Shown here: positions 1 through 45,478 of the stretch, piece after piece | Layout of the letters: the number at the start of each line of letters is the position of its first letter | Numbering within the stretch: the first letter of the stretch is position 1 | Origin: a virus | Lineage: Duplodnaviria; Caudoviricetes | Strand: one strand, 5' to 3' | DNA: 45,478 nt | Virus record (IMG/VR): IMGVR_UViG_3300021082_000050 | Location: 1 to 45,478 of that record | Made by a program: the position numbers and the translations under genes | Notes under the pieces: generated by a model | The model's database searches: none | Told to the model about the DNA's origin: nothing | The model's input: only the letters and a program-made list of their open reading frames with translations

Positions 1-2331
1 AGCGACACGGCGGACGCGACCAATTCCGGCCGCGGCGCGATGCGGGCGATGACCAACATGGTGCCGGACTCGACCAGCCGCGGCATCTTCGTGTGCCGGC
101 CCGGGGCCATCGACCAGGTCGATTTTTCCAGTCTCATCGCCGCGACCTTCGTCTCCCAATACATCCCCTTCGGCAACATCGTTTACGGCATGGTGTCGAG
201 CGGGCTCAATCCCGGCAAGGATCAGCCCTTCGCCTACGACCTGGAGGCGGCGAGCTACCTGCCGGTGTCCGGTATCGAGGACCGCAACACGCCAACCTCG
301 CCCCCGGCGACCGGCGATTGGGTGCCTCCGATCATGGCGCGGGTGGGCAGCCGCATCCTGGTGACGCATCCGGGCTTCCCCGGCGACGACATCAAGTTCG
401 GCTGGTTCGACATTTCCGAGTTCTTTTCCATCGTCACGGTGGAGTTCACCAGCGGTCTGCCGTTCCTGTTCGGCGCTCCCTCGCTGATCGGGGTGCAGCC
501 GGGGCATCAGATCGGTGGCTCGGCGGTGTTCCCGGCTCAGACCCGGGTAAAAAATGTTTTTTATAATACCCAGTCGGTCTTCGACTTCGCCGGCAACAGC
601 CACGGCACCGATATCATCGACGGCATCTCGATTCCCGCGGCGATCGAGATGTACCCCGGAAAGACGGTGACCGGCCCCGGCGTTCAGCCCGGCACCACGA
701 TCCTCGGCACGCCGGCCGGCGCCTCGATCCAGTTGTCGCAGCCGACCACATCAAGCGTCGTGGCCGGGACCTTCCGCGTCATCGGCAACATCCCGGCGGT
801 CTTTCCCTACGCCTATCGGGGGGACTTCACGGCCAGCGACAAGTTCATCGCCAATGTCGGTATCACCACCGATCTCTATATCGGGCAATTGATTGTCGCC
901 GACCCGGCGCTGGTGCTGCCGGGCACCTACGTCGTGAACGTCTCCGGCACGACCGTCAACCTGACGCAGCCCCTCATCGGCACCGCCGCGAACCAGAATT
1001 TTTCCGCCATAGGGACGGTGATCGAGCTGACGGACGCCCCGTCCGCCAGCGGCGTCGGGCCGCTCTCGCTCAGCGGCGGATCGCCCTCCGCGCCGCTGTG
1101 GGGTGCCGGCGATACCGCGATCAACCCGCTCCCCTCGGTGCCGGTCGGCGTGGAACAGATGAATGGGCGGGCATGGTTTGCCGCCGGAGATTACGGCATC
1201 CCGTGGTCCGACAGCCTGCTGCCCTGCATCCGCACCGGCGGCAATCAGGCCCTGACGACCAACAATTCCCGTCCGGTGACGGCGATCGGCCCCCTGATGC
1301 TCTCGGCGCCGATCACCGGCGGTATCGTGCAGTCGCTGATCGCCTTCCAGGGCTCCGCCTCGATGCAGCAGATCATGGGCGATCCCTCGACCCAGAACCT
1401 GTCGATGAACATCCTGCCGGTGCCGACCGGGACGTTGGCGCCGAACACGATCACCACCTCGACCCTGGGCCTTATCTTCGTGTCGCCCGAGGGGGTCCGC
1501 TATATCGACTTCCGGGGGCGAGTGTCGGACCCGATCGGCCAGGACGGCGATGGCGTGGTGGCGCCCTTCCTCGCGGTCACCGAGCCGCCGATCGCCGGCC
1601 CCCGCGCCTCCCGCATGACGGCGGCGGCCAACGGCCGGACATTGCGGATCGACGTGCCGAACAGCGACGAGGAGATGGTCTCCTACTGGTTCGACCTCAC
1701 CCGCCGCATCTGGACCGGCCCGCACACCGGCGCGGCGCGGCTGGTCAAGGTCTGGAACGACACGTTCCTCATCTTCTCGGCGACCCGCCTCGTGCTGCAA
1801 CTCGCCGACGACACGCAGCACCCGGATTCGGTCTATGTCGAGAACGGCCGGGCGATGACCTACGAGTGGGAAACCTCGCTCCTGCCGGACACCGGGCAGA
1901 TGTCGATGAACACCATCATCGAGTCCTCGGTGATGGTGGCGCTGCCGCCCGGCGAGCAGGTGCAGATCAACTTCCTGACCGAGACGCGCGATGTCCCGGA
2001 CGGCGTGGCGGTGGCGGGGCTCGTCGTGCCCGTGGCGATCTGGGGGCAGGCGATCTGGGGGGTGACGTGGACGGGGCCGGACAGCGGCGTCATCCGGCAG
2101 CGCCAGATACCATGGACCGTGCCGCTGGTGTTCAAGCAGGGCCGGGTCAACATGCGGGGCCTGTCGAGCGCCGGCCTCGCCATCGGCAATCTTTACCTGC
2201 GCTTTCAGGTGCAGGGTAATATGCAGGAAGTGCCGCAGATACCGCCGGACCCGATGGCCGATTTCCTGCTGGCGAACGACGGGGTCACGATCCTGCGCGA
2301 CAATCGCATCGTCAACCTAACCCCGGGATAA
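1..2331 (+). CDS. Tail nozzle / head-stabilisation protein (P22 gp10 / tail tubular B-like); true start at 45419, continuing across the origin
   Basis: Frame is open from base 1 and joins in frame with ATG at 45419. Beta-rich, with 'GLIFVSPEGVRYID...SDPIG' and 'WFDLTRRIWTGPH' segments. Lies downstream of the adaptor gene and upstream of the spikes. Confidence 0.7.
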   Translation, partial: SDTADATNSGRGAMRAMTNMVPDSTSRGIFVCRPGAIDQVDFSSLIAATFVSQYIPFGNIVYGMVSSGLNPGKDQPFAYDLEAASYLPVSGIEDRNTPTSPPATGDWVPPIMARVGSRILVTHPGFPGDDIKFGWFDISEFFSIVTVEFTSGLPFLFGAPSLIGVQPGHQIGGSAVFPAQTRVKNVFYNTQSVFDFAGNSHGTDIIDGISIPAAIEMYPGKTVTGPGVQPGTTILGTPAGASIQLSQPTTSSVVAGTFRVIGNIPAVFPYAYRGDFTASDKFIANVGITTDLYIGQLIVADPALVLPGTYVVNVSGTTVNLTQPLIGTAANQNFSAIGTVIELTDAPSASGVGPLSLSGGSPSAPLWGAGDTAINPLPSVPVGVEQMNGRAWFAAGDYGIPWSDSLLPCIRTGGNQALTTNNSRPVTAIGPLMLSAPITGGIVQSLIAFQGSASMQQIMGDPSTQNLSMNILPVPTGTLAPNTITTSTLGLIFVSPEGVRYIDFRGRVSDPIGQDGDGVVAPFLAVTEPPIAGPRASRMTAAANGRTLRIDVPNSDEEMVSYWFDLTRRIWTGPHTGAARLVKVWNDTFLIFSATRLVLQLADDTQHPDSVYVENGRAMTYEWETSLLPDTGQMSMNTIIESSVMVALPPGEQVQINFLTETRDVPDGVAVAGLVVPVAIWGQAIWGVTWTGPDSGVIRQRQIPWTVPLVFKQGRVNMRGLSSAGLAIGNLYLRFQVQGNMQEVPQIPPDPMADFLLANDGVTILRDNRIVNLTPG

Positions 2332-2334
2332 GCA

Positions 2335-4464
2335 ATGGCCGGCGAGACCTTTGCCTTCTTCCTGGTGGAAGACCCGAACACGACGGCGTTGCCGCTGCCG
2401 TTCCAGGCGGGCGACCGCATCGCCGTGGTGCGCGGTACGGCGCCGAACGAGCGGACCTACTATGCCGCCGCGCCGCCGTTCACGCCCTACATCCTGGGGC
2501 CTGGCGACGGCCAGAAGGGCATCGACGGCGCTATCCTCGCGTTCTCCCCGACGATCCTCGACGCCGCCACGATGATGGCGGTCAACGGCGGCGTCACCGC
2601 CGCCTATGTCGGCGAACCTGTCACCATCGAGCAGGCCGGCGCCAATTTCTTCGCGATCCAGGCAGTCTTCGTGGCCGGCGGCACCGGCTACCGGGTCGAT
2701 GACACGATCGTCTTCCCCGGCGATGTCGTCATCCGGGTGCAGGCGGTAAACGCCGCCACCGGCGCGGTGCTCTCGGCCGATGCGAATGCCGTCCAGGGGT
2801 GGATCATCGTCGATGGCGGCGAGAGCACGACCAATCCCGCCGGGGCGCAGAACCAGACCGGCACCTTCGACGCGGCCGGGACGCCCGGCCCCGGCACGGG
2901 GGTACAGTTCTCCTTCACCTGGCAGCGCGTCAACCTCATCACCACGATCGCGGCGATCAACAGCGACACCCAGATCGTGCTTGCCGAGGGATCTCACGCC
3001 GGGGTGGATATTGCGGACATCGAGTGGGGATTTGCCACCGATGTCTCGGCGGCGATCAACGCCCACCTGGCCACCACCCTGGCCCAGGGTGGCGACCGGC
3101 GCCTCACCTTCCCCGGCGGCATCCTCGGCATCGCCAGCACGATCAACTACGTCAACGGCAACGCGCTGCTCGGCGGCGGCACCAGCGGCACGCGCGACGC
3201 CACGACGGGGCTGATGTGGATCGGCCCGCATCGCGGCACGATGGTCTCGAATGGTGACCCGGCGGCGCCGGTCGGCGTCACGCTGGAGGGCATCAGCTTC
3301 TTCGGCATGGGGGCGGCGGCGAAGGGTCTCCAGTCGCATGGCGACAGCGGCGGCACTTATTCGCAATTGTCGTTTACCGGGTTCCAGCAGATCGCCTGGG
3401 ACATCGACGCCTCGGCACTCTCGGCGGTCGGCTTGCGCATTCCCTTCGTCGGCGGCGACATCCGGAATATCTCGATCACGGCCAACCGCACGGCCTCGAA
3501 CTACTGCCGCGGCATCGTCATCGGCAGGGGCACCGGCATCGCCGCGTCGGATACCAACCGCACCGATTTTACCGGCATCCGGATTGCCCACCGCTACGGC
3601 ACCGGGTTCGAGATCAACTCGAACGACAGCACGACGATCCGGGATTATTTCGGCAACAGTGCGCTGGGTCTTTCGTTCGAGGGCCGCTGCTCTCCGGTAG
3701 GCGCCCCCTGGGACTATCGGATGTTCGATACCCAGATGATCCAGCTTCAGCCGATCGGCGGCATGGTCGTCCGGGGCACCAACCCGACGCGACCGCCGAC
3801 CAGCAATATGGTCTTCGGCTACAGCGGGGCGAACGGCTCCACCGCCCCGATCATCGAGCCGTCCGCCGAGTGCCTGATCGTTACCGCGAGGGGCCGGAAC
3901 TTCGGGACAGCCCCGAGCGGGCTATGGGTCGCCACTGCCGACGCGCTGGTCAATGACATCACCCTGACGCCGATGATTTCCGGCGGCTCGGGGGCGGGGT
4001 CGCACACGATCCGGGGCGGCACGCTTCAGGTCGGCACCCGCATCCGGATGGAGGCCAGGGGCGTCTACACCACCCCGGCGGCAAATGCCGCGACGCTGAC
4101 GGTCAACGCCGCCGTCAACTCGGCGAGCGTCGGCACGATCATCCTCCTCACCACCTCGACGCCGCCGATCATGCCGGCATCGGCGGTGGCGAAACCGCTG
4201 TGGGTTACCGTCATGGCCACGGTCAGGGCGGTCGGGGCCGCGGGCCAGATCGTGACGGATGGCGTCGTCTTCTATAACGGCGCGGCCGACAACGGTACGG
4301 TCAACCAGATCACCATGGTCCCGGCCGTGGTGAACCTCGACACGACAGTCGATCTGACACTGACCCTGGAGGGGCGTTGGTCAACCGTCGCCGGAGGCCA
4401 GCTCGTGACCCTGCAAAACGGGTCCTACCAGTGGGACATGGGCGGTCAAGGGGGGCTGTGGTGA
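2335..4464 (+). CDS. Tail spike/fibre protein, probable beta-helix domain
   Basis: 709 aa, G/T/A-rich. 'DVSAAINAHLA...LTFPGG' resembles the entry to a pectin-lyase-like beta-helix. Tail module position. Confidence 0.65.
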   Translation: MAGETFAFFLVEDPNTTALPLPFQAGDRIAVVRGTAPNERTYYAAAPPFTPYILGPGDGQKGIDGAILAFSPTILDAATMMAVNGGVTAAYVGEPVTIEQAGANFFAIQAVFVAGGTGYRVDDTIVFPGDVVIRVQAVNAATGAVLSADANAVQGWIIVDGGESTTNPAGAQNQTGTFDAAGTPGPGTGVQFSFTWQRVNLITTIAAINSDTQIVLAEGSHAGVDIADIEWGFATDVSAAINAHLATTLAQGGDRRLTFPGGILGIASTINYVNGNALLGGGTSGTRDATTGLMWIGPHRGTMVSNGDPAAPVGVTLEGISFFGMGAAAKGLQSHGDSGGTYSQLSFTGFQQIAWDIDASALSAVGLRIPFVGGDIRNISITANRTASNYCRGIVIGRGTGIAASDTNRTDFTGIRIAHRYGTGFEINSNDSTTIRDYFGNSALGLSFEGRCSPVGAPWDYRMFDTQMIQLQPIGGMVVRGTNPTRPPTSNMVFGYSGANGSTAPIIEPSAECLIVTARGRNFGTAPSGLWVATADALVNDITLTPMISGGSGAGSHTIRGGTLQVGTRIRMEARGVYTTPAANAATLTVNAAVNSASVGTIILLTTSTPPIMPASAVAKPLWVTVMATVRAVGAAGQIVTDGVVFYNGAADNGTVNQITMVPAVVNLDTTVDLTLTLEGRWSTVAGGQLVTLQNGSYQWDMGGQGGLW

Positions 4465-5795
4465 TGCTGCGCACTCGCGCTCGCGCTTCGATACGCCAGC
4501 TGATCTTCGCGGCCCTGCTGCTCCTCGCCACCGGCGGCGCGGCGCACGCCGTCTGCGGGCCGGTGCCGTTCATCTTCACCGATGGCACGCCGATCCGCGC
4601 CACCCAGGTCAACACCAATTTCACCCATGTCATCAACTGCTACAGCGGCTCGATCACCTCTCCTGGAACTACCGTCCTGAACTCGCTGGCCCTGTGGGGA
4701 AACACTTTCGGCACCGAATTGAAGGAAGGCAACAACGCGCCAGCCTTGCATCGCTGGGATTTCCCGGCCTCGATGGGGGGCGTTACAAATGCTTTTGCGG
4801 TTAACGTCGGAACCTATACCCAAGTACAAATACCCGTGCCGGTGCTTCAAGGCATATCCTCGATGGTGCGTGTACCGGATACCTGGAATACGCCATTCTG
4901 GGGGAATACCGCAATCAGCGGATATATCGAAGGCGGCGGCATCGGCGGGCCTAACCAGTCCGCCGTAGCGATGTTCAGCGTGGGTACGATGCGGGGCGAT
5001 AACGGCACTCCTGGAGGGGCCGGGGCGGTATGGGGAGCCAACTTCGTCGCGACCAACTGCCCCAAGATCGATTGTACTCCAGGCTCCGGTTTCGATTCCG
5101 GCATCACCGGCTTGGAGGTTAATACCAACGTCGTCGACAAAGGTGCCAACCCCGCTGAGACGGCAGTCAGGGGAATAATGATAGCTGGCGGCGGGCCTGG
5201 TCAGGCGCCGGTCCACGGTTCGTATGCAATCGAGGTGGCGACGCTAAGTACCAACGCTCCGTGGCTATACGGCACCTTCTTCCGCGACGGCGCCGTGATA
5301 AATGCTCACAACATAAACAAGGTTGTTGCAACTGGCGATGGCGACTCGCAGGCAGTTAACTGGAAAATGACGACGGGTGGCGCGGATAGGAGTATGGGCC
5401 TGCAATACAAGCAGGATGGGTACTTGGACTTTCTCGGGAACCCCGATCTGGGCGGCGTTCGCGCACTCAACCTGGATGCGCGGAACGCGATCAGGCTGAG
5501 CGGAGTGGACGCCATTACCTTGGGCGGCGGGTGCGTTAATTTTCTGAACGGGGTCAATGGACTGATGGCCGTGTGCAATACCACCCCGCAGAATGTGTTC
5601 AGAAACACAACCCATATCTTTCAGACGCTTGCCGGGGCCGTCGATGTAGCCAAGCTCCAGGCGGCCGGCGGGGCCGATACGACCGGCATGCTCCTGACCG
5701 TGAACAACGCCGCCGGCGTCAATCTTGCGACGGTAACGCTCGGGGCCAACGACAGCGGGGGCGTCGGCTTCAAAGCGCTGAGGGTGCCAAACTGA
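4464..5795 (+). CDS. Tail fibre/receptor-binding protein
   Basis: ATG overlaps the upstream TGA. N-terminal 'FTDGTPIRATQVNTNF' anchor-like motif. G/N/T-rich body with lower-GC codon usage. Confidence 0.6.
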   Translation: MLRTRARASIRQLIFAALLLLATGGAAHAVCGPVPFIFTDGTPIRATQVNTNFTHVINCYSGSITSPGTTVLNSLALWGNTFGTELKEGNNAPALHRWDFPASMGGVTNAFAVNVGTYTQVQIPVPVLQGISSMVRVPDTWNTPFWGNTAISGYIEGGGIGGPNQSAVAMFSVGTMRGDNGTPGGAGAVWGANFVATNCPKIDCTPGSGFDSGITGLEVNTNVVDKGANPAETAVRGIMIAGGGPGQAPVHGSYAIEVATLSTNAPWLYGTFFRDGAVINAHNINKVVATGDGDSQAVNWKMTTGGADRSMGLQYKQDGYLDFLGNPDLGGVRALNLDARNAIRLSGVDAITLGGGCVNFLNGVNGLMAVCNTTPQNVFRNTTHIFQTLAGAVDVAKLQAAGGADTTGMLLTVNNAAGVNLATVTLGANDSGGVGFKALRVPN

Positions 5796-5818
5796 GGAGC
5801 GCGATTTTTGCGGCCGCG

Positions 5819-6019
5819 ATGCTTCTGTCGGCGCAAGCTGCTGCGCAGGACGCGCCAGATCCGCGCCTCTCGGGGCCGATGATCCAGGCGCTTCAGGCGC
5901 AGGTCGCTCTCCAGGCCGCGATCATCAAGGCGATGGGGGAGGACGCCGAGGCGCAGAAGGCCGAATTGTGGCTTTGGTTTTTGGAGAGCAAAAAAGAAGC
6001 GGCCCCGAAGGACCGCTGA
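5819..6019 (+). CDS. Small hypothetical protein, short coiled coil
   Basis: 3' part of ORF 5573..6019, directly after the fibre gene. Start is uncertain. Confidence 0.45.
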   Translation: MLLSAQAAAQDAPDPRLSGPMIQALQAQVALQAAIIKAMGEDAEAQKAELWLWFLESKKEAAPKDR

Positions 6020-6033
6020 AAGGTTCAACACGT

Positions 6034-6100
6034 AAGCCCCTTAGCCTCGAAAGACGCTGACGAGGTTTCAGGAGCCGCCATCATAGCGGCGTCGGGGCTT
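6034..6100 (+). other. Putative structured RNA element (multi-stem)
   Basis: AAGCCCC(6034-40)/GGGGCTT(6094-6100) encloses GCCTCG/CGAGGT and GCCGC/GCGGC stems in an intergenic gap. Confidence 0.4.
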
Positions 6101-6139
6101 CCGTGCTAATAGCAAATCGCCTTTTGGCGGGAGGGGAAT

Positions 6140-6523
6140 ATGCGGAACTTGCGCACGACGGTTGCGGCACTCTCGCTGGGCCTGATTCTGGGTGCGGCGA
6201 CAGTGCAGCTCCAGGCGGCGATCCCGTCCGGCGGTGGCGGGTCCGGCCCGATCGAGCCGACCCCCGGCGGCATCATCGGCCAGGTCAACACCTATCTCGG
6301 CAGCTACCTGTCGGTGTCGGGGGCCTCGCCGACGGCCGCCAGTGAATTGCAGTTCTTCCAGGCCGGATCCTGGGCGACGAACAGCAACGTCGCCACCACG
6401 ATGACCTCATTGGGGCCGCAGGGGGCCTCGACGACGGTCTCAAAGTGGCTGACGGTGAAGGACAACACCGGCAACCCCGGCTTCATCCCGTTCTACGCCT
6501 GCGGCTCCAGCGCCTGCCGCTAG
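6140..6523 (+). CDS. Hypothetical protein with signal-peptide-like N-terminus
   Basis: GGAGGGG ribosome-binding site upstream. Hydrophobic leader and S/T/G-rich body. Confidence 0.6.
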   Translation: MRNLRTTVAALSLGLILGAATVQLQAAIPSGGGGSGPIEPTPGGIIGQVNTYLGSYLSVSGASPTAASELQFFQAGSWATNSNVATTMTSLGPQGASTTVSKWLTVKDNTGNPGFIPFYACGSSACR

Positions 6524-7360
6524 GGCCAGCACGACAAAGAACGGCACCATCGTCGCGGGGTGGGCGGAAATGAACAGCCCCTGCACGAGCCACGCGGCGA
6601 GGAAGGGATGAAACTCTGGTCCGCGACGGGACGCCTCGACAAGCAGCCACGCTCCGGCCGCCGCGCCAAGAAGCCCGGTCGCGGCGAACCAGTCGATGGG
6701 GACCGAGTAGAAGCGGCGGTAGAACATGCCGTTGGCGAAGACGAGCGGGGCATCGAAGCCGTTGCCGGTGACGAGGTGCCACTTGACGCCGTAGAGGGCC
6801 GCTTCCCACACCTCCAGCCGCTCGGTAACGGACTGGTCGCCACCGGCACGAATCATCAATACAGCGACGATTGCAATGATTGGCGCGGCGAGCGCTGCGA
6901 TGCGGCTGTGTCGCCAGAGCATGACGCAGCAGCCGGCCCCGACCGCCAGGAGCGCCCCACGGGACTGGGCGAGACAGAGGGATGTAGCGTTGGCCCCAAT
7001 GGCGAGCGGTTTGACCCAGGCTGTGGCTGTCCATTCTGTCGGGGGGCGCAGGCGGCGGCCATCCGGAAGATCCGGAAGGAACAGCATGATCGCAGCGAAG
7101 GCGCCGAGGTAGTTCGGGCTGACGAAGAGGGATGGCGGGCGTGGGATGAATGGCATCTGGGCCACGGCGCTCCCCGCCACTACGACGGACACCCAAAGCA
7201 GCGCGGACACCGCTTTTTCGCGGCCTGGGTCCGGTAGGACGACGAGGGCGAGATAGAGGGCCGCCAGGACCGCGACTCCGCCGCCGCCCGATCCGGGGCC
7301 GACGAGGGCCGAGACGCAGGCCGCAGCGAGAATGGCGAGGACGGCCAGGGTGATCCGCAT
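6440..7360 (-). CDS. O-antigen ligase/polymerase-like (Wzy_C) polytopic membrane protein
   Basis: Many TM segments. Motifs 'SPNYLGAF', 'AQSRGALLA', 'ERLEVWEAAL...LVTGNGF' and 'FAATGLLG' are typical of the WaaL/Wzy_C family. Confidence 0.7.
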   Translation of the reverse strand: MRITLAVLAILAAACVSALVGPGSGGGGVAVLAALYLALVVLPDPGREKAVSALLWVSVVVAGSAVAQMPFIPRPPSLFVSPNYLGAFAAIMLFLPDLPDGRRLRPPTEWTATAWVKPLAIGANATSLCLAQSRGALLAVGAGCCVMLWRHSRIAALAAPIIAIVAVLMIRAGGDQSVTERLEVWEAALYGVKWHLVTGNGFDAPLVFANGMFYRRFYSVPIDWFAATGLLGAAAGAWLLVEASRRGPEFHPFLAAWLVQGLFISAHPATMVPFFVVLALAAGAGAAGVERDEAGVAGVVLHRQPL

Positions 7361-7436
7361 CGCGGGCAGGCTGGCTCTCTGGTTGGGGTTTCTTGGGTTT
7401 TTAGCTTATACGCTGGATTTGATTTAAGGTGCAGTG

Positions 7437-7904
7437 ATGTCGATCGCATTGGATCGGGGACCGCAGGATGCCGGCTCGCTGCTGGATCAACTGAACGTGC
7501 TCCGCCGCCAGATAGACGCGATGTCTGGATTGCTTGAGGTGTACCACGCCGATGCCAGCGGCACGCAGTTCAACGACTTCAGCGGCAATGCCATCGGCTA
7601 CCTGACGACGACCGGGGACTATACCGAGTTTGCGCTTGCCGCCAGTGGCGGGGTGGAGATTGCCGCACTGACGGCAGCGGTTGACGGCGTCGGATACTCG
7701 ACCGTGAAGTCCCTGACTTCTCGTCTGATTGCGGATTTTGGGGTGGGGTTCAACCAAGCCGAACTGCCCGCTCCGACGCTCGGCATGGTCGCCCTGATCC
7801 TCGACAGCAACACCGCAACCTGGGGCGCCAACATCACCGGGACCGGCGCGTTTAAGGTGCTGGCCTTCTACAACGGCACCAACTGGACTGTGGTTGCCAA
7901 GTGA
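7437..7904 (+). CDS. Virion-associated protein with C-terminal 'LP..P..GM...DSNT..WG' module
   Basis: C-terminal ~50 aa are paralogous to the ORF at 45111-45419. Confidence 0.6.
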   Translation: MSIALDRGPQDAGSLLDQLNVLRRQIDAMSGLLEVYHADASGTQFNDFSGNAIGYLTTTGDYTEFALAASGGVEIAALTAAVDGVGYSTVKSLTSRLIADFGVGFNQAELPAPTLGMVALILDSNTATWGANITGTGAFKVLAFYNGTNWTVVAK

Positions 7905-7930
7905 ACACATCATCGAGCTTCGCCGGCGCC

Positions 7931-8023
7931 ATGAAGGGCAAGAGCAAAAAGACCGTGCGGGATGGTTTCCGCGCCGATGTCAGGAGGCCGCCGCCGAAGA
8001 AGCCGAAGGGGAAGAAGCGATGA
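7931..8023 (+). CDS. 30-aa Lys/Arg-rich peptide
   Basis: MKGKSKKTVRDGFRADVRRPPPKKPKGKKR*. Its stop overlaps the next ATG (ATGA). Confidence 0.4.
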   Translation: MKGKSKKTVRDGFRADVRRPPPKKPKGKKR

Positions 8024-8478
8024 TACAACGACATCGAGCAGGACAACCCGGTCCCAGCGCGAGGGGGCTCTGCGCCGCCCTCATCGTCGTGGTCTGCACG
8101 GTCCTCCTCGGCCTCGTGCTGTTTCTGTCACTCCCCTCGCGTGCCCACGCGCAGGCCCAGCAGCCCAGCAACTGCTCCGGGACCGCGAGCAGCACGGCGG
8201 GGCCGATCATCTTCCCGACCTCGGGCGAGACGGGGCCGACAGCGCCGACGACCTATGTGACGATCGCCAACCCCAGTGGCACCGCGACGCTCTGGCTGAA
8301 CGTCGCCAAGAGCGGGACCGCCATAGCCAACACCGCCGGGTCGTTTGCGCTGTCGCCGGTCGGCGGCGTCGGGCTCAATGGCATTTCGTGGTCACGCCAG
8401 CTCGGCTATTCGCCGCCGCTCACGATCTCGATCCTGTCGTCGGCCGCAACCTCGCCCTTCACATGCTGGTACAACTGA
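8020..8478 (+). CDS. Hypothetical protein with TM/signal segment and beta-rich domain
   Basis: 3' part of ORF 7894..8478. Hydrophobic stretch followed by an AHA-Q cleavage-like site. Confidence 0.6.
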   Translation: MIQRHRAGQPGPSARGLCAALIVVVCTVLLGLVLFLSLPSRAHAQAQQPSNCSGTASSTAGPIIFPTSGETGPTAPTTYVTIANPSGTATLWLNVAKSGTAIANTAGSFALSPVGGVGLNGISWSRQLGYSPPLTISILSSAATSPFTCWYN

Positions 8479-9335
8479 GGGCCGCGCTTGCTGCGCTGCT
8501 TCTGGCCGCGGCGCCCGCGTCGGCCCAGTGCATCGGGATCCAGTGCGCCACCGGGCAGCTCTCCGGGCAATTTGTCTCCGGTTACGGCCTCGACGGTCAG
8601 CCGGCCCCGAGCGGGGCCTACGCGCTGAAGCGGCTGCTCGCTTCCTACACGACCAACAGGCTCGTCCGCCTCCGGCGCTCCAGCGACAACGCCGAACTCG
8701 ATATCGGGTTTCTGGCTTCGGGCGCGATCAACACGGCGGCCGCGAGCGCGCACTGCGCCGCCACGCTCTGCTTCCTCGTCACGTTCTACGACCAGAGCGG
8801 CCACGCCCTCGATCTGACGCAGGCGACGCCATCCGCGCAACTGGCCTTCATCTTTAACTGCCAGAACGGCTACCCGTGCATGGAGGGCGTGAACGGCGGT
8901 CTCGCCGTCACTGGCCCCAGCGTCACGCCCGCGACCGGGATCGTATCGATCAGCGTGGTCGGGCAGCGAGTATCCGGCACCAGCGGCTGCACGTTCTTTC
9001 GTGAGAATGGCGCTTCAGGCAACCGCATCACCGCGGGAGCCGCGGCAAACATATGGGGGACGTTCCCGGCGCCCGGCACTACCATCCCCGCCGCCGATGG
9101 CGTGTTTCATTCGGCGACGGGAACGCTTGCCCTCGGCGCCACGGTCATAAATCTCGACGGCGTGGAAACCACCGGCACCACCACCGTAAACACGACGGCG
9201 GCGGGGTCTTCGATCGTCAGCATTGCCGCCACGACCTGCCGCTATATCTCGGCGGTATTCTGGGACAACGTGACCCTCACAGCCGGATCCCGCGCGACGA
9301 TCACCAGCAGTAACCGCGCATGGTGGGGGTTCTAA
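8463..9335 (+). CDS. Carbohydrate-binding / concanavalin-like (arabinofuranosidase-B-like) virion protein
   Basis: 'AYALKRLLASY...VRLRRSSDNAELDIGF...TFYDQSG' motif set. Signal-like N-terminus. Confidence 0.6.
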   Translation: MLVQLRAALAALLLAAAPASAQCIGIQCATGQLSGQFVSGYGLDGQPAPSGAYALKRLLASYTTNRLVRLRRSSDNAELDIGFLASGAINTAAASAHCAATLCFLVTFYDQSGHALDLTQATPSAQLAFIFNCQNGYPCMEGVNGGLAVTGPSVTPATGIVSISVVGQRVSGTSGCTFFRENGASGNRITAGAAANIWGTFPAPGTTIPAADGVFHSATGTLALGATVINLDGVETTGTTTVNTTAAGSSIVSIAATTCRYISAVFWDNVTLTAGSRATITSSNRAWWGF

Positions 9336-9348
9336 AGAGGACACCAGT

Positions 9349-9504
9349 TTGGAACTTCTGCTGATCGTTGTCCTCCTCGTGCTGCTGCTCGGCGGCGGCG
9401 GCTGGGGCTTCAGCCGGTACGGCGCGGGTGCGGGCATCGGCATCGGCGGGCTGATACTGGTGGTGCTCGTCCTGTATCTCGTGCTCGGGCGAGGGAGGTT
9501 CTGA
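9349..9504 (+). CDS. 51-aa two-TM membrane protein (DUF3309-like)
   Basis: TTG start after GAGGA. Reads MELLLIVVLLVLLLGGGGWGFSRYGAGAGIGIGGLILVVLVLYLVLGRGRF*. Not in the ORF track. Confidence 0.6.
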   Translation: MELLLIVVLLVLLLGGGGWGFSRYGAGAGIGIGGLILVVLVLYLVLGRGRF

Positions 9505-9511
9505 GGCAGGC

Positions 9512-9901
9512 ATGGCAGACACCACCGGCGCGCCCTCCCAGGAGGAGTCGACACAAAAACTGCTCGACCAGATACCGCAGCTCATTCCCGGCGTGCCCAA
9601 CAGCGCGTGGCTGCCGGTCCTGCTCGGGCAGTTGCGGACGCTGGCGGCGCTGCTTTCGGGCGCCGGGTTCTCCTGGGGCAGGTACGTCTCGGGGGACGAG
9701 TTCACGCAGATATTCTGGGTGATCACCGGCGTGGCGGCGCTGCTGTGGTCGGGCTGGCAGAAGGTCTCCTCCGAGATTGCCAAGTACCGCATGGCTGCGG
9801 CGTCGGCGGACGCAAGCGCGAACGCCACGGCAAATTCCACCCCGGCAATAGTCACCCCCGTCTCGGTCGCGGTCACCCCGGCGGGAACGAGGACGATCTA
9901 G
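9512..9901 (+). CDS. Holin-like membrane protein
   Basis: Two hydrophobic segments and 'LWSGWQK' followed by a polar tail. Late-operon position. Confidence 0.5.
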   Translation: MADTTGAPSQEESTQKLLDQIPQLIPGVPNSAWLPVLLGQLRTLAALLSGAGFSWGRYVSGDEFTQIFWVITGVAALLWSGWQKVSSEIAKYRMAAASADASANATANSTPAIVTPVSVAVTPAGTRTI

Positions 9902-9910
9902 GGGCGGCGG

Positions 9911-10366
9911 GTGATCCGCTGCGGCTGGGAGAAGTTGGCCAAGGTTCTGGCCGAGCCGAACGCCGCCGACATGATCCGGGCCTATGCGGAGGAATTATCG
10001 CCGCTGCGCGACCTCGCCCCGGTAGACCCGGACTGGGACCGGCTGGCGCGCCTGGAGGCCGGGGGGTGCTACCGGCTGTGGGCTGCCAGAGTGGACGGCA
10101 CCCTGGCCGGGTTCATCAGCTTCTTCCTGATGCCGCACCACAACTATCGCAGCCTGCTGATGGCGCAGGACGGCGGCAGCTACATCGCGCCGCAGTTTCG
10201 TGGTAAGGGGATGGTCGGCTTCCGCATGTGGCGCTCCGCCGAGCCGGCGCTGCGAAAGCTGGGGGTCCGGTACATCATGGCCCACGATGGACAGCGCCCG
10301 CTCCTGCCCTTCATGCTAGCCCTCGGCTACGAGCCGCGCGGCACCCTTTTCTGGAAGATCCTGTAA
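9911..10366 (+). CDS. GNAT-family acetyltransferase
   Basis: 'YIAPQFRGKGMVG' acetyl-CoA motif A and 'LGY' motif B. Precedes the ejection proteins, as in several podoviruses. Confidence 0.8.
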   Translation: MIRCGWEKLAKVLAEPNAADMIRAYAEELSPLRDLAPVDPDWDRLARLEAGGCYRLWAARVDGTLAGFISFFLMPHHNYRSLLMAQDGGSYIAPQFRGKGMVGFRMWRSAEPALRKLGVRYIMAHDGQRPLLPFMLALGYEPRGTLFWKIL

Positions 10367-10707
10367 TGTCCGATTTGATCGACACGCCGCTCTCGGCTGA
10401 CGAGGTATGGCGGCTGCCGGATAAACTGCGGCGCCGGTATTGGGCGGCCGAGATCAGCCATGGCGTCGAGGGCCTGTGCGCCCTGAACCGTCAGGCCGTG
10501 CGAAAGGAGTGCCGTGACCGGCTGGCATGGCTTGCCGGCCTGACCCCGGGTATCGAGGCGCGCTACGTCGGCCCCGCAACGGAGCTGGCCGGGAAACGCT
10601 GCCAGATTATCGAGGGACCGTCTGCCATGTCGGGCCTCGTACCAATTGCGGTCAAGGGCATCCCAGGCGGCTTTGGGGTTGCCCCTTGCGAGCTGGAGCC
10701 TGCCTGA
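10366..10707 (+). CDS. Hypothetical protein
   Basis: TAATG/TGATG coupling to both neighbours. Confidence 0.55.
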   Translation: MSDLIDTPLSADEVWRLPDKLRRRYWAAEISHGVEGLCALNRQAVRKECRDRLAWLAGLTPGIEARYVGPATELAGKRCQIIEGPSAMSGLVPIAVKGIPGGFGVAPCELEPA

Positions 10708-11984
10708 TGGGGCCAATGGGTGGCGGCGGCTCGGGCGGCGGCGGCAACGCGAACGTCTATCTCCCGCCCGGCCAGGGTGAGGCTGCCGGCATGCTCGGCA
10801 ACATCGCAAACCCCCTGTTTAATGCCTCGATGAATGCCGGGGCCGGCACGCCTGGAGCCTGGGCCTATCCGCAGGCGCAGGGCTATGCGCCGATGGGTTT
10901 TAATCAAGTTCAGCAGTACCTGACCGGCTCCCAGACCGGCGCGCCGACGCTCTACGACCAGGGCGCGGGCCAGGCTTACGGCTCGGCGCAGAACGCCGCC
11001 GACCTCTACTCCCAGATGTTCGGCAACGTCTACGGGCAGATACCCGGCCTCGCCGGCGCCGCGACCTCGGGGCTGCAATACCTGCCGCAGCTGATGTCCA
11101 GCGCCTTCTCGCCGCTCTATGGCGGCATGGTCAATGCGGCGGCCGACAACCCCTATTACCCGCAGGCGATGGCTGGGGCGCAGCAGGGCGCCACCCTCGG
11201 GGGCGCCGGGGCGAACTCGCTCTACGGTGCCGGGCAGGGTATTTTACAGCAAGGTTTCGACCCTCAGTCGGCGCTGTTCGACCGCTCGCAGCAGCAGCTC
11301 CTCGACCAGTCGAACGCGGTCAACGCGATGTCCGGGATCGCCGGGTCGCCCTACGCCGCCGGGACCACCGCCAAGGCGCTGGGCGACTTCGACATCAACT
11401 GGCAGAACCAGCAGTTGCAGCGGCAGGCGACGGCGGCAGGGGCAGCCTCGCCGCTGTTCCAGGCCGCGCCGCAACTGGCCTACGGCTCGGGGCAGATGCC
11501 GAGCCAGACCTACATGAGCCAGATCGGCAACGTGCTGAATGCGCTGAATGCGCAGGGCGCGGCCGGCTCGCTCGGGGCCTCGGCCTTCCCCTCCCTGCTC
11601 AGCGGCGCGGCAGGCGGCCTGGGGCAGGCGCAGAGCCTCCTCGGCAGCAGCATTGGCGGCCTCGCATCTTCGGGACTCCTGCCGTACCAGACCGGCGCCG
11701 GCATCGCCAACAATGCTCTAAGCGGCCTCAACAGCCAGCAGAACCTGCTGACCGGCGCGACGGGGCTAGGCAACAACCAGTACATGCTGCCGCAGCAGAT
11801 GATCGGCGACCTGATGAAGTACATGGGCCTCGGGCAGGACGCCTCGCGCATCGGCGCCAATATTGGCCAGATGGGCTTCAACCAGACGGCGCAGGGCTTC
11901 GGCGGGCTGTTGTCGGGCGCCAACTCGCTGTTCAATCCCAAGAGCGGCCTATTCCCGGGCGCGCTTGGCTTCCTTGGGTTGTAG
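10707..11984 (+). CDS. DNA ejection/pilot protein
   Basis: G/A/Q/S-rich, low charge, 'MGGGGSGGGG' start. Follows GNAT. Confidence 0.65.
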   Translation: MGPMGGGGSGGGGNANVYLPPGQGEAAGMLGNIANPLFNASMNAGAGTPGAWAYPQAQGYAPMGFNQVQQYLTGSQTGAPTLYDQGAGQAYGSAQNAADLYSQMFGNVYGQIPGLAGAATSGLQYLPQLMSSAFSPLYGGMVNAAADNPYYPQAMAGAQQGATLGGAGANSLYGAGQGILQQGFDPQSALFDRSQQQLLDQSNAVNAMSGIAGSPYAAGTTAKALGDFDINWQNQQLQRQATAAGAASPLFQAAPQLAYGSGQMPSQTYMSQIGNVLNALNAQGAAGSLGASAFPSLLSGAAGGLGQAQSLLGSSIGGLASSGLLPYQTGAGIANNALSGLNSQQNLLTGATGLGNNQYMLPQQMIGDLMKYMGLGQDASRIGANIGQMGFNQTAQGFGGLLSGANSLFNPKSGLFPGALGFLGL

Positions 11985-11987
11985 GCG

Positions 11988-13898
11988 ATGTTCCCCTTGA
12001 TGGCGCTGGGCGCCGGCCTTGGCCAGTTCGCGCAGGACTTCCGGCAGCAGCAGGCGCAGCAGGAGCGCTCCCTGATGTTGCAGATGCAGCTTGCCGAGTA
12101 CCAGCGCGCCCTCGACAAGGACAAGCGGGAGTCGGAGGCGTCCGGTCTCGCCCTCAATTTCGGCCTGCCGGGGGCCGGCGGCGCCCCTGGCGGCTCTTCG
12201 TTTGGGTTGCCGCCGTCGCCGTCCAGCTTCGGCGGCTCTCCCGCTACTGCCGGGGGTGGCGGCGGCATGACCCTTGCCGAGGTCAAGGCAGCGGCGCGTC
12301 GCGCCGGCTTTGACGAGGATGGCGCCAACACCATGGCTGCCATCTCCGTGCCGGAGAGCAGCCTCAACCCCAATGCCTACAACCCGAATGACCCGTCCGG
12401 CGGCTCGTTTGGCCTGACGCAGATCAACGGCGTGCATCCCGGCGCGCGTGAGGCGTTGGGCAATCCCGACAGGGCGATGGAGTTGGCCTTTCGGGTGAGT
12501 AAGGGCGGCACGAATTTCAGCCCGTGGACGGCCTACAGAAGCGGCGCCTATAAGCCGTATCTGGCCGAAGCGTCGCGGATTCTGCCGGCCGGACCCTCCG
12601 CCGCGCCCGCCTCGTTCGATCGCGGCCGGGCCGTCATGGACCCAAGCATGCCGAATACGGCCGAGGGCCGGGCCGCCGCGGCGCCGATGTCGGAAGCGTC
12701 AGCGGGCTATGCCGAGGCGATCGGGCGGGGCTTTAGGGGCACGATCCAGGACTTTGCCGGACGGGGCGGCGGCCCGCAAACCGCGGGGCCGGCGGTCGGG
12801 CAGCAAATGGCGCAGGCGCAAGTGCAGGGCGCGCCGGTGCCGCCGCCCTCGCTGCGGGACATCGCCCTGCTGCTGCGCAGTAAAAACCCCACCACGGACA
12901 GCCGCGTGATCTGGGATGCGGCAGATAGATTCCATAAGCGCGAGCAGGAAAACTACAAGCTCAATTTCGAGCGCTGGAAGGCGTCAACCGGCTTTGCCGG
13001 AGACGCCGCAACCCGCGCCGAGACGAGCCGCCACCATCAGGTATCGGAGGGTTTCGAAGGGCAGAAGATCAGCCTGGAGGAGCAGGGCCTCAAAGAGAAG
13101 ATCGCGGCCGGCACGGCGACCCGCGCCGACCAACTCCGCAACCGCGAGTTGGAGGAGCGCCGGATCGTCGAGACCGAGCGGGCGAACCGGGAGAAAGAGA
13201 GGGGAGACGCCGCGACCCGCACCGAGGCGGGCCGCCACCATCAGGTCACAGAGGGCTTCGAGGGGCAGAAGATCGGCTTGGAGGAGCAGGGCCTCAAGGA
13301 GAAGATCGCGGCCGGGACCGCGACCCGCGCCGACGCGCTGCGCAATCGCGAACTGGAGGAGCGCCGGATCGCCGAGACCGAGCGGGCGAACCGGGCGAGA
13401 GAGAAGGGCGTCGCGGCCAACACCCAGGCCCGCATCGGCAAGGAAACGTCGAAGGTCGATTTGGCGACGACCGAACTCGAAACGCTGGCGAACGAAGCCG
13501 ATCAGTTGTCGCAGATGGTCGAGGCGAACCCCAAGCTGGTCGGCGCCAAGGGCATCGTCGGACGCGCGGTCGGCAGCGTCGGCGAGCAGCTGGGTATTCT
13601 GGATGAAGACCCGGCGCTGGCACAATTCAAGAGCAAGGTGCAACTGCTGCAATCCCGGCTTGCCAAGCCCCTGCTCGGCGCGCGCTACTTCAGCAAGCCG
13701 TCGCAGGACCGCCTGAACCAGCTTCTCCCCGGCCTCCAGCGCCTCGACAACCCGACAGCCGTGGTGCAGTCGCTGAAGAATGTTTCCGAGGTATTGAAGA
13801 CCAATGCAGCCGCCATGAAGGCGGCCTCCGGCGCGGTTTCCGAGGACATCTCGAAACTGACTGACGACGAGATCAAAAAGCAACTCGGGCTGGAATAG
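11988..13898 (+). CDS. Ejection protein with lytic transglycosylase/lysozyme-like domain
   Basis: 'MAAISVPESSLNPNAYN...SFGLTQIN...FSPWTAY' has the catalytic ES and GLxQ motifs. Coiled-coil remainder. Confidence 0.75.
   Translation: MFPLMALGAGLGQFAQDFRQQQAQQERSLMLQMQLAEYQRALDKDKRESEASGLALNFGLPGAGGAPGGSSFGLPPSPSSFGGSPATAGGGGGMTLAEVKAAARRAGFDEDGANTMAAISVPESSLNPNAYNPNDPSGGSFGLTQINGVHPGAREALGNPDRAMELAFRVSKGGTNFSPWTAYRSGAYKPYLAEASRILPAGPSAAPASFDRGRAVMDPSMPNTAEGRAAAAPMSEASAGYAEAIGRGFRGTIQDFAGRGGGPQTAGPAVGQQMAQAQVQGAPVPPPSLRDIALLLRSKNPTTDSRVIWDAADRFHKREQENYKLNFERWKASTGFAGDAATRAETSRHHQVSEGFEGQKISLEEQGLKEKIAAGTATRADQLRNRELEERRIVETERANREKERGDAATRTEAGRHHQVTEGFEGQKIGLEEQGLKEKIAAGTATRADALRNRELEERRIAETERANRAREKGVAANTQARIGKETSKVDLATTELETLANEADQLSQMVEANPKLVGAKGIVGRAVGSVGEQLGILDEDPALAQFKSKVQLLQSRLAKPLLGARYFSKPSQDRLNQLLPGLQRLDNPTAVVQSLKNVSEVLKTNAAAMKAASGAVSEDISKLTDDEIKKQLGLE
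12999..13405 (+). repeat. Two tandem 204-nt (68-aa) in-frame repeats
   Basis: GGAGACGCCGC...CGCCACCATCAGG begins at both 12999 and 13203. Near-identical peptides. Confidence 0.9.
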
Positions 13899-16814
13899 AT
13901 GTCCGACCTCCCCGCAAGCCCCGACACTCAGGGGCGGCTAGAGCTGCTTGGCGAGGCCTATAAGCGCGGGCTGCTGCCGCCGGATCGGGCGCGGCTATAC
14001 GAGGAGGGACAAAAACGAGGCCTGTTCAAAGCCCCCGCGGCCGCGGTGCCCCCGAGCGGCGAGTTGGTTCCCGGCGGCGCGCTGGCCAATCCCAACGCGC
14101 CAGCGCCGGACACCGAGATCGGCATCGGCCTGGCGACCCCGGGCCGAGCGCCCAGCGTGCCCCGGCAGCAGCGTGGCATAATCGACCTGGCGGGCGAGCG
14201 GGCGAGCGGTATCAGGGGCGAGATGCGGCTCCTCCAGGGCTATGACCCGGAGGTAGATTACGACACCGGCACCGGCTGGAACGATGCGGTGGCGATGCAC
14301 CGCTCCGACAACCCGGCCGAGAAGCGGTCCTATCTTGCCCGCAAGTATGGCCCTGAGAATGTCTTTACCGATCGCGGCGGCCGGTTCGTGGTGCGCGGGC
14401 AGGACGGCAAGATGCTGTCGCCGGAAGGCACCGGGTTCATGAACAACCTGATGCAGGGGAGCGCCGGGATCTATGCCGATGCGCCGATGATCGCGGGGGC
14501 AACCGGCGGCGCCATGGTCGGCGCCCCCGCTGGGCCGCTGGGTGCTATTGCCGGGGCGACGGCCGGCTCCGCTCTCGGCAAGACCGCGATCGAGGGCAGC
14601 AAGGCGCTGAGCGGCGATTTTCAGAAGACGATCCCGGAGACGGCGCTGTCGATCGGCATGGGTGGGCTGATGGGCGGCGCCGGGGAGGGGGCGGGCCGGC
14701 TCATCACCGGCATCCCCGGCGCGCTTGGCGGAGCCTTTCGCAAGTATGTGACCGGGACGACGCCGGAAGCGATGGACCTGGCCGCCTCGGTTCAGCGGGC
14801 CGGTGGCGTTGCTCCATTGCGCTCGGTGGCGCCGGGCCTCTCCTCGCCCATCCAGAAACAGGACGTGGCAGCCCGCCTCGGCGCCGACTTCCTGGAAAAC
14901 CCAAACCGGGCGGCTGTCCAAGGTCGGCTGGGCGAGATTGTTGGGGCGGAATTTCCGGCGGCCGAGCGGCCGGGGGCCATGCGCGAGATCATGGACCCAA
15001 CGGCGCGGGTGTCCTCGCGCGAGGCGGGGACCGCGGTGCAGCGCGAGGTGCAGCTGCATGGCGCGCAGCTGGACGCCGAGGTCGATAACCTGGCGCGCGA
15101 CGCCGACCGGATGCTGACGCAGCAGCTGCGGGGCCTGGGCGCCATCCCGCGCCGGGCCCCGGCGGGCGACCTCGGCAGCGATGTGGCGGCCGGGATCGCG
15201 GAGGCGCGCAACGACTTTAGCCGCTCGATGCAGAGCATCTACTCGCGCGTCGATCAGGCGACGGGCGGTGCGGAGATCGTCCCCACGGGGGCGATCAAGC
15301 GGGAGGCGCGGCGCATCCTCGATGCCCTGCCGAAAGATGCACAGGGCAACCCGATATTCGGCGATCAGCGAGTTCTGAGGTCCCTCGGGCAGCTACGCGA
15401 CATCGGGCCGAAGATGACCCTCAGCGACGCGCAGAGCATTCGCGCCACCCTTGGGGAGATGGGCCAGTTCACCGACCTGACCCCAGGCGTCGCCAAAAAG
15501 CAGTTCGGCGATCTGCGGCAGAGCGTCAACACGGCGATCGGGATGGCGGCCCGCGACCCGGCGGCGGCCCCGGCAGTAAACATGCTGCGCCGCGCCGACC
15601 AACTCTACGGCGAGGGCATCCGTAAATTCGAGGATACGACGGTCAACCAGATCGTCAATCAGGCCCGCACCGGCATGATGCCGGACCCAGGGGCCATCGC
15701 CGACAAGGTGCTGCAACCGAAATTTACGGCCCGCGCCCGCGAGATCAGGGGCATGGTCGGGCCGGACGTGTGGCGTCGGGTGGCCTCCGCCGACTGGGAG
15801 AATGTCGTAGCCGCCGCCCGAGACCCGCAGACCGGCGAGATGTCGGCCCGCAAGCTGGCGACGCTGGTGCAGCAGAAGGACCGCGACGGCCTCCTGGAGC
15901 TGACCTATGGGCCGCGGTTGGCCGGGGAGATGCGGCTCTACAGCCGTCGCCTCGACGCGCGCGGCGGGAAAGTCCCGGCGGGGCAACTGACCCCGGACAA
16001 TTTCGCCCAAACCATGCAGCGGCTGGAGACGGCAAACCTGACCCGCGACAGCTTCCTGTCGAAGAATTACCTCTCGGAACTGTCGAAGCCCGGAGCGTCG
16101 GCCGACGATGCGATCGGCTATGTCCTGCGGCCCGGCCAGGAGACGCGCCTGATCGAGGCGCAGCGCTTCTTTGGCGACCAGTCGCCGCAGATGGCTGCGA
16201 TCCGGCAGCAGGCCCTGAAAGAGCTGCTGAACTCGTCGATCGCCCGCACCGAGACGGGCGCGGGAACGATGGTGGTTGGCGACGGCATAGATCAGGCTTT
16301 GCGGCGGTGGACCCCGCGGCAGCAGGAAATCATGTTCCCCGGCGGCCTGGCTGATGACATGCGGCGGCTGGCACAGGAAATTCGCTTCATGTTCCCACGT
16401 CGCGGCGACCAGCTGGGGGGCGCCCTGATTGCCGGCGCGGTCAAGAACCTCCCGTTGCCGGCCCGCATCCCGGCCCTGGCCTACTATCAGGGCATGGGCT
16501 GGATTTTTTCCCAGCCCCGCGTCGTGAAGGCGATCGTCGCCGGGCTGGAGCCGGGGCCGGCAAAGGCGGCGACCCGCGAGACGATCCGCATGATCTTCCG
16601 CGAGGCGGCGATCGGAGAGCTTCCGCACCCGGACGAGACGCCGGAGCCAGGGGTCATGTCTCCGAGTCAGGCGGCCGTCACGATGATGGGCCGCAACTAT
16701 GGTGTCGGCGCCGGGCCGAGGGCGCCCATCCCGCGCGGACTACGGGGCGCTCCGCAGGCGCCTCCCGCTAATGCCGAGCCTCGCGACCTCAGGCCGAGCA
16801 TCGGCGGCCCGTAG
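13899..16814 (+). CDS. Large ejection (DNA transfer) protein
   Basis: 971 aa, helical and Ala-rich, with a Gly/Ala hydrophobic hairpin. 'LLGEAYKRGLLP' start resembles P22 gp16-like proteins. Confidence 0.65.
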   Translation: MSDLPASPDTQGRLELLGEAYKRGLLPPDRARLYEEGQKRGLFKAPAAAVPPSGELVPGGALANPNAPAPDTEIGIGLATPGRAPSVPRQQRGIIDLAGERASGIRGEMRLLQGYDPEVDYDTGTGWNDAVAMHRSDNPAEKRSYLARKYGPENVFTDRGGRFVVRGQDGKMLSPEGTGFMNNLMQGSAGIYADAPMIAGATGGAMVGAPAGPLGAIAGATAGSALGKTAIEGSKALSGDFQKTIPETALSIGMGGLMGGAGEGAGRLITGIPGALGGAFRKYVTGTTPEAMDLAASVQRAGGVAPLRSVAPGLSSPIQKQDVAARLGADFLENPNRAAVQGRLGEIVGAEFPAAERPGAMREIMDPTARVSSREAGTAVQREVQLHGAQLDAEVDNLARDADRMLTQQLRGLGAIPRRAPAGDLGSDVAAGIAEARNDFSRSMQSIYSRVDQATGGAEIVPTGAIKREARRILDALPKDAQGNPIFGDQRVLRSLGQLRDIGPKMTLSDAQSIRATLGEMGQFTDLTPGVAKKQFGDLRQSVNTAIGMAARDPAAAPAVNMLRRADQLYGEGIRKFEDTTVNQIVNQARTGMMPDPGAIADKVLQPKFTARAREIRGMVGPDVWRRVASADWENVVAAARDPQTGEMSARKLATLVQQKDRDGLLELTYGPRLAGEMRLYSRRLDARGGKVPAGQLTPDNFAQTMQRLETANLTRDSFLSKNYLSELSKPGASADDAIGYVLRPGQETRLIEAQRFFGDQSPQMAAIRQQALKELLNSSIARTETGAGTMVVGDGIDQALRRWTPRQQEIMFPGGLADDMRRLAQEIRFMFPRRGDQLGGALIAGAVKNLPLPARIPALAYYQGMGWIFSQPRVVKAIVAGLEPGPAKAATRETIRMIFREAAIGELPHPDETPEPGVMSPSQAAVTMMGRNYGVGAGPRAPIPRGLRGAPQAPPANAEPRDLRPSIGGP

Positions 16815-19087
16815 TGGCTCGCGTTCTGATTGTCGAGCCCACCGCGGACGGTCTGCTCGATCTCGCGATCCGCGCCCAGCAGCACGGTCATTCCGTCCAC
16901 TACTGGCTCAAATCATACGACCAGCACAAGCAGCCGGTCGGCCGGGGCCTCGTCGAGCGGGTCGCAGACTGGCGCTCACTCGCCCGCCGAGTCGATCTGG
17001 TGATCCTCGGGAGCCTGGGTTACTGCGGCCGGGAGTTCGACCAATTGCGGGCCGAGGGGGTGCCGGTCATCGGGGCGCCGGGCCTCGTCGGCGAATGGGA
17101 GCTGGACCGCCTCGTCGGCATGCAGCAGTTCAAGCGTGCCGGTATCCCGGTCCCACCGTACCGCCAATGCACCAATTACGACGAAGCGATCAGCCTCGTC
17201 TCGCAGCGCGACGACGGGGTAGCGATCAAGCCATGCGGGGACGTGACCGACAAGAGCCTCAGCTTCGTCGCCAAGACCCCGCGCGAGGCGGTCTGGCGGT
17301 TGCAGCGGTGGAAGCGGGAGGGCAGGCGGTTTCCCCATGGGTTCATCCTCCAGGAGCTGGTCGAGGGCGTAGAGTTCGCGGTCGGCGGCTGGATCGGCCC
17401 CGGCGGGTTCGCCGAGGGGTGGGAAGAAAATTTCGAGGAGAAACGCCTCTTTGCCGGTGGCGTCGGTCCCAATTGCTACTCGGCCGATACGGAGGTCCTT
17501 ACAGCCGTGGGCTGGAAAGCGTGGCCGGATGTCAAAAAAGCCGACTGTCTCGCTACGCTCAATGACGGGCTCGTCTGTTACGTGATGCCAGACCGGCTGG
17601 TCGAGAGCGACTTCGATGGCGAGATGATCGGCTGGCGGTCTAACCGCGTCGATCTGCTCGTCACCCCGGATCACGCGATGTACGTCGCCGACCGCGATAC
17701 GGTCCGTCGCGGTGAGCCCGAGTTCTACCGGGCCGCAGCCGATGGCCTCGCCGAGAACCGGATAGAGAAGAAATTCGCCGTGCTGCGGGTCGGGCGTTGG
17801 GCCGCCCCCGGTAATCCCTCGATCACCCCGGCCCGCGCCCGCCTTCTGGGTATGTTTCTGGCGGACGGTCATTGCGGGCAGCGGTCAATCGTGTTCGGCA
17901 ATTGCCCGGCCCACAAAGAGGCTCTGATTCGCGATGCGGCACTGGCGTGCGGCTACGTTGCGCACCGCTATGGCGCGGATGTCTACATCAACAGCCGCGA
18001 CCTGGCTAATGCCTGGCGGCACTTCCCCAAAGCCGTCGAGAAGCGGGCGCCGCAAGAAATCATGGGCGCGGCGCCCGACGTAATTGCTGCGTTCCTCGAT
18101 GGGCTTGCCCTCGACGCGGCGACAATGGGCAATCGGGTCTACACCACGGCCAGCCGGGGCATGGCCGATGATATCCAGATCATGCTGATGCGCATCGGCC
18201 TCGCCGGGCATGTCCACGAGCGCGACCGCCGCGGCGAGCCCGAGCGGGAGCTGGGCGGCTACATCATCCGGGGCGGCCTGTCTTGGGATGTCGGGGTATC
18301 CTCTCAGGCTCTCGCGTGGCTCCGGCCGAGGTATTGCTATCGCGCGCCCTACCGCGGGAAGGTCTATTGCGCGACCGTCAACTCGGAGTCGCATGCCCTG
18401 TTTGTTCGCAGGAACGGGAAGGCGTGCTGGTCCGGCAATTGCGGCGAGGCCGGCACCGTGATGCGGCTGGTAGCGCGCAGCAAGCTGGCTGACCGCGTCC
18501 TGAAGCCCCTCGAAGATCGCCTTGTGAGCCTCGGCTACGTTGGCAACATCGACGTGAATTGTATTGTTGACGAGGACGGCAGCCCGTGGCCCCTGGAGTT
18601 CACAGCTCGCTTTGGGTATCCCGCAATCAACATAGAGCTTGCACTTCATGGCGACCCTATCGAGTTTCTGGCCGGGCTTGCGGCCGGGAAGCCGCCCAAG
18701 ACGCGGCGGCTGGACGAGGTGGCGGTCGGCGTCGTCTGCGCCCTGCCGCCATACCCGTACCGGGAGAAGCCGGACGAGACGGTCGGGGTGCCGATCTGGG
18801 GTGTGACGCCCGGCATCGAGGACAACATCCACCTCTGCATGGCCCAGGTCGGCGAGTTCGAGAAGCGCCCCACGCTGATGACCGCCGGCAGCTACGTCCT
18901 AGTATCGACCGGGACCGGCGAGAGTGTCGTTGCGGCCCGCAACGAGGCGTACCGCGTGCTCGATCGCCTGACCATCCCGGCCTCGCCCTTCTGGCGGAAT
19001 GACATAGGGAGCCGTCTTTCGAGAGACGTCCCGCGACTGCAGGAGCATGGCTATGCCGCGGGGTTAAGGTACAGCGCAGCCGCATGA
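16814..19087 (+). CDS. PurD (GAR synthetase)-like ATP-grasp ligase containing an intein
   Basis: 'ELDRLVG', 'AIKP', 'ILQELVEGVEF', 'EEKRLFAGGVGPN/CGEAG', 'YVGNIDVN', 'PLEFTARFGYP' and 'WRNDIG' match the PurD ATP-grasp layout. Confidence 0.85.
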   Translation: MARVLIVEPTADGLLDLAIRAQQHGHSVHYWLKSYDQHKQPVGRGLVERVADWRSLARRVDLVILGSLGYCGREFDQLRAEGVPVIGAPGLVGEWELDRLVGMQQFKRAGIPVPPYRQCTNYDEAISLVSQRDDGVAIKPCGDVTDKSLSFVAKTPREAVWRLQRWKREGRRFPHGFILQELVEGVEFAVGGWIGPGGFAEGWEENFEEKRLFAGGVGPNCYSADTEVLTAVGWKAWPDVKKADCLATLNDGLVCYVMPDRLVESDFDGEMIGWRSNRVDLLVTPDHAMYVADRDTVRRGEPEFYRAAADGLAENRIEKKFAVLRVGRWAAPGNPSITPARARLLGMFLADGHCGQRSIVFGNCPAHKEALIRDAALACGYVAHRYGADVYINSRDLANAWRHFPKAVEKRAPQEIMGAAPDVIAAFLDGLALDAATMGNRVYTTASRGMADDIQIMLMRIGLAGHVHERDRRGEPERELGGYIIRGGLSWDVGVSSQALAWLRPRYCYRAPYRGKVYCATVNSESHALFVRRNGKACWSGNCGEAGTVMRLVARSKLADRVLKPLEDRLVSLGYVGNIDVNCIVDEDGSPWPLEFTARFGYPAINIELALHGDPIEFLAGLAAGKPPKTRRLDEVAVGVVCALPPYPYREKPDETVGVPIWGVTPGIEDNIHLCMAQVGEFEKRPTLMTAGSYVLVSTGTGESVVAARNEAYRVLDRLTIPASPFWRNDIGSRLSRDVPRLQEHGYAAGLRYSAAA
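17474..18439 (+). mobile_element. Intein (322 aa) with LAGLIDADG-type homing endonuclease domain
   Basis: N-terminal 'CYSADTEVLT', block B 'LLVTPDHAMY', 'LLGMFLADG', and C-terminal 'VYCATV...LFVRRNGKACWSGN' followed by +1 Cys. Confidence 0.9.
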
Positions 19088-19105
19088 AGGCGGGTTGGGC
19101 TGTCT

Positions 19106-19750
19106 TCAAAATACCCGATGCCGCTCGCCTTGGGCGCGGGCGGCGGCGAATGCGGCGTGCGCCACCTCCGCTTGCCTACGGCAAATTGTGTGGGGAACGT
19201 TGAGTGGATTCTCGTTTTGATTTCGGCAGGCGCAGCTGCCATGTACACGAACGCATTCGTCAGTAGTAATGCGTTCGGCAAAGTCGCGTGCAGCTTCCTG
19301 ATCCTCCCCCGCGCCCGTGGTCCAGCGGAGACGGGTGACATCTTCTCTTGCCCATTCATAGGCGTATTCGTTAGCAAGTTCTCTCAGCCGCGCAACCTCC
19401 GCCTTGGACGCGTCGAGTTCGTTGCAGAGAACACGAAGCCGCCCTTCTATATGACGAACCTCCGCCTGGGATGCGGCGAGGGCGGATTGTGTTTCGCGTA
19501 AGCAATCTTCGATGTGACAGCGATGGTTGCCATATTCGTCGTTCCAGGGTGCGTGGCATTGATTTGCCGCCAGTGCGAAATTCCGTTTCTCGCTCGCGGC
19601 GAGGGCGGATTGTAGAAAGTCACCCCGCGCCTCGCCCGGCTGCGGCGCGTCGGGGACGCAGCGCGGGCATGGGGCGTCCATGCTCGGCAGCACCATCGCG
19701 CAGCTCTGGCAGATCGGCTCCGACTCCTCGATCTCGGCATCGTCAGGCAT
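19106..19750 (-). CDS. Hypothetical protein with CxxC..CxxC zinc ribbon and coiled coil
   Basis: GGGGAG RBS before ATG at 19750. 'CQSC..CPRC' and a repeated 'QSALAAS' segment. Confidence 0.6.
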   Translation of the reverse strand: MPDDAEIEESEPICQSCAMVLPSMDAPCPRCVPDAPQPGEARGDFLQSALAASEKRNFALAANQCHAPWNDEYGNHRCHIEDCLRETQSALAASQAEVRHIEGRLRVLCNELDASKAEVARLRELANEYAYEWAREDVTRLRWTTGAGEDQEAARDFAERITTDECVRVHGSCACRNQNENPLNVPHTICRRQAEVAHAAFAAARAQGERHRVF

Positions 19751-19770
19751 CTTTCTCCCCTCTGTTGATC

Positions 19771-19974
19771 GAGCCACACCGCGCCATAGCCCGCCCCGCC
19801 ATTCCGAACCACGCCATACCCCGCCAAGCCGCGCCATACCGACGCCCGCCTGCCCGCACCTAGCCATTCCACGCCTCGCCGTGGCCAACCAGACCGCGCC
19901 GCACCCAACCGCGCCGGGCCTGTCCACTAGCCACAGCTTCCCAATTCCCCGCCGAGCCGCACCCGACCTACGCC
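19771..19974 (-). repeat. Array of 5-nt GGY-NN units; putative non-coding guide RNA
   Basis: 19925->19771 is 31 in-phase pentamers, 28 starting GG and 24 GGY. Five more units (19968->19944) start at the stop codon of the RAMP gene. Confidence 0.85.
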
Positions 19975-20639
19975 TGGCACACCCGATAAGAAACGACCGA
20001 AAATCGTCCGTATGTCGGCCGAAAATCGCCCAAACCGCCGATCCGGCCAGCCGTCGAGATGACCTCGTTCAGAACCTGCGGGCTGATGTACTCGGGCAGC
20101 GTGACGAGGATCAGGAATGTCGCGCGCCAGCCGACCTTCATGCCCGGCCGCGTTCTGTTGATGCCGCTGCGCTGAACCACGACCCTGCGCTTGTCCTCGA
20201 AGTCCCATACGGTAGCGGCCGCGCCATACCCTGCCTCGCCCCTGCTTACCGCGGAATATAATGGGGCGAGAGGCGTCAAAGACCCCACCCCGGCCTTGAA
20301 CAGGTCCATCGCCGACTTTCGTGGCGAGCGCGGGTCTTGTCGGAACTTGGCTGCGCCGACGATCGCGCCGCGCAGATATTCACCAGGAATACAAATCTCC
20401 CCATCCTCATTGCGATAAACATAACTTTCGAGGTTGTCGCTCTTTTTTGCGGCGCTTCCTTTGGCCGCCTTGGCCTTCTCGTCTACCGCCTCCGGGTTCC
20501 AGCGATGGAACAGGATGTCGGCGGAGCCCTCGATCACGACCTCGACGGTGAAGGGCTCGCTCATCGCGATGATGTCGTTCCCGCCATCATTCGGATCGGC
20601 CAGATGTATTACTTCTGCCATTACTTTTGCTTTAGCCAT
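19968..20639 (-). CDS. Solitary Cas7/Csm3-like RAMP-fold protein
   Basis: N-terminal beta strand 'VEVVIEG', 'ICIPGEYLRGAIVGAA', thumb-like 'RRVVVQRSGINRTRP' and C-terminal Gly-rich loop 'AGRIGGLGDFRPTYGRF'. Confidence 0.8.
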   Translation of the reverse strand: MAKAKVMAEVIHLADPNDGGNDIIAMSEPFTVEVVIEGSADILFHRWNPEAVDEKAKAAKGSAAKKSDNLESYVYRNEDGEICIPGEYLRGAIVGAAKFRQDPRSPRKSAMDLFKAGVGSLTPLAPLYSAVSRGEAGYGAAATVWDFEDKRRVVVQRSGINRTRPGMKVGWRATFLILVTLPEYISPQVLNEVISTAGRIGGLGDFRPTYGRFSVVSYRVCQA

Positions 20640-21151
20640 TAATCCTTCTCCTCGGTCTTTTTGGCGAAGTCAACGACCAGCTGGATGCTACTGCTGTCGC
20701 CCATGTTGGCCCGGGAGTTCCAGGCTCTCTGATTTATCAGGGTAAGCCATCCAATTTGGGGGCTGACGGCCTCTATGCCGGAATGGATCACCACCCCGGG
20801 ATTGGTCCGCAACGAGACGATCATTCGCTGAAACCGCACGCTGTATGGCGTGGCATTGCGCTCCCATGGGAGGCAGGTATCCGGCGGGATGATCTCCAGG
20901 CCGATCTTGCCGAAATCGATCCCACCGGTCGCGTCCCCAAGCCGCTTGATGCGCCCAAGGTAGGACCTGAGCTCGACCCACTTGCTGGTGTCGAAAAGCT
21001 GCCGGTACGCCGTATCGTCGTCCGGGTCATCGGCCCCGGCGCGCGGTCCCCGGATCGGCAGCAGGCCCTCCTTGAACAAGCCCATGCGTTTCGGCAGCGA
21101 GGCCGCCAGCTCGTGCGGGTCCAGGAATGCCAGGGCGAGGATGTTCGGCAC
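20639..21151 (-). CDS. Aspartyl/asparaginyl beta-hydroxylase-like cupin, metal ligands apparently lost
   Basis: GTG start. 'IIPPDTCLPWER..PYS..FQRMIVSLRTNPG...NSRANMG...IQLVVDF' follows the AspH double-stranded beta-helix pattern without HxD/H. Confidence 0.55.
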   Translation of the reverse strand: MPNILALAFLDPHELAASLPKRMGLFKEGLLPIRGPRAGADDPDDDTAYRQLFDTSKWVELRSYLGRIKRLGDATGGIDFGKIGLEIIPPDTCLPWERNATPYSVRFQRMIVSLRTNPGVVIHSGIEAVSPQIGWLTLINQRAWNSRANMGDSSSIQLVVDFAKKTEEKD

Positions 21152-21152
21152 G

Positions 21153-21569
21153 CTACGCCGCTCCCCCGGTCGTCGGCTGGCACAGCGGGCAGCGGCCGTT
21201 CAGTTGCGGCGCGTCGGGGTGTGTCGGGCATCGCAGCTGCTGCGCATCGGCCTGCGCATCGGCCCGCAGCTTGGCAGCCCAGGACGGAGCCGCTTGCTTG
21301 GTGGACGGATTGGAACTGACCAGCGAGACGACATCGCCCGTGGGCTTGCCGCTCTCGATCGAGCGCAGCGCCATGCGCAGCCACTCCGGCGTCACCTCCA
21401 GCGTGGCGATGCCGGTTGCGCTGCCCTCGTGCTGCCGCCCGGCGTCGATCCCGATCAAGGCGGCGGCCGACTCGATGTTCGGCGCGATGGCTACGGATAC
21501 CGCGATAGGGCCGGTATCGAAGGTCAGCGCCACGCAGTACGCCTTCAACTTTGTCTGATCGTCGCTCAT
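21153..21569 (-). CDS. Hypothetical protein with C-terminal Cys/His zinc finger
   Basis: AGGGAGGGAG RBS and 'CPTHPD...RCPLC'. Alternative start at 21710. Confidence 0.6.
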   Translation of the reverse strand: MSDDQTKLKAYCVALTFDTGPIAVSVAIAPNIESAAALIGIDAGRQHEGSATGIATLEVTPEWLRMALRSIESGKPTGDVVSLVSSNPSTKQAAPSWAAKLRADAQADAQQLRCPTHPDAPQLNGRCPLCQPTTGGAA

Positions 21570-21725
21570 GGCTCCCTCCCTAAGAACCAGCCCTCGACGG
21601 CATCTTGAATTGCCTCTGAAAGAGAGCGCAGGTCGGCGGCCGCCTCCGCTTCGGATGGCGCCCACGCCTTGTAAGACTCGCCCAAAAAATGCGCGGCAAG
21701 ATCCCCACATGCCGGATCGACTCCT

Positions 21726-22544
21726 TTAGCGGCCATCGAATGCCTCCAGACCGTCGCTGCCCGCCAGCTTGCGTCGGCGGCCGGCGGCGCGCACCCGCAG
21801 CATGTCCATGCTTTCCCGGTGCGCCACCGGGTCGTCGATCGAGGCTTCCGCCCCGATCCGGTCGAGGGAGAGGAAGGCGGGCCACTCCTCCAGCCGGGTC
21901 AGCATCTCGGTGTCCCCCTCGGCGTCGATCGCGGCGGCGATCTCCCGCCACCGCTTGGTGGCCTCAGCGGCGGCGCCGGATGGCGCTGGGGCGGCCTGTT
22001 GGCGGGCGGGGGCACTGCGGGCGCCATTCGCGCTCTGCGGCGCCGGGCGACCGCGTGAGGGGGCGTCCTCGCCCTGCGCCACTTCGTCGGCGTCCTTCTC
22101 TCCGGTCGGGATCTTGAAGATCTGCCGTAAAAATTGTTTCTCGACGTAACTCTGCGCCGCCCCGTAGCTCTGCGGGCCGGTGATCGGCATCGCCAGGCTG
22201 CGCCGCATCGACTGCGAGACGCTGCCGTCCTCGTGCATGAAAGCCAGGGTGTAGTTGGCGAACAGCCACGGGGTCCGGCGGAGGTTGCCTTGCCGGTCGG
22301 TCGTTTCCGAGACGCGCACGTCGGTCTCGGTCTCGTCGATCAGCAGCGCCAGCCCGGCGGCAGCCATCAGCGGGCCGATGCGTTCGTAGAACTTGTCGAC
22401 GCTGACATAGCGGTAGCCGCCGTGCTCGTTCTTCTCGTCGGAGCCCAGCTGCCGGACCTGCATCTTGACGGCGATGATCGCCTTGGCGATGGGTGCCGGC
22501 ATGGGCGCGCGAACTTCGCCGGTCGTCGGATCGTGGTCGCTCAT
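21726..22544 (-). CDS. erf: ERF-family ssDNA annealing protein
   Basis: 'KNEHGGYRYVSVD', 'FMHEDG', 'PQSYGAAQSY..K..L..IFKIPTGEKDAD'. Confidence 0.85.
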   Translation of the reverse strand: MSDHDPTTGEVRAPMPAPIAKAIIAVKMQVRQLGSDEKNEHGGYRYVSVDKFYERIGPLMAAAGLALLIDETETDVRVSETTDRQGNLRRTPWLFANYTLAFMHEDGSVSQSMRRSLAMPITGPQSYGAAQSYVEKQFLRQIFKIPTGEKDADEVAQGEDAPSRGRPAPQSANGARSAPARQQAAPAPSGAAAEATKRWREIAAAIDAEGDTEMLTRLEEWPAFLSLDRIGAEASIDDPVAHRESMDMLRVRAAGRRRKLAGSDGLEAFDGR

Positions 22545-22756
22545 TTGATTTTCCTATGAGGCTGGCTCTTCAACCACCTGTTGACGTACTGGCCCGGCGA
22601 GGTGGCTTCCAAAAGGTCCTGGTATGCGGCGTTGCCGGCGCTGGGGTAGGCGTAGGTCGAGCCGTCCTTGAACTCGACCAGCAACTCCTGGGCGTCGTCG
22701 TCCCAGCCGACTGCGGCCACATTGGAGCTACGAACTGGTGTCATTTCAGCCATCAT
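22541..22756 (-). CDS. KTSC domain protein
   Basis: 'VRSSNVAAVGWD...LLVEFKDGSTYAY...LLEATSPGQYVN'. Confidence 0.9.
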   Translation of the reverse strand: MMAEMTPVRSSNVAAVGWDDDAQELLVEFKDGSTYAYPSAGNAAYQDLLEATSPGQYVNRWLKSQPHRKIK

Positions 22757-22947
22757 TTCCTCTCCTCTGTCATGTCTTGTTGATACTGGAGCAGGCGCGC
22801 CCGGAGGGCCGCGAAAAGCTTGACGCAAAATTGGCAGCACCGCTCGGAGGGATCCATTGCCCGCCCCATACTCTCGCCGGCCTCCTGCGTCGCGATCTCC
22901 AACGCGAGGATCAGGGTCGAGACTTCTTCATCGTCGAGGTTCAGCAT
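22753..22947 (-). CDS. Hypothetical protein (64 aa)
   Basis: Overlaps both neighbours in the early operon. Confidence 0.55.
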   Translation of the reverse strand: MLNLDDEEVSTLILALEIATQEAGESMGRAMDPSERCCQFCVKLFAALRARLLQYQQDMTEERK

Positions 22948-23825
22948 TCCGGCTTCTCCAAAGCTATCGTTACGCCCCTTCCATCCCGCTTGTACTTGAC
23001 GAGGCCAAGCCGGCAGAGACCGACATCCTCGGGCACCAGTTCGGTCAGCTCCTTGCGGGTGATCGCGTGCAGCCTGGCGGCGCCTTCCGTCTCGGCGAAG
23101 ACGCGGGCGAGGCGGGTGAACTCCCCCGCCCAGTTCGGCCGCTCGCCGGCCGGGGTCAGGTCAAGGTTGATCTCGCGGCGCTTCGGCTGGGGCTTCGGCG
23201 GCGCGAGGGGGGCGATCTCGTCCTGCGGCTCGGTGTCATTCTGGACGTGCTGCCAGAACGCGCGTTCGCGAGACAGCAGCCGGGCACGGAACATCGGGTC
23301 TATTTCCTGCTCGACCCATTCCCACTTGCCGTTGCCGATGAAGACGGAGAGGCCCCACCAGTCGAACCCGAGGATCGTCGCGTTGTGGACGCCCTGCGGG
23401 GTGTGGCGCAGCAGGAATGCCTCGTCGGCGCGCCCGGTCCACTTTGCGTCCCAGTAGCAGGGGTCGCCGCGCGAGGTCGTCGAGATGCCGTCGAGGTGCG
23501 CTCCCATAAAAGGGTAGGCATCGCTGACCGCCCACTCGCCGCGCCGCTCGACGGCCCGGCCGGTCTGCCGCTCGTACCAGAACGCGTTCAGATCCTCCGT
23601 GGCGTGTCCCAGGAGCCGCGTCAGTTCCAGCCGCTCGCGGCTGAAGTGCCTCAGGACGTGATAGTCCAGGGTCGGCGACAGCTTGTCGTAGAGGTCCGGT
23701 TCCGGCATGCGGCCGGTCTTGACCTTCCACAGGTCGAGCCACTTGCCGGCCAGTACGTCGGCCGCGTCCGAACCGCAGATGTATTTTTTGCGGTACGCCA
23801 GCTGGTCGTCGGTGAGTCCGCTCAT
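22941..23825 (-). CDS. YqaJ-like / lambda-type exonuclease
   Basis: 'RKKYICGSDAA', 'LWKVKTGR', 'GHATED', 'MGAHLDG', 'WDAK', 'PQGVHN'. Next to ERF. Confidence 0.85.
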   Translation of the reverse strand: MSGLTDDQLAYRKKYICGSDAADVLAGKWLDLWKVKTGRMPEPDLYDKLSPTLDYHVLRHFSRERLELTRLLGHATEDLNAFWYERQTGRAVERRGEWAVSDAYPFMGAHLDGISTTSRGDPCYWDAKWTGRADEAFLLRHTPQGVHNATILGFDWWGLSVFIGNGKWEWVEQEIDPMFRARLLSRERAFWQHVQNDTEPQDEIAPLAPPKPQPKRREINLDLTPAGERPNWAGEFTRLARVFAETEGAARLHAITRKELTELVPEDVGLCRLGLVKYKRDGRGVTIALEKPEC

Positions 23826-24001
23826 GGCAGCTCCTCGCCTTTGCTGTATGCCTCGATGTCGGCCTGTGCCGATGCCAGCAATTCGCGCATCCGCGCCACG
23901 AAGGCCGGGAGGTCGTCGCCGGGGAATTTGCAGTAGATCAACCCCGTGATGATCGTGGCATCCGCGACCCCGAGGGCACGCGCGTGGCGTAGGTCCGTCA
24001 T
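23822..24001 (-). CDS. Hypothetical protein, first gene of the leftward early operon
   Basis: GGAG RBS. Stop overlaps the exonuclease ATG. Confidence 0.5.
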   Translation of the reverse strand: MTDLRHARALGVADATIITGLIYCKFPGDDLPAFVARMRELLASAQADIEAYSKGEELP

Positions 24002-24119
24002 GCTCCGCACTCCGCTTCGATCTGATCGAGAACAAAAATAAACAGGGAGCGGTGGGTGGCGGCCCGGTTGTCCTTTGTCGGTTGTCGTGGCCGCCATTCC
24101 TTTCCCGAAGAGTGCCGCC

Positions 24120-24186
24120 CTTGTATTCCTCGCCCGGCGAGGTTGTCAATACCCTATTGCGGAGAGGAAATTAAAATTGTTATGGT
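24120..24186. promoter_or_regulatory. Divergent promoter region with operator-like palindrome
   Basis: TTGACA on - strand (24149-24144). Palindrome CCTCGCC-C-GGCGAGG (24128-24142) in its spacer. AT-rich TTGCGG-N18-TATGGT on + strand. Confidence 0.55.
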
Positions 24187-24192
24187 GCCGGC

Positions 24193-24480
24193 ATGGAAAC
24201 CACTTTCGCCCGCTGGCTGCGCGAGAACGGCACGAGGCCCTACCTCTTTGCCAAGCAGCACACGGTCCACTACCGCGGCGTCTACCGCCTGGCGGGGATC
24301 AGGCTGCGCGAGGACCGGCAGCCGGGGCTCAACTTCACGCACGCCTTGCTGTTGGAGATCGAGCGGCTTACCGGCATCCCGGTCGCGACGCTGGTGGCGG
24401 ATGCCTGGGCGGCCAGGGCGGACCCGAGAGAGCCGCGCAAGTACCAGCGCAAGGGAGGGGCAAATGCCGCTGCCGAGTAA
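24193..24480 (+). CDS. Cro-like helix-turn-helix regulator
   Basis: 'FARWLRE...FAK....HYRGVYRL...LLEIERLTGIPVATL'. First gene right of the divergent promoter. Confidence 0.6.
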   Translation: METTFARWLRENGTRPYLFAKQHTVHYRGVYRLAGIRLREDRQPGLNFTHALLLEIERLTGIPVATLVADAWAARADPREPRKYQRKGGANAAAE

Positions 24481-24952
24481 GCGGACGGTGGAGATACTGC
24501 GCCGGGCGGCAGATGGCGGCATCCGCATCGCGGACCGGCGTCGCCCGGTCTACGGCGACGGGGCGGCGGTTCGCGACCAGTATGGCAACCCGCTGCCGGT
24601 GTCCTCGTTCTGCCTCTTCGTGCGGCGGGGCTGGCTGCTGCCGGGCGAGGATGTCGGCATGTGGCGGGCGCGCGACCTCGCCGAGGGGAAGGCTCCGGCG
24701 ATGGCAAAAGGGGAGGATGAGTTGGCCGGACAATCGCCGACACCGCAGCAGGTCGCGATCCTGCGCCGCATCGCCCAAACGAGACTGGTCGTCAGCTTTG
24801 TCGGTGGGCGCAAGACCTACGCCTATGCTGACGGGCCGGAGGTGCGGCGGCAGGATGCCGAGCGGCTGATCCGGCAGCGCTGGGTGGTGCCGGAGTCGCC
24901 GGGGCTGTTTCATGGCGAGGAGCCGCAGACCTACATCGCCCTGAAGCCGTGA
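24464..24952 (+). CDS. Hypothetical protein with two tandem winged-helix-like repeats
   Basis: GGAGGGG RBS. 'ILRRAA...YGDG...FVRRGWLLP' versus 'ILRRIA...YADG...LIRQRWVVP'. Confidence 0.55.
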   Translation: MPLPSKRTVEILRRAADGGIRIADRRRPVYGDGAAVRDQYGNPLPVSSFCLFVRRGWLLPGEDVGMWRARDLAEGKAPAMAKGEDELAGQSPTPQQVAILRRIAQTRLVVSFVGGRKTYAYADGPEVRRQDAERLIRQRWVVPESPGLFHGEEPQTYIALKP

Positions 24953-25299
24953 GCGGGCCGCTGATCCGCCTCGTGCTGCCGGTGCCGCCCTCGGCAAACG
25001 CGCTGTTCACGACCCGCGCCGGCAGCCGGCAGCGGATCAAGAGCGACACCTATCGGGCGTGGATCACCGAGGCCGGGTGGGAACTCGTCAGGCAGGGCGC
25101 CTCGCCCGTCATCGGGCCGATCCGGCTCGACATCGACCTGCCCTTCAACCGCAAGCGCGACATCGACAACGCGGTAAAGCCGATCGCCGATCTGCTGGGG
25201 CGGCACGCGGTGATAAAGGACGACCGCTACGTTGACGAGTACCGGGTGCGGCGGGTGCCGGTGGATGAGCCTCTGACCGTGAGCATCTGGCAGCTATGA
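24949..25299 (+). CDS. rusA: RusA-like Holliday junction resolvase
   Basis: 'LPVPPSANAL', 'RDIDNAVKPIADLL', 'IKDDRYV'. Confidence 0.9.
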   Translation: MSGPLIRLVLPVPPSANALFTTRAGSRQRIKSDTYRAWITEAGWELVRQGASPVIGPIRLDIDLPFNRKRDIDNAVKPIADLLGRHAVIKDDRYVDEYRVRRVPVDEPLTVSIWQL

Positions 25300-25646
25300 C
25301 CCCGTTCCAGCCCGGCAGCTTCGCTCATCTGGACGACGACGCATTGCGGCGGACGTTCCACGGACCCGACCCCGGGCTACCGCAGGACCACGCATTCCTG
25401 CCGGTCGCCACGGCACCCTCCGTCGAGGAAGAGCAATTGCGTGCCGTTCTGGGGGCGGCTCTGGCGGCGGCCGCGGATTATGCCGGGCACCCGCATCTGG
25501 CCGGGGCGGCCGAATTGCGGGACTACCTCGCGCGGGCGCTGGCGTGGCTCGGCGCCGAGCGGGCGGCAAGGGTCCGGCGGCCGACCGGGGAGGAGGAGGC
25601 CGAGACGGAGGCGGGTTCGTTGCGCGCCTGGTTGCAGGGGGAGTAG
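25296..25646 (+). CDS. Hypothetical protein
   Basis: ATGA-coupled to rusA. Confidence 0.5.
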   Translation: MTPFQPGSFAHLDDDALRRTFHGPDPGLPQDHAFLPVATAPSVEEEQLRAVLGAALAAAADYAGHPHLAGAAELRDYLARALAWLGAERAARVRRPTGEEEAETEAGSLRAWLQGE

Positions 25647-25685
25647 CGTTCCGGCCCGATAAGCATCGCATGGGGGGGCAGCGTC

Positions 25686-26543
25686 ATGTTGGGGGATAAC
25701 GTCACGCGGTTGCGTCCAGGCGGCCGCGACGACCCGGCCCTATTCGAGACGGTCAACCCGGCGTCATGGGACGGCAGGGAGGTGCCGCGCCGCGAATGGA
25801 TGGTGGAGGGGGTCGTCGCCCGAGGCAATGTGTGTCTGCTGGCGGGCGATGGGGGGCAGGGCAAGTCGCTCGTGGCGCAGCAGTTGTGTACCTCCGCGGT
25901 GATGGGGCGGCCATGGCTGGGGCTGTCGTGCCGCCCTGGCCGGGCGCTGTTCTTTTCCTGCGAGGACGACCGCGACGAAATGTGGCGGCGGCAGGCAGAC
26001 ATTTGCCGGGCGATGGGGTGCTCGCTGGGGGATGTGGGCGAGGCGGGACTGGAGTTGGCGCCGCGCGTCGGGTTCGACAACACGCTGTCCCGCCTGGACC
26101 GCAAGGAATGGCGCATGGTCGTCACCGGTCTCTTCGTGCGTCTCGCCGCCGCCTGCCGGGATCTCGGGGTCAACTACGTGGTGATCGACACCGCGACGCA
26201 GGCTTTCGGCGGCAACCAGAACGACGAGCAGCAGGTTGTACAGTTCTGCAATCAACTGCGCCGGCTGGCCATGGCGATTCAGGGCTGCGTCGTCATCACC
26301 AAGCACCCGAGTGTTGCCGGCCGGGCGCTCGGCACCGGCGAGTCGGGGTCGGTAAGCTGGAACAACAGCGTGCGCTCGCGGATGTACCTGCACCGCGACA
26401 AGGACGACAGAACCGTACTGAAATGCATGAAGAACAACTACGGCAGGATCGGCGAGACGATCCCGCTACGTTGGGAGCGAGGGGTTTTCCTGACCGATCG
26501 CGACGAGGGCGGACCCACCGGCTCATGGGGCTATCGGGACTGA
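25686..26543 (+). CDS. AAA_25 / RepA-like replicative helicase
   Basis: Walker A 'AGDGGQGKS', 'SCEDD', Walker B 'VVIDT', 'KHPS', 'SGSVSWNNSVRSR', 'KNNYG'. Confidence 0.85.
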   Translation: MLGDNVTRLRPGGRDDPALFETVNPASWDGREVPRREWMVEGVVARGNVCLLAGDGGQGKSLVAQQLCTSAVMGRPWLGLSCRPGRALFFSCEDDRDEMWRRQADICRAMGCSLGDVGEAGLELAPRVGFDNTLSRLDRKEWRMVVTGLFVRLAAACRDLGVNYVVIDTATQAFGGNQNDEQQVVQFCNQLRRLAMAIQGCVVITKHPSVAGRALGTGESGSVSWNNSVRSRMYLHRDKDDRTVLKCMKNNYGRIGETIPLRWERGVFLTDRDEGGPTGSWGYRD

Positions 26544-26562
26544 CGACGCCAGTCCTCGGGGT

Positions 26563-26973
26563 TTATGGAGACCACTTCTCTGCCCAAAGCCGCATGAGCC
26601 GGTAGCGTTCCTCCGGTGTCTTCCTGCCGTACAGCTCGTCGTTCAACCACATAATTTCCGCCGCCATGGCCGGTGCAATGCCTAGCATTGCACCAAGTTC
26701 GTGCGACTGGTAGTCGTCCTCCGGGTCGACATGGGCGAGATTGAGGCCTCTGGATTTGCCCACCGCACCCAGTGCGCAAACCTCACCGTCGGCCTCCAGC
26801 GCATCCGCGATAAGGCGCTTCGTCTCCAGCTTGTCCAGAGCCTCGCGCAGCTCGCGTATGAATGCCTGGCCGCGCTTGCCGCAGACCGCGCGATGAACGG
26901 CGCCACGCCAGCGGATCATCGCCCACATCGGGTTATCGCTCCCGTCATAGTCGCTGTAATTTGACCTACTCAT
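26563..26973 (-). CDS. Phage hypothetical protein
   Basis: 'WRGAV.RA..GKRGQAF..EL..ALD.L..KRLI...GEVCALG' looks like a recurrent phage family. ATGA-coupled. Confidence 0.7.
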   Translation of the reverse strand: MSRSNYSDYDGSDNPMWAMIRWRGAVHRAVCGKRGQAFIRELREALDKLETKRLIADALEADGEVCALGAVGKSRGLNLAHVDPEDDYQSHELGAMLGIAPAMAAEIMWLNDELYGRKTPEERYRLMRLWAEKWSP

Positions 26974-27479
26974 TGCCCGCGCCTCCAGTCCTCGGGGTTG
27001 CCGAAATTGCCGGTGCGCCATAACCCGACACGCTCCGCCTTCGCCGCCTCCTCCGCCTCAATGTACTGGTGCGAATAGCGTCGGTAGGCCAAAGCATACC
27101 CGGTGCCGACCATATGCGCCCCCAGATCGCGTACGGTTGATGTGGCGCACTGCGCCAGCGTGCGGCCGTGCCTGTCCAGCCCGGAGGGCTTACAGGTCAC
27201 GAGCTGGCCTCCTATGGCACGCTGGAGTGCGTCCTTTGCCGCGAGGCCGCAATGGATGACGCCGCACATTTGCCCCAACTCGGGCGCGTCTATGCCGCTC
27301 AACCTGATTCTCTGCTTCTGCCCGCCGTAGACGCTGGGCAGTATCTCCAGGATAATCCCGTCGATTACGCGCGCCTCGCCGGCGATCAGCGGCTGCGACA
27401 GCACTTCCGGGATGGCGAGGGCGGCAACCGTACCGCCCATAACCAGCCCCGCGAGGACCGCGGCGGCGCGGCCGCTCAT
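26970..27479 (-). CDS. Thermonuclease (SNase-like) with N-terminal TM/signal
   Basis: 'VIDG', 'IRLSGIDAPELGQ', 'DRHGRTLA', 'MVGTGYALAY', 'AKAERVGLW'. Confidence 0.9.
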   Translation of the reverse strand: MSGRAAAVLAGLVMGGTVAALAIPEVLSQPLIAGEARVIDGIILEILPSVYGGQKQRIRLSGIDAPELGQMCGVIHCGLAAKDALQRAIGGQLVTCKPSGLDRHGRTLAQCATSTVRDLGAHMVGTGYALAYRRYSHQYIEAEEAAKAERVGLWRTGNFGNPEDWRRGQ

Positions 27480-27685
27480 CGGGGCTTCCCGAGACCGTCG
27501 AACCGGACAGCGTCTTTCGGTTCTCGCACGCATAGGCGACGGCCGGCGACAATGGCGTATTTCGTGCGTGCGGCTTTGCTTGTGTCGCCATCACGCACCC
27601 GCCGCCACCAGTAGAACCGCACGCCGCGCGACTGCCGCCAGCCAGCGACGAACGCGAGCTGGGCCTCAATTGCCTGTGCTGCCAT
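27476..27685 (-). CDS. Hypothetical protein
   Basis: GGGGAG RBS. ATGA-coupled. Confidence 0.5.
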   Translation of the reverse strand: MAAQAIEAQLAFVAGWRQSRGVRFYWWRRVRDGDTSKAARTKYAIVAGRRLCVREPKDAVRFDGLGKPR

Positions 27686-27733
27686 CGTATCAACTCCCCA
27701 TGCTTTCGGTTTCGAGACGCGCGCCCTCGACGG

Positions 27734-27955
27734 TTATCCGAATGGATCGGTGGCGCGGATTGCTTCGCAGCGCAATTCGAATCCGCTGCGGTTCTCCGGC
27801 TTCGGCAACAGGAATCCTGACCGGAACCCCGGCTTGCCGTATTCGCTGAATTTCTCCAAGCCGATTTCGAACCGGCCGTCAAGCCGGCGCGCCACCACGA
27901 TCGCGTGGCGCACCGCGGCCTTGTATTCTGTCTCGGGAAACCATTTTGCCGTCAT
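27734..27955 (-). CDS. Hypothetical protein
   Basis: GGAGGG RBS. Operon context. Confidence 0.55.
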   Translation of the reverse strand: MTAKWFPETEYKAAVRHAIVVARRLDGRFEIGLEKFSEYGKPGFRSGFLLPKPENRSGFELRCEAIRATDPFG

Positions 27956-27958
27956 GGC

Positions 27959-28636
27959 TCAGCCCTCCGCCACATTGCTAGCCTTGCGCTTGGCTCCGCC
28001 ATGCGCGGGAAAGCCTACGATCACCTTGCGGTCGCGTACCTGACACAGGCCGCATGATTTGCAGGTGACATCGTCGCGGTAGGTCGCGGGGCAGACGACG
28101 ACCCGCCGGCCTTCCGGCGTCTCAAGCTTGACGTTGCCGCTCACGCTGGCCGGCAGCACCACCGCCACCGGCAATCCGGTTGCCGCCAGTTCGTCGGCAT
28201 GCCGCAGGTTGTTCGCCGACAGGTTGACGGTAAAGCCGCCGGCATTTGCCGCCGCGATAGCCGCGAGGTTACCGGTGTATGTCACCGGCTTGTGGGTATA
28301 GGTAAAGCCGAGCTTGCCGTGGTTTGCCTCAACCAGCTGTGCCAGTGCGACCGCATCGATGGCATCACCCTCGCCCGGCAGGTCGCCGGCCTGGTTGTGG
28401 CGCCACAGCGTGCCCGTCGCGATCATGCTTACCTGCCCGACAAAGGACGACCACGAGCCGCCGCGGCGTCCGTCCGTCACCTCATCCCAGCGACCCTTGA
28501 GCGGGTAGCCGTCGGCAAAGCAGCCGTTGCCCTTGAGCGGGCAGGCATCGGAACAAGTCTCGGCGCCAGAGGTCGACACCGGCATGCGCCCGGTTTTGCC
28601 GTTTCGGCTATCCGGCTGAAGATGGAACGCCATCAT
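27959..28636 (-). CDS. Cys-rich putative Fe-S/metal protein (radical-SAM-like, phage Gp88-like)
   Basis: 'TCSDACPLKGNGCFA', 'WRHNQAGDL', 'FTYTHK', 'VNLSAN', 'VVCPA...TCKSCGLC...VGFPAHG'. Confidence 0.6.
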   Translation of the reverse strand: MMAFHLQPDSRNGKTGRMPVSTSGAETCSDACPLKGNGCFADGYPLKGRWDEVTDGRRGGSWSSFVGQVSMIATGTLWRHNQAGDLPGEGDAIDAVALAQLVEANHGKLGFTYTHKPVTYTGNLAAIAAANAGGFTVNLSANNLRHADELAATGLPVAVVLPASVSGNVKLETPEGRRVVVCPATYRDDVTCKSCGLCQVRDRKVIVGFPAHGGAKRKASNVAEG

Positions 28637-28869
28637 GCGTCCCCCTGCAGCACGGCCAGAACGGCGCGAAGATTGGCGCCCGGCGGGATGGTGTTGTTGT
28701 CCTTTGCCAGCATGGCATCCGCCCGGCTGATACGCTCCGCCATCACAGCGGCCTTCGCGCGTTTGATGCGCAGCCGGCTGTCGCCGCTGCCGATAACAAG
28801 GCTGTTCGCCATAGCCTCGCGGGCCAGTCGGGGCAGCTTGTCGTAATCGTCGATTGTCAGTGTGAGCAT
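28633..28869 (-). CDS. Hypothetical protein
   Basis: ATGA-coupled to the downstream gene. Confidence 0.55.
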   Translation of the reverse strand: MLTLTIDDYDKLPRLAREAMANSLVIGSGDSRLRIKRAKAAVMAERISRADAMLAKDNNTIPPGANLRAVLAVLQGDA

Positions 28870-28948
28870 GTTTGCATCCCCATGAATGCTGTTTGGTCTC
28901 GTCAGGCACCGCCTTACGGTGCGAGGGGAGGAGCTCCCCTTTCGACCT

Positions 28949-29152
28949 TTAAAGGATGTTGCCGATCAGGGCCGGGTCGATCTTGACCTGCCGGCCGAGC
29001 GCGTCGACGAAAACGACCAATCGGCCGTTGCGCATGACGCGGTCAACGGTGCCGTACCGTGCTCCCCTCATCCACAAGTCAGTCGCGGGATGCAGTTGGA
29101 CCCGATCGCCAGGCCGGAAGTCGTTTGCTTCGTATGTCATCATTGCCGTCAT
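28949..29152 (-). CDS. Small SH3/KOW-like protein
   Basis: 'FRPGDRVQLHPATDLWMRGARYGTV'. Confidence 0.6.
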   Translation of the reverse strand: MTAMMTYEANDFRPGDRVQLHPATDLWMRGARYGTVDRVMRNGRLVVFVDALGRQVKIDPALIGNIL

Positions 29153-29230
29153 TCCCCATGTCGTGCCCCATCGGCAGACACAAGGTAGCCGATGACATAT
29201 TTCTCGCGCAAGCGGAGAATGCAGCAGCCG

Positions 29231-29827
29231 CTACTTTTTTTTCGGCACCGGTTTTTCGCCCGGTTTTTCACCCATGTCGTCCGCCACGCGCAGCTGTTCC
29301 AAGAGCTTGCCGACAGTGTCGTCCCGCCGTCGCCGGAACGCTTCTTCCATCACCTTCGCGCCAAGCCGACACATCCATCCCGCAGTATCGGATGCCAGCC
29401 TTTCCATCTTGGGATCCATCATCACGTCTGGACCCATCATCTGTGCGTGTCGGAGATAGCGGGCACAGATATGCCGCCCGACAGCCAAGCCGTCGAGCAT
29501 GCCGTCCAGCAGCACCTGCCCCGCGGCGTCCTCGCGCGGCACCGCCTCGAGGACGGTGATGGCACCGGTTGCGATCTCGAGCGCCTTTTCTGTCATGCTC
29601 AACACCTTGCCGTGGCCCGGAGTGCGGCCACCATACCACGGCAACCGCATAGCCTTCCGCAGCTGCTGTAGCAGCAGCACCTTGATCCGCATCGGGCCAA
29701 TGCGCCTGACGTGATTGCCAGGCCATAGGCGTCCGCCGTGATAGTGGCACCGGCGCCGGCCCGGTATTCGTGGCTGAGGGCAGGGCAGGCCAGCGCGGTT
29801 GCGAGCGCCGCATCTGAGTAATGCCAT
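29231..29827 (-). CDS. HGGxSTG-type zinc domain protein (possible terminase small subunit)
   Basis: 'RCGARNRAGLPCPQP..PGRRRCHYHGG' followed by a helical region. Confidence 0.65.
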   Translation of the reverse strand: MALLRCGARNRAGLPCPQPRIPGRRRCHYHGGRLWPGNHVRRIGPMRIKVLLLQQLRKAMRLPWYGGRTPGHGKVLSMTEKALEIATGAITVLEAVPREDAAGQVLLDGMLDGLAVGRHICARYLRHAQMMGPDVMMDPKMERLASDTAGWMCRLGAKVMEEAFRRRRDDTVGKLLEQLRVADDMGEKPGEKPVPKKK

Positions 29828-30509
29828 GGGCAGATTTGCGGTATTCTGCTACCTCACGAGGTTGCTAACCATCTGATATCGCTGGCGTTTTCCGAGGCCT
29901 CGACGATGCCGGCCAGAGGCTCCCTGCTGCCCGGTTTGGGGAAAATTCGGGCCGGCGGAGAGGGAGCTGGGAAAATTAGAGCACCCTCGCAAACTGCGGC
30001 TGATTTTTCGGAACCCGGATTTTCCAACTCCCGGCTGCAGTTCCGGTGAACCCACACCGTGGCCACCTCCCAGTCGCGCGCCGGATGGCACCAGCAATCT
30101 GGGCTAGGCTCGTGGTCGAGGTCCGGCATAGGGGTGTACATCCTTCCTCGGTTGCGGGGCGCCCTGGCTCCCCGGCAGCGCCGTCCGGGCACTTCTTCCC
30201 GGATACGGCTCTGCGCTGTCCTCGGCCCCGGCGCATGGAGAGCATACTTAACCGGCCGATGTTAGCGGTGGAAGCGTTGATGTTCGCGTCCGCTCACGCG
30301 GAATTAAGAGGGACTTCTGCCCCTTAAGGCCCTGACGCCCTCCGCCGGCTGGGGGGGTCCGGTCCCTCAGCGCACCCGCCCGTGTCGTGGGCCTACGGTC
30401 CGGTGGTCCGGACGCAATTCTACTGTCTGCGATATGCCGCCCGTCAAACGCTGTGTTTCGCCTCCGCGTTCCCCGTAGGATGGGGTCAGGCGCGGAGGGT
30501 TCCGGCGCC

Positions 30510-30899
30510 CTACGAGGTCGGTTTGTTTCTATTTGGCTGACCGCTTCGCCGCGGCCGGCGCATCCTGCCCCCCCCCTCGTCGTGGACGGGGGTTGTGGCG
30601 CCTTCAGTGCCTGTGATGGAAAACGACAAGGTCCTCCGACCGCGCCTGACAACGGCCGCGCCGCTGCTGGCGATGGCTTTGCGAACCTTGGATATGTCGG
30701 GGGCCGATGCGCTCCGGGTGGGCAGCCGCGCGATTCCTGCCGCGAGAAACGCGGCAATCGCACTCTCCTCGGCTGCCCGGTCGATCCGGGGCGCCGCCGA
30801 TCTCTTGCTAAAGACCTCGATCATCCGAGAGCCGGCCAGCTCGCCCCTGCTTGGGCGGTAATACGGCTCCGGCGGCTTTCTCACGACGGCCGCCACCAT
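30510..30899 (-). CDS. Hypothetical protein
   Basis: Overlaps the upstream ORF. 'AIAAFLAAGIARLP' segment. Confidence 0.4.
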   Translation of the reverse strand: MVAAVVRKPPEPYYRPSRGELAGSRMIEVFSKRSAAPRIDRAAEESAIAAFLAAGIARLPTRSASAPDISKVRKAIASSGAAVVRRGRRTLSFSITGTEGATTPVHDEGGGRMRRPRRSGQPNRNKPTS

Positions 30900-31120
30900 T
30901 TTACCGAGAGGCCGACGCCGCCTAGTTCGTAGGTCAACTCGCCGGCCTCGGGGCTATCGGGGTCGAGGCGCCTGGACCACGCCCCGGGTTGCCGGCCGTG
31001 CCGCTTGAAGCCCTCTCTCAGGAAGGCGTGCTTCAGCTCGTCCGGGGCGTCGAACACAACCATGAACGGCTGGCCCGAGGCCGCGTCTTGCTTTTCCGGG
31101 GATGATGGGCTATCTGTCAT
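30881..31120 (-). CDS. Hypothetical protein
   Basis: GGAAACC before ATG. N-terminus MTDSPSSPEKQ is homologous to the helicase N-terminus. Confidence 0.5.
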   Translation of the reverse strand: MTDSPSSPEKQDAASGQPFMVVFDAPDELKHAFLREGFKRHGRQPGAWSRRLDPDSPEAGELTYELGGVGLSVKWWRPS

Positions 31121-31204
31121 GTGAGGTTTCCGGGAGGCGCTGACCACGCCGTTTGACCGGATGAGAGCTTAGACCCGGTTTCCAGGGCGGGTCAAGTCCC
31201 TCGG

Positions 31205-31236
31205 AAAACCCCCGGACCCCATGCCGGGGGTTTTTT
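31205..31236. terminator. Bidirectional intrinsic terminator-like hairpin
   Basis: AAAACCCCCGG-ACCCCATG-CCGGGGGTTTTTT just past the helicase stop. Confidence 0.7.
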
Positions 31237-31249
31237 CTCGGCCCCCCCC

Positions 31250-32713
31250 TCATGCCCGCCGCCTCGCCCAGGCGATCTGCCTGGACTTGATCCAGCGCCG
31301 CACCGCTGCCGGCGGGTCGACTTCGTCCGAGGCGAAGGCCGGCCAGGTGCCGACCGCTTCCTTGTATTTGTGCGCCGCCCAGCCGGATTTGTAGCCGCGC
31401 TCGGCGGCGTAGCCGCGTAGCGCCGCGGCGAACAGCGGCAGCCCGATCTCCTCGCCGGATATCTCGATGACGCCCTGCCGGCCGCGCCGCACTCCCGCCC
31501 CCGGCTGCAATTCCACCAGTTCCGCGGCCTTGTCGTGCGGGGTCGCGTGCTTCTTGCGCAGTTCCCCCTCACTCTCCTCCCACTCCGGCGCGCTCCCCGC
31601 CGCCGGCTTCTTTTTGCCGTCGTCCAGTTCGTCATGCAGGATGTCGGTGACAAACCCGAGCCGCAGCGTCGTGTCGGAGTGGTCCAGGATCAGGCAGTCC
31701 GCCTTGCCGGTTGCAATTCGCAGACCCCGGCCGATGATCTGCACGTAGAGCATCTCGGACCGGGTCGGCCGCACCAGGCTGATGCAGCGCACGTCCCAGT
31801 CGACCCCGGTGGTCAGGGTGCCGACATTACACACCACCGGGTACTCGCCCGAATGAAACCGCCGCTTGATGCGCTCCCTCTCCGAGGCCGGCGTCAGGGC
31901 GTCCTGGTAGCCGGCGTTGATTTCGGCGTCGCGGAAAGCCTGTTGCAGGGCCTGCGCGTGGGCGCAGTCGACCCCGAAGACCAGCGTCGGCCGCCCCGCG
32001 CCCAGTCTCTGCCAGGTCGCCACGACATCGCCGTTGAGGGGCGAGGTGTTCATTGCGTCGGACAACTGCCCCTCGTGATAGTCGCCGCCGACGATCCTGA
32101 CCCCGGTGAGGTCGGGGTGACCGGCGGCGAAGACCCGGAACGGCGAGAGATACCCCCGCTCGATCAATTCCGCCGTGGTGGCGGAGACGATGAGGTCGTC
32201 GTAGTGCTTCCCCAGCCCCTTTGTCCAGGGGGTCGCCGAGAGACCGACAAACGGCTTCTTTTGCCAGTCCGGGTGCGCCATCCAGTCGAAATAGTGCTGG
32301 TGCGCCCGGTGGCACTCGTCGACGATCACGAGGTCGGCTTCCGGGTGCGGCCGCCGCGCCAGCGTCTGGGCGCTGGCGACCTGCACCGGCTTCGACCAGT
32401 CGGTCATCCAGTGATCGGCCTGGATGACCCCGATATCCTCGATACCGTCCGCCCGGAACGACTGGACGGTCTGCTCGATCAGGTCGATGGCGGGGACGCA
32501 GAACACCACCCTCTTCTTGCGGGCCAGCGCGCCCAGCACGATGTGGCTGGCGAGCACGGTCTTGCCGTATCCGGTGGGGGCCTGCAACACCGGGCGCCGC
32601 TTGCCGGCGCGCAGCGAGGCGCGCAGCATCTCGATCGCCTCGGCCTGATAGTCCCGCAGGGGCCGGGGCCGAGGGCGCTCTTGATTTTCCGGGGAGGAGG
32701 CTGTATCTGTCAT
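31250..32713 (-). CDS. SF2 DEAD/DEAH-box helicase
   Basis: 'LRDYQ', 'APTGYGKT', 'DECH', 'GLSATP', 'LTTGVD', 'YVQIIGRGLR', 'ILDH'. Confidence 0.92.
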   Translation of the reverse strand: MTDTASSPENQERPRPRPLRDYQAEAIEMLRASLRAGKRRPVLQAPTGYGKTVLASHIVLGALARKKRVVFCVPAIDLIEQTVQSFRADGIEDIGVIQADHWMTDWSKPVQVASAQTLARRPHPEADLVIVDECHRAHQHYFDWMAHPDWQKKPFVGLSATPWTKGLGKHYDDLIVSATTAELIERGYLSPFRVFAAGHPDLTGVRIVGGDYHEGQLSDAMNTSPLNGDVVATWQRLGAGRPTLVFGVDCAHAQALQQAFRDAEINAGYQDALTPASERERIKRRFHSGEYPVVCNVGTLTTGVDWDVRCISLVRPTRSEMLYVQIIGRGLRIATGKADCLILDHSDTTLRLGFVTDILHDELDDGKKKPAAGSAPEWEESEGELRKKHATPHDKAAELVELQPGAGVRRGRQGVIEISGEEIGLPLFAAALRGYAAERGYKSGWAAHKYKEAVGTWPAFASDEVDPPAAVRRWIKSRQIAWARRRA

Positions 32714-32768
32714 CGCGCTCTCTGTCGCAGGAGGCATCCTTGGCCAGGTTCATCCCCCGGTCAAGCGG

Positions 32769-32798
32769 AAAAGGCCCAGACCCCATGCTGGGCCTTTT
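32769..32798. terminator. Hairpin / bidirectional terminator-like
   Basis: AAAAGGCCCAG-ACCCCATG-CTGGGCCTTTT. Confidence 0.6.
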
Positions 32799-32877
32799 CT
32801 ATTTCCTCACTTCACGCTTGTTTCGGCGGCAAATCCCCGCTAGGTTTTCCCAGACTGTAAAAACCTGGGGGAAAGTC

Positions 32878-33102
32878 GTGAGCCATCGCATCGAGATTAT
32901 TTTTGTCGGCAACGCGCCGGCCGACGAGTTGGAGCGGGCGCGGATTCTGGCGAACGCCGGGGTGACCGAGGCGATGGCCGATCTGTCGCGCGCCCTGGAG
33001 GCCGCCGGCTTCGCGCACGAGGTCGGCGCCAAGACGGTGCGGACAGGTGAGCGCCAGGGCAGGCCGAGCCGCCCGGTTGCCGCCCCCATCGCGGCGGAAT
33101 AG
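32878..33102 (+). CDS. Hypothetical protein
   Basis: GGGGGA RBS then GTG. 3' part of ORF 32740..33102. Confidence 0.5.
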   Translation: MSHRIEIIFVGNAPADELERARILANAGVTEAMADLSRALEAAGFAHEVGAKTVRTGERQGRPSRPVAAPIAAE

Positions 33103-33129
33103 CCCGCTCCCTCGCGCGCGCGCGCGCGT

Positions 33130-33471
33130 GTGTATATAGATGCACCCCTTCCTGGCCCTGATACTGACCCTCTTCCTGGCCGCCTGCTCGCAGCAGCAGA
33201 TCGAGGTGATGCAGAAGGTCTCGGTCGTGCCGGTGTGCCGGTGAGCGGCGGCCCGGGCGAGGACCGCCAGCCGCCCTGGCCCATCTGGGTTGCCCGGCAC
33301 TTCCACGCCGGCCCCGAGGACGAGCCGGACCTGGACGCCAACTGCGACCCCTCGTCGTCCTGGGGCGAGGAGGACGACGGCGAGCCGACCTCCTTCGACG
33401 AGATGTCTACGCGGGTCGGTTGGGATGATCCCGCCTTCGAGCCGGAAGACGACGACGAGGAGGAGTGCTGA
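33130..33471 (+). CDS. Acidic low-complexity hypothetical protein
   Basis: D/E/P-rich. TGATG-coupled to the next gene. Start is uncertain. Confidence 0.35.
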   Translation: MYIDAPLPGPDTDPLPGRLLAAADRGDAEGLGRAGVPVSGGPGEDRQPPWPIWVARHFHAGPEDEPDLDANCDPSSSWGEEDDGEPTSFDEMSTRVGWDDPAFEPEDDDEEEC

Positions 33472-33719
33472 TGCGCTCCGCCGCCATCCTCGAGTTTGAG
33501 GCGGCCCGCGACCGGGGCGAGATCCCCGATAGGGGCTCCTGCCGCAGCCTGACCCTTGCCGAGTGGGCCAGCGTGCAGGCCGCATGCAAGCTGGTGGCGC
33601 GCGACTTCTACCAATTGTCGGCCGGTTCCGGCTGGCGCAACCGCGGGGCCCGCCGGACGGCCGCCGCCTGCGCCGCCGATCTCTCGCGCATCCTGGGCAA
33701 GCTGGACCGGCAGTCGTGA
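33471..33719 (+). CDS. Hypothetical protein
   Basis: GGAGGAG RBS. Coupled to neighbours. Confidence 0.45.
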   Translation: MRSAAILEFEAARDRGEIPDRGSCRSLTLAEWASVQAACKLVARDFYQLSAGSGWRNRGARRTAAACAADLSRILGKLDRQS

Positions 33720-33892
33720 GCGAGGGCGATTACGAAGTCGAGGTGGTGGATTGCCCTGAGTGTGGGGCGGCGATAGAGACGCGGTGGGACAAGAGCGGGC
33801 GGGGTCTTCTGCCCGGCAACTACCTGTTGATTGCGGATTGGGTGTTCCACCCGGAGTGCTGGGACCGCCTAGTCGAGCGCAACCCGCCGTGA
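33716..33892 (+). CDS. Small zinc-ribbon protein
   Basis: 'CPECG...FHPEC'. GTGA overlaps at both ends. Confidence 0.55.
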   Translation: MSEGDYEVEVVDCPECGAAIETRWDKSGRGLLPGNYLLIADWVFHPECWDRLVERNPP

Positions 33893-35985
33893 GCGACGAG
33901 GGCCGCCTCGCTCAGATCGAGGCGACGATCCAGGCCATCGCTGCCAACAAATGGTCGGCGCACCAGCATATTTTCCGCCACCGCCACCAGTTGAACGGGC
34001 GCGATGTGCCCTCGGCCCCGTTCCACCGCGAGATGGTGGCGGACTTCTGGTCGTCCGATCAGTACTCGATCCTGCTGGCCTTTCGCGGATCCGCCAAATC
34101 GACGCTGGGCGAGGAGGACATCGCGCTGGCGGTGGCGATGCGCGCCTTCCGCAACATCCTGATCATCGGCTCGTCCGAGGCGCGCGGCGCCGAGCGGCTG
34201 GCCAGCATCTCCTACGAACTGACGCAGAACGACTTCATCATCGACCATTTCGGGGTGCAGAAGGGGTCCGGCGCCTGGACCCAGACCAAGCTGGTGACGG
34301 CCTTCAACTGCTGCATCCAGGCGATGGGGCGGGACCAGGACATCCGCGGGATCAAGTTCCTCGACTACCGCCCGGACCTCGTGTTCGTTGACGACTTCGA
34401 GGACAAGGACAACGTGCAGACCCCGGAGGGCCGGGCCAAGACCCTGCGCTGGTTCCTCGCCGAACTGCTGCCGGCCTGCGCGCCGCACTGCAAGGTGCGG
34501 ATCAGGGCGACGCCGATGAACGCCGAGTCGGTGCCGATGCAGCTCTGGCGCGACTCGCGCTGGCCGACCAAGGTCTTCCCGATCGAGTACTTGGACGACG
34601 ACCGCCGCCGCGTCGCCTCCTGGCCGGAAGCCTACAGCCTCAAGTGGATCGACGACCGCCGCCACATCTACGAGAGCGTCGGTGAGTTGGGGGCGTGGGA
34701 GCGCGAGTATATGTGCCGCGCCGTCTCCGACGCCGACCAGGTGTTCAAAAAGGAGATGCTGCGGGTCGTCCCGCGCGTCAAAACCTACGAAGCCTGTTAC
34801 GCCATGATCGACCCGGCCCGGACCGTGGCGCAACGCAGCGCCACCACCGGCTGGGCCGTCTGGTCGTGGGTCCGCAACCGGCTTGTGGTATGGGGTGCCG
34901 ATGCCAGCCTCCTTCTCCCCGACGAAATCGTTGCCCTTGCCTTCGACATATCCGAACGCTTCGATCCGGTGTGGCTTGGCGTGGAGCTTGACGGCCTTGA
35001 ACAATTTCTATTGCAGCCGCTGCGGCACGAAATGGCTCGAAGGGGGTCTTATCTGCCCGTTAGAGGCGTCCGCGCTCCGCGCGGCAAGCTCGACTTCATC
35101 CGCGCCCTCCAGCACTTCTTCGCCGCCCGAGAAGTAGAGTTCGCCCAGGAACTCCCGGCGCTGACCGAGCAGCTTCTCAACTTCCCCACCGGCCGCATCG
35201 ACGCGCCGAACGCCTTGGCCTACGCGCTCCAGATGCGACCCGGCCTGCCGATCTACGAGACCTTTAACCCGGAGCACATTTCGGAAGACCCGGAATACCG
35301 GCGCGACCGGCCCTTGTTCCTGGTGGCGAACGCGACCCAGGCGATGCTGGCGGCGGCGCTGGTGCAGGCCGCCGAGGGGCGGCTGGTGGTGATCCGGGAC
35401 TGGGTGATGGAGGGCGGCCCGGCCGAGCTGGTGCCTATCATATATAGTGAGGCGATGCTGGCGGCCGGCGGCGAGCGCGAGCACCTGGTGCAGGACCGCT
35501 CGCGCTCGTGGGAGAAGGTGCTGAACGGCGCGGCGCCCGACCGTATCGTGATCCGGCCCGAGCCGCCGCAATGGGTGATCCCGCCGCACCACGCCGAGAG
35601 GTATACCAATGTGGGCCTTCATCAGGCGGTTCGTGCGGTCCCGGCGCAGGTACGCTACGGCGGTGCGGAGGCCCAGGGACGCCTATGTCTGCATGACATG
35701 CTTGGCCGAGTGGCCCGGGGTCTGCCCGCTGTCGAAGTCGGACTTCATGCCCGTTGGACTCTGCGTGCCCTCTCGGGTGGTTATACCCGGGCCCTCATTC
35801 GGGGGCGGCTCCAGGACTACCCCGAGGAAGGCCCCTACCGCCTCCTCATGGAGGGCCTGGAGAGCTTCGCGGCCCTTCTGAAGGCCGGGCTTGCCGAAAA
35901 CAGCGGGTTTGCCGATGATGCGCAACCCGTAGCCTACGACAGATCGGGCCGGGCCTTCCGCTCGGCGATGCCCCAAAGGGGCTGA
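33889..35985 (+). CDS. terL: Terminase large subunit
   Basis: Walker A 'AFRGSAKST', Walker B 'VFVDDFED', 'RATP', nuclease 'MIDPA' and 'FPTGRIDAPNALAY'. Upstream of portal. Confidence 0.9.
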   Translation: MSDEGRLAQIEATIQAIAANKWSAHQHIFRHRHQLNGRDVPSAPFHREMVADFWSSDQYSILLAFRGSAKSTLGEEDIALAVAMRAFRNILIIGSSEARGAERLASISYELTQNDFIIDHFGVQKGSGAWTQTKLVTAFNCCIQAMGRDQDIRGIKFLDYRPDLVFVDDFEDKDNVQTPEGRAKTLRWFLAELLPACAPHCKVRIRATPMNAESVPMQLWRDSRWPTKVFPIEYLDDDRRRVASWPEAYSLKWIDDRRHIYESVGELGAWEREYMCRAVSDADQVFKKEMLRVVPRVKTYEACYAMIDPARTVAQRSATTGWAVWSWVRNRLVVWGADASLLLPDEIVALAFDISERFDPVWLGVELDGLEQFLLQPLRHEMARRGSYLPVRGVRAPRGKLDFIRALQHFFAAREVEFAQELPALTEQLLNFPTGRIDAPNALAYALQMRPGLPIYETFNPEHISEDPEYRRDRPLFLVANATQAMLAAALVQAAEGRLVVIRDWVMEGGPAELVPIIYSEAMLAAGGEREHLVQDRSRSWEKVLNGAAPDRIVIRPEPPQWVIPPHHAERYTNVGLHQAVRAVPAQVRYGGAEAQGRLCLHDMLGRVARGLPAVEVGLHARWTLRALSGGYTRALIRGRLQDYPEEGPYRLLMEGLESFAALLKAGLAENSGFADDAQPVAYDRSGRAFRSAMPQRG

Positions 35986-36002
35986 ACAACCGGGGGCTGA
36001 AG

Positions 36003-36434
36003 ATGGCGAGATCCAAAGACGATTCCTATGGCGAGTACCGCCGCCATGACGCCGACGCGGCTGCCCCGGCGGTCGTGGAGCCGGCCCCCGAGACTGTCCC
36101 GACCCCAGAGGGTCCTCAGTCCCTGCCGGAGGGCGAGGCCGCGCGGCTGAACGAGTTGCGGGCCACTCACCAGGCCGGCGGCGAGCCGCTTACCGATGCC
36201 GAGAAGGCGGAGATGGACGCGCTCGGGCTGAAGGAGGCGGAGCTTGCCGGGCATGTCGTCAACCAGACCCCGGAGGCTGACTGGACGCGCGACTCTGACG
36301 GCATGATGCGGGTCGATGCCGAGATCGTCGGCATCCTCGATGCCATCGTCGCGACGGTGCCCTCCCTGGCCTCCCTCGCCCCGCGCCTCGCCCGGCTGAC
36401 CGCCCGCATGCGCGAGATGAGCGCGGCAAAATAG
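36003..36434 (+). CDS. Hypothetical protein
   Basis: Between terL and portal. Confidence 0.6.
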   Translation: MARSKDDSYGEYRRHDADAAAPAVVEPAPETVPTPEGPQSLPEGEAARLNELRATHQAGGEPLTDAEKAEMDALGLKEAELAGHVVNQTPEADWTRDSDGMMRVDAEIVGILDAIVATVPSLASLAPRLARLTARMREMSAAK

Positions 36435-36437
36435 ACC

Positions 36438-38672
36438 ATGTCGGGCGCGGAAGTCGCTGAGCTGCCGGCGCCGGAAGAGGACGCCGCCCCGGCGGAGGAG
36501 AGCCGCGTCCTGGATCGCGACCGCGACCTGCTCGGCCGGCGCTCCAAGAACGCGGAAGCCCCCAAGTCCGGCATTAGGAAGCGCCTCGACGAGATCTTCG
36601 ACGCCGTGGCGCGGGGCTTCGAGGACCAGAGCAACCGCTCCGACGCGATCCAGGATTACTGGGACTGCTACAATTGCCGGGCGAACCAGCACCGCTACTA
36701 CAGCGGCATCGCCGACATCTACTTCCCGATCATTCGCGACGCGGTAGAGGCGCGCGTCACCCGGTTTTCCAACCAGTTGTTCCCGCAGGGCGGCCGCTAC
36801 ATCCAGGCCGCCGCCTCGGACGGGTCGGGCGAGGAGGCGCTGGTGGCGATCCTCGACCACTATATCCGCCGCGCCAAGATGAAGACGATGGTGGTGGCGC
36901 CGCTCCAGCGTAACGGCGACATCGAGGGGCAGTACAACCTCTACGTCGATTGGGCGGAGCTGGAGCGGCAGATTGTTTCACGTGAAACACACGGCCCGAT
37001 AGACCCGCAGACCGGCGCCGAGATGCCGGGCGAGGAGATCCTTGACATCAGGCAAGAGGATGTCGTCGAGGGCTTCCCGGTGTTCGAGGTATTGCACGAT
37101 CCCGATGTGCTGGTATTGCCGCCGACCGCCGATTCGGTGGAGGAGGCCCTGGCGGCCGGGGGCTGTGCCGCGATCGTGCGGCGCTGGTCGAAGGAGAAGA
37201 TCGACCGTCTCGCGGAGTCGGGGCAGATCCGCAAGGACGAGGCGAAGGAACTGAAGGCGGCGATGGGCTCGCCCCGGCCGGAGAGCCGGGACACCGGGGG
37301 GCGCATCCTGGAGCATGTCGGCATCCGGAAGTCCGGCAAGGAGGCGGTCGTCTGGGAGGTCTGGACGATGCTGCCGCTGGACAAGAAGGGCGACTATGCC
37401 GAGGACGGCAGGCCCAGGCTCTGCCGGGTGTTCTTCGGGCCGCAGCGCTCCCAGCTCGGTGCCAAGCGCAACCCCTATTGGAACGATCGCTGCCCGCTCT
37501 TATCGTGGCCGCAGATCAAGATGACGGACGCCTTCAAGGGGCCGTCCGCCATCGCGCATGTCGCCTCGCTCCAATACGAGGCGAACGACGCGATCAACGA
37601 GGGGGCGGACGCGGCGACCTATGCCGCTGCCCCCATCGTCCTGCGCGACCCGGCGAAATCGAATGGCCCCCTGGTGTTCGGCATGGGGGCGGTGTGGGAC
37701 GGCGCCAAGGATGCGATCTCGCTCCTGACCTTCCCCGACCTGACGCCCCGGGCCGTAGCCCGGGTGCAGATGGCGCTACAGGCGATCTTCCAGTCATTGG
37801 GCGTCAACCCCTCGATGCTGCCGCAGCAGACCCGCGCCTCCAAGCCGAACCAGGCGATGATCGCGCAGGAGCAGGCGGTGGACCTGCTGACCACCGCGGC
37901 GGGGGTCTCGGTCCTGGAGGAGGGCATCCTGACCCCGGCCGTCGAGTGGGCGGTCGATCTCGACTACCAGTTCCGCGATCGCGATCTCGTCGTCCGGATG
38001 TTCGGCGAGGAGGGTCGGCGGGCCGAGATGCAGGCGGTGGCGCCCTTGCAGAACCGCAACGGCCTTACCTTCACCTGGCGCGGCGGCGAGCAGGTCCGGC
38101 AGAACGCGATGATGCAGCAGCAGGGCACCGGCATGCTCAACGTGATGATGAGCCCCGGCGTGCAGCAGGCATTGGCGGCGGACGGCAAGAAGTTCACCCC
38201 GGCCAAGATCATCGAGCAGATGGTGATGAATGCTTTCGGGCCGGATCTGGCGCAGTCCTCGATCGTCGATCAGCGCCGCGAGTTGACCAACCCGCCCGAT
38301 ATGGAAAACGAGTGGATGCAGGACAACCTGCCGGCCAATGTCCACCCGCTCGACGACGACAACGTCCACATGCGGGAGCATTTCCAGGACATCCAGGCGA
38401 GAGGCGACCCGAGCGGTCTGAAGCGCCCGCACATGATGGCGCACCAGCAGCAGCAGCAGATGAAGATCCAGGCCCAGATGATGCAGCAGATGCAGCTGCG
38501 GCAGCAGGGCGCCGGCGCCAACGGGAGCGAACGGAGTCGCCCGCCCGGCCCCGGCCAGCCGCAACCCGGCGCCGCACCCGCCGGCCCCCGCCTGATAAAA
38601 GGCCCCGCGGGACAGATCCATCCCGACCAGGCCGCGGCAGCCGGCGGCATGCAGATGCCGAGGCGGTTCTGA
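36438..38672 (+). CDS. Portal protein (podovirus type)
   Basis: 744 aa after TerL. Helical, with Gln/Pro-rich C-terminal barrel-like tail. Confidence 0.8.
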   Translation: MSGAEVAELPAPEEDAAPAEESRVLDRDRDLLGRRSKNAEAPKSGIRKRLDEIFDAVARGFEDQSNRSDAIQDYWDCYNCRANQHRYYSGIADIYFPIIRDAVEARVTRFSNQLFPQGGRYIQAAASDGSGEEALVAILDHYIRRAKMKTMVVAPLQRNGDIEGQYNLYVDWAELERQIVSRETHGPIDPQTGAEMPGEEILDIRQEDVVEGFPVFEVLHDPDVLVLPPTADSVEEALAAGGCAAIVRRWSKEKIDRLAESGQIRKDEAKELKAAMGSPRPESRDTGGRILEHVGIRKSGKEAVVWEVWTMLPLDKKGDYAEDGRPRLCRVFFGPQRSQLGAKRNPYWNDRCPLLSWPQIKMTDAFKGPSAIAHVASLQYEANDAINEGADAATYAAAPIVLRDPAKSNGPLVFGMGAVWDGAKDAISLLTFPDLTPRAVARVQMALQAIFQSLGVNPSMLPQQTRASKPNQAMIAQEQAVDLLTTAAGVSVLEEGILTPAVEWAVDLDYQFRDRDLVVRMFGEEGRRAEMQAVAPLQNRNGLTFTWRGGEQVRQNAMMQQQGTGMLNVMMSPGVQQALAADGKKFTPAKIIEQMVMNAFGPDLAQSSIVDQRRELTNPPDMENEWMQDNLPANVHPLDDDNVHMREHFQDIQARGDPSGLKRPHMMAHQQQQQMKIQAQMMQQMQLRQQGAGANGSERSRPPGPGQPQPGAAPAGPRLIKGPAGQIHPDQAAAAGGMQMPRRF
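36974..36989. promoter_or_regulatory. parS: parS site (perfect 16-bp palindrome)
   Basis: TGTTTCACGTGAAACA, the canonical chromosomal ParB-binding consensus. Confidence 0.85.
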
Positions 38673-38917
38673 TGCGGTGGTCCCCGGAGGACATCGCGAC
38701 CATGGCGGAGCTTGCCGAGCAAGGCATCTCGGCTCGAGTGGCGGCGGAGAGGATGGGGCGGGATGCGACGACGGCGCGGTGGGCCGCGCGCCGCTACGGC
38801 GTCCACTTTCATAGCCTGGCGAAGACCCCTGACGAGAGGATCAGGAAGCGGTGGCGGGCCATATTGCCAAAGCTGAAGGCCGACCTGCGCCGCGATCTCG
38901 ACGCCATATCGGCTTGA
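38672..38917 (+). CDS. Small HTH protein (GcrA-N-like 'W S.E....' start)
   Basis: 'MRWSPEDIATMAELAEQGISARVAAERMGRDATT'. Confidence 0.6.
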   Translation: MRWSPEDIATMAELAEQGISARVAAERMGRDATTARWAARRYGVHFHSLAKTPDERIRKRWRAILPKLKADLRRDLDAISA

Positions 38918-38944
38918 CAAAATCCGCATCTTGCGGCTTACGCT
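38914..38944 (+). promoter_or_regulatory. Putative promoter for scaffold/capsid genes
   Basis: TTGACA at 38914, CCGCA-TCT-TGCGG palindrome in the spacer, TACGCT at 38939 (19-nt spacer, longer than usual). Confidence 0.4.
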
Positions 38945-39022
38945 ACGTGACGTGCGCGCAACGTTAGAGCGCGGGGCTTGGGCGGAGTCGCCATTCCGGC
39001 GCGCGGCCTGGGGGAAACTTAA

Positions 39023-39835
39023 ATGTCCGATATACCGAACGACGCCGATCCTGGCGGCGAGGAGCTTGACCTTGGCGAAATCGACGAGGCCGAAGGCGAT
39101 GCCGAAGGGCAGGAAGGCGGCGATGAAGATGCTGCCGATGATGAAGGGCCTGCCGGCGAAGGCCGGGAAGACGAAGAGGGCGAAGGCCGGCGCGATGTAG
39201 GGCGCGAGGCCCGGACCGGCCGCAAGTCGCAATCGCAGCGGCTGCGGGATCGGAACGAGCAGTTACAGCGGGAACTCGCGGAAGCGCGGGGGTTCCGGCA
39301 GGCTGCGGAGCAGTTTCGCCCGCAACAGCAGCAGCAGGCCGATCCTGCGGCGCAGGCGCGGGCACAGCAGGAGCGGGCCGACCGGCTCGCGATGATGTCG
39401 CCGGTAGAGGCGGCCGAGTACATCGCGAACGAGCGGGCCGGACAGTTTCAGCAGGCGCTGCTGATGCAGCACCTGAACACGCAGGACCTGATCGACAAAC
39501 GTGACTACGACAGCCAGGCCCGATCATCGAGACTTCACTCCCAGTACCGGGAGGAGGTCGAGCGCACCCTGCGGGAGAAGCGCCAGGCCGGCGATCTGCT
39601 TATCAACCGGGAAGAAATCCTCGACCGCATCATCGGCCGCGAGGCTCGCCAGCGCGCCTCTCGTGCCGCTCCGGTGCAGCGCGGCGCAGCGCGGCGACGG
39701 GTGGGCGCGCAGCAGACCCGGCCAACCGGGGCGCGCGGCGACGGGCCATCCGGCGGACGCCGGCCGCAGCCCGGCTCGGCCGAGGACGACGAGCGGATCA
39801 TCGCCGAAGGTTTTGCGCGGGGCGAAAGACTTTAG
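39023..39835 (+). CDS. Capsid scaffolding protein
   Basis: Acidic N-terminus, coiled coil, directly before the capsid gene. Confidence 0.75.
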   Translation: MSDIPNDADPGGEELDLGEIDEAEGDAEGQEGGDEDAADDEGPAGEGREDEEGEGRRDVGREARTGRKSQSQRLRDRNEQLQRELAEARGFRQAAEQFRPQQQQQADPAAQARAQQERADRLAMMSPVEAAEYIANERAGQFQQALLMQHLNTQDLIDKRDYDSQARSSRLHSQYREEVERTLREKRQAGDLLINREEILDRIIGREARQRASRAAPVQRGAARRRVGAQQTRPTGARGDGPSGGRRPQPGSAEDDERIIAEGFARGERL

Positions 39836-39877
39836 GGGGACGGTCGGGACCCTCCCCCGGCGCAGGGAGGGTTCTAA

Positions 39878-41227
39878 ATGGCTGTTACGGTAAACACCTC
39901 TTCGAATTTCGCGGGCGCCATCGCCCGCACGATCGACCGCAAGGCGTTGCAGGTCGCGCAACGCTACCTCGTCCTCTCCCAGTTTGCCGACAAGAAGAAG
40001 CTCGACCACGGCCACGGCGTCACCTGGACGGCGAACCGCTGGAACCGGCTGCCGCTGCCGACCGCGCCCGTTGCCGAGGGCACGCCGCCGCAGCCGAACC
40101 AGCTCACCTTCAGCCAGGTCACGGGCATCGCGACCCAGTGGGCCGGCCGCATCGTCTTTACCGACGTGGCGACGATCGTCGTGCAGGAGGACCTGCTGCG
40201 GATCGCCTCCGAAAGGCTCGGCATGCAGTTGGCCGAGACCAAGGAACGCAACGGCTGGAACTCGCTCAATGCCGTGACGCAGGTGAACTACGTCGCCTCG
40301 GCCGGCGCCCGCGCCTCGCTGGTGGCCGGCAACAACCTCGACCCGACCACCGTGACGCGGACATTCACCAACCTGAAGAAGATCGGCGCGCCGCTGTGGA
40401 ACGGCCAGACCGGCGAGACCATCGAGCGGTCGATCAACTACAATTACGAGCAGTCGCACAAGAAGGAAATAGCGGCCGAGCATCTGGTCGCGATCGGCGA
40501 CCCGCTGGTCATGCAGGATTTTCGGAACAACCCGCTGGTGGTGCAGACCTACCAGTATTCCGAGGCGAACAAGCTCTACATCAACCAGCACGGGATGTGG
40601 GGCGGCATCGTCTGCTGCGAATCGAACATGATGCCGTCGTGGACCGGCGTCGCCCAGGTCAACGGCGCTAACGCGATCGGCTCGCTCACCACCGCCACCT
40701 ACACGATCCAGGTGACGGGGTGGGACAACCAGAATTTCTACGAGAGCCGCATCTACCAGGTCTCGGCCGATGTCTCGGTGACCACCGGCGGCATCTCGCT
40801 GACGACGCCCTCGACCCCCGGCTTCACCTACGCCGTCTATATCGGCTCGGGCACCGGCGCCGCCCCGACCAACCTCGGCTTGGTGGCCAGCGGCGGCCCG
40901 ACCTCCGGTCCCTATACCGGGCAGGCGATTCAGATCCCGCCCTCGACCGCCGTCACGATCACCGGCATCGGGCTCTACCAGATCCCGCCCGCCGCACCCG
41001 CGACCGGCGTCACGGTGTACCGGACCTATGTGTTCGGCAAGGAAGCATTCGCCACGCTGAAGCTGATGGGCGTCGAGTGGAACCGCTTGTACAATGCGGA
41101 CAAGTCGGACCCTCATAATCAACTCCGCGTGATTGGGTATAAGTATATGGAAGGGTGGTGCATTTTAAACCAAACCTTCCTTGCCGCGATGGAGAGTACT
41201 GCGTCGTCAACTGGTGCGTTCACCTGA
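39878..41227 (+). CDS. Major capsid protein (N4-gp56-like) with Thr-rich insertion domain
   Basis: 'PVAEGTPP', 'QWAGRIVFTD', 'TYVFGKEAF', 'DKSDPHNQLRVIGYK'. Confidence 0.85.
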   Translation: MAVTVNTSSNFAGAIARTIDRKALQVAQRYLVLSQFADKKKLDHGHGVTWTANRWNRLPLPTAPVAEGTPPQPNQLTFSQVTGIATQWAGRIVFTDVATIVVQEDLLRIASERLGMQLAETKERNGWNSLNAVTQVNYVASAGARASLVAGNNLDPTTVTRTFTNLKKIGAPLWNGQTGETIERSINYNYEQSHKKEIAAEHLVAIGDPLVMQDFRNNPLVVQTYQYSEANKLYINQHGMWGGIVCCESNMMPSWTGVAQVNGANAIGSLTTATYTIQVTGWDNQNFYESRIYQVSADVSVTTGGISLTTPSTPGFTYAVYIGSGTGAAPTNLGLVASGGPTSGPYTGQAIQIPPSTAVTITGIGLYQIPPAAPATGVTVYRTYVFGKEAFATLKLMGVEWNRLYNADKSDPHNQLRVIGYKYMEGWCILNQTFLAAMESTASSTGAFT

Positions 41228-41848
41228 TTACTTAGAGTATCTAGCCAAATACTCTATGGCTCGCTGAATAACCACGGCATCCTCTCTGAACAGGCCGATG
41301 CCGTGGTTGCAATGGTGGCAAAGGAGGCCGCGGACTTGGCCGGTGGCGTGATTGTGGTCAACGTGGAAGCGCTTGGTGCGGGGGCCTGGGTCGGTTCCGG
41401 CGCATATCGCGCATACCCCGTTCTGGGCCGCGAGCATGGCATCGTACTCCCCGCGGGTCAGGCCAAAGCGGCGCTTCAAGTCGTAATCGGCGTAGCGCTC
41501 GGGGTCTTTGTAATACCGCTCCATCTGCTTGCCGTTCAGCCTCTTGCGGTTTTTCTTGTGGTACTCGGATGCGCGAGCGTTGCCGCAGTCGCGGCAGGTG
41601 CGGTTGAGGCCGTCGTGAAAATCCTTGTTTGCCGAGAAATTGGCTTCGGCCCGCACCTCCTTGCAGGACCAGCACCGTTTCGTTCCCGGTGGCGTCTGTT
41701 CGCGGGGCGGCTTCTTCCGGTAGAGGGCCTGCCGCTCCATGTAGCAGGGCTTGCAGGTCGGGCTGTGGCCGCCCGCATTGCGCGGGCTTTTGAAATACTC
41801 CGTGAGAGGCTTGGTCTCGCCACAGTCTCGGCACACCTTGTCCATCAC
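41228..41848 (-). CDS. Free-standing endonuclease VII-like (HNH) homing endonuclease with zinc fingers
   Basis: Two CxxC..CxxC repeats, then 'QNGVCAIC...FHVDHNHATGQVRGLLCHHCNHGIG'. Confidence 0.9.
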   Translation of the reverse strand: MMDKVCRDCGETKPLTEYFKSPRNAGGHSPTCKPCYMERQALYRKKPPREQTPPGTKRCWSCKEVRAEANFSANKDFHDGLNRTCRDCGNARASEYHKKNRKRLNGKQMERYYKDPERYADYDLKRRFGLTRGEYDAMLAAQNGVCAICAGTDPGPRTKRFHVDHNHATGQVRGLLCHHCNHGIGLFREDAVVIQRAIEYLARYSK

Positions 41849-41911
41849 TTCTCCCCTGTCTGCGGTGTAAGAACTGTAGCACAGGCAGCCTAGCGGGGAA
41901 AGGATTTACTT

Positions 41912-42238
41912 ATGCCGTCACCAGTCGCCCTTCGGGTCAGCGTCCGGGTTCGTTTCGAGATCGTGGGGGCCGGCACCGGACCCTCCGGCCTCGGCGGCCT
42001 CAACGCAGACGACCCGGCCTACGGGCAGAGCCTGTCGCCCGGCGCCGCGCCGGTGGCGCAGACGCTCTACTTCCAGGACGCCGAGCCGGTGCCCGGCACC
42101 CCCGGTTCCTGGACCCTGGCGAACCTGAAGACGGCGCTCGACGCCGCCTCGACCTCGCTGGCCGGATCGACGGGAACGCCGATCATCGACGCGAGCGAAC
42201 TCGCGATTATCAACGGTTTTGCGACCGGATCGCCCTAA
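41912..42238 (+). CDS. Virion structural protein (hypothetical)
   Basis: AAGGA RBS. Head-tail module. Confidence 0.6.
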   Translation: MPSPVALRVSVRVRFEIVGAGTGPSGLGGLNADDPAYGQSLSPGAAPVAQTLYFQDAEPVPGTPGSWTLANLKTALDAASTSLAGSTGTPIIDASELAIINGFATGSP

Positions 42239-42239
42239 G

Positions 42240-42554
42240 ATGTCGACCCGCACCCTTGGCACGGCCGGCACGACCACGCTGATCGCCGTCGCCTGGTCGC
42301 AGAACCCGGCTACCCTGCTGCCGGCCGATCTCGCGACGATCAACGGGAACATCCGCGACGACCAGACGGTCGGGCGCCCGGTGGCGGCCGTGTCCGGCAT
42401 CGGCGGGCTGGTGCGCGAGGGCAAGCTGTTCGTGCCGAACCGCGGCTCGCTGGTGCTCTACCCCGGCGATTACGTGGCCTACGACACGACCACCGGCTGG
42501 CCGATCCTGGTGTCCGCCATCGCGGCGGCCGGGGCGGCCTGGGTCCACTCCTAA
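42240..42554 (+). CDS. Virion structural protein (hypothetical)
   Basis: 'LFVPNRGSLVLYPGDYVAYDTTTGWPILVS'. Operon context. Confidence 0.6.
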   Translation: MSTRTLGTAGTTTLIAVAWSQNPATLLPADLATINGNIRDDQTVGRPVAAVSGIGGLVREGKLFVPNRGSLVLYPGDYVAYDTTTGWPILVSAIAAAGAAWVHS

Positions 42555-42563
42555 GGAGTTTGT

Positions 42564-43238
42564 ATGCTTTCCGAGGAACAGAAACGCAAGATGACCGAGG
42601 GGCGCGAGCGCGCGAAGCGTGAGCGTGCGGCGATGGCGCAGACGCAGGAAGGCGTCGAGACGGTCGTCGAGGAAGTCCCGGTGATGCCGGCGCTGGAGGG
42701 TGACGAGCTGCCGCCGGTCGTCGAATACGAGCCGGAACCCAGGGGGCTGCCGACCCCCTACGAGCTGTTCCTGGCCGCGCTGTCGGACGAGGCGCGCGAG
42801 ATCCTGTCCGGCGAGGAGCTTCGGGAGGCCTTTGACACCGCGACCCGCGAGGCGGCGGCGGAGCGCCGGAAGAAGCTCAAGGCGACGGCGGTCGAGAAGG
42901 CACGCTCGCAGGCGAGGGCATCCTCCGGCCTGCTGCCGGCCGAGGAGGTGGCGCAGCGAGAGTGGCAGGAGAGGATGGCCCGCCGGGTCCGCTGGACGCC
43001 GATCCTGCCCTTCGTGGCGGATACCGGCGGCCTCGTTGACGACGGGCTCCTGATCGACGGGCGGCGGCTGTTTCACGGCCAGGAGGTTGAGACGACCTAC
43101 GGCGAATGGCTCTCGGCCCGCTCCATCCTGTGGAACCTGCGGCAGCACGAACTCGACTTCAAGGGCGAGGGGCGCCTCTCCTCGCTGCGGCGCGACATGA
43201 CCGCTCGCGGCATCACCTTCGCCGGAGCGCGGGGATGA
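42564..43238 (+). CDS. Hypothetical protein
   Basis: TAAGGAG RBS. Coiled coil. Confidence 0.65.
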   Translation: MLSEEQKRKMTEGRERAKRERAAMAQTQEGVETVVEEVPVMPALEGDELPPVVEYEPEPRGLPTPYELFLAALSDEAREILSGEELREAFDTATREAAAERRKKLKATAVEKARSQARASSGLLPAEEVAQREWQERMARRVRWTPILPFVADTGGLVDDGLLIDGRRLFHGQEVETTYGEWLSARSILWNLRQHELDFKGEGRLSSLRRDMTARGITFAGARG

Positions 43239-43456
43239 GCGAGGATGCCGGCCGCAGCGTGCTCGTCTGCCGGATCGAGACGCCGGCCCAGATATGGGTG
43301 CAGCGGCAGGCGATAGACCTGACTGGCGAGTGGTTGAACGTCGGAGGGCCTGTGATGCTGCCTCCCGGCGGGCAAACCAGCATCCACCTGGGACGCTCTC
43401 AATATCCTGCAGAACGGCCAAACGTGCGGCTGATAATCGCCGAGGTCAATGAATGA
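43235..43456 (+). CDS. Hypothetical protein
   Basis: ATGA overlaps at both ends. Confidence 0.5.
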   Translation: MSEDAGRSVLVCRIETPAQIWVQRQAIDLTGEWLNVGGPVMLPPGGQTSIHLGRSQYPAERPNVRLIIAEVNE

Positions 43457-43662
43457 GCGACGGCGAAATGCTCGAATACATGGGCATGGATGCTGCCAAG
43501 TGGGCGGCTGAGTTCTGTAAAATAGCGCGCAACCACGGCCACAACCTTGACGAGGAGTGGATGATCGGGTGGTTCGCCAGTGCCATCATGGCGGGATACG
43601 ATCGAGGGAGAGGGGTGTCGTTCACCAAGCTTCCTGACGGCTCCGCCTTTATTGTGGATTAG
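43453..43662 (+). CDS. Hypothetical protein
   Basis: 'MDAAKWAAEF...WMIGWFASAIMAGYD'. GAGG RBS. Confidence 0.6.
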   Translation: MSDGEMLEYMGMDAAKWAAEFCKIARNHGHNLDEEWMIGWFASAIMAGYDRGRGVSFTKLPDGSAFIVD

Positions 43663-43665
43663 CGC

Positions 43666-44136
43666 ATGAGCGAGTTGCGGATCACCTACCAGCTGCAATT
43701 GAGCGAGGGGCAGACCATCGCCTACGAGATCGGCGAGGATACCGAGATCGATCGCGTGCAGCTCGACATGCTGCTCGACAAGGTGGGCGGCGCGGCCGAC
43801 CGGCGGAAGGCGATTTTCGACCTGCCGTTCCACAAGGCGCGGCTGTTCGCCAACCGAGAATTGCTGCGCTCGCAACAGCGCGAGCGTGCCAAGGCCGATG
43901 CGACGATGCAGGCCAGGGTGGTGCAGATGACGGCCAACCGGCGCAGCCAGGTGCCGCCGGCGCAGCAGGACATCAACACGGTGGCGCAGTTCGACAACCG
44001 CATCCTCGAATTGCAGAAGACGATCCAGGCGGACGAATTGCGCATCCCGTATCTCGAGGCGATCATCGAGGGCCGCAAACCGCCGGAATTGTTCCCCGAG
44101 ATCGACGATCCGCCGCAAGCGCTCGCGGCCGAATGA
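43666..44136 (+). CDS. Coiled-coil hypothetical protein
   Basis: Operon context and heptad pattern. Confidence 0.65.
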   Translation: MSELRITYQLQLSEGQTIAYEIGEDTEIDRVQLDMLLDKVGGAADRRKAIFDLPFHKARLFANRELLRSQQRERAKADATMQARVVQMTANRRSQVPPAQQDINTVAQFDNRILELQKTIQADELRIPYLEAIIEGRKPPELFPEIDDPPQALAAE

Positions 44137-44142
44137 TCCGGC

Positions 44143-45111
44143 GTGCTGACCGCCGCGCAGATCATTGAGGAGGCGGCCTACCGCGCCAAGGTGCCGGGGT
44201 ATCAGGGGACTTTTGCCCTGCGCAACCTGAATGCGATCCTCTCCGACCTCTGCCAGCACCACGATTTCGCGCTAGCCCGGGGTGTCTACAACTTCAACTT
44301 CAACCCGGCGCTGGCGACGATGTACGGCAGCGGCCCCTATCCTCTGCCGCTCGACTATCTGCGCACCTCGGGGTCGTCGGGTGCCACCGGCGCCGGCCGC
44401 TCGGCCTGGTATCTCTATCCGACGCCGGCATTCCCCTCGGGGCAGCCCATTTACATGGTGCCGATCGACCTCGCCGAGTTCGACCAGTTCCCGCAGTTTC
44501 CCTCGCAATCGACCCCGAACCTGTGGGCGACGGACATGGGCGGGCCGCTGACGCAGCGCATCGTCCTGACGACGACGGGCGACCTCAGCGGTACGGACGG
44601 CACGGTCAACAACCTCCCCTCGATCGTCGGTCTGCGCCTCGGCCTCGGCTGTGCCGGGGAGGGGATCGCCCCGGGCTCGGTCGTCATCGCGATCAACACC
44701 ACGATCGGCCAGGTGACGCTCTCGGCCAACACCACCCTGGCGATCGACGGGGCCAGCGTCTACTTCGGCATAGCGCCGGTGGCCTATGTCTATCCCCCGC
44801 CGCTCGGCAGCTACCCGGTGACGGTGCGCTACCAGCGCCAGATGCCGGATGTCGTCGATGTCTACAACCGGACGCCCTGGTTCCCCGATACCGGCTACCT
44901 CGTCACCGAACTGGCCTCCCGCCTCTGCGAGATCAGCGACGACCAGCGGGCCCTGAATCTGCACGGCCTCGCCGACATGCGTATCGGCAAGTACCTCGCC
45001 AAGGCCGACGACAAGACCAACCGGGCGCAGTCGATCCAGCTCGACGGCCGCAACTTCGGCGGCGGGACGAGCTACGACAGGGCCAGACTTACAAAACATC
45101 AGGGCTGGTGA
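44143..45111 (+). CDS. Head-tail adaptor (tail tubular A / P22 gp4-like)
   Basis: 'TAAQIIEEAA...ALRNLNAIL', 'YPLPLDYLR', 'VYPPP...VTVRY', 'PWFP'. Confidence 0.7.
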   Translation: MLTAAQIIEEAAYRAKVPGYQGTFALRNLNAILSDLCQHHDFALARGVYNFNFNPALATMYGSGPYPLPLDYLRTSGSSGATGAGRSAWYLYPTPAFPSGQPIYMVPIDLAEFDQFPQFPSQSTPNLWATDMGGPLTQRIVLTTTGDLSGTDGTVNNLPSIVGLRLGLGCAGEGIAPGSVVIAINTTIGQVTLSANTTLAIDGASVYFGIAPVAYVYPPPLGSYPVTVRYQRQMPDVVDVYNRTPWFPDTGYLVTELASRLCEISDDQRALNLHGLADMRIGKYLAKADDKTNRAQSIQLDGRNFGGGTSYDRARLTKHQGW

Positions 45112-45419
45112 TGGCGGTCGCCGTCACGGTCGTAACCCGCGTCGGCCCCGCGGCTTTTATCGGCACCGGGACCATCGGCCCGATCGCCGCCGCTGATCTG
45201 TCCAACGGCGCCAGCGGCGAGGGGGCGATCCTCCTGGCCGAGTTCCCGAATCTGCCGCCTAAGACCTTTGCGCAGCTTCCCGTCGCGCCCGTGGCGGGCA
45301 TGTTGGCCCACATCGCCGACAGCAACACCGTCGTCTGGGGCGCGGCCATCGCGGGCGGCGGGTCCGATCCGGTGCTGGCCTGGTTCAGCGGGACCGCCTG
45401 GACGGTCCTCGGCATCTGA
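45111..45419 (+). CDS. Small virion protein, paralogous module to 7437-7904
   Basis: TGATG coupling on both sides. 'LPVAPVAGMLAHIADSNTVVWG...WTVLG'. Confidence 0.6.
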   Translation: MAVAVTVVTRVGPAAFIGTGTIGPIAAADLSNGASGEGAILLAEFPNLPPKTFAQLPVAPVAGMLAHIADSNTVVWGAAIAGGGSDPVLAWFSGTAWTVLGI

Positions 45420-45478
45420 TGGCGACCTCTCTCCGCAACGCCGCCCCGCTGAATTTCGTCGCCAAGGGCGTCAGCGAC
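45419..45478 (+). CDS. 5' end (20 codons) of the gene continuing at 1..2331
   Basis: MATSLRNAAPLNFVAKGVSD. Terminal AGCGAC equals bases 1-6. Confidence 0.8.
   Translation, partial: MATSLRNAAPLNFVAKGVSD

Follow-up and report, generated by a model that had tools for sequence, protein, structure and literature searches.

The locus described here is best explained as a phage VIPR cassette, comprising a gene for a Vipr RAMP protein and an adjoining array of GGY/NN pentamers, of which units 12-21 are likely to aim at a host CBASS cyclase gene; we put the probability of this reading at roughly 0.6. The membership of the locus in VIPR is itself close to certain. Its fold, homology, array and their co-occurrence are established, as is, for its relatives, a code in which one nucleotide is skipped. 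VIPR, made up of Vipr and vrRNA, is a published system (10.64898/2026.04.26.720920), and the system in the window is therefore not categorically new; the first-pass annotation had mentioned a report of a phage RAMP with GGY/NN units, and that report exists. The window, as we use the term, is the whole 45,478-bp phage record that was analysed (66% GC). The features that concern us are the following.

20639-21151, minus strand: operon neighbour upstream of vipr, a 170-aa Asp/Asn beta-hydroxylase-like gene, not a vap (ESM Atlas 0.97, PF05118).
19968-20639, minus strand: vipr gene, encoding a 223-aa RAMP protein with a single RRM, thumb and G-loop (fold and homology).
20216-20250, minus strand: in-frame run of 7 GGY/NN units within vipr that encodes a loop insertion and is likely the remnant of a 13-unit vipr-targeting guide (sister comparison).
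19944-19983, minus strand: 8-unit GGY/NN block over the last vipr codons and the stop (unit scan).
19926-19943, minus strand: segment of 18 nt in which the phase shifts, with three degenerate pentamers between 1 nt and 2 nt (sequence).
19771-19925, minus strand: 31-unit GGY/NN vrRNA array with no structured 3' tail (unit counts and folding).
19821-19870, minus strand: array units 12-21, a candidate guide directed at a nucleotidyltransferase gene, likely that of a CBASS cyclase, at its QGS active-site codons (decoding and cyclase scoring).
19106-19760, minus strand: ribosome-binding site (GGGGAG) and 214-aa ORF, 20 nt past the array, for which linkage to vipr is absent elsewhere (sequence and locus comparison).

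The 223-aa minus-strand ORF (20639-19968) contains the motifs IPGEYLRGAI and GGLGDFRPTYGRF, from which a Cas7-like RAMP had been proposed, and its predicted fold bears this out, with one RRM core, a thumb and a G-loop. A family profile of the protein matches SUSP1 Vipr with an E-value of 1.9e-17, the two proteins being ~25% identical. In the alignment SUSP1 residues H17, K33, E71, R138, D177 and R179 correspond to H45, K55, E87, R164, D205 and R207 of the window protein, and W178 to F206, so that the residues contacting GGY or the target are kept at these positions; M72, C173 and V175 are replaced by Y88, G201 and L203. Residue 175 of SUSP1 Vipr (L014) is T175 in the structure preprint and V in the GenBank translation. 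No model in Pfam, NCBIfam or PADLOC covers the window protein, which matches PHROG 4652, a family of unknown function.

The array itself consists of 31 in-phase pentamers running from 19925 to 19771, exactly as first listed, of which 28 begin with GG and 24 with GGY; all 31 have G at position 1, seven depart from GGY, and positions 4-5 are mixed. Elsewhere in the window the best in-phase count over 31 units is 13 GG, and 100 order-3 Markov simulations reach no more than 14. We rejected a codon-repeat origin, given a period of 5 and an array that lies mostly between genes. The five pentamers and 18-nt linker placed ahead of the array in the first-pass annotation were correctly positioned, but the block has eight units (19983-19944, rather than five at 19968-19944), reaching three units back into the end of the ORF, and the linker is made of phase-shifted degenerate pentamers: 1 nt, then GGGAA GCTGT GGCTA, then 2 nt. 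An independent contig of run X6, spanning 19824-20092, differs at only two places, both within 19926-19943, and leaves array units 1-20 unchanged. The 3' end of the array, 10 nt before the ribosome-binding site, has no stable fold (folding z 0.94), and searches at the array for a hammerhead, tail hairpin, sigma-70 promoter or terminator found none. An Rfam scan of the window and five loci gave nothing at gathering level. A second block of NN pairs (GC TG GC GC CT; 19911-19886, units 3-8) also occurs in the arrays of the sister phages L002 and L011.

Relatives show the same linkage, as had been anticipated. Counting as linked an array of at least 6 units on the same strand and within 700 bp, a GGY/NN array accompanies vipr at 84 of 86 viral and 76 of 80 metagenome loci, sets that overlap and include copies of the window genome. 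Six loci (L076, L091, L159, L185, L202 and L205) have vipr and no array detected within 700 bp, and possibly represent orphan effectors or non-GGY arrays. Tracts of 20 to more than 100 units are common among the relatives, long degenerate arrays being normal for the clade, and 31 units without a tail are thus unexceptional. At 26 of 166 loci the vipr ribosome-binding site, or the array upstream of vipr, is closely preceded by a conserved structured RNA of ~75 nt whose stems covary (for example L002, 2919-2994); against Rfam it gave sub-threshold matches only, the best being c-di-GMP-II-GAG (E 0.17). No structured RNA is found upstream of vipr in the window. Among the close sisters, the seven whose upstream sequence is in view all have both the upstream array and the structured element, and both are missing in the window.

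The wider setting is that of a tailed phage, judging from the terminase, major head, helicase, ERF and RecE-like genes that the window carries along with RusA; its terminase has distant relatives only. The absence of any other cas gene or CRISPR, claimed at the outset, held for the 33 ORFs scanned, in which a generic helicase match was the sole hit to cas families, and for the largest 20 of 35 repeat families, none of them CRISPR-like. Neither gene flanking vipr and its array recurs beside vipr at the 164 other loci, where the neighbours differ by sub-clade, implying that there is no vap at the window locus. The hydroxylase-like gene was rejected as a vap since a homologue occurs at only one of these 164 loci, ~2.4 kb from vipr. 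Its product (20639-21151, minus strand) seems by eye to lack the usual iron-binding histidines and may be inactive. Farther along, a 757-aa ORF (16814-19087, plus strand) has by eye the look of an ATP-grasp protein (GAR-synthetase-like) split by an intein with a homing endonuclease, and its PHROG match spans residues 220-381; a 204-nt tandem duplication, 88% identical, lies at 12999-13406 (plus strand) within a 636-aa ORF.

According to the published work the VIPR target is dsDNA, read with a gap of 1 nt (10.64898/2026.04.26.720920). The first-pass annotation had proposed a non-contiguous NN guide acting on DNA or RNA, with the gap left open; the DNA alternative stands, with computed support for the 1-nt gap in this clade, and the RNA alternative does not. 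We compared 311 distinct arrays of at least 10 units with 166 vipr genes, leaving out three low-complexity L140 runs. With a skip of 1, six of the 311 arrays matched at 19-20/20 and nine at 18 or more; matches of 19-20/20 numbered zero under skips 0, 2 and 3 and in three shuffles, the peaks being 17 for skips 0 and 3, 18 for skip 2 and at most 18 for the shuffles. All nine matches of 18 or more are in codon register and fall on Vipr motifs, and the arrays that support the code belong to relatives at 56-83% identity. A 1-nt-skip code with the skip at the wobble base is thus supported in the relatives within this clade.

These vipr-directed guides (L005, 2993-3042; L114, 3636-3710; L128, 3119 onward; L162, 1890-1959; L082, 2652-2721) aim at four Vipr motifs: the G-loop, the thumb, FHRWN and the helical bundle. 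Matches to self tend to be lower, the L005 guide scoring 16/20 on its own gene and at least 18 on 70 of 83 genes; the L005 vipr is recoded at the guide site. The window vipr gene is matched at 19/20 by the guides of L005 and L114. The arrays of the window match the 164 other vipr loci at best at 16/20 under every skip, and its best 10-unit self-match stays at 15-16/20 whichever of the four skips is used, which argues that there is no self target in the window.

What, then, might the window array recognise? In the sense frame units 12-21 decode to I/M-Y-A-Q/H-G-S-I/M-A-L/F-G, the active-site motif of CBASS cyclases, and the earlier suggestion that targets are competing phages or host genes gains some support, for host genes and for these units only. 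The block is common to L003, L011 and L151. L175, on a different scaffold, has 15/16 of the same NN pairs, and its guide appears to have converged independently on the cyclase motif; the position at which the guides differ (A, V, S) is variable in cyclases as well (P, V, A, S, T). The protein-level scores that follow are best cases over synonymous codons. Against 120 cyclases from a SMODS family search independent of the guide, units 12-21 share the top rank among 8,074 windows, at a score of 16, with one unrelated window; the shuffle controls apply to a second set only, 110 relatives of the cyclase L257. On that set a best-case median of at least 16 is attained by 10 of 8,074 guide windows, all from the lineage of the units 12-21 block, L175 and L082, and by none in three shuffles of ~8,700 windows or with reversed proteins. 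The 110-cyclase set is circular for units 13-21 because it was reached via a guide-derived pattern; it is not circular for L082, whose guide fits a second cyclase motif, GMHLDITP, or for the L011 guide, which, past the end of the search pattern, still agrees with the A-T-I consensus at 5/6. The array concerned in L082/L083 (3685-3754 in L082 coordinates) has 14 units and fits GMHLDITP when decoded antisense, with a best-case 12-unit median of 19/24 on the 110 cyclases.

In actual cyclase gene DNA the matches to units 12-21 are 17, 14 and 15 of 20, with no extension through units 22-24. The 17/20 match is to L257, a CBASS cyclase (PADLOC E 8.5e-132) on a viral-collection contig, which came from a looser viral pattern scan with seven matches, one of them a cyclase. 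Of the other wider viral patterns one, a 10-unit union pattern, gave no match and one a single ANT-like match. Viral seed scans with window units 13-20, 2-10 and 23-30 returned 10, 2 and 14 matches, none extending, and we treated these as chance. The GTDB scan gave 51 matches, 49 of them ANT-like HGS transferases, mostly from Bacillota, at 17-19/20; there were no cyclases, and no match extends. A Q-type pattern was absent from 401 genomes in each of two phyla (802 in total), which are probably not those of the host. At a threshold of at least 80% of NN, the candidate natural targets are L257 (17/20) and ANT-like genes (19/20), over 10 units only and without extension, and no direct target for the window's own array was found in the viral, GTDB, self or vipr-locus scans. 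Even so, a cyclase gene is the probable target of units 12-21. The main texts of the VIPR preprints make no mention of CBASS targeting, with figures and data tables that may bear on novelty, and a literature search on VIPR and CBASS gave nothing related.

Outside the arrays, no 7-unit window on either strand except the run inside the vipr ORF (20250-20216), which the first-pass annotation had missed, has six or more GGY units; the 7-unit form is also present in a contig of run X4. The sisters (77-83% identity; L002-L005, L007, L010-L012) have 13 units at this site; the two forms differ by 30 nt, equal to 6 units or 10 codons, so that frame and phase are both kept. Both sister clusters carry the long form, which points to loss from a 13-unit form. 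Decoding of the 13-unit form gives KG[ST]KAKKTD; its match is 18-19/20 on other vipr genes, compared with 14-15/20 on its own. L186/L197 have a separate insertion, of 12 units, that decodes to WDYLDTRRVM and matches another vipr at 20/20 and its own at 17/20, making feedback on self possible. The 7 units of the window, without the six core units, matched no vipr gene (best 11/14), and the run would be a shortened, decayed copy of a guide that the sisters aim at rival vipr genes. A loop insertion is present in 16 of 120 close proteins, absent from 103 and not parsed in one; a quick tree of 118 rows requires 9 changes to account for the 15 carriers, and strong branches force at least 5 of these. 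Loop insertions appear to recur across the Vipr tree, with guide DNA readable in two lineages and a five-residue periodicity presumed in the others. In-ORF guides, too, go without mention in the main texts of the VIPR preprints, where again figures and data tables may bear on novelty.

Comparison with known systems places these features in context. The main texts of the VIPR preprints describe repeats of at least 4 tandem GGY/NN units (YNNGG), and use by phage against phage, by phage against satellite and, after host capture, for defence (10.64898/2026.04.26.720920; 720927; 2026.10.15.759431); a further preprint, as far as its text goes, recovers VIPR arrays. The window shares with VIPR a solitary phage RAMP homologous to SUSP1 Vipr, adjoining GGY/NN repeats, a 1-nt skip at the wobble base and a minimal, mostly viral locus without CRISPR array or cas operon, and SUSP1-family phages likewise have vipr-targeting guides with a lower self-match. 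It is not type II, however. Type II systems (SUSP1, P. fulva) have vrRNAs of 9-16 repeats, each with a structured 3' tail, in contrast to the 31-unit tract of the window with its phase shifts and no tail, and types II-VII have a linked vap, which the window does not. The guide-like run in the vipr frame and the guide decoding to a CBASS cyclase motif also set it apart from published VIPR. With Cas7/Csm3 of class 1 CRISPR (type III-A Csm, III-B Cmr, type VII) it shares the RAMP fold, thumb, G-loop and a predicted filament on guide RNA, but it has neither cas operon nor repeat-spacer array, and its 5-nt unit has a code with gaps where CRISPR guides pair contiguously. The anti-CBASS proteins of phages, Acb1 and Acb2, degrade or sequester the cyclic nucleotide. 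The VIPR of the window would also counter CBASS if units 12-21 silence a cyclase, but by RNA-guided gene silencing.

In the mechanism that we envisage, the array would be transcribed together with the recombination-gene operon. Vipr is predicted to coat the array RNA, with one protomer per repeat as in the published papers, and the NN pairs would read dsDNA, skipping every third base. The target would then be silenced, as those papers describe, by triplex-driven strand exchange that turns transcription off without cleavage. The 31 units probably form two or three tandem guides, not tailed single RNAs.

Could this instead be an ordinary VIPR whose guides are all directed against unsampled phages, prophages or satellites, the cyclase likeness being due to chance or to the cyclase of a rival mobile element? 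All high-identity targets found in the clade are vipr genes, the sole cyclase DNA match, L257, sits on a viral-collection contig, and no real-DNA match of the window to a cyclase exceeds 17/20. Against this, the independent scaffolds of L175 and L082 converge on two catalytic motifs of one enzyme family and shuffled controls do not, and we consider the explanation rather unlikely. A nucleotidyltransferase that is ANT(9)/AadA-like or of another HGS type, instead of a cyclase, is a very improbable target of units 12-21, despite the 49 of 51 GTDB matches, up to 19/20, and a similar gene in L245 that scores with ANT(9) and AadA models. None of these matches extends past the seed, and most come from low-GC Bacillota, improbable hosts for a phage of 66% GC. 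In L011 and L175 the guide tails agree with cyclases and not with the C-F-N continuation.

The window copy, in which tail, vap and upstream structured RNA are all missing, could also be decaying, in which case the array would yield no working guides. The loss of the six core units from the in-ORF run, the absence of the upstream array and structured element common to the viewable close sisters, and the seven non-GGY units are all consistent with decay. The ORF is intact, however, with its RNA-contact residues kept, and the array units covered by the independent contig are unchanged; the structured element, moreover, occurs at a minority of loci, 26 of 166, and long degenerate arrays are usual in the clade. 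We accordingly assign decay a low probability.

We favour, then, the reading of the locus as a VIPR cassette with a likely anti-cyclase guide. A broader proposal, to which we give slightly less than even odds, is that the clade uses VIPR as a programmable anti-defence silencer of host CBASS cyclase genes at their catalytic codons, and repeatedly builds vipr-directed guides into a tolerant loop of vipr, the mRNA doubling as a guide against rivals or as a feedback switch. The architecture is already known as VIPR; the novelty lies in guides within the ORF and in a guide plausibly directed against CBASS, each predicted from sequence. If true, the use of VIPR against host immune genes would be a third direction beside phage/satellite conflict and host defence, and would amount to an RNA-guided anti-CBASS activity from which wobble mutations offer no escape. 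In-frame guides inside vipr would imply that a vrRNA can work within an mRNA and without a tail, and would explain how VIPR systems fight or regulate each other. Since the clade is large, with 7,232 of 8,000 scored candidates at E <= 1e-20, decoding arrays against protein motifs can read off the targets that phages have chosen.
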